This document shows positions 1 to 64,000 of a stretch of 64,000 nucleotides of DNA, piece by piece; the first letter of the stretch is position 1, and every line of letters starts with the position of its first letter. The position numbers and the translations under genes are program-made. The notes under the pieces were generated by a model. That model did no database searches and was not told the origin of the DNA. It saw only the letters and a program-made list of their open reading frames with translations. The stretch comes from Zancudomyces culisetae HAW-14-8 (lineage: Eukaryota > Fungi > Kickxellomycota): contig JBNJNM010000012.1 in assembly GCA_052426225.1 (NCBI GenBank), positions 2,294,001 through 2,358,000 on the forward strand. Reading direction: 5' to 3'.

Positions 1-248
1 CTTCGTCAGGCGACAAATAATCTTCTTTACAAGAAGAATCTAACATGGAGTCGTAGATTCAACACAGATCGGTACTTATACCTTTAAGTCTTTCTACTAT
101 AGCCAACCTGTTGTTATTTTTGTAGTGTAAATCGGTTTTAAATGTATTACTTTTTGTAAAACTGCCCTATACAATGGTCCCATTGAACAAAAAAGTATAT
201 GCAACTAGATAGCCACAGTATGATGTAACTGTGAATTGAGCAACGCAT
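1..248 (-). CDS. Possible 5' end of a spliced gene running off the left edge (MRCSIHSYIILWLSSCIYFFVQWDHCIGQFYK...)
   Basis: ATG at 248 followed by a hydrophobic, signal-like N-terminus. Two ~42-nt GT-AG introns (150-108 and ~81-40) keep a frame open to the edge. These introns are short for this genome and I recognise no homology. Confidence 0.25.
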
Positions 249-319
249 TTTCGCCACCTAAAAACGCGTAGAACAAAGAAAAAAAAATACACGTCAAATC
301 AAATAAAAAAATGCAAAAA

Positions 320-587
320 GTTTCTGCGCACCCAGTAGCTCTGCTATCCCTCGACCGTTACGACGCGTGCGGTTTTCGCTGCTCTGTTGCCAGCCTGACG
401 CGTTCCCCACATCTTTAATAGCCATGAGCACCCAGAAGCCTGCGCTAGGATGCCATTGCCAACGCCATACTTCGAGCGGACAGAGCCTCAAGTGCTGCTG
501 TGCAAGACAGCATCTGACAGAAACATTAGGTTTTTAACAGCCCACCTCTTTGGCGAGGATTTTCAGGTGGATGCAACCCACCAGGCC
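320..587 (-). ncRNA. Signal recognition particle RNA (7SL/SCR1)
   Basis: The minus strand has helix-8 CAGG-CUG-GCAA-CAG-AGCAG (human CAGGUCGGAAACGGAGCAG) and UGUCCGCUCGAAGUAUGGC (human UGUCCGCACUAAGUUCGGC). It has two 5' Alu hairpins, and the 3' GCAGAAAC pairs with GUUUCUGU. A T5 Pol III terminator follows at 315-319. Confidence 0.9.
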
Positions 588-761
588 GAAATAACACTGA
601 AAATTCTGGATTTTATGGAATCAAAATTATGTTTAATAATAGATTATGGGGAAAAGCTTGGTTGTTTGTTAGTTTTTCATTTTTTAAATATGCAAAATAA
701 TAAATTAGCAATAATTTGTGTGTCTGATAAGGTAACATTAACATTTTATGTGTAAATACCT

Positions 762-798
762 AAAACAAAACAAAACAAAACAAAACAAAACAAAACAA
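762..798. repeat. (CAAAA)n microsatellite
   Basis: Tandem aaaac units seen directly. Confidence 0.9.
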
Positions 799-866
799 CA
801 CAGGACATGCAAAAAAATATTAAAAATATAAAAGTGAGACTCAAAGCTAATAAACCCAGAAATACA

Positions 867-2648
867 CTACATCGGCAAAACCTTATACGGATTCAAGATC
901 CCTTTAGGATCAAATACACACTTTACTTTTTTCATTATATCTATCACTTCCTGTGACTTGGAGTAAAATAGCTTACTGGGCTTAGCTACACCCAGTCCAT
1001 GCTCAGCTGAAATTGAACAGCCATTTTGTCTACACCACGAAAATATATACTCATTCAGCATAGCTCCAAATTCATCATTTTTAATTTCCGTAGCAACATT
1101 CAAATGAAGGTTCCCGTCACCCATATGTCCGAATCCCGTGATGTACCTGATATTGGGATTACACTCTTTAAGTAGTTTTGACGGTTCTGATCCCATAAAT
1201 TCGTTTTTTAATTTTCCCACAATGCTGTACATGATCTCTATTGGCATCGAAATATCATACATATGAACGTGAGAATATATATTAATACCCCTGATCATAC
1301 GCTCTCGTATTTGCCAAAACTTGTTAATCTGAGATTCATCTTGAGCTATAACACCATCTTGCACAAGAGATTTTTCCATGGCATCCTGAAAAAAACTTTC
1401 CAGCTTCTCGCGATCATGTAATGCATTAGAGCCACTTGTTTCAAGTAAAATATAAAAATTATGGTATTTCGCAGGAAATGGGTTCTGAATATTCAGATTC
1501 TCAACCACCAACTCTAGACTCTTTTGATCCCAAAATTCAAAAGCAGATATCACTTCATTCATCTTCTCCCTTGCAAATTTAAAAGTCGCTCTCACGTCTT
1601 CAAAAGAATCAAGTGCCAAAATTGAAACAGAGGTATGTTGTGGTCTTGGTTTTGTTAAGATTTTTACTGCTGCAACTATTCCCAGCGTTCCCTCAGCACC
1701 AATAAAAAGCTGGTTTGTATCAAATGTAACGACATTTTTATGTCCATGATGCAAGTTTGTAGAAAGTGTATCCAATATCGAACCATCAGGCAAAACCACC
1801 TCTAATCCTAAAACTGACTCATGTAAGGTCCCATACCGTATATAGCGCACGCCGCCAGCGTTGGTCGATACATTACCTCCTATATGACAGCTTCCCTTTC
1901 CCCCCAAATCAATCGGCATTATATACCCGTTCTCCTTCGCATAATCATCAAGGTGTTCCAAAATACATCCAGCGTCAGCTATCAAAACACCCGTTTCACT
2001 ATCAAAGCTTCTTACTTTGTTCATGTTGGACAAACAAAGTATTACTTCATCAAATACTGGGTTTGCGCCGCCATATACTCCTGAGTTGCCCCCCTGAGGA
2101 ACTACCGGTATATTATTGGTGTTACAATATTTCAAAACGCCGCTTATTTGTTGCGTATTTTCTGGCAAAAGAACAATGTTCGAATGACCAATATATTCGC
2201 CCTCCCAACCGGTATTATATTTTTCCAAATCGTGCTCTGTATGTGACCCACCAAGCTTTTCTGATATCAGTACCCCATTGGAAGGCAGGATACTCTTGAA
2301 ATATTCAACATCGCTCCGAGTTATTTGTTTAAATCGCTTTGCATGTGTACTAACATCCACCTTGGTTGAGTATGAATAATTACTTGAATTAAAATACATT
2401 CCCTTTTCTTTGTAGAAATGGTCACTGAATTTGAACCTGGGCAGTTTTCCACAGCGCTTGAAGAAATTTCGAGTTTGAATTTGCTGGAATGAAGGCGCCA
2501 TGCCATTCTTAATTGTATTTTGGCAGTCTCTTATTAAGGAAACGCTTTTTGACGGTGTGTATGCGCTCCTTTGGGTAATAGCGAGCCCAAATTGCGCATA
2601 CGTGCTATTGAAGTTGCCCTTGTAGTGTTTTAGAGTCATTTGTACCAT
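867..2648 (-). CDS. FAD-linked D-2-hydroxyacid dehydrogenase (D2HGDH/DLD2-like), probably mitochondrial
   Basis: 593-aa intronless ORF with PQGGN, IGGNVSTNAGG, QLFIGAEGTLG, GHMGDGNLHLN, SISAEHGLG and FDPKGILNPYK motifs. The long basic N-terminus makes the true start uncertain. Confidence 0.93.
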   Translation of the reverse strand: MVQMTLKHYKGNFNSTYAQFGLAITQRSAYTPSKSVSLIRDCQNTIKNGMAPSFQQIQTRNFFKRCGKLPRFKFSDHFYKEKGMYFNSSNYSYSTKVDVSTHAKRFKQITRSDVEYFKSILPSNGVLISEKLGGSHTEHDLEKYNTGWEGEYIGHSNIVLLPENTQQISGVLKYCNTNNIPVVPQGGNSGVYGGANPVFDEVILCLSNMNKVRSFDSETGVLIADAGCILEHLDDYAKENGYIMPIDLGGKGSCHIGGNVSTNAGGVRYIRYGTLHESVLGLEVVLPDGSILDTLSTNLHHGHKNVVTFDTNQLFIGAEGTLGIVAAVKILTKPRPQHTSVSILALDSFEDVRATFKFAREKMNEVISAFEFWDQKSLELVVENLNIQNPFPAKYHNFYILLETSGSNALHDREKLESFFQDAMEKSLVQDGVIAQDESQINKFWQIRERMIRGINIYSHVHMYDISMPIEIMYSIVGKLKNEFMGSEPSKLLKECNPNIRYITGFGHMGDGNLHLNVATEIKNDEFGAMLNEYIFSWCRQNGCSISAEHGLGVAKPSKLFYSKSQEVIDIMKKVKCVFDPKGILNPYKVLPM

Positions 2649-5600
2649 TCACCTATATTTTCATACTACAAGAGTAGTTTGGTATTCCCGTTTCAGCTGT
2701 TATCAAACAAGAAAAAAAAAACTAAGCACGAAAAAAAAAGTAAACAAGCTGACAAAAAAACGATGAAACAAACCAGACATTCAATCACACTACCTTGGCA
2801 TTCTTTGGAATGTGTTTTATGCAATCGCATCAATTAAAAGTTGGAATTCAATCTTAATCGTATCACCCCCAGACAAGATCCACAAAGCAAATTTTAGTTA
2901 GAAGCACAACATTTGTGACTTTAAAATCGCAGACTCGAATGTGTATTAAAAAGTCGATACTGGTAGCTATAAAATGAATATGCTCGAGTGTAAAGTGCGG
3001 CTAGTCCAGCACACTTCCCACTACAACATGTTAATTTCAGAAATTGAGCTTCCACTACTCACATTATAACTAGTATTTTGGTATTGTTGTGCACTTTGGC
3101 AACAGGGTACTTTAATATATAATTATACAATAGTCAGCATTTAATCCCAATACGAGAATAGATATATTCTATTCTTTGGTTTTAATTTCTGCTGTAAAAG
3201 AGCATCGAAGTATATACATTAATTTTATTGCGGATACCATTCCAATAATGCGGACATAAATATAAGAATGAATGATAAACACGTCTAATAACAATTTTCA
3301 AACAAGTACTCCAGATTATTTGTTTTGCAGATATTTTTTAAATGAAAAAATAACATGATTAAGTGCTAATCCAGGAGCTCATAATCGGTATGAGTTGCTT
3401 TTCTTTGAGAAGACTGTTTTTATCACACATTAATTTATAAAGCTTCCATAAGATAATACCATATGTAAATATCCTGAATATCAAAGTGGTTAGATTTGGG
3501 CTTGAAAAGATAAATTTGATATAACAGCGGAGCAGAGTATCAATCTTTGTTACTTTGTGATCCAAGCAACTTCTACTCATCTCTTGCTTTAGTGGGTGCA
3601 TAGCAAATATAATGTGAAAAAACGGAACCGCTTGCTATTCATGCCTTTATTTTTTATTATTGGATATTAACTAGTTTCATATAAAACTTGCGGTTTAAGT
3701 ACATGAAAAAATATTTTTGCTTGAACCACAATACTTTAAATGACATTTCTGAAAAGTATATTTCGTGGCTTTGAGTATTGATTTAAACACAATTGCGTTA
3801 AATTAGAGTTCAATAGTGACCACATGAATCTCAATACAATAAAAAGTTGTAGACTAGGAGTACCTGTGCTTTACAATTAGATCAGCTCGTATAATCACGT
3901 TTTTGCAGTACCTTTTAGTATGGCAAATAATGCCTTTTATTTTGTCAACTCTTGTATCCCTGCATTAGAGTGAGATATTTTATAGAAAAATCATGCCTGA
4001 AAGTTGGGCATGAGGTTATCAAGGTCGTATCAACGGGAAAAAAAAGTGATCTAAAGTTATCAGCAAAGTAGATGGAGCGTATATCTTATCTATTAAACAC
4101 AACTTAAAGCGACATTGAATATGTGACTACTATGGTTTTAAGGCGAACAGTCCGCTTGGTCAGCTAAAACTACTTGAACTATGCCTATTAAGTGCTATGG
4201 GTATCCTACATGGAAAAAATGCATCCAGAAATATACTACTAGGGAATAAAGGACAACAGAAAAAAAAACCTGGGATCAAATTCAAAGCCATATCCACAAA
4301 GCTCCATTCCCAAAGCCGAACTATGAATGCATCTCAGAAACTAGTTGTGGCAGGATGTGGTAGGAAAATATCATGGGGCTGGCTTGTGCTGGTTTTTTCT
4401 TGATACTACAGGTTTTTCTCACCATCTTTCCATGCTTCAAGGAATTGGCATTGGCATTGTTTGTGTTTTTTTCTTTTAAACAGAGAGACTCAAGGCTCTG
4501 TGCTGGGGGGAGAGGGAGAGGGAGGTTATATCTTATGTTAATGGGTGTGACATGAGAATGACATTTTAATTCATCACATTGTGTTCCTTTCTTTATTTTG
4601 CAGGTCATTGACCACATTGTACCAATATTTTTGAGGCTTTTTTTTTCGTCCAATAAACATAAGTGTATTAGTTTAATTAGCTGGGGGATGAGTACTAGAA
4701 GTGCAACAATAGGCAAATAGGGTTAAAAGAAAAAAGTCCTCCAAAGAAAAAGGATTTACGTGTATCCATCTTTAGATTTGGCACAAATTAGGCAAATTTC
4801 TGACCTACCAAACCACGGAATGAGTCACTCAAATTTGCACTAAAAATGAAATGATTGAGGAAAAAAACGTAATAGATTACCATTAATTATAGATGGAGGC
4901 TTTTCCTGTGTTATTGGGCATTAGATTAACAAGTTACATTTTGCCCATCCAAGATACATTGTAATTGTACCTATGATAACAAGGATAGGCAGAAACTTAG
5001 GAAGCGAATTACTTGTAGTCTAGAAAACCCGGGTTGCATTAAACCGCCATGATGTGTACAAAAAGGAAAAGCGCTTATTAGTGGGCTAGGAAAAAAAAGG
5101 AAACCAAAACGAATGCAAATAATTTCCCTTGAAATGCAGGTGATGTATGGTGTGTATATCTGGATTGATATTCCACAGTCCTTGTGATGGTTAGCCTTTG
5201 TTTTTACCTCAGCGCTTAAAAGAGCCGTAACATAGCATCCACATGAAACAACCACAATGGAAAAAAAAAAGATGTTACAAATATTGGCTTTCCTCAATAA
5301 TAGTAGGGTGCTTTGTAGATTAACGGCAATTATAAAATTGGGAGGAATAAACGCAGTTGGTGATGTTGTCATTACCAAACAGATACCCACTTGCAACTCG
5401 ATGTTTTGTTTTTTTTACTACTTTCCAAGGTTATTTTTTTGTTACTAGTTTGAATATCAAGTGATAAAAATCAAGGTTGAATTTGACAAAGAAATCTTGA
5501 TAAGCCAATTCAGGTACATTTCCCTTCAATTCCAGAACTATGCAAATTGCAGGGAAAGTAGGCTAAAAATTTTTCTTCCTTTAATGGCTTAGAGCATTTT

Positions 5601-6860
5601 GAAGTTTTCGGGTTTTTCATTGCGACAAAATCTGCCAAATTGTTACAAAGCTGGCATTTGAACTTTATTGGTAAAAATGCAGTAAATAAATGTGAAAAAT
5701 TTTTTTTTACCGGAATGTATGGAAAAAAAAATTTCAACAAGGAAAATAGGCAATTGTAGGGAGTAGCGTGAGCAAAAATTTTAGGTTTGAGCAAGGAAAT
5801 TGGTTGGAGGAATTTGTGTTCTTCCTTCTCCCCCCCTCAAGAACTCTGACAAATGTTATAATTGGAACACTGTAGCACCTTTGTATATATAACTGGCTCG
5901 CGTACGTGAAAACGTTTGTGTACATACATGTTTACCTGTGTTCGTATTTTTTGACTTGATATATTTTTAAAAAAGTTGTTGAATTGCCAGCTCCCCATCT
6001 GTAATGAAGCAATATATAGACATTTAGGGATAAAAAGGTAATTAGGAGTGCCTTAGAAACATTTTACTACATGTACCTTAAAACTGATTGGGTTGGTACT
6101 ACATAAATGTGGCTTCTTTAAGGAGAATAGTGGCAGTATAGTAAGGGTTATATAACTTGTACTGAAATAGATTACTATTAAACGTCGGACAAGCTACATG
6201 CTGTAATTTTACGTGCCAAACTGGGAGCAATACTCAATAGGGCAAACAATATAGAAAATAGATATGAATTTTATAAATTAGATAGTAAAACAAAACACCA
6301 ATACCTATTCAATTAAGAAGGAAACTGGCGGAAAAGTAAATGAATCAATAGAGATACGTTCAAAACCACCATAAGATAAAACCGTTATCATATAAGTACA
6401 TGTGATAGTATTTAAAAAAATATATAATCGGAAAAAAAGCTTATACGACGAGACAAGATAGAGGGTTCTTTTTTTTTTCAGAAACGACATTGAAGGCTCA
6501 GAAAAATTCAGTAAACTTTGAGCACTACTTAAAAAACCTTGATAATTGGAGAGGATATTGTGCGGACGCTGTTGATAAATCTATAAGGATATTATATCTG
6601 GCACGCGGATTCTGAATCATTCACAGGTATAAAGGCGTGGAAACGTATTATACGGTTTTTGATGATAAATATTGGAGGCACTGGAGTCGGTATCAAAAGA
6701 AAAAGTAGACAAACTCGTTTAAAAAATAGAAAAAAGTCTTGAAGGGGCTTAAAGTGAATGAAAAGGTGCTTTTTTTTACTCGATGAGTATAGAGGAATTG
6801 ATATTTAATGCAAGATAAACAAGATAAGACATAAAAAAAAGAGGGAAAACAATAGACTAG

Positions 6861-9800
6861 ATGTATAGCACTCAGAATAAGGCGGAAAAACAAGGAGAAT
6901 CGAAGCTCCAACGGTTAATCGAAGAGAGGCTTGAAACAATGAGCACCATCAGAATATTATCTGAGTTGAGTATACTTAGCAACCGGGTAGGAGTAGGTAA
7001 GGAGACGGGAGAAAACACGTGGAAGAACATGGGGCTTCGAATCAGAGGTGTAGACCATCCCGAAAGGAACGAAGTAGTTATGGCGAAAACATGGGTTACA
7101 GAGGATGCTAAGGCTATTGATGATGAAGAGGTGCTAAAGCGACAGAGGTCAATCTTGGAAGAAGTAAATATGCAAGTGTTTAAGAATGGGACGGCTAGTG
7201 GAGAGCAAGGAAGTATGGCGAAAGAGTCCAAAATAGTAAAATCTAGAGGAACAAATAAGAAAAACAAGAAAGAGGCAGTGGTAGCTGGCGAGCGGCAGGT
7301 GATTGGGGAGGTTTTAGGAGATAGAAAGGAGGATGAAAAGTCAGGGGTTGAGCAGATTGAAAGAGGGGTTGAATGTATGAGAATAGAAGCAGGAGCAGGA
7401 GTTGGGTCTGGGATAATAGGAGTTGGAGTTAGATTAGGAACTGGAACAGGACAAAAACGACGGCAAAAGATGAAGGGATTTATTTTGCCAGGAATTTCCG
7501 TAGAGACAGCAGATAATTTATTGTATAAAATATTGAATATAGATGGCGCCAAAATACAGGAGCGGATGCTCGATTTTTTGCAGATTGAGGGAGTAACGAT
7601 AATGTTGGTGAGATATATAACAGGTGTGTCAAAGACAGAGGTGGGAGAAGTGAAGAAAGAAGGTGAAGGAGTACAGTGGTGGGAAAGGCGAAGTAAAGCG
7701 ATAAGGATGGATGCAGCAGAGCGAAAGCGGGCAGATACGGCGGTGCGGTTGCTTACATCTGGCAGTGCGTGTAGCCAGAGCTTAGTAGAAAAAAATGTAG
7801 TACAGATAGCATATGGAATATTTGAAATGCTTGATAGTAGTGCACGAGGATCATTTGAGCACTTTGGGCAGGTGATGACGCACCTACTCAAGATAAACCC
7901 ACAAAAAGTGACACAACATTTGTTGAGCATGGGTGATGGAGAGCAGCGCGCCAAGCCTGCGGGGTGGATTTCACGACTAGGGTTTGATTTGAGACTGAGG
8001 TCAATAGCAGAGGGCCGTCCGTTGGTGACAGAGATGTTTCCGTTTATTGGGGACAGAAATGTGCAGCAAATATTTTTAAAAGTTGTATTTGGGGGATGGG
8101 AGTGTGGGATGGGGTCTGTTGACTTTGGATTGAGACCCGAGCCCAATTTCTACAGAGTTGGGATATCGCATTCAAAGAGATTGAAGCATATGATCAGTAA
8201 GCATGAGATGCTTCGAAACAACGGATTTTGGGATGGGGTACTGATGAACCTGGAGGACGAGCAGGATGAAGATGCACAGCGGGGTGCAGCAGATCTTATA
8301 AGTGTTTTGGTTAAAAGTCTATGCACAAAGGACGGAATTGAGCAACTGTTTGAACCTATTTCCAATAGCTATTACGTGGTACGACGAATGGCTCAGTTGA
8401 TAGTTAGCAAGCCAGACTTGGAAAAGTATAGTGGAGTAGTGCAGATTCTGGCTGACCTTTTTGGGAAGACTCAATTGCGATATTCAAAATTGGTACGACT
8501 CCAACAAAAAATAAACAAAATAGAATTGACTGATAATGGTGGAGAACAGCTATTACAAGCTGGAGTTACAGGTCGAGCTGAATTGGAGACATTTGTGCCT
8601 GGGTTTTGCTCGCAGCTTACGGGTCTCTATGGTGAATCTGATTTGACTTCGTTTGTTCCTCATTCTCGAAGATTTTCTGGTGAGAGAATATTGCTGGATG
8701 ATAGCTATAACAACAGTGACAATGGTAATAACAGCGAAATCGAGAACGAAAATGAAAATGATAATGAAAATGGAGAGGATGACGAATTTGAAGATTATTC
8801 AAGAGAAACTCAACATTTGAACGCCTCAATGATTAAAAACAGTGATCGAATTACCAAAAAGAAATCTAAGAAACAATCTAAATCCAAGGGAAAATTAAAA
8901 AACGCTAACCAGCCAACTACAAATTGCTGTTGCGAAACCAATGGCAAATACATCGAAAGCGTCGACTTAATGTGTTCAGGAAGCCATTCATCTTCTTTAT
9001 CACTATCACCATCATCGACCCTTTCAGCATCATCAATTATGGCAAACGACGAAGACCTTCTTGAACACTTACCTGATCTTGAAGATAAAGCAGAACTCGA
9101 CTTGCCTGGCACAAATGATCAACAGCAAGACAAATCCAAAGAAAGCGACAGTACCAGCACCAAGCATTCGGCCAGCAAGCAAAAGAAAACGCGGCTGACA
9201 CAAACACGAATTAGACTTTTATTTGTTGTAGTACAGATTTTAAAGGAGACCGAAAACTTTGATGAAGTGATTGGATGGGTTGATTTACGATTATGGGACC
9301 AGTTGGCTCACTGGATGCTTTTACATCCTAAAAACTCACAGCTACAAAGTTTGGCTTATCAACTCATTTCTATGGTGATTCATAATTGCCTCTATATTCA
9401 CAGACAATTGCTGCTGAAATCCTCTAAACTGATCAAGTATTTTTCATCACTGTCATCATCCTCATCGTCATCATATGCTGATATTGACTCTTCGAGATGT
9501 AAAAATGATGACGCCAATTCTACTGCGAGTAGAGTATGTGTAAGCTGTAATCCTCAATACCTTTTCAATTCAGATTCAAATCCAAATTCAAATCCAAATT
9601 CAAATGCAAATGCAAATGCAAATGCAAATTCCAGTTCTGAAGCTAGTCCTCCGGTTCCTGCCTTTACAACTAACTGTCTTGGCTGCAATGTACGGAGAAA
9701 GCTTGCTTGTAACTGTGACAAGGTTTTAACATACCTCATCCACTCTGTAGAGCTACCCAAGCGATTGCTTGAAGTTTTGGACAAAACCTTTTACAAAGAA

Positions 9801-11159
9801 GCCGTTGGGTTCTATCTTTTGATATTGAATTCGTTTAGACTGGCTATCCAGGCCGATAAATATGAGTTGTGGACCAATCTTAGACCCAGCTCGAATCCAG
9901 TACCCGTGGCTAGCAGTACTGGAAGCGTTAGCAGACAGAAACCTAAATCTAAAAAGCGACCAGTGATGCATCACAAACACACCAGTAAACATACTAGCAT
10001 ATCACTCCAGCATAGACAGCTACACAAAAATCATAAGACAGTCTTAAAAGGTACTAGTGGTGATAAAGCAAATGCTACTGCGAGGGTTTCAGATGAATTT
10101 GATGATAGTGATGAGGATTCTGATAGCCTTAATCAATTGTCATCCCACAACGAGCAGGGTGAAGCAAATGCCAACGACGATGACGACGGTTATACTGATA
10201 TCAATAATGACAAACAAAAAGAACACACCGCTCCCAGTGACAAGAAACACGATACAACTGGTAATAAGAATATTAATACCAATATTTTTGGTAATTCAAG
10301 CGACATCTCTCGGTTTATATTTGACGACTCTTGCGCACTGTTTCTTGAAAAATCAATAGCAACAGCATCCACAACCTCCAACAATAACCTTTATTCAATC
10401 CTCTCTTTTCTTCAACGATGGCAATCCAGCTTACTAACCAACGAACTCTGGATATCTTCAGTAGAGAAGCTCCGCACATTAACATCTGAACAAACTGCGA
10501 TAGATAAAGAGTTCTCACTACTCTCTGAGCGTTTAACTTCTAGCCCTCGTCAGGTACCTGTTAAACCAAAAGATACGCCTGTAGCTTCAGATGCCATCGC
10601 TACCACTCTCAAATCTCCTGAAAAAGCCGATGCTATTTCCCACCAACAGGCCGGGAGAGATCAAAGGAATTACTACAAGAATCTACGTCCAATTCCACAC
10701 TATTCTCCATTCAGGGTTGACATCACCCAGTATAGATTCCACTCCCATCCAAACTCACACCCCAACTCTCATGTTCATGTTCATGTTCATGTTCCTGAAC
10801 ACTTCTATCCACAGAAGAGCGGAAAAGGCGCCGCTGAACCTCCCCCCGGCACTGCCCTTGCAACGGCCTATTCAATAGTTCGCAATGAAAATGATCCCAG
10901 AAGGAATTCCTTTAAAAGGCGCGTAATCTCTCGCTCCATAGACCAAAACCATTGCTTTTTGGTTCTTCCAAACACCATAGCCTCCCCATCCCACAACAAC
11001 CCCAGTATTCCCAAAACGTCTCGCGACAAGGTATCAGCACACCCTTGCTATTTATCTGGAATTGATTTCGGATCGCTGTATGCGTTTACATTGGGCTTTG
11101 GGCTGACTTACTTGCTGCCTTCATCTCCGTTGGCTGCCCCATCATTTGACAATTTATAG
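6861..11159 (+). CDS. 1432-aa helical protein with low-complexity inserts; possibly SAPS/PP6-regulatory-like
   Basis: Long intronless ORF. Helical blocks (QERMLDFL..GV..LVRYIT; HWMLLHPKNSQLQSLAYQLI, loosely like the SAPS FxYPxNNxLH block) are separated by S/N/D/E-rich tracts. The CDS is secure but the family call is weak. Confidence 0.75.
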   Translation: MYSTQNKAEKQGESKLQRLIEERLETMSTIRILSELSILSNRVGVGKETGENTWKNMGLRIRGVDHPERNEVVMAKTWVTEDAKAIDDEEVLKRQRSILEEVNMQVFKNGTASGEQGSMAKESKIVKSRGTNKKNKKEAVVAGERQVIGEVLGDRKEDEKSGVEQIERGVECMRIEAGAGVGSGIIGVGVRLGTGTGQKRRQKMKGFILPGISVETADNLLYKILNIDGAKIQERMLDFLQIEGVTIMLVRYITGVSKTEVGEVKKEGEGVQWWERRSKAIRMDAAERKRADTAVRLLTSGSACSQSLVEKNVVQIAYGIFEMLDSSARGSFEHFGQVMTHLLKINPQKVTQHLLSMGDGEQRAKPAGWISRLGFDLRLRSIAEGRPLVTEMFPFIGDRNVQQIFLKVVFGGWECGMGSVDFGLRPEPNFYRVGISHSKRLKHMISKHEMLRNNGFWDGVLMNLEDEQDEDAQRGAADLISVLVKSLCTKDGIEQLFEPISNSYYVVRRMAQLIVSKPDLEKYSGVVQILADLFGKTQLRYSKLVRLQQKINKIELTDNGGEQLLQAGVTGRAELETFVPGFCSQLTGLYGESDLTSFVPHSRRFSGERILLDDSYNNSDNGNNSEIENENENDNENGEDDEFEDYSRETQHLNASMIKNSDRITKKKSKKQSKSKGKLKNANQPTTNCCCETNGKYIESVDLMCSGSHSSSLSLSPSSTLSASSIMANDEDLLEHLPDLEDKAELDLPGTNDQQQDKSKESDSTSTKHSASKQKKTRLTQTRIRLLFVVVQILKETENFDEVIGWVDLRLWDQLAHWMLLHPKNSQLQSLAYQLISMVIHNCLYIHRQLLLKSSKLIKYFSSLSSSSSSSYADIDSSRCKNDDANSTASRVCVSCNPQYLFNSDSNPNSNPNSNANANANANSSSEASPPVPAFTTNCLGCNVRRKLACNCDKVLTYLIHSVELPKRLLEVLDKTFYKEAVGFYLLILNSFRLAIQADKYELWTNLRPSSNPVPVASSTGSVSRQKPKSKKRPVMHHKHTSKHTSISLQHRQLHKNHKTVLKGTSGDKANATARVSDEFDDSDEDSDSLNQLSSHNEQGEANANDDDDGYTDINNDKQKEHTAPSDKKHDTTGNKNINTNIFGNSSDISRFIFDDSCALFLEKSIATASTTSNNNLYSILSFLQRWQSSLLTNELWISSVEKLRTLTSEQTAIDKEFSLLSERLTSSPRQVPVKPKDTPVASDAIATTLKSPEKADAISHQQAGRDQRNYYKNLRPIPHYSPFRVDITQYRFHSHPNSHPNSHVHVHVHVPEHFYPQKSGKGAAEPPPGTALATAYSIVRNENDPRRNSFKRRVISRSIDQNHCFLVLPNTIASPSHNNPSIPKTSRDKVSAHPCYLSGIDFGSLYAFTLGFGLTYLLPSSPLAAPSFDNL

Positions 11160-12440
11160 ACCCTATCAGTGCCTTTTTTCACCGCTAAAATCTCTGTTGA
11201 TGACCTCTGAAGATTTTTTCTGAATTTCTTTACTAAAAAACTGAACTCACTGAAAATTAAACGGATACATATCTCACTATTACTGTATACCTATGGAGTT
11301 CTATAGCATATTTATTGGTGATTATTTTTCTATTTATTCTTCTTTCCCCTTTTTTTTTTGCTCTTCCCATAAAAATACACTTTCTTTTTTTTTGGTATGC
11401 CTATTTTAGAGTTGCTGGTTAATAAATAACATCAATAGTAAAAAAACCATGGAGGGTTTAGCTGGTCATCAAAAGTTGTTGCATACAGGGTGTAATGGGG
11501 AGGGGGGGGGGAGATGGATGGGTTGATTCTACACCATATTGATCCCTTATTTTAAGTACAAACCCAGTTAATATTTTCTGGTAATATGCTGTCCTTACTG
11601 CGTTTATTCAGTTGTTTTTGTTATTTTGTTTTTTGCTAGGTGGTGATTTATCCCAAGATGTTATTAGTTGTGAAAACATAATATTTTTGCCAAACATAAA
11701 TACAAAGGGGACAAGGGCAGCTAAACATGCTCACTAAAATATCATTAACACTTTTTTTTCTTCCTTTTTGTATCTGGTATGTGTCTATGTGGGCTTGAAG
11801 CTCCTTGCAGGATTAGTAGTATTGTTTTATTGGTCAAAATAGATCTTTTGTTAAACTCGTTGAATGCTCAAAGCCTAGTGGGTTATTTTTATCGAATACT
11901 TTGGTCCATGTTTTTATGCACGTATTGGGATGCGACTTGGGATATCGGTGTTTATTGGTAATAATCAAGTTACCTTGAATTATAATAATTCCAAAAAAAA
12001 AAGTCGAAACTGCGACAAATTGCATAAAAATAACGATATTTCTGAATCACAGAATCCTTCAGAGTTAATAACACTGGGAGTTTAGTAAATCTTTTGTTTG
12101 CCATTATCGAAATAGTAGTAACAACTATATACTTACACATTATCTTTACCACAACGCCTAGTCTAGAGTATTAGAACGCAAAAACGGTGTAAACAGTGAA
12201 GTATAACAGAAACAAAAAGTAATATATTATATAGAACATCCTCCCCTTCTTTTTTTCTCTGCAAAAGGGCTACTACAACATCACACACACACAAAAAGGA
12301 GGCGCCTAGTTTATTCAAAAAGAATAATTGTTACTTTTTGATTGAAAGGGTAGAAATATCTAAGCGAAATTTTAGTCTTAAAGCTACAGTTTTAGTGGGA
12401 AAAATAAAAAGGATAATATATTTGGGCTATTCCAGAAAGA

Positions 12441-15395
12441 ATGGTGTTTTCAAACGATGCAAAGTTATATTCCCAACTTGTGGAACAAGCCAGCAATCCC
12501 CAAGAAATCCTGCAGGCACTTAAAAAAATCAAAAACAGCGTAATCGGAAATAATAAGAAAAAGCGCATCTTCACTATCGACTATGATTTATGTTTCATTC
12601 TAATCCAGATCCTGCAAAACTATGACTTGCAAAAGAGAACAGTTGAGGATGAGCGTAGATTTGAAAATAGCAAACAACAAATAATCGAACGAGAAAATTC
12701 CAAGGATAATGGTAGGTCAGGCAATAGAGAAAAGGAGGGAGTAGGAAAAAGAAGAGGAAAGGAAAAAGAAAGTAGGAATGAGAATGAGAATGGGAATGAG
12801 AATGGAAAATACAGTATAGGTTCAGAAGAATCTATAGGTACTATACTGCGAGGACAAGAGAGAAAGAATAAAATTATAAAAGAACAGGAGCAGGAGCAGG
12901 AGCAGGGGCAGGAGCAGGAGCAGGAAATAGACAGTGGTTTGATTCAGGAAATATGTGAACAAACTATCCTAATCCTGGCCAGCCTGATGCATGACCTCGA
13001 ATGCTTTCGCTATATCGAGAAAAAAGGATATTGTAGCGGTATTTTTAAGGAGTTGGTAAGAGTGCTGGTTGGTGGAAAACACCAGAAAAGAAAGATAGAC
13101 ACTACGAGCGTCGAAGAGGACATCAAAAGCGATAATCGGGTCAAAGTAAGGATCAGTGCTGATATTGAAACTGGGGTTGAAAATGAAACCAAAGAAGAAG
13201 AGGATGTAGAGCCTGAAACTATTCCGGCTGATTTAAAGCTTAAACAGCTGTCATTACAAGCCATTGATAGCTACCTAGGAAACAACAAGCGTAAGGAGTT
13301 TGGCATAGATATAAACGATTATAATACTGTGAAATATGGGCAAAGGGATATAAACACAGAATATGGTGAGGGAGAGGAAGTGCAGGAAGGAGAAAATTGG
13401 GCGGCATGTGGGGATGCCATGTCCGATTTTGAAAGTGAGTCGGATGAGATAATTGAATTTGTAGTAGAGAACATCAGGAAGAATACGCTAGATAAAAAAA
13501 AACTCAAGAGAAAGAGGCGAATTTCGAGCAAAGGCGTGTGGGCACGCAGTTATTTCGATGGAAACCGCAGTAGCATTAGCAGTAATAGCAGCGCAGGAAG
13601 TGTTGGTAGTACCGGCAGCAGTAGTAGCGGTATTTGGAGTGAGAGCGGAAAGGTCGAAGAACAAAGGCTATTGATCTATAGTATTAGTGTTATTGGAAAA
13701 CTCTGTACAAGCAAACAGCGGCAAATGTATTTTATGGATTTAGGAATTGTCGATATGCTACAACTTTTATTAGAACAGCAGAAGCCTCAGCACAGTAGGT
13801 ATGAACAAGAAGAGGGTTCACAGGTGGAGGTTGGTGGTATTGGCCATAGAAGGATTGAGCAAGTGATTTTGGATACGTTTTCAGATCTTGTAAACGAAAA
13901 CAAAATGGTTGCGGAATGGTTTTTTTGCACTAGCAACCGTATCCATTCGGTGATTGAAAGAACGAAATCAGATAACTATGATGTTCAATCGGCTGCATGC
14001 AGACTACTGGCCAAGCTAAGCAAAGTTTGTCCAAACACGCGGTACTTGCACCAAGTTGCGATTTCTGTGGTTCCCGTAATTTCCAATACGTTAACATCTA
14101 AAGGAAGTGAAGATCGGCTATTGAAGGAAGTACAGACCCTGGGATTATTATGCCACAGCAACGAGTATATGCAGATAGCGGCATACGAGGCTCGGTTAAT
14201 TCAAAAATTGGTTGACGTGATGCAGCAGGCGGAACAGGCTCAGCAAAGCGACTTTGTGGACTACAGCCGGAGTGTGAGTCTGCAGTATTACACACTTTTA
14301 ACAATTGCAGAGCTGATTTCGACTCGCGAAGAAATCCGAGCAGCAATTTCGCAGGAAGACGCTATGTTTGATGTGATTGAACGTGGAATGCAACACACAC
14401 AAAACCAAATCCGGGCGGCAGCATGTCTATGTGCACGATACCTAGCTCGGTCAACCAAAGTTCTGCGCACACGATTCCCTGATACCAAGATCCTGACTCT
14501 GCTTATGCAGCTGATTGACACCGATCCCGATGCCAATGTGCGGCTGATGGCGTCGTCGACGCTGCCAAACCTGGTCCTGGACTACTCACCGATGCGCCAA
14601 GATGCTATTGAAAACGGGTTGGTCAACAAATTGTTGCGTCTGCTCGACTCAAATAACTATTTATTGGTTAAAAATGCGCTGTGGACGTTTAAAAATATGT
14701 CATCAATGGCAGAGTTCGAAATCAAGCAGAATATTTTGCGCTCAGTAGGTTCGGAGCGTCTGTACTCATACCTCACTGACTGCTCACGTATTCCGATCCA
14801 GGAACAAGCTGCAAATCTGCTACGAAATATTGCGTGTAGTAACGAAGCCGATATTGAACTGGTCGTGCATTGTTATGGTGTTTCTCGGTTGCGCGGCTTG
14901 TTGAAGACGCTTACATCTTCAACTTCGGAACACGTCTTGACCCATGGACTGTATACTATGACCAACATAGCCATTGGCACGTTTGCACACAAGATGGTTA
15001 TTGCTGGTGACGACCAGCTGCTAACCACAATTGTATCTATGTTGGATCCTGCAAACTCATCTGAAATCAAAATAGCTACTCTGTGGTGCGTTACGAATCT
15101 GGCCTGGAACGATGATGGTGATTCTTTTTTCAGCACTGAAAATACCAACCAAGCCCAAGCCCAATCCCAAGCTCAAGCTCAAACTCAAATCCTGGGTCAA
15201 GGTCAAGGCTTAAGCACCAGTGATTTTGAAAGTGTTGATAGTACCACATTCGACAACTCAGACGGAACAAATGGCACTTCTTATCTCATAAGCATTCTGA
15301 AAAACTACCATATCGACAAGAAGACCGAGGCCCTAATCAAAGACAAGGATTTGGAAGTCAGAGACCGCGCCATGGTTGCCTTTGGGATGTTTTAG
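12441..15395 (+). CDS. ARMC8: Armadillo-repeat protein ARMC8/Vid28/Gid5 (GID/CTLH E3 ligase subunit)
   Basis: N-terminal LKKIKNSVIGNNKKK matches ARMC8. ARM repeats include AACLCARYLARS, NLVLDYSPMR, NALWTFKNM, QEQAANLLRNIAC and WCVTNLAW. Confidence 0.88.
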   Translation: MVFSNDAKLYSQLVEQASNPQEILQALKKIKNSVIGNNKKKRIFTIDYDLCFILIQILQNYDLQKRTVEDERRFENSKQQIIERENSKDNGRSGNREKEGVGKRRGKEKESRNENENGNENGKYSIGSEESIGTILRGQERKNKIIKEQEQEQEQGQEQEQEIDSGLIQEICEQTILILASLMHDLECFRYIEKKGYCSGIFKELVRVLVGGKHQKRKIDTTSVEEDIKSDNRVKVRISADIETGVENETKEEEDVEPETIPADLKLKQLSLQAIDSYLGNNKRKEFGIDINDYNTVKYGQRDINTEYGEGEEVQEGENWAACGDAMSDFESESDEIIEFVVENIRKNTLDKKKLKRKRRISSKGVWARSYFDGNRSSISSNSSAGSVGSTGSSSSGIWSESGKVEEQRLLIYSISVIGKLCTSKQRQMYFMDLGIVDMLQLLLEQQKPQHSRYEQEEGSQVEVGGIGHRRIEQVILDTFSDLVNENKMVAEWFFCTSNRIHSVIERTKSDNYDVQSAACRLLAKLSKVCPNTRYLHQVAISVVPVISNTLTSKGSEDRLLKEVQTLGLLCHSNEYMQIAAYEARLIQKLVDVMQQAEQAQQSDFVDYSRSVSLQYYTLLTIAELISTREEIRAAISQEDAMFDVIERGMQHTQNQIRAAACLCARYLARSTKVLRTRFPDTKILTLLMQLIDTDPDANVRLMASSTLPNLVLDYSPMRQDAIENGLVNKLLRLLDSNNYLLVKNALWTFKNMSSMAEFEIKQNILRSVGSERLYSYLTDCSRIPIQEQAANLLRNIACSNEADIELVVHCYGVSRLRGLLKTLTSSTSEHVLTHGLYTMTNIAIGTFAHKMVIAGDDQLLTTIVSMLDPANSSEIKIATLWCVTNLAWNDDGDSFFSTENTNQAQAQSQAQAQTQILGQGQGLSTSDFESVDSTTFDNSDGTNGTSYLISILKNYHIDKKTEALIKDKDLEVRDRAMVAFGMF

Positions 15396-15611
15396 CTTAA
15401 CTTTGTCTTCGTTCTTTGCAGTAATAGTAATAAAAAAACGAAATAATAAAACTGTTGTGCTTCAACTATATATTTACTAAAAGTTAATTATATTGAGTAT
15501 TGTAAAAACCGAAATAAAACAACATTTATAAAAATTTAATTGGGGGGTGGTGGAGGAGGTATGAGGTACTATTACTTTTAAATGCATCAGCTATTCCCAA
15601 AATACACCCTC

Positions 15612-16241
15612 TTACCACGCCAATTTACGTCTAATTCTATTAATTCTAATCAGCCTCTTTTTATACCCAGAGTTATTCCAGTCTATCTCTCGCTCAATAG
15701 CTAGCTCCTCCCGCCTCCAGGCAGGTGCCTGAGAGATCATCCGGATATAAATAGGACTTACATTAAATTTCTCGCCGAGCTTTGAGCATGTCCAAAGAGT
15801 AGGATCGGAAGAGCGAAGCTCTCTAATTTCGCTTATCTGCTCCTGTGTCAAGTTTGTTCGCTTGTTTTGTTGAGGTTCGGATGTGGATCTCAGCGATTCT
15901 ATATTTTGTACCTTGTCACTACCGCCATTAGCATCAATAGTCACTGTACTGTCACCTTTGTCTTTTGAAATGTTTAGTGGGATTCGTGAAGAAAATATTG
16001 AGCCATCAAGCAGCTTTCGTGAATATTCTAATTTGGATCCAAATCTGTTGATCAATTTGACTTCATTTTCGTTTGGTTCTTCGTTGCTTTTGATTTTGGA
16101 CCCGAATTCTTTGTAATTATCCAGCTCAGTCTTGACATTAATCGTCTTGTTTCTCACAATTAGCATTGTGTGGCTATTGAATTTGCTTGCCAATTTCTGT
16201 GTTGGCAGTTTTCCATGTCGGCATAAAATATTTTGTAGCAT
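15612..16241 (-). CDS. MRPL20: Mitochondrial ribosomal protein mL58 (MRP-L20 family)
   Basis: LTQEQISEIRELRSSDPTLWTCSKLGEKFNVSP motif and C-terminal RRKLAW. The ATG at 16241 gives a presequence-like N-terminus. Confidence 0.8.
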   Translation of the reverse strand: MLQNILCRHGKLPTQKLASKFNSHTMLIVRNKTINVKTELDNYKEFGSKIKSNEEPNENEVKLINRFGSKLEYSRKLLDGSIFSSRIPLNISKDKGDSTVTIDANGGSDKVQNIESLRSTSEPQQNKRTNLTQEQISEIRELRSSDPTLWTCSKLGEKFNVSPIYIRMISQAPAWRREELAIEREIDWNNSGYKKRLIRINRIRRKLAW

Positions 16242-17208
16242 TTTTCTTCTCTTTATGTTGTCAAGTATTCCTGGAATGAAGCGGATGGTATTCCAAAAAT
16301 AAAGAAAATAAAACAAGATTGTCAAAATCGATAATTGGATGATTATATATCACTAAATATTTTAACAACTACCCAAGTCTTGGTTTTACAGTGGTATTAT
16401 CAAACAAAGCATCAAAATGTTGTATATCTTTTTGCGCCAAACTTATTATCTGCGATATTGTTTTTTTTTTCTTTTGCTGGTTTTGGTACTTTTTTTATCA
16501 CAATTTTTAATAAGGCTAGCTCATATTATTGGATAATTTTACTAAACCCAGATCAGCTGTCTTGTAAGCACTTTATTCCTCTTTTCGTTCCCTCATACCT
16601 CCCTAATCCAAATTTTAACTTGCCCCACCCCCTTGCATATACCAGAAAAGGTACCTTGGTTGTCCTGCCATTGTTCCCAGCTTTTTTTGCAGAGATTAGC
16701 CTAGTAACTAGTATTGATCAACTTCGCTCCCCCCCCTCCCCCAATTAATCTCGAATCATTTCAAAAAAAAATTTTTTTTGGTTTTTCGATTCACTCTTTT
16801 TTTTTTTTTTTTTTACCACATATATATTTTCATTTTACTAATTATGAAGAAATTGCAAAATAACGAAAAAAAAATTTTTTTTCAGCGAATTGAATGACAG
16901 TTTACTAGTAATTTGCCATGAGAGAAAAAAAAAAGCGAATAAATATATCGTGGTTTTAGAGAATAGTTGCAACATACACTTTTTAATTTAATTGTACAGA
17001 TACTACATTGTGTTTTACAACCTGCTAGTTAAATAGAAGATAGTTCCGATACCCGTGGCATTTGATTTCATTTTCGATTCCGATCTGCTACCATCCCTGA
17101 ACTATTGAATTTCAATTTAAATCCAGATTCCAATACTGATTTTACGGCTCCAGCTACAGCTATAAACACGACCGTAGTTACGAAACAAACTAAATATAAA
17201 CACAGAAC

Positions 17209-18397
17209 ATGAATAGAGGTGGTTTTTCAAGATCTTCTGGTTCCAATTTTAAGAGGGGATCAGGATCATCAGGTTTCCGGGGAGGAAACAGCGGTGGTGG
17301 CCGAGGAGGCTACGGTGGCGGTAATAATAGAAAGAGCTTTGGATCAGGTCCTGGAAACAGACAAGGACAAGGGTATAATCAGGGTCCACCAGACTCAGTT
17401 TTGGAGTTGGGTACATTCATGCACAACTGTGAGGGAGAAATGGTGTGCAGTCTGACTACCAACCAAAAGGTTCCTTACTTCAATGCACCAGTTTATTTGC
17501 AAAACAAAACCCAAATCGGAAAAGTTGACGAAATATTGGGTCCCATCAACCAAGTTGTAAGTTGAATTTTTTATATATTATGCGTAACTATTTAATCAAC
17601 TCGATTATTTTTACCCGCTGCTGGCCACCAATTTGCACACTTTTAAACTATTTCAAAACAGATAATATATGTACAACTTGTTTAATATATAGCACTTCAC
17701 AGTAAAACTCTCTGAGGGAATCGTTGCCTCTTCTTTCAGCAATACTCCTGAAAACCCAACAAAGGTATTTGTAGCTCCTGATAAGCTTTTGCCTCTAGAA
17801 AGATTTTTGCCAAAACCCCCAGCTCCTAAATCAGGATCCAAGAAGAAGGCCGGAAGTAGAGGTAAATATTTGTTTAAAATAGTACACTGTTGCAATAGAG
17901 ACACGATACAAACTTGACATTTGCTTGTCTTTTCTCCTTTCCCCATATATATTCATTGTTTTTAACATAGCTCTAACAAAACCTATTTCTGTTATCTTAG
18001 GACCTAGAGGTGGTGGCGGTGATAGTAGTTTTGGTGGTAGAGGAGGCAGAGGCGGTCGTGGTGGTCGTGGAGGCGGTCGTGGTGGATTCAGCTCAAGAAG
18101 TGATGGTGGCCGTGTAAATAAACCGTCCGGATTCGGTGGTCGTGGAGGATTCAGCAGTGGAGGCCGCGGCGGTCGCGGTGGCGGTAGTGGTGGACGTGGT
18201 GGTGGTGGTGGTGGACGCGGATTTGGAAGAGGTGGAAGAGGCGGAGGTCGCGGTGGTAAGTTTTAGTTTTATAACTTTGCGAATAATATCATAAAATGGA
18301 CATGAATTGTTTTTGCTATCTACTTTCTTTCTGATTACATGATACTAACGCGTTTTTTGTTTGTGTATTTTTTTTTGAACACATAGGCCGATTCTAA
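17209..18397 (+). CDS. GAR1: H/ACA snoRNP subunit Gar1
   Basis: Exons 17209-17556, 17693-17861, 18001-18255 and 18387-18397. Core motifs [32 protein letters not shown] and [12 protein letters not shown] are flanked by RGG domains. Confidence 0.95.
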
Positions 18398-20712
18398 CAC
18401 ATTTTAGACTCGTAAAATATATTCACATTGCTTTTACCATCTCTGTTGTACCAGCTCTCTCTTTTTATAAGAAAATAAAAAAGCTATGAAAAAGAAATTG
18501 GAACCATGATCATGAATAACTAGCTAAAAAATACTTGAGATCGGAAAATGATGAATGCTGATTTATTTTTATTGTTTCTTCTTCATTAATGTTTGAAGAA
18601 CATTTTCTCTGTAGGTCTGCTTTTCGTTTGTTTTTATTTTTTTACTTTTGTCTACTAGGGCATGACCCTAAAAGTCGTTCACTATATATTATGTTATACT
18701 ATATTATTATACTTCATTATACTTTGATGTTATATATAAATATATCCAAATATCCCACTGCTTTTTTTAACCAAAAATTGTAAGTTTACTCTTCAATAGT
18801 AAGTAAAAGTATGTCGTAATTTGGTGTGTTTATGGCGGTGATGATGAAGGATGTGGTTATTATTATGCTTTACATTAAACCAGAAAAAAAATCAACAGAC
18901 CAATACGAGTGCAACATTTACACAGCACACCTTTTGCTTTCTAGAAGCTCATACAAACCATAGACGTGTAAAGTCGTAGTAAACGCGTGTCCTCTATTTT
19001 CTCTGGTAAAGTGAATAGAATAAATAACGTTTTTTTTTGTGATAAACGTAATGGTGGGAGTAAATATCGGAACTGTATAAACCCACTCATTCCTTTCTCT
19101 GAGACTACTACAAGTGGGCTTATGTTTTTTCTTTATTTGGAATGTCGTGCTGTATATTCCGTTTTTTTATCTGCTGGCCCTCGAATATGAAACGATTTTG
19201 TACTAATCATACGTGATATATTTGGTTTTTCTTTAAAGCCTCGGTTTAGGAGCTCTTCTGTCTAACCAACAAGTTTTGCTTAACTACAAGAGTAAACTTT
19301 ACGCTTATTTGAACCGCCATTTTGCATAAATATTTACGAGTCGGGTCGACATGGTTCTTTGACATTTTGTTTGTGCATTTCAGCAAATCTTCCTTTACTC
19401 TGCCAATTAAAATATCGGTATAGATACAACTGTATCACTACTAAAAATAAAAAAAACCTCAACTTGGGCGCTAATCGGAAAGCAACGAACAACAGCATTC
19501 TTGATGCAAGGCAAGGGTGATGTACTGGCAAATGGTAAACCCGCTCTTGGAGACCTGCATGTTTTCTATATCATTCCGACTTTTCTATTTCCGCCCTTTA
19601 CCTCCTCCCAGCCACCTTTTTTGTTCTGCTTAAGCCGCTCTAGAACAAAGCTAATATTACCAGAAAATCTAATCAGTGGCTGGTGGAACCATTTGAATTT
19701 TTAAAAAGTGAGCAATATCATGTTGGAAGACGTGCGTTATGGTGGGGATATCTTTTTTTTTCCAAGTTTTTATCTAAACACAAAAACTGTTCTGATATCC
19801 CAGCAAATACTCAGGTGTTATCTGAACAATTGCTTATCCTCATCAAGCAAAAATGGGGGGGAGTGCTTTCTTGTTTCTTCCTTTGTGGTTTTGCTTTTGT
19901 ATTGATGCATACTGAACAGAACGCTCATATAATTCATGTAAATACCATTCATCTTTATTTATCTGTCATTCATATTTTTTTCAATCCCAGTGGGTGAACC
20001 TGGCGCACTGTTCATTGACGCATTTTTCTCTCAACCATAAACAAATATGCATAATTTTAGGCACTTACAAACAAAAGCGCCTTTTGAGTGGGTTAGTCAT
20101 TTGATTCCTTTAACTCGTTATTGTATCATTCATCGCGGTCTGATACTTTTTCTCCATTACACAATCATTTTTTTTGATTACTAAGGAATGCTAATGTTTG
20201 GCACGGTCATTTTGCAAATCAGGGTTAGCTATACACTACATTTTTTGTGGCTAGTAACCATTGAACATACGCGAGGAAACGTATAAAAAGCGGTTGGTAA
20301 ATAAATACATATATGTTGTGTGCTTTTTTGTATCTATCTATTGTTTATAGTCGGAGAATATATCATAAAAAACACTTCAAAGGAAAAAAACTTGTGGAAT
20401 AGCATTAATTGTAAACATTAGTTTCAGTCTTTGCGCCAAAAACAAGAGTTTCTTAACAACTATACTGGTCAGTGTATAAGTATACAGGTGATAAATAGTT
20501 TTAAATCGGTTTAGCCTTTACTTTTTAACTCTATCACAAACACTTAACATCAGTACAAAAAATACGTGTTTAGACTATTTTGTCTTTTGAATAGAATACA
20601 TTTAACTCTATATTTATATTTTCTTTGTACTTAACATAGGATATTATTTCATTTTCAAGATACCTTTCAAGTAATTATTAAAGCCAGCTAAAGTAAGAAA
20701 ACAAGCAAAAAC

Positions 20713-23025
20713 ATGGATGACTTTAACGATCCTTTTGCACCAGCAAAGAGCTACTATAAGACTGATTATCGCCGACCGTCTCTATTTACTGGAAGGGCTG
20801 TAAAGGTAATTATTATTTCTTTTTCTTTCTCCTCTCCTACTCTACTCTGTATTTATTACTTTTTCAGATTGTTCTTGTCTCCGAAATGTGATAAATAATG
20901 AATATAGAGCTGTTTAATTAAAAATAAGATTAGTAGGCATACTTATTAATGGGGAAGGAAGTGCACGTTGAAGAGTTTATATCATAGAATGCATAATACA
21001 TTATAGGATGCAAGTGAATCCCTTGTCGCAAACCTCATGGGAAGAAGAGGCTCTCTGGACGTCCGTGGAACAAATGGACACAAAGTACTAATCAAACTGG
21101 ATGAAGTTCAAGACGTCATACTACGCCAAGAAGACACAGATAAAAACTACCAGATAACCATTGAAGATACTGGGCCCAAGCTAATACGTGTCCCAACACT
21201 GAGTAGCGGAGGACATCGCTTTATGGACATCAGAGGGAACTATATGCTTTCAAACCTTCTTCAGGAGGTGGCTTTGGCAAAAAGGGAGGGCAGAAAGGAA
21301 GCCGTGATCGATTTAGACCGATTGAGCGAAAACCCCGTAGATAGATTACAGAGAATGATAAGAACTGTGTTCTGGGACGATTTAATAAGAAGCATGGATA
21401 TTGATGGGCTGGAGCGGATCTGCAATGACCCCAAAAATCTTTCTAGCACTGGCGAGGCAATAATATACACTCCCTACTATGACGATGACGCGTATGAGTA
21501 TTACATATGGGCTGCAAAAGTCAGACCAGATCTGAATTTAAAAGTGGTGAAACTTCCTCAAGATATCACACCAGAGTATGTGAAAAGCATAAATGACAAG
21601 TTTGGAATACTCGCTTTGGCAGCAGAGATCGGACCCAAGGGTACTGGTGTAGCTGGTGGAGATTCACGAAGTTACAAACCAATTCCATTTGTTGTTCCTG
21701 GTGGAAGATTTAACGAAATGTATGGCTGGGATTCTTATTTCGAGGCATTGGGCTTACTTACGGACTACCGTATTGAGTTGGCAGCAGGTATGGTTAGTCA
21801 CTTTGTGTATCAAATAAAACACTACGGAAAGATTATGAATGCGAATAGATCATACTATTTAACAAGATCGCAGCCCCCGTTTTTGACAGATATGGCTTTA
21901 CAGGTTTACAATAAACTTCCCAAGACTGCGGAAAATGAAGAATGGTTAAAGGTTGCAATAAACGCTGCAATCGATGAATATTACAAAGTCTGGATGACCC
22001 CACCGAGACTCGATGAGGAAACAGGGTTGAATCGCTATTATTCTACCGGAATAGGAATGCCACCAGAATGCGAGCCTACACATTTTGACCACACCATTAA
22101 GCCATATGCAGAAAAACTGGGGATTTCACTTGATGAATACAAGTGCAAGTACCAAAGCGGAGAAATAAAAGAGCCTGAACTCGATGAATATTTTGTACAC
22201 GATCGGGCAGTAAGAGAGTCTGGACACGACACAACCTACCGTTTTGAGAGCTGTTGTGCATATCTGGTCACTGTTGACTTAAATTCCTTGTTGTACAAGT
22301 ACGAAACAGACATTGCCAAAGTAATCCACGAAATGTTTGAAGGAAAGTTGGTGAATAATAGGGGTGAAGTTGAAACTAACGCGATATGGGAAGAAAGAGC
22401 TCTAAAAAGAAAGCAAAACATCGACAAATATCTGTGGGATGAAGAAAGAGGAATGTATTTTGACTATAATATAAAGACAAAAAAGCGAACAGTCTTTGAG
22501 TCAGCCACAACCATTTGGCCAATGTGGGCCGGCTGTGCATCAGCTGAACAGGCAGAAAAGCTTGTGCCAAACGCTTTGAAGGCGCTACAGGTTGCTGGTG
22601 GTCTGGTGTCTACATCCAAGAGATCTACACAGGAAGCATCATCTGGTGGTCCAGGAAGACAATGGGATTACCCATATGGATGGGCACCTCATCAGATGTT
22701 GGCATGGGTCGGGTTGAAAAAGTATGGATACATAGATCATGCTAGGAACATGGCTTATAGATGGCTGTTTACAATCACCCAAGCCTACACAGATTACAAT
22801 GGCGTAGTGCCTGAAAAGTTTGACATTGCCAATCTTACCCATCGTGTAGAAGTTGAGTATGGAAACGTTGGAACAGATTTTAAGCTTTTATCTACATGTG
22901 GGTTTGGGTGGATGAACGCATCTTATGATATTGGTCTTGAATATCTAACTCCACATATGCGACGCGCGCTGAGTGCCTTGACACACCCTGACGAGTTGTT
23001 TTCAAAGCTCAACTCACGGCGCTAG
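20713..23025 (+). CDS. NTH1: Neutral trehalase (GH37)
   Basis: Exons 20713-20805 and 21007-23025 join in frame. Ca-binding DTDKNYQITIED, PGGRFNEMYGWDSY, RSQPP, RESGHD, QWDYPYGWAP, PEKFD and GFGW are present, with PKA-type RRPS and RRGS sites. Confidence 0.97.
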
Positions 23026-23571
23026 CCGTATCTTTTTCAATAAACCAAAAAAAAAGCAGATTGAAACCTGCTAATCTTTTTTTCTGTAGTTTAAATCTAG
23101 GCAGCCTACTGGTATTTTATCGTTTTGACAATCTTTATAGGGTCAGAACCCTTGGGCACTTTACACAATTTAAGTTAGTATTTATACCAAAATCATAGTA
23201 ATATTATACTGTGTTTGAATTTGTGTTTATTTAATGGCCACATTTTTACGGTTTTCAAACTTGACTACTGTACCAAATAATGACGGGTTTGACAAATATA
23301 AGCAAGGTAACCCGTGATTAGTAATAGCAAGAGTTGAGGAAAAGATCGAAAATGAGGAAGACGGGGATGGTGTACAATCTCCATGGTTTAGCTGGCTGTC
23401 TACGTACTTGGGATATTTTTCAGGTTATGGCTCCTGCTTTCTATGTCACTCGCCACCATTGGTTTGGTGTACAAAAAATCTTACATTTTATCTAAAGTTT
23501 GGTTTTGATGCCAAAAATATGTACATATTGCATCGGATACGCATAATCATACCGTTTCCCTACTGTGAGAG

Positions 23572-24384
23572 CTAAGCTGAGTCGAAGTCGCCGCCTATTT
23601 TTGCGTTTGATAAGTCTAATTCGGGATGAGCGGCTTGAAACTTTTTTAGAATCGCTTGCTGTTTTAATTGCTCACTTGTTGGTAGTCCTGCTGCCTTTTG
23701 TCTCTGATCAAACTATACACAAAAACAAAACAAAGCAAAAAAAAAAAGAGGTATAGGGAGGGGGTGATTAGATTATTGCGGTACAGATTTGTCAATTTGG
23801 ATTAAAAAAAGTAGGGAAGGGAAATACATTTCTGCAATTGGTATTGACCGTTTAACTATAAAGTATTTGTATGATTTATTTGAGGTTATGTTTAAAATCT
23901 TACCATCATTTTCTCGACCATCGAGCGTGTGTCTGAAGGCAGATCACTCAGCTTTGAATTTTCAGGTTCAATAGCGCTAGTATCAATCTCGACCGCACCT
24001 TGAACCACTGCTTTCCACCACTGCTGTTGATTTTGCTTTTCTAGGTACACGCTCAACATTTTTGAATCTTCTATCGCCCAAGTCGAATCATCAACTCGGA
24101 TAAGTTCAGTCAGTTTTCCTTCGAGGATTATCTCTTTTGTTGCTTTGTAAGAGATTGAGATGAAATCGGCCTTTATGATTACCGCCAAATCCCTTGCCCT
24201 TGTTCCTTGTGGAAGATTTACACTGATTGTAACATCTGAAAGCGTTTGCTTCCATTCATACTTTTCCTCTATTATTGTTTTGAGATTGATATTTTACGAA
24301 TTTAGCAGTTTAAAACTCTCATCACATTTGTAAAATAAAAGTACTGTTATGAAGACAATTACCTACTCTTCCGGTGTTTGACAT
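23572..24384 (-). CDS. nudC: NudC nuclear migration protein / CS-domain co-chaperone (short fungal type)
   Basis: Exons 24384-24363, 24268-23904 and 23712-23572. Motifs [41 protein letters not shown] and [16 protein letters not shown]. Confidence 0.93.
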
Positions 24385-24419
24385 TTCCGGTTACTATCTA
24401 CAGTTGGGTATGCTTATGT

Positions 24420-24773
24420 TTATTCTTTGGGGAAGCTTAGTTTTTTTAATATTTTTCGCTCTTTTGAAATACTCACCAATAGCAAAAAAAAATCGTTGAG
24501 TACTAGAAAAACAACCATAAAAGCTACACTTTGAACAAGAACCCAGAATAAGAACGGGTTTATAGGTACATAAACCAAGAAAAATGGTACAATGGTGGCA
24601 GGTATAATGATAAAAACAAACTTTATATACAAGTAGAAAATCCCTTTTGTGCTTTTCCAAGCAACACCAACAATAAACACAGATAGAGCTAGAATGGAGT
24701 GATAAATCAATGCGTACCAGCTTTTGCGGCTGAGCTGACCGCCAGTGGTGATGAAGATACTCGTTTTAGACAT
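24420..24773 (-). CDS. Hypothetical small multi-pass membrane protein (possibly the last exon of a longer gene)
   Basis: 117-aa ORF with about 3 hydrophobic segments and a basic tail. The frame is open upstream to an aatag acceptor near 24813. T-rich DNA could mimic this. Confidence 0.35.
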   Translation of the reverse strand: MSKTSIFITTGGQLSRKSWYALIYHSILALSVFIVGVAWKSTKGIFYLYIKFVFIIIPATIVPFFLVYVPINPFLFWVLVQSVAFMVVFLVLNDFFLLLVSISKERKILKKLSFPKE

Positions 24774-27700
24774 TATCTGATCCTGATTTTGCGACTGACA
24801 AGGACAGACTAATCCCTATTCAGTTTTGAAGATAGTTGACCAAAACAGAGCAAGTTTCTTTATTTTTTTTTGATAATATCTGATAACTGAGTCAGTTAAA
24901 GAGTCATAATACCCAGTACAATACCCAAGTATATTAATGTTCAAGTTATTGTTGTGATATTTTTAGTACCAACCTGTGGTAGATATGGAAAGTTGTGAAA
25001 GTATACAAGAAAGTCCAAGTCAGGGGCGGAAAGAATATATTTTTTTAATTATGGTTATAGTCTGATATATACTAGTTAGCTTGGATGCAACTGAAGAGTA
25101 ATCGACATCTAGGCTTTAGCATATCGTATTTACTAGTTAGCGTTTTGTGTTTTGCGTTTTGTTTAACACATAAAAATTGATACCTGGGCGTATTTAACAT
25201 TTCATGGTGCTTGGTGTGTTGAATATCACTGATTTTTAAACGATTCTTTTTGCTACTTATTACCATGAAAAAAAAAAGAAATAGGACAAAAATTAAGCAC
25301 TGTGTGACCGGGAACACATGGCCAGTTGGTTTATAGGTGTAAGACCATCCTGTCTTATAATTGTATAACATATTCCTTAGCGTATAACAAGCCTTAAATA
25401 AAATGGTGGAAAATACAACATTGCAGCATTTAGTACAGACGAAAATGGAATTACATCTACAATCAATGGTAGTGCTTTCAATTAAAACATGTTGTAATTT
25501 TGTTTTGTTTTTTTATCAAGTTGGGTCGTTTTTATAGAAATTGGCCAAAATTAACCATAAAAGTGTGTCAAAGCAATTGAGAGATGACAGAACCATAATC
25601 TGTGATACTTCAGAATTACCAAAGGAACGCTGGTGCAGACAAAAAAGTGGTAAACAGTTGTTTGTCTCTGCTCGCTCTAATAAATATTTTAGCGGATATA
25701 AATCCTACCACTAAAAGATAGTTATCTCTTCCTTCTTTTTATCGGAGTTAATAACATGGTAAAGGTTTGTGTCTTTCCAAAACAACAAAAGTAATGATAC
25801 TTTGCACAAACTTTGTTTCTGATCATGTTCCATTCACATTTAAGATTTCACTGGATGCTAGGGCGGTGACTGTGGGGATGTGTTTGAGTTTACATGGATA
25901 AGATACCTTTGAACAAACTAAACTGTTTTTATGAACACGCCAGTAGCTTAAAAAGCAATATCCTTTGATCACAAGACGTCCGCAGTGGTGTGTTTAGGCT
26001 GATCCGAGAAAACAAAAAGCGGAGTTTAGTTGATAAAACATTTTGGATGTTATATCTTCTCCCAACACCTGGTTAGCATTTCCGCATGATAAACAAACAT
26101 TGGTTCAATGTCTTGCAGTGTTTCTGTGCCCTTCTCTCAAAAAATGGGCAGTTTTATATTTTCAGGGGGTGCAACCTGTATTGATTTGGTTCATCCTTTG
26201 ATTACGTAAAAAAGCTTGATATAGTTTTCAGATTTGCAAGATACAAAAAAATTACTTTCACACATTTATTTGACCCCCCGAAGCTCCCTATTATATTTGT
26301 CTATTTACTTAGTTGCCATTTATTGAAGACAAACAAAATACTTTCTATGCAACTACAGGTTAATTTTAAAGAGTTGGGCCTGTTTTCTTTATTTTTTTCT
26401 CGAGCAGCATAAGAAGGTTCGCTATTGTGTACTTATACTTTTGAAGCAGAAAAATTGAAATGTTAGGATCGTGATTTACCAATTCGATGGTTATTTAATG
26501 GTTTTTACTTTTATTCGTTTATTTGCTTGTTATACACATATATATATTTTATTTGCCTTAATTTTAAGTTACGATTCTAGTTAATTCTGAAAAGCACAAA
26601 ACTAATGGAAAACAAATTTCATCGCTTGAATAATTGGATGTAAGCTTATATTGCTTATTAATTAACAATATCCAAGCACCTATTACATCAAAAATTCATT
26701 AGCTGGGACCAAGCTCATAAATTAATAGATACAATGATTTATCCTTTTAAAACATGTTTTATATAAACAAAGTACTCGGTTTTATTTAAATTAAAACCAT
26801 TCAACTTACGACGTTACAATCGTACACGAAACCATGAGTAGTAAGATTTAATGGCAAGAATAAGCCTACTTAATTATACTTTTTTAGAAAATTGGTGGCA
26901 ACAACCAGAAAATAGATAAATGGCTAGTTAAGAGGAACGTGTTCTGATGACTCTGGCTAATATTTAACAGGTACACAATTCCCCACTCCTACTCCTACTC
27001 CCGCCCTTCAACCCCTCCAGGCAGTACTATTTGAAGAATATGCGGAGTTTTGTGGGCGAGTGTGTTAAAGGAACAAGCAAATATCGGCGAATATGGGTGA
27101 ATGTTATTGCATGTAGTTGCATCTGGTTAAAATAGCTCATTTAGATATAGAATTTAAAAAAAAGATATCCTGGAAAGTCCTCTCACCTCAAACACAAAGT
27201 CAAACTAATCAAAGTACCAGTGCAAACTCATTTAATAGTTCTAGTTTGAGATTTTTCTCAGTTTTAAAGGCTCATTTGAGAACAACTTTGTTTTGTTATT
27301 TGATGAGGGCGCAAGCTCAAGAAGTAAAAACTTGTCTAAAAAAAAGTACCAATGTGAACTTGTAGTATCCAAGTATACACACTCTATCGTACAAACTTTA
27401 ACTTTTGTTTTTTTGTTTTTTATAGTTCATTGGTTAACCCCCAACATAATAGACATACCAATGTTGTGATATGTCTTGAGTTGCGTTTTTAAGTTTAGCT
27501 AGAGTTGTTGATTTGAAAAACACTTGCGTTTTATGTGACTAAGAAATACATGTAATTCTAAATGTAATATCTGTTGTTACAATTAGGTAACAATTTGGAA
27601 CGAAATCAAAATCAACTCTGACCTAAAATGCTATTTGCGTAAGTGAAAAACAAACAAGCAGGGTGAAAATAAAAACCTATTTGAAGTTCTGCCTGCTTGT

Positions 27701-28925
27701 TTAGTGGTTTCCAGGCAAACACAAGAAGATTTTCTTAAAACAGGCCCCTCAATAACTGATTAAAAAATTCTGAGCCTTTTCAACCTTTCCAAAATTCAAA
27801 ATGGAAATAGAAATCAGTCACAATGTAGCACGAATGTCAAATATTCGAAAATAAAAATTTAATTATTGCCAATCACAAATACGCTCAATTAATATTAATG
27901 ATTTGTAAAGAACAGTTCTAATATGGGCATTAATATAGGTGTTAAGAGTCAGTTACCAAGATAGGCTTTTCTATTGCATTAAACTTTCTAGTTTGCTGCG
28001 AACCTGATATAGCGCAAAAATATCAAAAAAAAAAACGAAAACAAAAACAACAAAAACAAAATCACATCCCACATCCCACATAAAGAGTGTCTCTTATTCT
28101 TCGATGAAAAAAGATATTATATATTTGATGCTAATACATTGATTGTATTATTTTTAAACAAACTCGCTTTTAAGGTTATCAAGATTAATACCAAAACGAA
28201 GTATAGCCTTAAAAAGAACAACAAGTGCTTTTCGAATAAAAGTGGTATTATATTTGATGGTCTAAACAAAAAAAAATATCCATAGGTCGGCCTTTTAACG
28301 AAATAAATAAGTCTATGTAACGATATATATAACATTGGTCACACAACATTAACGCATTATATAACAGCCTAACATTAACGCTTGAAACGAACGCAATATC
28401 TAACAGCCTAATATACGCCTTTGTATACAAGAAACGTAAAGAAAATACCAGTCAAAACACCAAAGTATAATAATAAAAAGGAATAAAAAACTGAACAACG
28501 CCAACTACCCAAGCATTTAACGAATATCGATCTTTTTATGCCGTATAATATATTAAACAAAAGATAATAGCCAAATAATATAAAAGAAACCCAAGAAAGA
28601 GCAAGGAGAGAAAATAAAGAGGTAAAATCCACCAGAAGAACTACCTCTTACAGAACTGCGCTTTTCCAGATATAACTGTATGCAGCGCTTATAAATTACC
28701 TTTTCACTCAACTATGGTGTAGCATCAGTGATAGCGTATACTATCTTTACTAACTACTTGAAAAGAACTTTTCTTTTTAGCCTTTCTAAAGTCCGAGAAA
28801 AAAAGGAAGGAAAATAACCATTAATTATAGTAAAGACAATTATAATATTAAACCATTTATCAACGTACGTCTACTTGATATTAAGAACTACTTTATTGTA
28901 AGATTCAAAAGAATAATGCCACATT

Positions 28926-31478
28926 ATGTTAAAAGCGATAAACAAGATATTTAATGGGAAAAAAGAGCGGAATAGGAGCTCTGGGAACATAGAAATAAAT
29001 GTAGCGGATTCCCGTAAACATCCTGAAATAGAGATCCAAAAAAACACCAGCAATGTAGCCATCGAAAAAAACATTAGTCGGATTGCACCCGCCGAGCATA
29101 ACAAGGCCACAAGTGCGCCTAACACAGTATCGAAAAAAGGATTCTCTAAAAATAAAACGCTGGTGTCAATGATCGCAAAAGAAAAGAAAGGTCAAGTATT
29201 TTACCTATATGGTAAAAATAATGAAGAAAAGGATAAAAATAACAATGGCCCAGATGAAAGCTGCGATCCCAAAGAGTATTACAACAAAACATTGACTCCG
29301 ACATTTGGAGAAAATAAAAAAAATAGAATGGCACTTAATAAAAAGAGTCAAACCAAAAAGCCAAAAACAGGTAATATCGATGATAATTGGGTGTATTTAA
29401 TTACTTTAAAGCCAAATGGAAACCAAGCAGACCCACAGTCAAACATACCAAAAAAAGCAAATAATGAAGACGACGAGCAGGTTCGGGTTGTTAAAAAAAC
29501 TGATCTTAATGGCATGAACGATTATTATGAGCAACTCGTCAATGCACTTCAAACTGATCCAAACTCCAGTATAGCTATGCCAGAAACACTAAATGATACC
29601 AGTAGTACATTAACAGTGAATAGACAGTATGAATATATAGAGGTCTTACCACTTAATGAGTTAAATCTAAAGAGACACAATAAGATAAACCCACCAATGA
29701 ACGAGTCCAAGTATCGACGTGTATTAAACTACGCAAATGCCCAAAGAAAGAACTATATTCGTGACACTAATAAGGTACTTTGGGACTGGCAACATAAATA
29801 TAGTAACATGGATCTGACAGCATCTTTTGAAAAGGATTCCGAGGTTGAAGATAGAGTAAGAGTGGTATTGGGGGGTATTACACTGGATAGTGACTTTGCT
29901 AGAGAAACAATTCAAGTGTTGAAGGATTTGGATAATATTTATCGCGGATTGTATTATGCAGAAAATGTTGGCTACGCATACTCTGGAGCCGAGTATGACC
30001 ATAATGCATACTCCACGATGAACAGTTCGGAAACAGCAGGGTTAGATGGCTACATGTATTCGCCAGACCGATATAACCTTACCTCCAAGTTCAATACTGG
30101 CACAAATTACTATCATGTTGGTGGCGATATGTACAGAGCTGGAAAAAACTTCAACACCATAGGATACAAACGAGGAAATACATTGTTCAATGAGACAAAT
30201 ATAATGGGGATGTTCGATCCAAAACTAGACAATGAACAGGCAGTTGGAATACTCGACCAGGGTAGATTTAAAGGTCAGCATATGGGATCTAATTTCGGCA
30301 CAGTTACTGACAGCAGTTTGCGTGTTAATGGGTTTAATGATGCTGGGAGCGTAGAACTAAGAATGTATGCAAGCCACAATGAATTACATGCTAATCATAA
30401 CATGGGTAAGAACACCATAGGTAAGAGCAGCAATCTACACTATCCCAAAAACAGTGTTAGAGGAATAGATTCAGTGCAATATAGTGATACGCCTGGGGCA
30501 CAATTCGGTCAGTATGGTAATCTTCCTCTTGCCATTCAGGTGGCTCAAACTCACAATTTATCTAATAATCACGGCTTGGTAGCCTTACAAAACACTGTTC
30601 ACAAAAGTACAACTGATATTAATAGCATTAACAACACCAGTGCCAATAATAACAACGACACCCGCGGTAGTAGCGGTGAACGTGGAAAAACCGCACTCAA
30701 GTTGAATGAAAAAATCAGCTATACTAACCCTGATGTGTTACGACCTGGGAGCAACAGTTTTAGTGATGAAATGCCACTTTCTTGCTTACTGAACCACCAC
30801 ATGAATTCTAATACAAATCTTGCTAACACAGCAGCAAGGGGTGTTACCAATACCCAGCTGGCTAGTAGAGCACATGAAGTTGATATAGTACTCGAGCCTG
30901 TAGAACATAACACATCACCTAAAAGGCCGAAGACCTGTGCAGGATTATTCAAAAACGATGCTGGACCCGTACCAAGCATTCAACCCACTAAAAATGAGAA
31001 CGCACATTGTACATGTGGAAATAATGACAGCAGTAACACCAGGAGACATGGATCATACAGACATACAGATACAAATGCTAGGGAGAGTGTTAACGGTATA
31101 AATGCTCATCCCTATTTAAGCGAGACCAATTTACCTACTCGGGTCACAAACCAGGCTAACGGCATTAGAACAAACCTTTCGACCATCTCCGACCTTCAGA
31201 AACCCAGGAGCCATCCAAAAGCACTCACTGAAATCCCATTCACCTTCTCATTGCAACAAAGCGCCTCTCCCTTGCCTGAAACCATGAAACCTCCAGGTGA
31301 GCTTTTTTTATCCAAGAGATCAACACGCATAGCTGATGAGAAGCAATCGAACTCTGTATACTGTCAATCTCCAGTATATGCCTCCACCCACAACCTCACT
31401 GCATCACCTGCCAGAGGTGAATCATGTATAGGCTCGCTCAAAAAGAGACGCGTTATTAGCCTTCATACCTTACAATAA
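28926..31478 (+). CDS. Hypothetical 850-aa N/S/T-rich, largely disordered protein
   Basis: Long intronless ORF in AT-rich DNA. One ordered-looking block (IEVLPLNELNLKRHN...RRVLNY...RGLYYAE); no family recognised. Confidence 0.8.
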   Translation: MLKAINKIFNGKKERNRSSGNIEINVADSRKHPEIEIQKNTSNVAIEKNISRIAPAEHNKATSAPNTVSKKGFSKNKTLVSMIAKEKKGQVFYLYGKNNEEKDKNNNGPDESCDPKEYYNKTLTPTFGENKKNRMALNKKSQTKKPKTGNIDDNWVYLITLKPNGNQADPQSNIPKKANNEDDEQVRVVKKTDLNGMNDYYEQLVNALQTDPNSSIAMPETLNDTSSTLTVNRQYEYIEVLPLNELNLKRHNKINPPMNESKYRRVLNYANAQRKNYIRDTNKVLWDWQHKYSNMDLTASFEKDSEVEDRVRVVLGGITLDSDFARETIQVLKDLDNIYRGLYYAENVGYAYSGAEYDHNAYSTMNSSETAGLDGYMYSPDRYNLTSKFNTGTNYYHVGGDMYRAGKNFNTIGYKRGNTLFNETNIMGMFDPKLDNEQAVGILDQGRFKGQHMGSNFGTVTDSSLRVNGFNDAGSVELRMYASHNELHANHNMGKNTIGKSSNLHYPKNSVRGIDSVQYSDTPGAQFGQYGNLPLAIQVAQTHNLSNNHGLVALQNTVHKSTTDINSINNTSANNNNDTRGSSGERGKTALKLNEKISYTNPDVLRPGSNSFSDEMPLSCLLNHHMNSNTNLANTAARGVTNTQLASRAHEVDIVLEPVEHNTSPKRPKTCAGLFKNDAGPVPSIQPTKNENAHCTCGNNDSSNTRRHGSYRHTDTNARESVNGINAHPYLSETNLPTRVTNQANGIRTNLSTISDLQKPRSHPKALTEIPFTFSLQQSASPLPETMKPPGELFLSKRSTRIADEKQSNSVYCQSPVYASTHNLTASPARGESCIGSLKKRRVISLHTLQ

Positions 31479-33649
31479 CTGTTATTGTATTTTTGAAAGG
31501 TTTTATAGTGGTTAATTGAATTTGTATTTAAAGATTTTTATTTATTACTCTATCTATATTCTGTGTCTTTCTTTTATTTTTTTGCTTTTGAGCTGGTTTA
31601 TTGCTTGAGAAATAAACGGTTTTCAGTATTATGGTGTGGTCATCCAACAGTACGCAATTTACTTGTGCTAGCCGTACCACATTTATTTTTTCTTCATTGA
31701 GAGTCCAAACCTAGATTTGTGCGGATAGCTCAATGTTAGCATGTGGAAGCTAATAACGCAGGTTTTTCTAATGATTTCACTACCCTCTTAACTTTTAAAA
31801 TGCAAAGTTTATTATGTTGAGGTTTATTTAGGAAGAAAAAGGAAAGAATGGTGGTGGTAAAGGTAAAGGTAAAGGTAAAATAAAACGATTCGTTTTTATC
31901 ATATTTGTACTTTTTTCTATTATAATATGATGTCATAATACATGTCATAAAAGACTAATAGAAAAAACCTTATTATAAATATATTTGATACGTTACTTTT
32001 TCCCTACCACATCGGTATTTACAATTGCAAAATTTTATCCAGAAACAGAGTACACATCTCGAATTAACAGGCAGAACAAACGAAAATAAGAGAGTATGCT
32101 TTTTTGTATTAGATTTAAGATTTACTGTTGAAGTTAAACGGGGAAATGTTGCCCCTCTTTATTTGTGTCATTCGCGTTGGCCACCCAAAGGTTGTCGCTT
32201 ATTCATAATTCAGTGAGTTATAGACATGTTTTCGGCTGGAATAAAATATCCGAAATGTGGATCCGAATTATAGCTAGATATCCATTTTTTTGCTGATGTC
32301 ACTGATTTGGCAACCAAATGGGTTATGAGTGCTAATGAGAAGTAATGTGTGATCGCCAATAAATCTTGCGAATCTAAAATTAACCCAGAGTAATGTTCAA
32401 GATTATTATTCTCGATTGACCACTGAAGAAGGAAGATGAGAGAAGTGTGATGAGGAAGTGAGGAATGGGGGGGGGGTAGCTTGGATATAATTACAAAGCT
32501 GAGCTAAAATAGCACCTTGGTGTTGGTTTATAAATGCCATATTGGAGAAAAATACAAGAAGATCATCATGGTGTTTTGAATGTGCATGCCCACATTTAAT
32601 TTATTTATTTCCTCAGCTTTCCACAAAAATTCAAACTAAAAAAACCCTACAAGAATGGTTGCTCTAATCAATGTACTATATCATTCAAATTCAGGTATTG
32701 TAATTATCGAATTTTTATACTTCTAGTTTGCATCTTTAAAAATCAAAAGCTTGTAATACTGGACCTTTGTTTATCAAGTTTATTAGAGAAAAATAAACCT
32801 GTTTAGGAAATGGTAAATATAAACTTTACATGAGTATTATGATTGTTAGCTAAAAAATAGTTGAAAGTGTAGAATAGGAGGTATATTGATTAACCTGGAG
32901 TACCCGTTAATCTAATACAAATTATAATCACAATCACAAGCTATAGTGAACAACAAGAGAGCAGAAGAACAAATTAAAATGAATTGTAAACTCGTTTTAG
33001 TCAATTACCCTTTGTTTTTGCATCTTTGCATTTTTCTCTCCCCTCATCTAAAAACTGGGTATCGAAATTTAGTAGCAAAAATAAACAAAATGTAAAAGCA
33101 TTTATTTTTGTTGAAATGAAGCAATCTTATAGCAAATGGATTAGCCAGAATTATGCCAAGGGAGAGGGGGATTACTTTATCCGTTAGTTTAATCTACTTT
33201 ATCATTTGCCCTAGTTTTTTATTTTTCACACTATTTCTAAATTCTAGTTATTTGTGCCTGTTTTTATTATTTTTACCAACAATGCCAAACAATCATTTTA
33301 ATTTAGATGAAAAAGGATTAAAGGACTGAAGGGAGTTAAAAATGGGCTAATAGCTTGCTAAATAAAGAAAAAACGTGTGTTGATACTAGTTACGGATAAA
33401 CTGTTGATATCTATAAATACAAACTCCAGAATGTACGTTTGATATTTAAATGGTTTCTGTTTTTTTATTATTCGTGCTATTCCTCATTGATAATCCTTTC
33501 ATCATTTGTGTTCGCTTAACATACATAAAGCAGTTACTTACCCAAGAAATCCCATTTATATTTCAGCGATATTTTATTAAAAGTGTTATAGCCGAGAGTA
33601 GTAAGAGTAACAATACCAGCAACAACAGATACCACTAGAGTGATAGATC

Positions 33650-34084
33650 ATGGCTTTGTATTTTAGACAACCACAAAAAAGACATTTCCTTATTAAAATA
33701 TCAGAGAAATTGGACGAAGTGATCTCATATAGTCTCCGCTGTATACAATGTAATAAAAAAACAAGAGGTGGATCGTACTGCAGTTTTGACTGCTATGAAA
33801 ACCGGAAAATTTTACAAAAGTGTGTCAAGGGCATACTGGATGAAGACAGCAAAAGCACAAATGGACTAAAGGGTTCAATGTATAAATCCTCGATGACGTT
33901 TAGTAGCTCGACGTTGTACGAAGATGATATCTCTAAAAGTAATTATAAAACCATAGAAGAAACAATTTCGAGGGCATACAATGCAGGGACTTTTGTAAGC
34001 AGGCGACAGAACAACGCTATAGAAGGCCTTTTTAAGAAAGTATCAAGGCGGTTTAGTGTGAGGGCGATCAATACTTATAGCTAA
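33650..34084 (+). CDS. Ecl1/2/3-like small zinc-binding protein
   Basis: CIQCNKKTRGGSYCSFDC fits the Ecl1 CxxC-x(n)-YCSxxC pattern and is followed by a Ser-rich tail. Confidence 0.6.
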   Translation: MALYFRQPQKRHFLIKISEKLDEVISYSLRCIQCNKKTRGGSYCSFDCYENRKILQKCVKGILDEDSKSTNGLKGSMYKSSMTFSSSTLYEDDISKSNYKTIEETISRAYNAGTFVSRRQNNAIEGLFKKVSRRFSVRAINTYS

Positions 34085-34178
34085 TGGAATCGCCAGTACT
34101 CACAACCATCTTCCTCATTTTTGGTTCTCCTCTTTTTCTATTATATTTTTTATTTTGTTAACTGGATAGTGAGATTCA

Positions 34179-34204
34179 GGTAGTAGTAGTAGTAGTAGTA
34201 GTAG
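34179..34204. repeat. (GTA)n microsatellite
   Basis: Tandem gta units seen directly. Confidence 0.9.
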
Positions 34205-34541
34205 CTAATACTTTGATCAGAGGTAAAGAGGAGAAGGTACAAGCTTTGTAGTTTTAAAAACATAATTTATGTTAGAATAAAAAACAGATTATTAAATAGC
34301 CTTCAAAGGGTAGGGAATGTAATATCGAAAGTATAAGCAGTAGCCATGTTCTCAGTTCAAGGGGTTTTTCTTTTAAAAAAAAGTTAATGGTGCTGAGCGC
34401 TCGCTATAGTACCAGCAATTATTATACTGGGCATACAGAAAAACACTATGGTAGATAAAAACGCGTTAAGCTTCATTGGTTAAGTACAAATTCGCTGCTT
34501 TGAATATATTGGATCACTTTTTAAAACTCATTAAAAAGCTG

Positions 34542-36563
34542 TTATTTGTTTGTGATCCGTCCATCATTAATATAATACCATTTGTTAACTACAATTACAA
34601 TTACAAAACAAGGGTTGTGTTAGGGCAAAGGCTTAGTAGCATAAGCAAAAACATGCTCACGTGTGGATATAAAGAATACATAAAGTAAATGTTATGTTAG
34701 TATACAGATAGGATGGGTACTTACCATTTCCCTGGTCGCGAGCTTCAAGCGATCCATGCTGCTATAAATTCAAAGATACAAACAAGTTATAATTGCACTA
34801 CTTAAAAAAGAGTAGCCTCACAAAAATGAACAGACAAAAATCAATAAAAATAATTATTGTTATTTGAGGGTGCTGATAAATACGCATAACCCATCCGTAC
34901 CTTTTCTGATAGATTCAGCTCATACTGAAAGGAATTAGTAACAGATTCATTTTTCAGCATACCGAATTTTCTATTTCCAAAACAGATATAATAATGTTAG
35001 TGCGAAATATCGTTTAAAAAAAAGCACACAATATATTTGAAAGTATAGTATCCAAAAAATACAGAGAAAGAGAGGGTATATGAATATGAATATTTACTCT
35101 TGATTTGCAGGCAAAGATATAAGTGATTTCCAGGAAAGATGAGACTCTTCGATCACTGACAGAGCAAAATCCTAATACACAAAAATTGATCCAATGTAAG
35201 GATGTATATAATAATAAATGTTGCGTCTATACTCATGAATTATGATTAGTTACCACATCCTTTGCTTGACCTTCCAAACCCCATGAGTTTTTTGGTTTCC
35301 CATCAGGAATCTTGTAATCGGTAAACCAGTTCTTTGTAGCAGACAGCAGCCCAGGAAAAACTGATTCAAGATCCCCAACACTACGAACGTTGTTGGAGAT
35401 CGGATCGTTTACATCAATGGCAATTATTTTCCAATCGGTCTCGTCTAAAAGGTGAAATTTACAAAAAAAAAGCAAAATAAATCAAGTGTAGATCAACAAG
35501 GCAAGTTCAGAATGAGAATAAACCAAAGGGTAATAACACCAAGATTGTAAGTATCGCATTGATCTCGAAACTGGTAGCAGAAAAGATATTTTTTTTTATA
35601 CAAGTGAAGATATTAAAGATTGGGTACCTCCATCAATCAGACAAACTGTGCCTAAGATTTTGACTTTTTTTATTTCTCCCAAGACACCTAGTTTCGATCC
35701 GATTTCTATTACATCCACAGGATCACCATCACCAATGCATCCAGTAAACTTGTCCTTAGTTTCTGGATCTTCGTAAGTCTAATTAATTATTGCTAGAGCC
35801 GCTTTAGTGATGTTTTCCTAAAAGAGGAAAAAAATAGAACAAGTAGCAGAATAAAAAGTGATAAAAAAGAGAGGAGAATTATATCTTGATAATAAAGTGT
35901 AAAAAGGGTACAAGAAAATCGAAAAAAAAATACCTGTGGAAGAGCACCATAGTTCCAAATATAACCCTTGTAAGGGAAAATATCATGTACAAATCTTGGC
36001 TTTCCGTTTTTCTGATCTTGAACGATGGGATTTCCGTATTCTTTTTTGTTTATCTAGTTTAATAAAAAAGCTCCAAGTTATATATAACAATTCATACCTA
36101 CTTTGTGCCCTTCTTTTGACAAGTTGTTTAAAAAAGGAAGTAGGAAAGCTAGAATGTGAAATGTGTAATTTATACCTCATTTTTTGCATTTGTCCATCTT
36201 GGTATTTCAACAACCATATTAAAAACGTTCTTTTCATCTGATGGTCTCAAGGGAACGTCATGCCAAAACGATTTTAGTTTCGAATCTTGTACTATTGCAA
36301 AAACAGATTGTTAGTTCCTGTTGAAACTGGTGTATTATTTGAATGTAGGGTAATACGTTAAATTAACTAGATAAAAGCATGTATAAAGTAATTGTGTGTT
36401 ATGGGTTGTAGACGGATGTAATTTTAGAGGATATCTTACGCAAATACGTCTTGTTGTCACTAGTCACACCGATTTTGTGGGAAATTGGGCGGGTGCTGAT
36501 TAAGTTGCCATAACTTTTACAATTGAATGGGGCTACTCTGCCCAATTTGAAAGCCTGATTCAT
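34542..36563 (-). CDS. Family I inorganic pyrophosphatase, probably mitochondrial (PPA2-like), 9 exons
   Basis: The spliced product contains [73 protein letters not shown] and terminal NKWYY. The basic N-terminus looks like a presequence, and all introns are GT-AG. Confidence 0.93.
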
Positions 36564-38084
36564 TTTTTCTTTACTTTTTTGAGGATTCTGTAAGTATCTT
36601 TATGTTTTAGTATTTTACTGTTGATATATTATCGACAATATTTAGAGTATTGTAGTAAGAAAAATAGAAAAAAGATATGGAGGAAAAGACTAGTAAATTG
36701 ATAATACAAATCAGAATTCAAAAAATTCCTCTGCTATCATTGGCTAGATCTGCAATAAAATAAAAATTCCACATTTTCAGATGAATGTATAAAGGGCTGT
36801 GTATATCAACTTTTATTAGGCTTCAATAACATACAGAGGAAAGAAACAATATGAATAGCGGGGTTAAACAACTGAAAAACAAAGGTGTCATGGATTGCAA
36901 AAAATTTGTCCTTTATTACATATGTGAATGGGGCTTTGATAATTTCCTTTACTCCCAGGTAGATCAAAAAGAGACCGGTAGAGCAAAAAAGAATGAAGTG
37001 TATATGTATGGATGTATGGCTAGCGATAAAGCAGGCAAATACCATACTTTGCTGCTGTGCTTATTTACAACTTTGCAATGGATACTAATACCAGGGGGTA
37101 GTAAGTTATGTGATCAGGGAAAGTGAAACTCATAAAATAAGCCAAGATATAAGCTTACATAATTTGTGATTTCCTAGTCGCAGGAGACAAAAAAAAAGAT
37201 GTGATGGCCAAAGGATTGGTTACAATAAAAAAAAGCCAAGATGAATTAAAGTGAAGAATTCAAGAGGTTGTCTTTTTCTTAATAGGGGGAATTGGCATAA
37301 TTCTAACACTTAAGACTATTTTCTTGAGACTTTGGGGGCAAACCCATCAAATTTTCTGAATGTGTTAACAGGTGTAAGCTGAGTATAAGGTTGTTAAAAG
37401 ATGGAGTTCAGAGAAAAAAAAAGCAGAAGGCAAGGTTTGAATATATAGACTAATGATAAAATTAAAGTTGCTCAGTAGTAAAGCTTTCTGGGTGAACTTG
37501 AAATATCTACAATGCTTAAATAAAATATATGAGAATATGATAATGGGAATATTTTCTATTGTTTTGACTCGACTAAACCAGCAAAGATGAATATAACGGA
37601 TTTGCGTGCCATTTTTTATTTGCTATCAGGAACTCGAAATTTAAATGTATTGTGCAAAAGAAAAAAGGGATAAATATGAAGCAACAAAAGAACAATAAGG
37701 TTAGATATTAACGGACCAACTTTAAGCGCCAATTAGATAGGCTAATTTCGATTGCATTTTTTGCTGAGATTATTTAAAACGAAATGAGCTAATAGGATTA
37801 TTTTTTGAAAAAGAAGAGCTTGGTGAAGGAGGGGGCAATTGAGTGATTTTTGGGCCAATTTAATTGCACTTTATTTAAATAAGCTTAGCCTTATTACATT
37901 TTTGGTAGCTGGAGATTTTAATTCGCTTGTTTGTGAAAAACAGTGAAAAGGAATTGTTTGTCTGAATTCCAAAATCAAAGAGTGCTAAACTAGGGCTTTA
38001 TATTATACTTTTGAAAAAAAAAGCCAACGCAATAAACCAGAATAGTATCAAAAAGTAAAATACAAAAAAAAATAAAATAAAAGG

Positions 38085-41000
38085 ATGAATAGAGGTTCAG
38101 TGGGGTTAAGAGCTGGTGACAGGTATTCAGCAGACAAAGAGCTGTTTACTGCAATCAGAAAGGCAAGCTCGGCAGATGAAACCGCGCCGAAACAGAAACA
38201 TGTTAGGAGTAAGTAAATTGAAACTAGTCACTTATAGAATTTGCATTGCCACTGGCTACTTATCCAAGGAGCAAGTTTGTATTGTTAAAAACAAATTTGC
38301 AAGGAAGAAGGAGGGGAAGAATAAAGGGCGAGAGGAGAAAAAGAAGGCGGGGGGGGGAGGAGAAACTAAGAACGGAAATAAAAACACAGTAAACTAAATA
38401 CCGATAAAATACTGAATAGAGATAATAGTGTACACCTGGGATTTTAAAACTTCACAGCCCGTGTGGGATGGGCTACGGAGCCAAGTCTCATTTTCGAATG
38501 AAATTTCGGTATTTAAGGCGATAATAACAATCCACAAGTTTATAAGAAACGGCGCACCAGTGTGTATAGTTGAGGCACTTCAAAACATAAATTTCTTAGA
38601 GGGATTGGGGAAGTTTGGGCAACAGAAAGGTGGGTGGAAAGGATACGGAGTGCTTATACGAGCATATGTGAATTATGTGCTGGCAAAGTTGGAATATCAT
38701 AAATTGCATCCGGAATTCAATGGATGTTTTGATTATGAAGAGTATGTTAGCTTGAGGGGAACATACGATCCGAACGAGGGATATGAGACGATAGCAGATC
38801 TCATGAGTCTTCAGGATCGCCTTGATGAGTTGCAAAAGATAATATTCCGGAATTTTACACCAGGCTCTAATAATGAGTGCAAAATAGCAGCCTTAGTTCC
38901 GTTAGTAGAAGAAAGCTATGGGATATATAAATTTGCCACAAGAATGTTGATCGCAATGCACCAACGTAAGTTGTACATGATATTTATAGGAAAAAAGGAT
39001 TTGTGTAAAAGTGTAAAGATACAATACAGTTTATGTGAGAGAAGAACAATGTTAAAGGCGGATGATAGAATAATGATATAATGTATGAAAATATGTATTT
39101 GAATAGGTGTTGATGATGCCGAAAGCGCACTCGAGCCATTAAGGGAGCGATTCAATTCGCAGCATGATAGATTGAGGAATTTTTACACGGACTGCTCGAA
39201 ACTATCATACTTGACAAGTTTGATAACGGTGCCAAAGCTACAAAGGGTAAGAAATTTTTGAATTGATAAAAATTGAGATATGGGGTACTTATAGAAAACT
39301 GCGAACTTCTTGATAATAAATAGGCTCCACCGAATCTTATGGAGGGAGAAATAACAATACCAGCCGAAGGGGAGAGCTCAAGAAAATCACCAGTAGCGAG
39401 TAGAGATACATCAGATAAGGACAGAGAGCGGATGTTAAACGAACAAAGAAGGCTTGAGGAGGAGGCAAGACAAAGAAAGAAACAACTAGAGGAGGAGCGG
39501 GCTGAGCAGGAGAGGAAAATGCTTGATGAGCAGGCTAGGGAGCTCAAGAGGTATGAGGATGAGAAGAATATGATGGAGGCAGCAGCGTTGCAGCAGCAGA
39601 GAATGATGGAGGAGCAAGCACAAGAACAACTGCGGATTGAGAGAGAAAGGCTGTTAATGGAGCAAAGGGCATTGGAACAGCAGCAACAGTTTGAAGAGTT
39701 GCAGAGACAGAGAAAGATGGCAGAGCAGTTGCAACTGGAACAGCAGAGACAGGCTATGGGTAGAATGATGGAGACAGAAGCGCAGTTGAAGCTGCTTCGA
39801 GAGACCAACGAACGTAACAACCAAGCGATTGCAGCGTATGCTAGTCGAATTCAGATGCTTGAACAGCAGATGGCTCAGCAGGCGCAGCTTCATCAGCAGA
39901 GCGATGCTAGCAAGGATGAGATTATCAAGGCACTGCAGGCACAGATTGAGGAGTGGCGGCAAAAGTATGAGGCGTTGGCAAGTCTGTACTCACAGTTACG
40001 ACAGGAGCATCTTGGGTTATTGGGAAAATACAAAGACAGCACACTTAGAGCAGCCGAGATGGAAGACGAGCTGCGGTTTAAGGTTGAGCAACTGCAGGAG
40101 TTTATCAAGTCTAAGAATACCGAGGTTGTTGAGATGATTTCACAGCGAGACGAAGCGCGTGACGAGGTAGAAAGAGTGCAGCGCGAGGCAGCGGAAGAAA
40201 GAGAGCGGTACGAAAGACAGTTACAAGAAAGAATAAGACAGCTGCAAGAAAAGACAGAGCAATTCGAACACGAAATCTCCGAACTCGGGGTGAAATTGAC
40301 AACAGAAAAGAACACGCTGGAATCACAACTGGACCAGTACCGTCGAGATTTGGAGCAACGCTCGGTGAGAATAGCCGAGTTGGAGTCAACGATGGATCAC
40401 AGTAATGCCGAGAAGGACGAAGAGATTGCAGTATTGCAGGCAGGTATGGACCAGAGCATTTTGGCACTGGCAAATTACCAGAAACAAATGGCAACATCCA
40501 AGAGTGATGTGGACGCGCAGCTTAGACAGCTGAGCGAACAGCACGCGGAAAAGATGGCAGGAATTCTGGATTCGATTATGCAGACATGTGAGGATCGAGT
40601 GCGTGACAGTGTGTATGAGTTTGGCAACGCGGCAAATACAGGGATTGCGTATGCGACACCAGCTCTTGCTTTGGTACAGACAGAAGATGCCCAGTACAAA
40701 GGAAACAGCCTTTCATCAGCATTTTCGGGGTACTTGGTTGGTTCTAGCAGCGACCAGACTCCAGTGATCCGAGCAGCCATCGATTTAGCCTCATCGATGG
40801 CAGTATTGCTCCCCACAATCAAGGGACTGTTTCGGTTTTGTCCAAGCTTTGACGAGAGTGAGCGTCTAGGTGCATCTGCCAACGCTGCTGCCGAAATCTG
40901 TATGCTATTCTTTACTAACATTCAGTCGACAAGTGCTGTGGCGCCTGCTTCTCGTTCTGGTGTTGTTGTCGACCTGAACCGAAACTTTGCACATAGGCTT

Positions 41001-41807
41001 GGAGGCGTGAGTGCGCTGGTTGAAAAGCTGGTTGAGCGCGAGAACAAACCGCCATCAACTGATCTGGATTTGGCCGACGCCGTTGAAGCCGCCATGCTTA
41101 ACGCTGCGTCAACCATTGAAGCTGCCAAGGCCAAATTGCAGGCCATGATGACTGTGGCTATTCCAAACTTGTCTGACGCAAAGCTCAACATCAACGAAAA
41201 CATTTTGGACTATTCTATGCGTCTGGCCGATGCTATATCTCGCTTGATTCGTGCTGCCACCGCCTCGCAGAACGAAATAGTAGCTGCTGGCCGTGGATCG
41301 GCGTCCAAGACTGCCTTCTACAAACAACACAACCGCTGGACTGAAGGCCTTATCAGTGCCGCCAAGGCTGTTGCGATTGCTACAAACATCTTGGTTGAAA
41401 CTGCCGATGCTGTTATCAATGACACAAAAGCCATTGAGGATTTGATTGTTGCTGCCCGCGAAGTTAGTGCTTCCACTGTTCAGCTGCTTGCCGCCAGTCG
41501 TGTAAAATCACAGCTGCATTCGCCGTGCCAGCTAGAGCTAGAAGCCGCTGCAAAGGCTGTCACCGATACCAGCCACGAGTTGGTTGCTGTTGTTTCCAAG
41601 CTGGCTGAACATGAGCTTGCTGATCAACACGATCCCGAACGCCAGCGCCAGGTTTTTGAGGGCTGGACCGTGTATGAATACAAGTCAAAGGAGATGGAGC
41701 AGCAGGTTGAAATTCTAAAGTTGGAAAAGGATCTTACTAATGCTCGAAGAAAGCTTGCTGATATGCGTCGTTATGGTTACCATAATATTGATGATTCTTC
41801 CATTTAG
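38085..41807 (+). CDS. SLA2: Endocytic adaptor Sla2/End4 (HIP1R ortholog)
   Basis: Exons 38085-38208, 38420-38965, 39107-39246 and 39324-41807. ANTH domain (ETAPKQKHVR, YTWD), coiled coil (WRQKYEALASLYSQLRQEH) and I/LWEQ domain (RWTEGLISAAKAVA, EMEQQVEILKLEKDL). Confidence 0.96.
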
Positions 41808-41873
41808 ATTACTTTATCTTTTACAAGTCAATAATAATACTAATAGTAGTAATAAAAAAAAAGAACATTGATT

Positions 41874-43606
41874 CTACATTATATTCCAAACCCGTAGTTT
41901 ATATCTATTTACATCTTCCCCTTCCTCCTCATTTTGATCTTGACCTTGATCTTGAGCTTCCTGGGTAATATCTTGGTCAGTTACGAAGCCAGTACTATCT
42001 CCAACTGTGATATACGTCTGGTTGTACCTGCGGATAAACCGGAGTGCATCTGCTCGTTTTGTAAACTGGACAATATACATTTTGTACACATACTTGCCGC
42101 CTCCTACTGGTGCGCTAGTGTAGTCGTGCTCGATAATATCGCTAATGTGGCTCCGAACATTTAACCCACTACCACTACTGTATTCTTTGAAGAACACGTG
42201 GAAATTGTCAAAATCTAACGAACTGAGCCTGTTATTCCAATAATAGGTGTTGCCACTATTCTCTCTAGTCCAGTTGGTATTGTTGGTATTGCCAAAGACA
42301 CTATAATTGCGTATTTCTTCTTGCACATTCTGGAATGGAATACCGTAGATCCCGACGCTGAGTCCTGGATTGATTCCCAAAATCTTCGTATACCCAGTTT
42401 TCTCCACCTCTTTCCTACCTCCTTTTCTTTCCCACTCATTCCCTTGTCCCTGGATTGTACCATCACCTGGTGTTTTGGCTTTTGTGCGAGTTTTGCCTGA
42501 TATCATTATTCGTACTCTACCCTTGTCACTTTTCTCCATTCCAGCAGTTGTTATTGGCTTGATATTACTATTCGCACGACTAATTCTACTTCCTGGTGCG
42601 ATTTTACTTGCGATTATATTTTTGAGTGTTAGGTTTGACTATTCATTTTTAATTTTCACCATACATGAGTTAGTAAGCATAAGTTTCATTTACTGATAAA
42701 ATTCACCATTTAAACCACAGTAACGTTGCTATCTGCAACTAAATCGATTGACTGTTGTAATTTTTATTTTTGTCATATACTCAATGTACTTACAAACTTG
42801 AACCCGATCCTACCTCCGCTTTCCCCACTCAAGATTGACAATATCCCTGGATTCCTAGGCCTCATATCTTGGCTGCTACCTCCACCACTACTCGTACCGT
42901 TAGTTGATGTTGTCGATGGCCAAAGACCTTTATTTCCTGGTTGCCTACTGCTATTGCTAATATCGCTGCTTGCGCCGCTAATTTTTGCAGTACTTTTGGA
43001 ATAAAATTTTGCTGCTTCCTTGGCGCTAGTAAATTCAATAAAGCAATTCCCTTTAAATTCCAACTGGCTGGTATAGTCTAGTGATACTATTTAGTATTCC
43101 AAGCATGCAATTAATTGCTTGTCCTTGTAATTCGTATTCAGGAATCAAAACTTAAAAAAAAAGGTAAGAGTGGGGGGAGGGAAAAAGGGAATGAGAGAAA
43201 AAGCAAGAATAAAGCAAAGAAAAAACTTACTATTCGATACGCTCCCTATGTCCTCGGCTACCAGACTTTCGATATCCGACATGGTCGTTGTAGGAGGCAG
43301 GTTGTAAACTTGGACAATTCTGGTTAAATTCAATGGCAGATTGGCTATTCCAGTATTATTCTCATTAATCCAATTCTCATTTCCATATTTTATTACTTCT
43401 TTATCAAATAAAAAAAGAAACGAAACGAAACGAAACGAAACGAAAAAAACGAAAGAATCGAATCAAAAGAGAAACAGTGACTTACAGGGTTTTTTGCTGA
43501 ATTGCCTAATGTCTTGGTTGATAATTCCATATCCATTTCGCCTTAGGATTATGCCCGAATATGGATATTTGGCTGTGCAGCTAAGCCCAGCCCTTAATAA
43601 ATTCAT
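41874..43606 (-). CDS. Putative mitochondrial RNA-binding protein with two RRM-like domains
   Basis: Exons 43606-43486, ~43396-43231, 43086-42794 and 42638-41874. Presequence-like MNLLRAGL...RQFS, RNP2-like VQVYNLP and RNP1 KGNCFIEF. A second degenerate RRM reads VGIYGIP...YIVQFTKRADALRF. Confidence 0.7.
43418..43445. repeat. (AACGA)n microsatellite in intron
   Basis: Tandem aaacg units seen directly. Confidence 0.85.
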
Positions 43607-44227
43607 TTTCTACCGTATTATTGTATATTGGCTTTAGATTGATTATGGGTTGATATATTTATATTTGCATTTCAGGTTTACATTTACAAGCGACACCTTG
43701 ATAAACCACCAAGATCATTATACAAATTCGATAATTTTTTTTTCATTTGCTTTGGTGTGTACCAAGAGCTTGTTGGCTAATACAGATTTTTTTTTCTATT
43801 GCCCATGCTCTATTGGCAGTTTTTAAAGCAACTAGAATTTATAATACGACAATTTTAGCTGCAGAAATATTTGGGTGTATATTTTTTATTTCACTCTTTG
43901 ATTGATAGTATGAAAGCAATTATTATTTTGCTCTTCAGAATAAATATATTATTGCTTCCCCCCCTCCCCGCTTCCCTCACATATCTCTAGATCAAGTAAT
44001 TTAAAAATATTTATTGGCTGTTCACAGTCCTTTTGCGCAAATAATTTATACAATTTAATTTCCACTTTGGTTTTTTTTATTTAAGCAATATAAGGCCAGA
44101 TATTTGGCACAAGGCAAAAAAACCAATTCACTCAAATTTGTTTACAGTTTCAATTAATTATTCATACTTTGGTATTTTCAACCTTGGTGACAAATACTGC
44201 ATCAAACTCATATATACACAACGCACA

Positions 44228-45810
44228 ATGAATCCCAATCCCGGAAATATCAAATACAAAGAAGTCACAGATGTCGGCTCTGTTCCCGTCACCGTCTTCA
44301 CTGGCTTTTTGGGTTCAGGAAAAACTACTGTCATTATGAATTTGCTCAAAAAGGTCGATCCCAAATACAACATTGGTAAGTTATTGTTTCATTTATACTT
44401 TCCTGCCTCTTATTATTCATAAATTCTACCCTTTTATCACAATACATACATTTCTCATTATTCAAATAATATATTTATACATGTTGTGTGTGTGTGTAGT
44501 ATTGTTGAAGAACGAATTTGGTGATGCTGAAACTGATAGTGCTATTGCTAGAGAATCTAATCTCCAAGTAAAAGAAATGATCAATGGTTGTTTGTGCTGT
44601 GTTTTGGTTGGTCAGATGAAAAATGCCCTTATAGAAATCAAAACCAAGTATAACCCAGATAGAATTATTGTTGAAACCAGTGGCTCTGCTTTTCCAGGTA
44701 ATTATCCCTTCCTATTACCCTATTACTCACTTACTCACTTTTTTAATCATTATCTGTCGACTAAACACACGCAATGTTAGCATAGAACGGGCCTTTTGAT
44801 ATTTCCGTGTATCTTTAAAATCATTTAATAATCAAACTATTATTGTATTTTTTTTAGCACCCATTGCATGGCAAATTCGGCAAATGAAGGAAGATGGGTT
44901 CCATTTAGACTCCATTCTGACTGTAATAGACTGTGCAAACTTCATGGGATACGAGGACACATCATATACCGCCCGGCTCCAAGCACAATACACCGATATG
45001 ATTCTGATGAACAAAATAGAATTGGTTAACGAACGGCAAATGGATTTGGTTCTGGACAGAGTAAATGAGCTGAACACGGATACGATAAAACTGTATATAA
45101 ACAGAGAAGACCCCGCATACACAAACACATCAGGTGTCACCGGGATTAACGTTTCCCCAGATGTTGTGTTTGGCATTGATACTGAGCTTTTCAGGTTGGA
45201 GGATAAAGACGGGTTCAGCAATTCAATTCACGCTAACAGTGATTCGACCAATCATACCCACGACCACGCTCACGATGACGGCCATAGTGAAAACGAGGTC
45301 GATATAATACAGATCAAAATAAAGCTCCCCAATCCATCTTTTCTTTCTGAAACCGCTGTTGAGCAGCCACCTACTGGTGAAAATGAGAAAAATGGAACAA
45401 AGTATGTAGACGATATTTCCAAAATGATTGGATATGAATACTCGTACCTTATAAATCTCCTAAGCTCTCTTCCATGTGAAGATGTCTATAGAGTTAAAGG
45501 AGTTATACGAGTTTCCGATGCACAAAAAAATATGCTCGAACTGGCCCCCACCACACTACCGCAAACCGATTTGGATGCAGACTGCTCTTCGGCTTTTCAA
45601 ATATCTCCACTTTATATACTAAACTTTGCATTTGGAAGATTCACTCTTTCTCCGATAACTAATGACGACTTGAAGTCAGAGTTAGGCGACTACCTCTTAA
45701 AAATTGTTGTGTTGGGTACTTCTCTTAGATTTCTGTATAAAAAAATTGTGGATGGGTTTAACGCAACTTCCGAACAAGTAGAAGCCAAATGGTCCAAACG
45801 TCGTTTTTAG
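44228..45810 (+). CDS. COG0523/CobW-family G3E GTPase (zinc metallochaperone-like)
   Basis: Exons 44228-44375, 44500-44697 and 44858-45810. Motifs TGFLGSGKTT, KNEFG, NGCLCC, VETSG, NKIE, His tract HTHDHAHDDGH and YRVKG. Confidence 0.93.
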
Positions 45811-46048
45811 ATTCCTACTTATCTTCTATTTTCTCACTTGTTTGTTGGTGGTCTTTTATTTTTTTTAGTTTTTTTTAGTTTTTTTTACTTGATTTGAATT
45901 TGTATTACAGCTTGAAAAATTTTATACTGCAGCTTGATCATACTTGTGCTTTACCAGAATCTTTATTTTTCATCACATTCTCACTCGAAACACTACGGAA
46001 TGAGTAAATAATAATAAAAAAGGAATAAAATGTTAGTTATGAACAATC

Positions 46049-46645
46049 TTATGAAATAACATCGGGACCATCCCTTTTAACTTCCCGCACTGGAGCGAAT
46101 AGTGAGTAAGCACAGTTAGGCAAAACCGGCTTGGTTCTATCAGTCTGCTTCCCAAAAGATCGCAAGGCAAAGTTGATGTAGTATCCGGTGCGTGTTATAC
46201 AAAGCTCTATTTGGATATAGTTTGATTCATTTACAACTGGGTATCCATTGTTTTCGTGGTTCTCAACTTCAAATATTGGAAACTCGCAGGTATATCTAGG
46301 TATTCCTTGATATTTCTTTTGAGTGGTGAAATCCCACAATATACTGTCAATCACTTGAACAACGCCATCAGTACATACCCTTTTTATTCCAAATATAGGG
46401 GAGAATTCTGGAGTTACTGAGATCTCGTCTTCATATTTGATCTTTGCGTATCCCAATATCCCAGTATCTCGATGAAAGGGAGTAAGTTGTTCTATTGCCT
46501 TCAGCAATAGATTTTGGCTGTTGTAACTACGATAATCATATGAAATCTTTCTACTGCTTGCTAGCTCAAAAATGTCATCAACAACCGCGTTGACTTTCAA
46601 TATTGCCGATGCAAACAAAACCACTGCTGTAAGAATCCCGTTCAT
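46049..46645 (-). CDS. Orphan small secreted protein A (198 aa, 4 Cys)
   Basis: ATG at 46645 with signal-peptide-like MNGILTAVVLFASAILKVNA. Intronless and colinear with the paralog at 48246-48827. Confidence 0.88.
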   Translation of the reverse strand: MNGILTAVVLFASAILKVNAVVDDIFELASSRKISYDYRSYNSQNLLLKAIEQLTPFHRDTGILGYAKIKYEDEISVTPEFSPIFGIKRVCTDGVVQVIDSILWDFTTQKKYQGIPRYTCEFPIFEVENHENNGYPVVNESNYIQIELCITRTGYYINFALRSFGKQTDRTKPVLPNCAYSLFAPVREVKRDGPDVIS

Positions 46646-48245
46646 TATTCTTTTTCCCACTCAATCCCAAATAGTACCCTTTATTCACTTCTGCTGTTGG
46701 TTGTATGTTTATAGTTTTTTTTTGCTTCTAAGAAGTTTCTACCACATAGGATTATATACAATGTATATATATGTATGTTCAAGAGTATATTGGTTGTTAG
46801 TCAGAATATGGTCGGTTGCTTCTGTATTTATTCTTTTGCGCTTTACTTTGAAAAAAAAAATTTTATACCACTTGTTTCTGCTCACCCCCTGATGTATTAA
46901 TGATATTTATTGACCAGCATACTTGTTATTTTTAATATTCACAAGTTTACCCTGCTTAAAGTGCAGTATATAAGTAACATCCTTGTTTTTGTTGCCTGTT
47001 TTACAAAGTATTATGACATCATTATATATGTACATTTAAAATGGTATGATTATTGCATATTGTTCACTGGATACGTGCTTGTAATTCGCACATGTATATT
47101 CCTTTAATATACAGTTTTACTATGTTTATTAGCTGCAACCTTAATATAACTTGCTTTCATATTTCTACCCAACCCTACCCTCTCACTCTCTCCCCTCCAC
47201 TATTTTGTAACTGTTTTTATTAAGAACAGCAGCAAGACATAGTTTTGTTTTTTTAAGTTTCTTGGTTTTAACTCTTGTAGATAAGCGGGCATTTCCGTAA
47301 AGAGCTCATTTGGATAAAATTAAACTTGAGTTAAGCTTTACTCGCCAATGGTACTAGCACACTCTAAAGCTAAGGAAACAGGACCAAAAAGGTTAAAATA
47401 ATGTTATCATTTATTCTCCATTTTACTGGTTCATTTCATCTGTTGGTTTATTGGTTTATTAGTTCATTAGTTTATTAATTTCCTGGTTCATGTCCTTGCA
47501 ATTCAATATCAAGATGTCTTTTTAATTAAGCATCTTGAAAACCGGAAGTATCTACAGAAATATTGCAGAAAATGGCAGGAAAGTAATAAGACAAAGATAT
47601 AGACAAATAAAGTCGTGAATTGGTAGAATCAAAATACTGATTTCAAAGGCAAACCCTATAGTATCTCTAAACTCATATTACATTATACTAAAAGTTATAC
47701 ATATGTTTGTCGATATTCTCTGGATATTATCGCTTATAAAAATAATGTGCGCCTTTTTGTTCAAGTAAACAGATGGTCACATTATTTGCCACATTACTGA
47801 ATTTGTACGCTAATAATATGGGTAATTACGGCTGAATACCAACCAAACCCAGTAAAACTTGATCTATCATCAATAAAGTACGATTTCTTTACAATCAGTG
47901 ACAATGGTAAAAAAAAATACGCGGGTTTCCTGGGTGTTTGAGATGGAATAATGGGTCCCATTTAAAATATGATATTTTACCAGTTTGATGGCTTTCAACC
48001 CAAGACTCGGATGAGTGTTCGTACCAACATTTCTATTCATTATCCAACAAACTATTGATATAATTTAAAAATGTAGTTTTATTTTTTAGCGATATATATC
48101 AGGACCGTTTGTATTTTGCGGATGCACATTTTAATAAAACTTTAGCAGATATCTATTTTAATATCTAAACTCAATATTTAAATATACAACCACATACATA
48201 TATACATATACACATACACATACAAATTTGTGATAACGAAAGTAA

Positions 48246-48827
48246 ATGTTGCCAGAATTAAGATTATGCTGTTTGATACTTCTTTATTTCGTTACTACCA
48301 CCAAGGCTGTCGATGAAATTTACGAACTAGCCAAACGAGTGCTCACAAATGGCAAAAGTTTGCATTTCAATAGTACATACGCTATTACTAGATCACTCTA
48401 TACATTGAGACCCTTTAATCGTGATACTGGTATACTGGGTTACATCAAAATTCGATTTTCAAATGATAGTGAGGTTGATGACACAAATAAGCAAACCATA
48501 GTTATAAAAGAGGTTTGTACTAACGGCCAAAATATATTTATCGAAGGTGAGGCTTGGAAAATCACGCAGGCAAGACCAAACAACTCCAATGAGTGGTACA
48601 AGTGCATGTACCCCATTTATCCTGTTATGAACAAGGTTTACTATCCAAACACACCGGTATCCAATGAGCAGTTTTTTATAAGAACCGTTTTATGCTTTGA
48701 AAGAGGTAGACTAGAATCCAATGACTCCTTTGTTCGAGTTGATATGTACGGAAGAATAGATAAACCATTCCAAAATAATTGTGCATCTGCTTTGTTTGCA
48801 CCGATAAGACTGAGGCAGCCCAATTGA
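48246..48827 (+). CDS. Orphan small secreted protein B (193 aa, 4 Cys in mature chain)
   Basis: Signal-peptide-like MLPELRLCCLILLYFVTTTKA. Shares PFxRDTGILGYxKI, IKxVCTxG and NCAxxLFAPxR with protein A. Confidence 0.88.
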   Translation: MLPELRLCCLILLYFVTTTKAVDEIYELAKRVLTNGKSLHFNSTYAITRSLYTLRPFNRDTGILGYIKIRFSNDSEVDDTNKQTIVIKEVCTNGQNIFIEGEAWKITQARPNNSNEWYKCMYPIYPVMNKVYYPNTPVSNEQFFIRTVLCFERGRLESNDSFVRVDMYGRIDKPFQNNCASALFAPIRLRQPN

Positions 48828-49224
48828 CTTTATTTGCTATTTTAATTGTGGTCGGTAGGTCAATAATAACACTGAGTGTAGTGTGTTGTACTAATATTTG
48901 TACCTCAAATTTTGAACTAGCATACTATTCACTAAAATCTTTGAGATGTTTCTAAACCATATTTATGGTTAGCATACTTGTTTCTTTGTAATGAATCAAA
49001 TATCTTTTCTTGTATGATATAAGGAAAAAACAAACTCAAAAGATAATTCCAAAGCTTAGGAATACCAGAATAAAAATTTTAAAAAATAGTTTGAGGTTAT
49101 TTAAAACAGCTAATGTGTATTGTGAAGTGTAGAAACACTACTCAATTATGTTCTGTCTAGGTTTTACAGAAAATTAAGTGCCAAAAACTCATGTTACTTC
49201 CATGGTACAGGGTGTAACTATTCT

Positions 49225-49692
49225 CTAGTACAGCGGAATAGCCTTGAGTGCAATTGAGCCATGATCATTATTTATGGTTGCCTGGAGGGCCTCGTTCTTA
49301 TTCATCAAATCCAGTACCTGTTTGATACAGGATTCAAATACGGCTATTGTTTCGTATTTTTGTTTGCTAAATGCGGTTACCATAAAAACCCAGTTATTTC
49401 GTGAATTCCACACATCATCCAGTGTGAATTCAGAATTAACTCCTGTAGAATATTTCAAGTATATACGCATGTATAGTATCATCCATTTCTCAATAGCATC
49501 CTCTGGAATCCGTTTGAAGTTTTTGTTTACCTTTTCAACAAAAACAGAGTTAGTTATATGGCTATTGTGCTTCTCACTGCTACAGTAAGCCCAGGAGTAA
49601 CTGTTATCACCACATTTAAATCCAAACACAATCAGGATGCTGTATATAAAAGCAATTGTAATTGAATTTATTATTGATATTCTGGCTCCCAT
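49225..49692 (-). CDS. Orphan small protein with N-terminal signal/anchor (155 aa)
   Basis: ATG at 49692, hydrophobic N-terminus, then a helical-looking domain with protein-like composition. No family recognised. Confidence 0.6.
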   Translation of the reverse strand: MGARISIINSITIAFIYSILIVFGFKCGDNSYSWAYCSSEKHNSHITNSVFVEKVNKNFKRIPEDAIEKWMILYMRIYLKYSTGVNSEFTLDDVWNSRNNWVFMVTAFSKQKYETIAVFESCIKQVLDLMNKNEALQATINNDHGSIALKAIPLY

Positions 49693-51129
49693 CCTTTTCA
49701 CTTTTTTACTACTATTTTGTTGCTTGATAGCTCCTGGGTTTCAACACAACGGGATATCTGAGCTGCAATTGCTAATTTTGAAAAACACTGTTATCAAAAT
49801 TGTAATTATATGCTATAGTATATTGAAGTAATAATGATAGAATAGTATGGGACTAGGCAGTGTTTCAGAAAAGTGAAGAGGATATAAATAAATATTTGAT
49901 GGTCTAAACGGTGTTGACAGGCACAAAGTACCTGCGGTCTATACAATTTTGTTTTCATAAAGTGTAGAGTGAGTGGATGTGGATATTTTAACGTATTAAT
50001 ACCTGATCCCCAGAGTGAAGACATTTTCTTTATAAAGACGATTTTTGTTGATAAGCAGCATATAATTAAACTACACTGGGCAAACAAGTATAACCTTAAC
50101 ATCCGAATGCTACTTTTTGTTGATCAAACCAGTTTCTGGAAACCATCCAATGGAAAAGGGGCATCATTTTGAGAAGGAAATCCAAATGAAAGTTTGTTAA
50201 GCTTGAGTAGATACTAGCGAGGTTTCATCAGCTACTTTGAAAAACTACTCAAAAAGTACCTCCAAAGCAACAGCAACATCTCTAGATCCAAATATATACT
50301 CTCTGCGTTCAGCATGGAGCGTCGAAAAAAATGGCGCAATAAAAGTTGGTGTAACAGTAGTAACTATAATCATTGAGGTTTCTTGAGGAAGTATAAAATA
50401 CTGTTCTAAAGTCGTTTATAGACCACAAATTTGCCAATGAAAACAATAGTCAGTTGCCATCATCCCAATCAATCACATTCCTACCCAGCATGCAAACAAT
50501 ACACCCAATACAAAGACAAGATAAGACAGTATGCGTGTCACTATCGCTCGTTTTTGTGTTACGCAGTCCATATTGCAATTCGGTGTTATACTAGAGCTGT
50601 ATCATTTCCACGGAAAAATGCACTAGTAATGTGTTTTTTTATTATATGTTACAACTATTTCTAAGCAACTCTTGGCCAGAAAATGGATGCTTGCTTGTCT
50701 GTTTGTTTGGACTACATTTTTTTAGAACTTTTCTAATATCCTTGCAACCATTGGCTATTTCTAAAATAAGGTTTTGTTTTTGGGGATCATTCAAGTATAA
50801 AGTCAAGCCGTTTTAAAAAAAGAGCCACTTTTTGTAGTAGAAAAAACAAAATAGTCCCAAAATACCAACCGGAAAAATAAAGAAGCATTGGCTTGATTGC
50901 GACGACATCGCAAGATTTTTGTATTATTTTTATTTTTCCATTTCCATTGCCTTTTATATTGTTCTCTTTAGAAATACCAACTACCCTTTAAATCCAAATG
51001 GATGTGGTTAGAAAATCGATAGTTTCTTTTCAAGATTCTCAGCGAATTGCTATTTAAACAGATATTTTTGAGGTTTCCTTGGCAAAATATGCTTGAAAAA
51101 CATCCTCAATAAAGAGCAATTATTTTCAA

Positions 51130-54100
51130 ATGGTTTATACTACCGATGGTGTTAAAAGGATCTGCGATTGTAACTACGACAAATACCTGGCCGTAGCACG
51201 AACAGAAAGGGTATGGGGCTCGAGATTTTTGTGTGAAATCTTTTCCAAAAAATTTGTCCTGTTAAAAGCGACCACTAGAAAATACCACTATAGGAATTTT
51301 AAAATAGATTTTCTACAGCAAAGAATAGTCTGGGATTCCAGAAAAAAGATCCACAAGGGTAGAGGTAACAAATTGCTTTTGTTTATTATTATTATTTTTT
51401 TCATCGTTGGAATATATGTAACTGTGGTTTAAAATGGAATTTTGCTTAATATTAGTTAACTTTGAAGGAATTCAAGAGGTTCGTTTCGGTCAAAATGCTT
51501 TAAACAACAATGCGGATTCGGGAGCACCACCCGAACTGATCTTGCAGTATCGCATTGTTATACTGTACTTGGAGAATTATGTGAACAAGTCGCTGTGCGT
51601 TTCAGCCACGAATTTTAAGGACTATTTGGAGCTATTTTTGCTACTTAGATCAATTGTACGACTTAACAAGCCAGTGAACAGTATGAAGGATCAACTAATA
51701 TATGAGATGATTCGGGAATATAGACAAAGATACGACAACAAAGTCAGAAGTAAAAGCTTTCGATCGTTTTCCTCGATGTCTTCGTTTGAGATCGCTTACT
51801 TGGAGCGGGTATCGCTCAAAAACTCAATGAAACTTAACAATGCAGATAAATTGTTAAAAAGATCCAAAAAATTAGAGCGAGTTAGAGAAGTTTCCGTTGT
51901 TAAATTGGAGTCTCTGGTGAGTAGGTATAATTTGGTTTACTCGAAGGTTTTTGGGGGAGCAGATATGTATCCCGAGCTATTAAGGAAAAGTAGGATTTTT
52001 TTTGAAACCAATGCAACGCAATCTACAAACTCTCTTATTCATAGTACTTCGCTTGGTGGATTGGACTTGAATACTTTTGCCAATTTTATTCTCAAGATCC
52101 AAAATGAGGATGTCGATATGGAATCAATCCACAGAATCTACTCTATCTATACAGAAAATAATAGAAACATGACTGGATATGAACTTGTGTGCTACTTAAA
52201 ATCGCATTTCAACTCTGTTCTAAACTATTCAAATAAAGAATCAGCAAACTTGGATTTTCCGCTAAATGACTATTATATTTCGAGTAGCCATAATACATAT
52301 CTGCTTGGAGACCAACTACTTGGCGTATCGTCCGTAGAGGGATACGTTAGAGCGCTGCTACGCGGTTGTAGATGCGTAGAACTTGATTGTTGGGACGGTG
52401 TGCTGGGAGAACCTGTCATATGCCATGGAAAAGCGTTGACCGGCAAAATATCGTTTGTAGAAGTCATCAGAACGATAAAGAAGTATGCTTTTGTGAGCAC
52501 ATCTTCCCCACTAATTCTATCACTTGAGCTGAGGTGTTCTGTAATAACACAGCAGAAAATTGCAACGATTCTCAGGACTGTACTGGGCTCTAGTCTGGCT
52601 GATAAGAGGATGGACTTTATAGAAGGGATGCCGTCACCAAATGATTTGAGATACAAAATTTTAGTTAAAAGCAAAGTGATTAATGGAGGTACAGAGTCAC
52701 CTATTGTATTCCAACCACATAAAAACCCACCTTTGGGTCCTCAACAGAAATCAGCAGTATGTGGAAAAATAGCGAAAGAGTTATCTGATTTGGCTGTTTA
52801 CCTAAAAGGGACAACGTTGACCGGGATCACCAACAGTATGATTGAATCTGGAGCCATAGTATCACTTTCAGAGTACATGGCCGAAGATCTGTGCAAGTCA
52901 TGCACCAAGCACTTTATAGAAACGAACAAGTCTATCTTCACTAGGGTATACCCTGCATTTTCAAAAATTACGTCAGTTAACTACGATCCTATGCAGTTCT
53001 GGGGTGTGGGGGTCCAGATGGTGGCGCTTAATTTTCAAACAAACGACCGGTTTATGATGATACATGATGCGTTTTTCAGACAATCTCTAGGTACAGGTTA
53101 TGTCTTGAAGCCACAAACACTGCGTGAGACTACTCGTATATCCGAGAAAAATGCCACTGTATCACCCAAAAAAGAATGTTTTTCTGGATCAACGACTTTT
53201 ATACACCACAGAACTTCATTTTCAAGTGCTTTGAAAGAGCAAGCTACTAATGGATCTACATTTGAAGAACGAGAAGTTACGGACAATTCTGACAAGTATG
53301 TATCTATTGAATTTCTTTCGGCTGAGATGGGAAATTTTGATTTTTCTAGCTTTTTTAGTGATGGTTTAGCATGCGGTATAAATGTGGAATATGCGAATAC
53401 CCACCCTCCACAATTGGTTTCAGATCCATTTAAACTAGCCGCACTAGTCAGGAAATATGGTAATAGGAATTCGAGCAAAGATCTTCTTTCAGGATTTAGC
53501 AAACACATCACCACGCACTCAAAGCGTGCAATTTATCTAGATTTTTTACGGAATGGTGCTAAAAAGTTGTTAACAAGGCCGCAGCGCAGCCGAGAAGACG
53601 AAACGCGTGAAAACAATGAGAATTTTTATTCCACTGAATCCTACAACACTTCTGTTGCTGGTTATACCATGTACAACCGCGAAAGGCTTAATCACGCAAT
53701 ACGCAAATTGTCCAAATCACATCCGACAAAATTTGGTAAAATATCAAAAAAAAACCCCTTAAAACTACTTTCCTTCACCTCTACCGATTCTGTAAATCCC
53801 GATATAACGTACCGAACTAAACCCAGTCCAATTGTCACTGGCTACTCATATACCTTTTTTCAGCATGAGAAAGTAGTGCTGCATCACTACGACCCCACCT
53901 TGACAGTCGTGAAATTTTCGTTGTATCTTCATCAGGGTCACCCGCGCAGACCGCCATCTTTATCCGATGCTGTAAAATCTAGAAGTAGAAAACCCAGATT
54001 CATCTCTTTTACTGAAAATCGACATCCAATTTGTTCTGGCCAAAATGCTAGATCACCACCTGTTGCAACTTTTTCAGCTTCCCAAGGCGTCGAAATCGCA

Positions 54101-54259
54101 AATTTTTATCTGTCCCTAAACGACTTGAAACATGGGTACAGATTTCTAGATTTGACACCAACTCAAAACCTTTCCAACCATCTACGCCCTATGAACCGGA
54201 CTTTCGCCAGCCCATCAATACTTGTCCGCATTTCCGATTTTCATAGTGTCAAAGGGTAG
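51130..54259 (+). CDS. PLC1: Phosphoinositide-specific phospholipase C (delta/Plc1 type)
   Basis: Exons 51130-51364 and 51456-54259. PH-like IQEVRFGQNA, X box (YYISSSHNTYL, GCRCVELDCWDG, CHG), Y box (RVYP, QMVALNFQT, GYVLKP) and C2 end LKHGYRFL. Confidence 0.94.
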
Positions 54260-55009
54260 CAATATTTTAACGATATAATTAAACCCACCTATCAATTCAC
54301 AGAGGCCTGTTTTCCATAAGCATAGTACTTGTATTATTACTCTTGTCTATCCTAATATACTATTTTTTATGGCTGGTCAGTGCCCTCGCTTAACATTGTT
54401 TGAAGAGTTCTACATATTCAAACTTTCTAAATAATAAAAATACTTTTTATTTATTCAGAACTAGCCTTTTTTTCTATTCGAAAATGCATACAAATAATTT
54501 GGCATGCCCTCAATTGTACTCACGTATTATGCCCATACCTACTTCTATGTAAAAAGAAGGTGTGTATGGAGTTAATCCTTGCAACATGGCTATATCTTGA
54601 TTGCTGATCTTTTGGTTTTTACTTTTTTTTTAATATACAAATTTGCTACATTACTTCATCTTAATAATCAGGTTTATCTAAAATACAAAAGCTAGACATT
54701 TAGTTCGCAGATCAAACAAAAAAAAAACACACGAATTAGCCAATTAGCGGGCTCTATTCAAGCAAAAAGTATATTTAAAAAATAAAAAGCAAATCAAGCA
54801 AATTAAAGTAAAATTAAATATACAAAATTAAATTACAAGGAAAATAAACAGTATAACTAATATTCTTCTACTTTAAACTTGGTTAAACGCTCCCGAAATT
54901 CAAGTAACAGATAACTTTGTATTTTATAAACGGCTTTGCTTCGTTATTCTTTATTTACGGTTTAATAGCACAAAGGACTTAATTCTAGACACCGTCTGAT
55001 GTTGGCTAT

Positions 55010-57858
55010 ATGGAGGACAAAAAAATAGAATATATAAATGCGGGAATTAGATGTCTCAAAACAAACAAAAATGAAGAAGCGATCAGAATATTTTCAAAGG
55101 TATTGCACTGTTACAATATATATATTCATCTTGCCGAATGTTGGTATTCAATAATATTGTTGCCGTATGCTTGTATGCTGGTCGTAGACAAGCGGTAATG
55201 CACACTTTATAATGCCAAAATGCGATAAAAGCAATATAAACAAAAATATATCTAGATTATCGAAGAAAATGTGGGCGACAAGTCGATTTCAAAAGTATAC
55301 GAATATCGGTCTACTTCGTATTATATACTAAAGCGGTATGACGAGTCGCTGAAAGATGCCCAAAAGGCCATGCTGATGAACCCCAAATCCCCAAATGTAA
55401 GTATTTATACCTCTCTCTTCTTTGCTTATTCTTTTCTCTCCTTTATACATTATTTTTTTCTAGTATTCCTTACCACCACAATGCTATTCAGCTCAAGTAG
55501 CATATAATATTTGAACATTTTATATATATCAAATTTAGGCATATAAAAGAGTTGCAATGTCATTATGGTCATTGGATAAAAAGCAAGCGGCGGTTAAGGT
55601 TCTTCAGAATGGAGTAACCGTTTCTGACAAGTCAGATAATTCATATAAAGTGAGAAACTATTTTTTTTACTCGTGCTTAGACACTACTTTTTTTTGCGAT
55701 AGGGGAAATGATCCGTAGAAAGTATTTGAATGTAAAACTTTGTTATATTTATAGAAGCTACAAGAGTCGCTTAAAAGGCTAACAATAAGTATTGCTGAGA
55801 TAAAAAACGTGCATAATAAGGTACTACAAACTGTCATATATTAAATTTTGTGTATTTTCACTTTTACTTTTATTTTTGTGTTATTTATAGGCTATAGTAT
55901 GTTGTTAAACTAAATCCCCTACATAAAAATACCGAATATAGAAAACTATAGACCCACTAGATCTACTTCCTTTTGATATAATTATCATGATATTTTCTCA
56001 TTTTAAGCTTTCGGATATGTACTCTCTCAGAGGAGTATCTCGAAAGTGGAAAAAATACATCGAGGCCTGCGATTTTCTGTGGAGAACCTTGGACTTCAAT
56101 GTTAGTCCACCCCCTTCAATCATTCCCAGATCGGTATACACAAGTGAAAATGGTGCGTGTTGTGAAGATACCTTCCCGCAAAACCAATGCTACAACCTTG
56201 TATCATTTGGGAGAAAAGATATTGCTTTATCGGAATCATCATATTTACTTGGTTTGAAATGCGCGAAATCGAGCTTGAGGTCGATTATCGTACCAAATGG
56301 GAAAATGCTAACCAAAGGCTCGATTGTAGAGATATTTACTAGACGAAGGCCCAATTTGGAAACTATTGCGCTTGGAAGGTTGCATAAACTAAATAATCCA
56401 CAGATTATACAACCACTCATCAAGTATGTCCTTGATACCAATCGTCTTAAAACTTTGTGTTTGAGCTATAATGTTGCACTCACTAGCGTGATGGTTTATG
56501 AGCTTGGTATACGATGCAGTTCCCTCAAAATTCTCGACGTTTCGGGTTGTCCCAATGTAAATTGGGTCATTGTAACAGCTCAAGCCGGCAAAATTGGCGA
56601 GTCCAAGTGGATGCAAAACCTTGAGGAGCTGTACGTCAATGATCAGTTGGAAAATCTAGTTTTGATCTCGCAGTATGCAAAGAAAAAGGGCTTTGAGCTG
56701 CCCAAGCTCCACACAATCTCGCTTTCGTGGAATATGAACAGAAGCAGACATTACTTTGCCAATAAAAATGAGATTGATTTTGATAATAATCCGTTTATTA
56801 GGGGTCCCACCCACCTAACAAGTTGGGACTCTTATCCAAACATCAAAAATGTGTGCTTGGATGGACATTTTGATTATTATACGCCCGGAATTGACGAGGG
56901 TTACACTAACAGACACATTTATGGATCACAAACCCCTAATAATGACAACAAAAAAAGTCCGAGCTGGACCGTATTTTCAGCAGCGCAAGCGACAAAATTA
57001 TCCAGCTCAATATTTTGCCACTGGCTTCGTGATTCGCGGGGTATTAGAGTTTTGGACCTGAGTGGTGCAGTCCAATTAGATAACGAAGCTGCGAGCCTGA
57101 TTTCCACCCGCTCGCCCTATTTAATCAGTCTGAATATCAGCGGATGTGTTGGATTTTCTCTTGAGGACTTGACCCGAATTGTTCGGTCCACGCTTTTGCG
57201 CCAACTCAAGTACTTGAATTTGAGCAACACTGTTGCCGATAACAGCGTCGCGTTTGAAATTGCCTCAAATTTAAACTGCTGCTTAGAAAAATTAATTTTG
57301 GACTCCACATCTATTTCGGGTGTAGGGTTAGTGGCCATTGCAAAAGCTGCACATAGCTTGGGACTCAACACTGGTGCTTCTAGTTCCGCTACGGAACACA
57401 GCACTTTCACAGCTTTAGAGAGCTATGGAACTAATGCTAATAGGACTACAGACCCAGTCCTCAACCAGACCCCAGTTTTTGGCTATCAATCTGCTACTAA
57501 AACTTCAAATCCTCTGAACAAGCGGAAGTTTTTGTCGACATCTTCTCACTCCTCATCGTCATCAGTTTCCCCTATTTTTGGTTCTCAGAAAAACTCCAAA
57601 AGGCTTTTACACGCGTCACCTATGCCAACTGGTCTTCCTATGGAAGTAGAGCCTCTGCCTCAAAGGGACACCGTTATCGATGGGCAATCGTATTTCCACG
57701 AATCTATCCCCGACATGACACTGCCGTCCATTTCCTCCAGACTAAAGCTAATTTCTGTAAACAAGTGTCAAAACATTGGGATCGATGCTGTTAACGCCGC
57801 AAGACTCTGGCTGAGCAATATAGATGCCAAAATATCATATTTTTTTGGAAAGTCCTAA
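55010..57858 (+). CDS. TPR + F-box + LRR protein (Dia2/Pof3-like SCF adaptor)
   Basis: Exons 55010-55099, 55256-55396, 55539-55649, 55755-55820 and 55942-57858. TPR (YDESLKDAQKAMLMNPKSPNAY), F-box (DPLDLLPFDIIIMIFSHF...VSRKWK) and LRRs (LKILDVSGC, LNISGC). Confidence 0.88.
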
Positions 57859-58249
57859 GATGTACTACTACTCATCACCAATACTGCTTATTTGGTATTG
57901 TTCTTGCTTCTAGTTCGATTTACTTGCTGTGTAGAGTATGTACAAACGGTTGAGGGTTGGATGTGCCTTTAAAAGTCAAAGGTCATGTTGCTAAATCTAG
58001 TATGAAGTTACACATGTAGTATTTTGTAGCAGGGCCAATGTATATTGATAGTTGGTTTTTATCATTGTTGGTTCTTCATAATTTTAGATACTTGAACGTA
58101 AATGAGTGGAGTATTTTCGGCTAATACGTTAATTTATATTTGCCTGCATAGAAAAAATGATACAAGCTTGTTGTTATAATGCAGTGATTCTTTAGTCTGG
58201 GTTCCAACTTGGATCCAAATGCCAATAATGCTGTAGTTGAAGTGTTAAT

Positions 58250-58950
58250 CATTTGTAAACCTATGTCGGCCCTAATTTTACTTTTCTCTTTATGGGAAAA
58301 TGGGTGCGAAATCATAAGAATAAGGCAATCCGAATTTTTCTATTCACTTTTTTGGTGGATTTGGAGGGTTTTTTATTGGGAAAATTGCAAAACACCTCAT
58401 AGCAAGGTAGCGCTTTGATGCAGATTAGAGGTTTAAGCTGAGTATTAGCTCTGCAACAAAATGTGTTTCAAGCTGGACGGCTCGTCGTGGACAACATTGT
58501 TAAAAAAGCGTGAATCAACTTTTGGATTGAACTTTGCATCAGGTAATGGTAAAAAGTAATAAATACCGCATTTTTGAAACACATTTGGATGCAGATCTAG
58601 GTTTAAAATTATACTCAGGGTTAGAACCAGAACTGGAAGTACAAGCTATACTATATTAGGATTTGGGTGCACAGTCTGGTGTGGTGGGGTGAGGTATTAG
58701 CATGGCTGTTTCTGATTAAGCGTAAGGCCTACGCTGAGCATTTATGTGTGTCGCGACTTTTTAGAACTGAAGGAGTCAGCGTGTTAGAATTGAAAGCAGG
58801 GTTTTAGCGACCAACCTCCCCACATCGTAGGTCTGGGAAAGAGATGGCATTACATCTGGAGAGCCACTTCACCAGCTGCTGAGAATCCTTCTAAAGGGTT
58901 CTAGGCGCTAGAAGGCCAGTATTGGTTTCATAGTAGTGCTAAACCGTTCA
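58250..58950 (-). ncRNA. Candidate structured ncRNA; possible telomerase RNA
   Basis: Intergenic segment without a credible CDS and with several long helices. Minus-strand CUAACCCU (58624-58617) lies 1 nt 3' of a 13-bp bulged hairpin. Boundaries are approximate. Confidence 0.35.
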
Positions 58951-59543
58951 CCACATTGATTATTGGTCATGATTTTTGGGGTTCAATCAACCAAAAAAAA
59001 AAAATCGTGATGAAAAACAAAAATTGGCAATTACAATAGGAAAATTACGGATGGGAAATCAACCAATTATGCACCGTATAAGCCAGCATAAATTGTTAAA
59101 GTTTGTTTTTTTTTAAAATGAAATAACCTGTTTCTTCAACTTTGTTTCAAACATGAGCTCGGCTAGCCCTCGCTTATTTTGATATACTTATATGCGCTTT
59201 TTACGCGCTCTTTGTTCGTGTTGATTTATTAATGTGTTATACTGAAGAGGCTGACTATACTGTCGCGGGTTTGTACTATAATTTTAATTTTTAGTGAATA
59301 TCTATTAATCACCACACCTCCCTTTGACTGTAATTGTAAGTGCAATTCTATCCTCTAAACACATTTTTCCAATTCTAGATTCTAGGCCCAATTATTTTTA
59401 CCTTTTTTTTGTTATTTGTTTTTCCCTCTTGTTAATAACATTCAACGTTATTTGTACCATGCTTTAGATAAATGACAGTAACCAGCAATTTGAAATTAAA
59501 AACTATCCAGTAAGTTTATAACAAAAACAAGAACGAAAGTATA

Positions 59544-62203
59544 ATGTACAACAAACAGCGAGAAGAGAATTTTAGTGAGCTACTTTGGCTCCGAAAGCGT
59601 TGTTTGAATACAACGCGCATTGGCAGCAGGAAAATGATGTCCGTGTACACAAGCATATATCCGAATAAAACCGAGTATAATATAAACGCGCCTGAATACT
59701 TTTGGAGGAAATTTTCGCCAGACGGGAAGGTTTGTGTGTTTTTACAAGATAAATTGTCAGATATGTTTGGTGTGCGGGTGTTATAAATTGGACTACTTGC
59801 TAATACAAGATATATTTCTATCTTTTGCAGTATCTTGTAGGGTTTAAGACCGATTTAACTGGAGTTGGTGTGTATCGATTGGATAAGACTAGCATAAACA
59901 ACAACGAAAGTGAGGCAGATAACAGGTAAACTTCCGACATTCCAAAATACTACTTTTGGCTGTTGTATATCTGTCCATGCTGGCTGCATCACTGTCTTTT
60001 TCCTGCCTTGTCTGTTTTCTCAACTATACCTTTTTAACGGAAATGATAGGTTTACACAAATGTTTACACCAGTATGGGATAAAAACCTTGTTGAGAATGG
60101 GGAGGTATTAAGCAGAGATTTCTTATTGTTTGTTTCGGGTGGTAAGAGGGTAAGATCGCTGGAAAAACTATTTTTTATCATTTTATTACTATTGCTGACA
60201 TTTTTTCTCTAAACCACAGTAATTATAATAAAATCGAAAGGCTACAGTAATACTCATAACCGTACTAATAACTATAGATACTAGTCGCGTCTACAAAAAT
60301 GACCAGAGAGTCTCCGAGAAAGACACAGTGTGATTTGCCAGGAACAGTCTTTTTGGAAGATATTACTTTTTTTGTTCTTGATTTGGAAAATGGAAAGGTA
60401 AGCGGAACATATTAAGATGTTTCGTTAATTTCTAATATTATACACTCTCCCCCTGCAAAAAAAAATTATTTAACGACGATCCGATTATCTGGGAAACATA
60501 TAGACGCTGTCGAAAAAAGTCTTTATTGCAGATTATATTAATCTTCAAGGCCATAGTGGTGTCAGTTTATATCAAGACCTGCTTAGCATAATCTCCGTAA
60601 AGTACCAGAGTCTTTACATTGTTCGCATTTTGGTAATTTAACAATATATTTTACTTTGCCTATACTTTGTCGATGTTTATTATAGTTACGACTGATATTT
60701 TGAATCAAGAAAAGAAAAAAGATCTTGATTTGAGCGCTACAAACTGTTTTTGTGGTGAAAAAATAGTTATAATAATATATAAATGTGTACATCATGATAG
60801 CCTGATGGAGGACTGATGGATGCGATGGAAATTGGATGGAATTTATTTGATGACGACCAGCTGGTCCAGATACTACCTCAACAACCCGAAGAAGAAAAGA
60901 CAAAGAAGGTTGCTCGCCTAAAACGAAAAAGAAACGCTCGCACCGCATTTGGTGAGGAGGAGAGTCCTGGGATGACAACAGGAACAGAGACAGAAGCAAA
61001 CCCTCGGCCGATACTCAGGCGGCGGTTGAGAGTAGAAGTTACCACCCTAGATGGAAGCGACCCGGTTTCCTACATACTTCACCATAATAATGTGAGTATG
61101 ACACCTTTTTGTCCTCTTGCCTTGGCATTTTTATATCAATTGATAAACTGCAGCTACTAAAAAGCATAAACCTTTAACTTTTTTTTTAATCGTGCTTCTT
61201 TACTATAGTTTATTACAGGGGATAGGTTGAACACTTCAAGATCGGGTCTCTACCTGCTACAGGATCGTAACAACGATTCAAACTCTACTTTTTTTGGTGA
61301 GGAACAACGGGTATTTAGTGGGATCAAACAAAGAATGCTTTCGTTTTTATATAAACAGGCCTTGAAGGCTCAAGACCCGTAAGTAACACACTATTTATAT
61401 TGGTGTAACGCCCCAATTTCTACTAAACTCTTCATATCTACTGTAGTTTGTGCTCCTTGATGAATTTTTACTCGCAATTTGCAAAGTACGAGAACATGAT
61501 GTTGTGGAAATCACAATTTATAAACAGAAACGTGGTTTTGCTCAAATTTGGGATTTTCCCACACGTATGTTTGAGACAGTCGCATTCAATCAATTCATCT
61601 GCATTGTCTCCATCTGTGTTTATGATTTACAACATTCTAACTACCCAGGTTTATACAGTCATGGAAAATAGCTCCAAGGCATTCTTGGAGTTTTGTGAAA
61701 GCAACTTTGATTCGTTTTACTACCCTATGACTTCAACCTTTCTGCTACAGTCTGAATACGCACTGACTTCAACTCTTGCGAATGAAGTCGTCTGTAGAGA
61801 GTACAACGAACACATTCGCGAAAATATGAGCTTGGCTAGACACCTTGGGAGTGCCCAGGCAACTAGAAAGTTTTTATCCTTTCTACCATTTCCCCCTCAG
61901 TTTACATGTGACTCGTTCTATTTTGATCACTCGCTCTTTAAGCCAATTCCACGAGTCAGAAACGCCATTGAGCAGCACCGACCCACTTCTTTTACTCTTC
62001 CTGTTTGCTTTTATGGCAGAAAGTCGGGGCAGCTGAAGTTCAATATCTCACCCATGGCGGAATCCCAGACTCCGCTTGCCGGGCTTTCCAGATTTTCCTC
62101 TGTATCTTATATTGTACATCCATTTCTGCCGATATTTCTGAGCACTTTACATACCCAAAACCAAGTAAACGCGAATTTGTTTAACATACATTTCCACCAG
62201 TAA
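59544..62203 (+). CDS. DET1: De-etiolated 1 (DET1) homolog, CRL4/DDB1 adaptor, about 8 exons
   Basis: The spliced product has RKFSPDGKY, GIKQRMLSFLY, LWKSQF, VMENSS, LPFPPQ..SFYFDHSLF, FYGRKSGQLKF and HPFLP, all matching animal/plant DET1 blocks. The start codon is uncertain. Confidence 0.87.
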
Positions 62204-62310
62204 CTAAGCCACGTGCATGTGTTTTTTTACTCAATAAACGGTGTTTATTATACTTTATCATTATTTATAATAGTATTATTACCACTATAATCACTGTTAT
62301 CAATATTAAT

Positions 62311-62339
62311 ACTATTACTATTACTATTACTATTATTAA
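62311..62339. repeat. (TAC/TAT)n low-complexity repeat
   Basis: actatt-type tandem units seen directly. Confidence 0.8.
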
Positions 62340-63341
62340 TAATATCTCGATTGTCATTTAAACGCCAAGAAAAGATAGATGTGTATATTTACATCTCACT
62401 TACTCTTGGCAAAAAGAAGTGATTGTAGCTATTTGACACTTTGACTTTATCCCAAAGTTGCCTTTCTGAACATTTAGTGATTTGGCTAACAAAGACGCAA
62501 TAATATTGAACTGTAACATCATTAGCTTTCATCACATAGATTTTTGTATAATGACACGTTTTATCATTGTCATACCTACAAGACGTATCATCGTTTGCAT
62601 TGCCTTCCGTTTCCAATTTATTTCTGTTAATTTGTTTCCGTTAATCTGTTTTCCGGAAACAGGAATATCATCTCCAGCCATTTACTCGTCTTTTAAATTA
62701 GCCCCCATTGGGGTAATATTCTAAATCCATTAATTGGCTATGAACGATTATTGGACAGCTTGGTTTGCACATTTATGAGCATTGAAAAAGCCTAGTGTTA
62801 TTGCGGATAGGGTTTTTTTTTTTTTTGCTAAATTTGCAAATTAAACTCAAGCCAATGTATCATCGGTTTTATTAATTCAGTTGTCTTTCGCTTGCGTAAT
62901 ACTTGCTTGTTGACTTGAAAATTTTTTTTTGAGGGCTGTTTGTTTTTTGGTGGCATATTTCTTTTTTTTTTGAAGGCTTATTATGTTTGAAAAAAATGCG
63001 AGAAAATTAAATTGCCTTTATAAAGCACATGTAATCAGATAACAAGAATAAATCCATTATTCTCAAACAAGTTCAAACAACTATATTAATTTTACAATAT
63101 CAAGGTATTTGTAGATAGGCTTCTATTGTAAGAATACCGTTTCTAGTCTATTCTTTATGTTTATAGTTGAAGAGTCGAATACCTCATCTATACTACCTAC
63201 TATTCTATTACTACCAAGCAACAAGGAAAACCACCACAAAGTATAAAACACAAAACACAAAACATTTTATATTTTATATACAGTACAGAATAAAACAATA
63301 AAGATATCATAAACAACCACAACAACAACTATTACAAAAAA

Positions 63342-64000
63342 ATGACACACATTCCAAGCAGTATGGATTTTATGAAAGCGACAAACGATGCAATAAAACA
63401 ACTTCATAGAGTCAGCGAAAACATCTTACGGTGCTCAGAAAGAATAGAAAAGGATCCGAAACCTTTCCAGGATGCGCTCTCAATATTATACAAAGTCAAC
63501 AAAACTCCAGGCTCCAAAGTCGTGATAACTGGTGTAGGAAAATCCGCAAAGATAGGTGAAAAGATGGCTGCCACACTGACTAGCACGGGAACAATAGCTG
63601 TTATGATGCACTCAACCGAAGCCTACCATGGTGACCTGGGTCTTATTAGGCCGGGCGATTGTGTTATCGCTATAAGTAATTCAGGAAAGACTGAAGAATT
63701 GCTTGGCGTTGTCCACGCAATAAAAAGGAGCTATTTATCTTCTACGCTTGATGGATTCTGCGAGAATAGGCTTTCAGACTCAGACCCATGCAAGAGCCCT
63801 CATTTAAATATGACTAACAACTATGATAGTGGCACCACCTCGGAGACATTAGAATGTATAGAATGTCAAAATAAAGACATTGTCGAGTGTGCACCCCCAG
63901 CTTGTTCTGAACCCACATTTGGTTGTTCGGTCAAAATAATTGCACTTTGTGGAGACGGAAATTCGCCACTGGTTCAATTTTCCGACGTTTGGATCGACGT
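63342..64000 (+). CDS. SIS-domain sugar-phosphate isomerase, KpsF/GutQ/KdsD-like (3' truncated by window)
   Basis: Open frame from ATG 63342 to the window end. Motifs VVITGVGKS, KMAATLTSTG, HSTEAYHGDLG, ISNSGKTEEL and IIALCGDGNSPL. Confidence 0.9.
   Translation, partial: MTHIPSSMDFMKATNDAIKQLHRVSENILRCSERIEKDPKPFQDALSILYKVNKTPGSKVVITGVGKSAKIGEKMAATLTSTGTIAVMMHSTEAYHGDLGLIRPGDCVIAISNSGKTEELLGVVHAIKRSYLSSTLDGFCENRLSDSDPCKSPHLNMTNNYDSGTTSETLECIECQNKDIVECAPPACSEPTFGCSVKIIALCGDGNSPLVQFSDVWID

Follow-up and report, generated by a model that had tools for sequence, protein, structure and literature searches.

An apparently species-restricted family of candidate secreted cysteine-containing proteins of Zancudomyces culisetae, a fungus of the mosquito gut, with one head-to-head gene pair among its members

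Introduction

Host-associated fungi commonly have lineage-specific families of secreted proteins. The closest described counterparts of the family reported here are lineage-specific small secreted Cys proteins such as the MAX effectors of Magnaporthe and the RNase-like RALPH effectors of powdery mildews, which it resembles in having a signal peptide, fewer than 250 residues and a few conserved Cys residues, as well as in the retention of one structural scaffold even though the sequences share very little identity, the expansion within a single lineage, and the lack of a Pfam domain. Two other systems invite comparison. Two-chain toxins, such as the KP6 alpha/beta killer toxin of Ustilago viruses and the bacterial binary toxins, are composed of two related or complementary secreted polypeptides, and this was the model adopted by the sequence-only reading of the locus, which was made before the present analysis. 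The chains of KP6 are, however, derived from one precursor, and the two genes of binary systems travel together, whereas the members of the present family are mostly solitary; moreover, KP6-like proteins gave no fold match to the models of the two proteins studied here. The likeness to the XendoU/EndoU ribonucleases (PF09412, PF14436), whose catalysis requires two His residues and one Lys, is a weak resemblance in a protein language model and concerns only one of the two.

Z. culisetae is a fungus of the Harpellales that inhabits the hindguts of mosquito larvae. Members of this order live attached in the larval guts of mosquitoes, black flies, and midges, where a secreted holdfast fixes them to the hindgut cuticle, and to our knowledge almost nothing is known of the molecules with which they interact with the gut. 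The published genome of Z. culisetae has a size of 28.7 Mb and a GC content of 35.5% (PMC5954228). In the present study, an assembly of 27.1 Mb in 25 contigs was searched, and a stretch of 64 kb (C12:2294001-2358000), hereafter called the window, was analysed around two divergently transcribed genes, A and B.

Results

A and B are diverged paralogs with predicted signal peptides

The two genes are intronless and face away from each other across a spacer (Table 1), as the sequence-only reading had described, and this structure agrees both with the ORFs and with the public annotation of another strain (GCA_001969505.1), in which the same genes, encoding 198 and 193 residues, are likewise annotated without introns. 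The eukaryotic start codon of A is the ATG at 46645, while the bacterial-code ORF list extends the frame to a GTG at 46660. Each product starts with a hydrophobic stretch followed by small residues (VNA/V in A and TKA/V in B), with the peak of 9-residue hydropathy reaching 2.91 at residue 4 of A and 2.96 at residue 8 of B. The signal peptides that had been proposed are therefore predicted for both proteins, the prediction being based, here and throughout the family, on simple hydropathy and the -3/-1 rule and not on a trained predictor. In the AlphaFold2 model of A, the corresponding region is a low-confidence N-terminal helix lying outside the domain.

Table 1. Positions of the features of the A/B locus, numbered within the window, and of related family members, numbered by contig
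Feature	Position	Strand	Basis and remarks
Gene A, intronless CDS	46049..46645	minus	ORF; 198 aa + stop; family HMM E 8e-54
Gene B, intronless CDS	48246..48827	plus	ORF; 193 aa + stop; family HMM E 4e-51
Predicted signal peptide of A	46586..46645	minus	Residues 1-20, VNA then VVDD; putative cleavage site
Predicted signal peptide of B	48246..48305	plus	Residues 1-20, TKA then VDEI; putative cleavage site
Spacer between A and B	46646..48245	.	1600 bp
TATA-like block + ATACAACCA (TATAAACATACAACCA)	46698..46713	minus	Begins 68 nt upstream of A ATG; 9-mer at -61
Matching block TTTAAATATACAACCA	48177..48192	plus	Same distance from B ATG; 9-mer at -62
Same-strand tandem pairs	C8 176 kb; C12 1.849 Mb; C13 1.734 Mb; C15 0.692 Mb; C15 1.724 Mb
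Near-identical copies	C10:1348517 vs C6:1658167; C13:1645064 vs C21:1923952
Near-identical copies	C8:1254703 vs C8:1358751 vs C9:728914; C11:2042403 vs C9:832102 vs C13:1726740

BLASTP aligned A with B over 57 identities in 170 positions (34%, E 6e-26), and the MAFFT alignment contains one internal gap with a length of one residue, in full agreement with the earlier description of diverged paralogs having about one-third identity and a single one-residue gap. All of the motifs listed at that time, i.e., VDxIxELA, PFxRDTGILGYxKI, IKxVCTxG, CxxPIxxV, PVxNE, and KPxxxNCAxxLFAPxR, were found in the MAFFT alignment. The four Cys residues of mature A are shared with mature B, as had been noted, and they are invariant or nearly so across the family; B has two more Cys residues in its signal peptide and four N-x-S/T sites. 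The contrast drawn between an acidic A and a basic B also held (mature pI of about 5.5 versus about 8.9), the calculated values being 5.46 for A and 8.87-8.88 for B, with net charges of -3 and +4, respectively.

The synonymous sites of A and B are saturated. The identity between A and B (31-34%) is close to that between A and its most similar unlinked member, a copy on contig C11 (33%), and the most similar unlinked member of B, on contig C8, is 31% identical to it. Grouping of A and B as sisters was neither supported nor rejected by the AU test (p 0.56).

The family has about 37 members in one genome

Genome searches found 25 places with a two-sequence profile of A and B and 42 places with a 23-sequence profile. 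Intact family ORFs number 36, encode 167-239 residues, and are distributed on 11 contigs; besides them, the genome contains one member with a repeat insert and a few decayed copies. The pair had been regarded as an orphan, which is correct insofar as no known family includes it, but A and B turned out to be only two of the roughly 37 members that this genome contains. The member with the insert encodes 584 residues (C15:966831-968585, minus strand), and about 270 residues of low-complexity repeats, rich in Asn, Ser, Thr, and Ala, interrupt its domain after the first Cys strand; the signal peptide of this member likely starts from an internal Met at around residue 49. A hydrophobic N terminus was detected by hydropathy in 33 of the 36 intact members, and the other three are copies disrupted at the 5' end. 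Within the window, a six-frame search with the 36-member HMM recovered A and B only, the next best match having E>0.5, and a decayed third copy at 49920-50172 was rejected on this result.

In the maximum-likelihood tree, the family is divided into two clades of 14 and 22 members, each with support of 100/100. A and B both belong to clade 1, which consists of 14 genes, and lie inside an unresolved radiation; A-type or B-type subclades that would represent distinct orthologous lineages do not appear in the tree. Members of clade 2 have two extra Cys residues, giving six invariant ones against four. As for arrangement, 24 of the 36 intact members are solitary and 10 form five same-strand tandem pairs, one of which consists of sister genes, leaving A and B as the two that are placed head to head. 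The tandem pairs at C15:691930-693974 and C15:1724073-1725613, which are 1 Mb apart, contain sister genes across the pairs (support 99/97), with the gene order relative to transcription swapped, so that simple block duplication does not account for them.

Recent copies found on different contigs show amino acid identities of 80-99.5% (Table 1). These near-identical copies are recent dispersed duplications or segmental duplicates, and, because several of those located on separate contigs are 90-99.5% identical, duplication appears to be ongoing. The trio of copies on C8 and C9, two on the former and one on the latter, is without an in-frame start for a signal peptide, the upstream ATG being out of frame.

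The predicted domain has no match among solved structures

No Pfam family matched A or B at E<=1, and nothing was common to the Pfam results of 33 members; the statement of the sequence-only reading that no known family could be recognised is thus borne out. A search of PDB sequences with the family profile gave no match at E<=10. When the family alignment was supplied, AlphaFold2 modelled A with a pLDDT of 83.8 and a pTM of 0.78, and mature B with a pLDDT of 92.2 and a pTM of 0.87. The two models have the same order of elements, in which three to four helices are followed by seven strands together with one short helix, and neither gave a Foldseek match in the PDB at E<=1e-3. Comparison with the known structural families of effectors (MAX, ToxA-like, KP6-like, and RNase-like) likewise revealed no fold similarity to any solved member. 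Within the limits of a fold comparison that covered the PDB and of models that rest on the paralogs of one species, there is a real possibility that the predicted domain represents a fold that has no relative of solved structure.

The columns whose conservation reaches 60% or more among non-redundant members comprise the four Cys residues, Tyr/Phe/Trp, Pro, and Leu/Ile positions, and one K/R-E dipeptide that precedes the first Cys, at the Glu position of which A has Arg. The family alignment contains no conserved set of His, Ser, or Asp residues, and no His column reaches 60%; the conserved columns therefore look like a scaffold rather than an active site. The four invariant Cys residues probably form two disulfides. 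By the operational description used for fungal small secreted Cys proteins, which does not define a class by homology, the family has a length of 167-239 residues, at least four Cys residues, a lineage-specific expansion, and no Pfam domain, and hydropathy indicates an N-terminal signal peptide without a further membrane segment.

Relatives were found only in Z. culisetae

A HMMER search of 1.84 billion representative proteins with the profile of A and B returned 15 hits, each of which matches a gene of this genome with an identity of 98-100%, so that all derive from the other sequenced strain of Z. culisetae. Those matches that carry a name are "hypothetical protein [Zancudomyces culisetae]". 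Word-index protein searches yielded nothing but the query and proteins of Z. culisetae, and a metagenome scan for the family gave no match. The exhaustive HMMER search was run with the two-sequence profile, which very diverged relatives in sister genera could escape; as far as public data show, the family would appear to be restricted to Z. culisetae, the only species in which it has been found so far.

The genes are under purifying but relaxed selection

An 11-kb stretch including the locus is 99.45% identical to contig LSSK01000296.1 of GCA_001969505.1, and between positions 43786 and 54828 of the window the two strains differ at about 0.55% of sites. A shows 0 differences in 597 nt versus about 3 expected, with flanks differing at about 0.5%, and B shows four differences, of which two are synonymous and two are non-synonymous (G36S and K37E). 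Among recent paralog pairs, dN/dS ranges from 0.13 to 0.92. Positive selection was considered and rejected, since wherever dS of a recent pair could be measured the ratio was below 1; the genes are under purifying but relaxed selection.

A and B share a short promoter-proximal block

A and B each have their own TATA-like element, and a 16-nt TATA-proximal block is shared by the two (Table 1). The block contains the 9-mer ATACAACCA, which starts, on the sense strand, 61 nt before the ATG of A and 62 nt before that of B. The 64-kb window contains three copies of the 9-mer, where 0.71 would be expected, and two of the three are those upstream of A and B, while the 400-nt upstream regions of the remaining 34 family members do not contain it. 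The remainder of the upstream 160 nt could not be aligned between A and B, and, apart from the orientation of the genes, the 16-nt block is the only distinctive feature of the pair that was found. Retention of the block despite the saturation of synonymous sites suggests that the duplication included the core promoter and that the element has been constrained. With a TATA-like element at each gene and a spacer as long as 1.6 kb, the pair need not depend on one bidirectional promoter in common; similar regulation of A and B nevertheless seems plausible from the shared block.

Otherwise, the spacer contains no coding remnant related to the family according to the six-frame search with the family HMM, and no tRNA-like sequence or Rfam family above threshold, the Rfam scan yielding only noise at E 0.24-0.58. 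One of these sub-threshold matches, a C/D-box snoRNA-like similarity to SNORD47 at 47383-47447 on the minus strand (23 bits, where the gathering score is 50; E 0.58), is probably noise. Between the strains, the spacer has nine differences in 1600 nt, which is a neutral-looking rate.

Discussion

The observations made in the present study, taken as a whole, are best explained by a species-restricted family of secreted, disulfide-stabilised, non-enzymatic binding proteins that act separately, a reading to which we assign a probability of roughly 0.6. In each product, a signal peptide would be followed by a single compact alpha+beta domain, about 170 residues long, in which three or four N-terminal helices would precede a seven-stranded, mostly antiparallel sheet. 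The family grows by local and dispersed duplication, and its members diverge rapidly but retain a scaffold made up of Cys, aromatic, and Pro residues. The products might bind extracellularly, each on its own, in the lumen of the larval hindgut or at the fungal surface, where they would face the host, microbes, or a substrate. We infer the secretion, the binding role, and the site of action of the products; they are read as non-enzymatic binding proteins because no catalytic-type constellation is conserved, and "non-enzymatic" is in this sense an argument from the absence of conserved polar residues. A bolder view, which can be held only tentatively, is that the unmatched fold is the scaffold of a Zancudomyces-specific secreted arsenal with which the symbiont would engage the larval hindgut of the mosquito or its bacteria; in its strongest version, the pairs of acidic and basic members (A/B and the tandem pairs on C13 at 1.734 Mb and C15 at 1.724 Mb) would encode heterodimers.

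Among the rival explanations, the one with the greatest weight, even if it is considerably less probable than separately acting binding proteins, is that the family supplies structural or adhesive parts of the surface of the fungus (of its cell wall, holdfast glue, or trichospore appendage, for example) instead of diffusible interaction proteins. The predicted signal peptides and likely disulfides would suit such parts, as would the existence of a secreted holdfast in the Harpellales, and the insert of about 270 residues rich in Asn, Ser, and Thr in one member is typical of wall or stalk proteins. Comparative genomics of these gut commensals also laid stress on adhesion proteins (PMC5954228). 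On the other hand, 36 of the 37 members are without a C-terminal signal of the GPI type and without a Ser/Thr-rich stalk or repeats, and the compact globular domains, the diverged surfaces (15-34% identity), and the many recent duplicates suit interaction proteins better, although they are not decisive. Less probable still, and in our view improbable, is the proposal of the sequence-only reading that acidic A and basic B are co-expressed from a bidirectional promoter to form a heterodimeric secreted toxin, lectin, or effector. The adjacency and divergence of the two genes, their opposite net charges (-3 and +4), and the 16-nt motif that lies at the same distance from both ATGs and is unique to them all fit that proposal, and a faint hint comes from the three most basic members, all of which have an acidic member as neighbour (post hoc p about 0.03). 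The recurrence of homologs as divergent pairs had been set as its test, and it failed there, A/B being the sole head-to-head pair among 36 members; 24 of these have no partner within several kilobases, and in each of the five remaining pairs the genes lie in tandem on the same strand, one such pair being made of sister genes. Furthermore, the charge contrast of adjacent pairs does not significantly exceed that of random ones (permutation p 0.29 for the charge difference and p 0.14 for opposite signs), A resembles unlinked members as closely as it resembles B, and the 1.6-kb spacer with a TATA-like element for each gene fits two independent promoters.

It is very unlikely that the proteins are extremely diverged secreted ribonucleases of the XendoU/EndoU type, or some other enzyme or toxin missed by sequence methods. 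In a language-model feature search with A, XendoU/EndoU clusters were the ten best named matches, with scores of 0.76-0.81, but a third of shuffled proteins reach the same range, and the search with B gave no usable match. PF09412 and PF14436 matched none of 33 members, A and B had no Pfam hit at E<=1, no His is conserved in the family, and no EndoU chain was recovered in the fold searches of A or B. The XendoU/EndoU identity was rejected on these grounds, that is, the lack of an HMM match, of a conserved His, of a fold match, and of reproduction with B. Least probable of all is the notion that the ORFs are non-functional leftovers of selfish or repeat-associated sequence from which nothing is made. 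Several near-identical copies do lie on different contigs and some copies are decayed, but 36 full-length frames have kept the four invariant Cys residues and signal peptides at identities of 15-34%, dN/dS stays below 1 in all recent pairs whose dS is measurable, the family alignment yields a confident three-dimensional model, and A shows none of the roughly three changes expected between strains over its 597 nt.

As for the origin of the pair within this family, the head-to-head arrangement of A and B most likely goes back to an old inverted duplication at this locus, and we do not read it as an indication of a two-subunit machine. This view of the origin is drawn mainly from the adjacency of the genes and from one short motif (roughly p 0.005 by our own post hoc estimate). 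The inverted duplication claimed by the sequence-only reading is compatible with both the AU test and the promoter-proximal motif, but the former lends it no positive support. We propose that A and B share the TATA-proximal motif because the duplication would have carried the core promoter along with the coding region.

A family of this category is ordinary for host-associated fungi, and the interest of the present one lies in its being large, predicted to be secreted, and actively duplicating in a poorly understood insect-gut symbiont. With about 37 genes in one species, a confidently predicted but unmatched fold, and ongoing duplication, the family offers testable candidates for the interface between the fungus and the insect or its microbiota, as well as a good target for structure determination.

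Other features of the window

Near the pair, an ORF at 49225-49701 on the minus strand encodes about 155 residues with a hydrophobic N terminus and has no relation to the family by the HMM (E>1); it is not called in the annotation of the other strain, and its 477 nt show 0 differences between the strains. The exon of a CobW/COG0523 gene has only synonymous changes between the strains, whose copies of a PLC gene differ by 8 synonymous and 4 non-synonymous changes.
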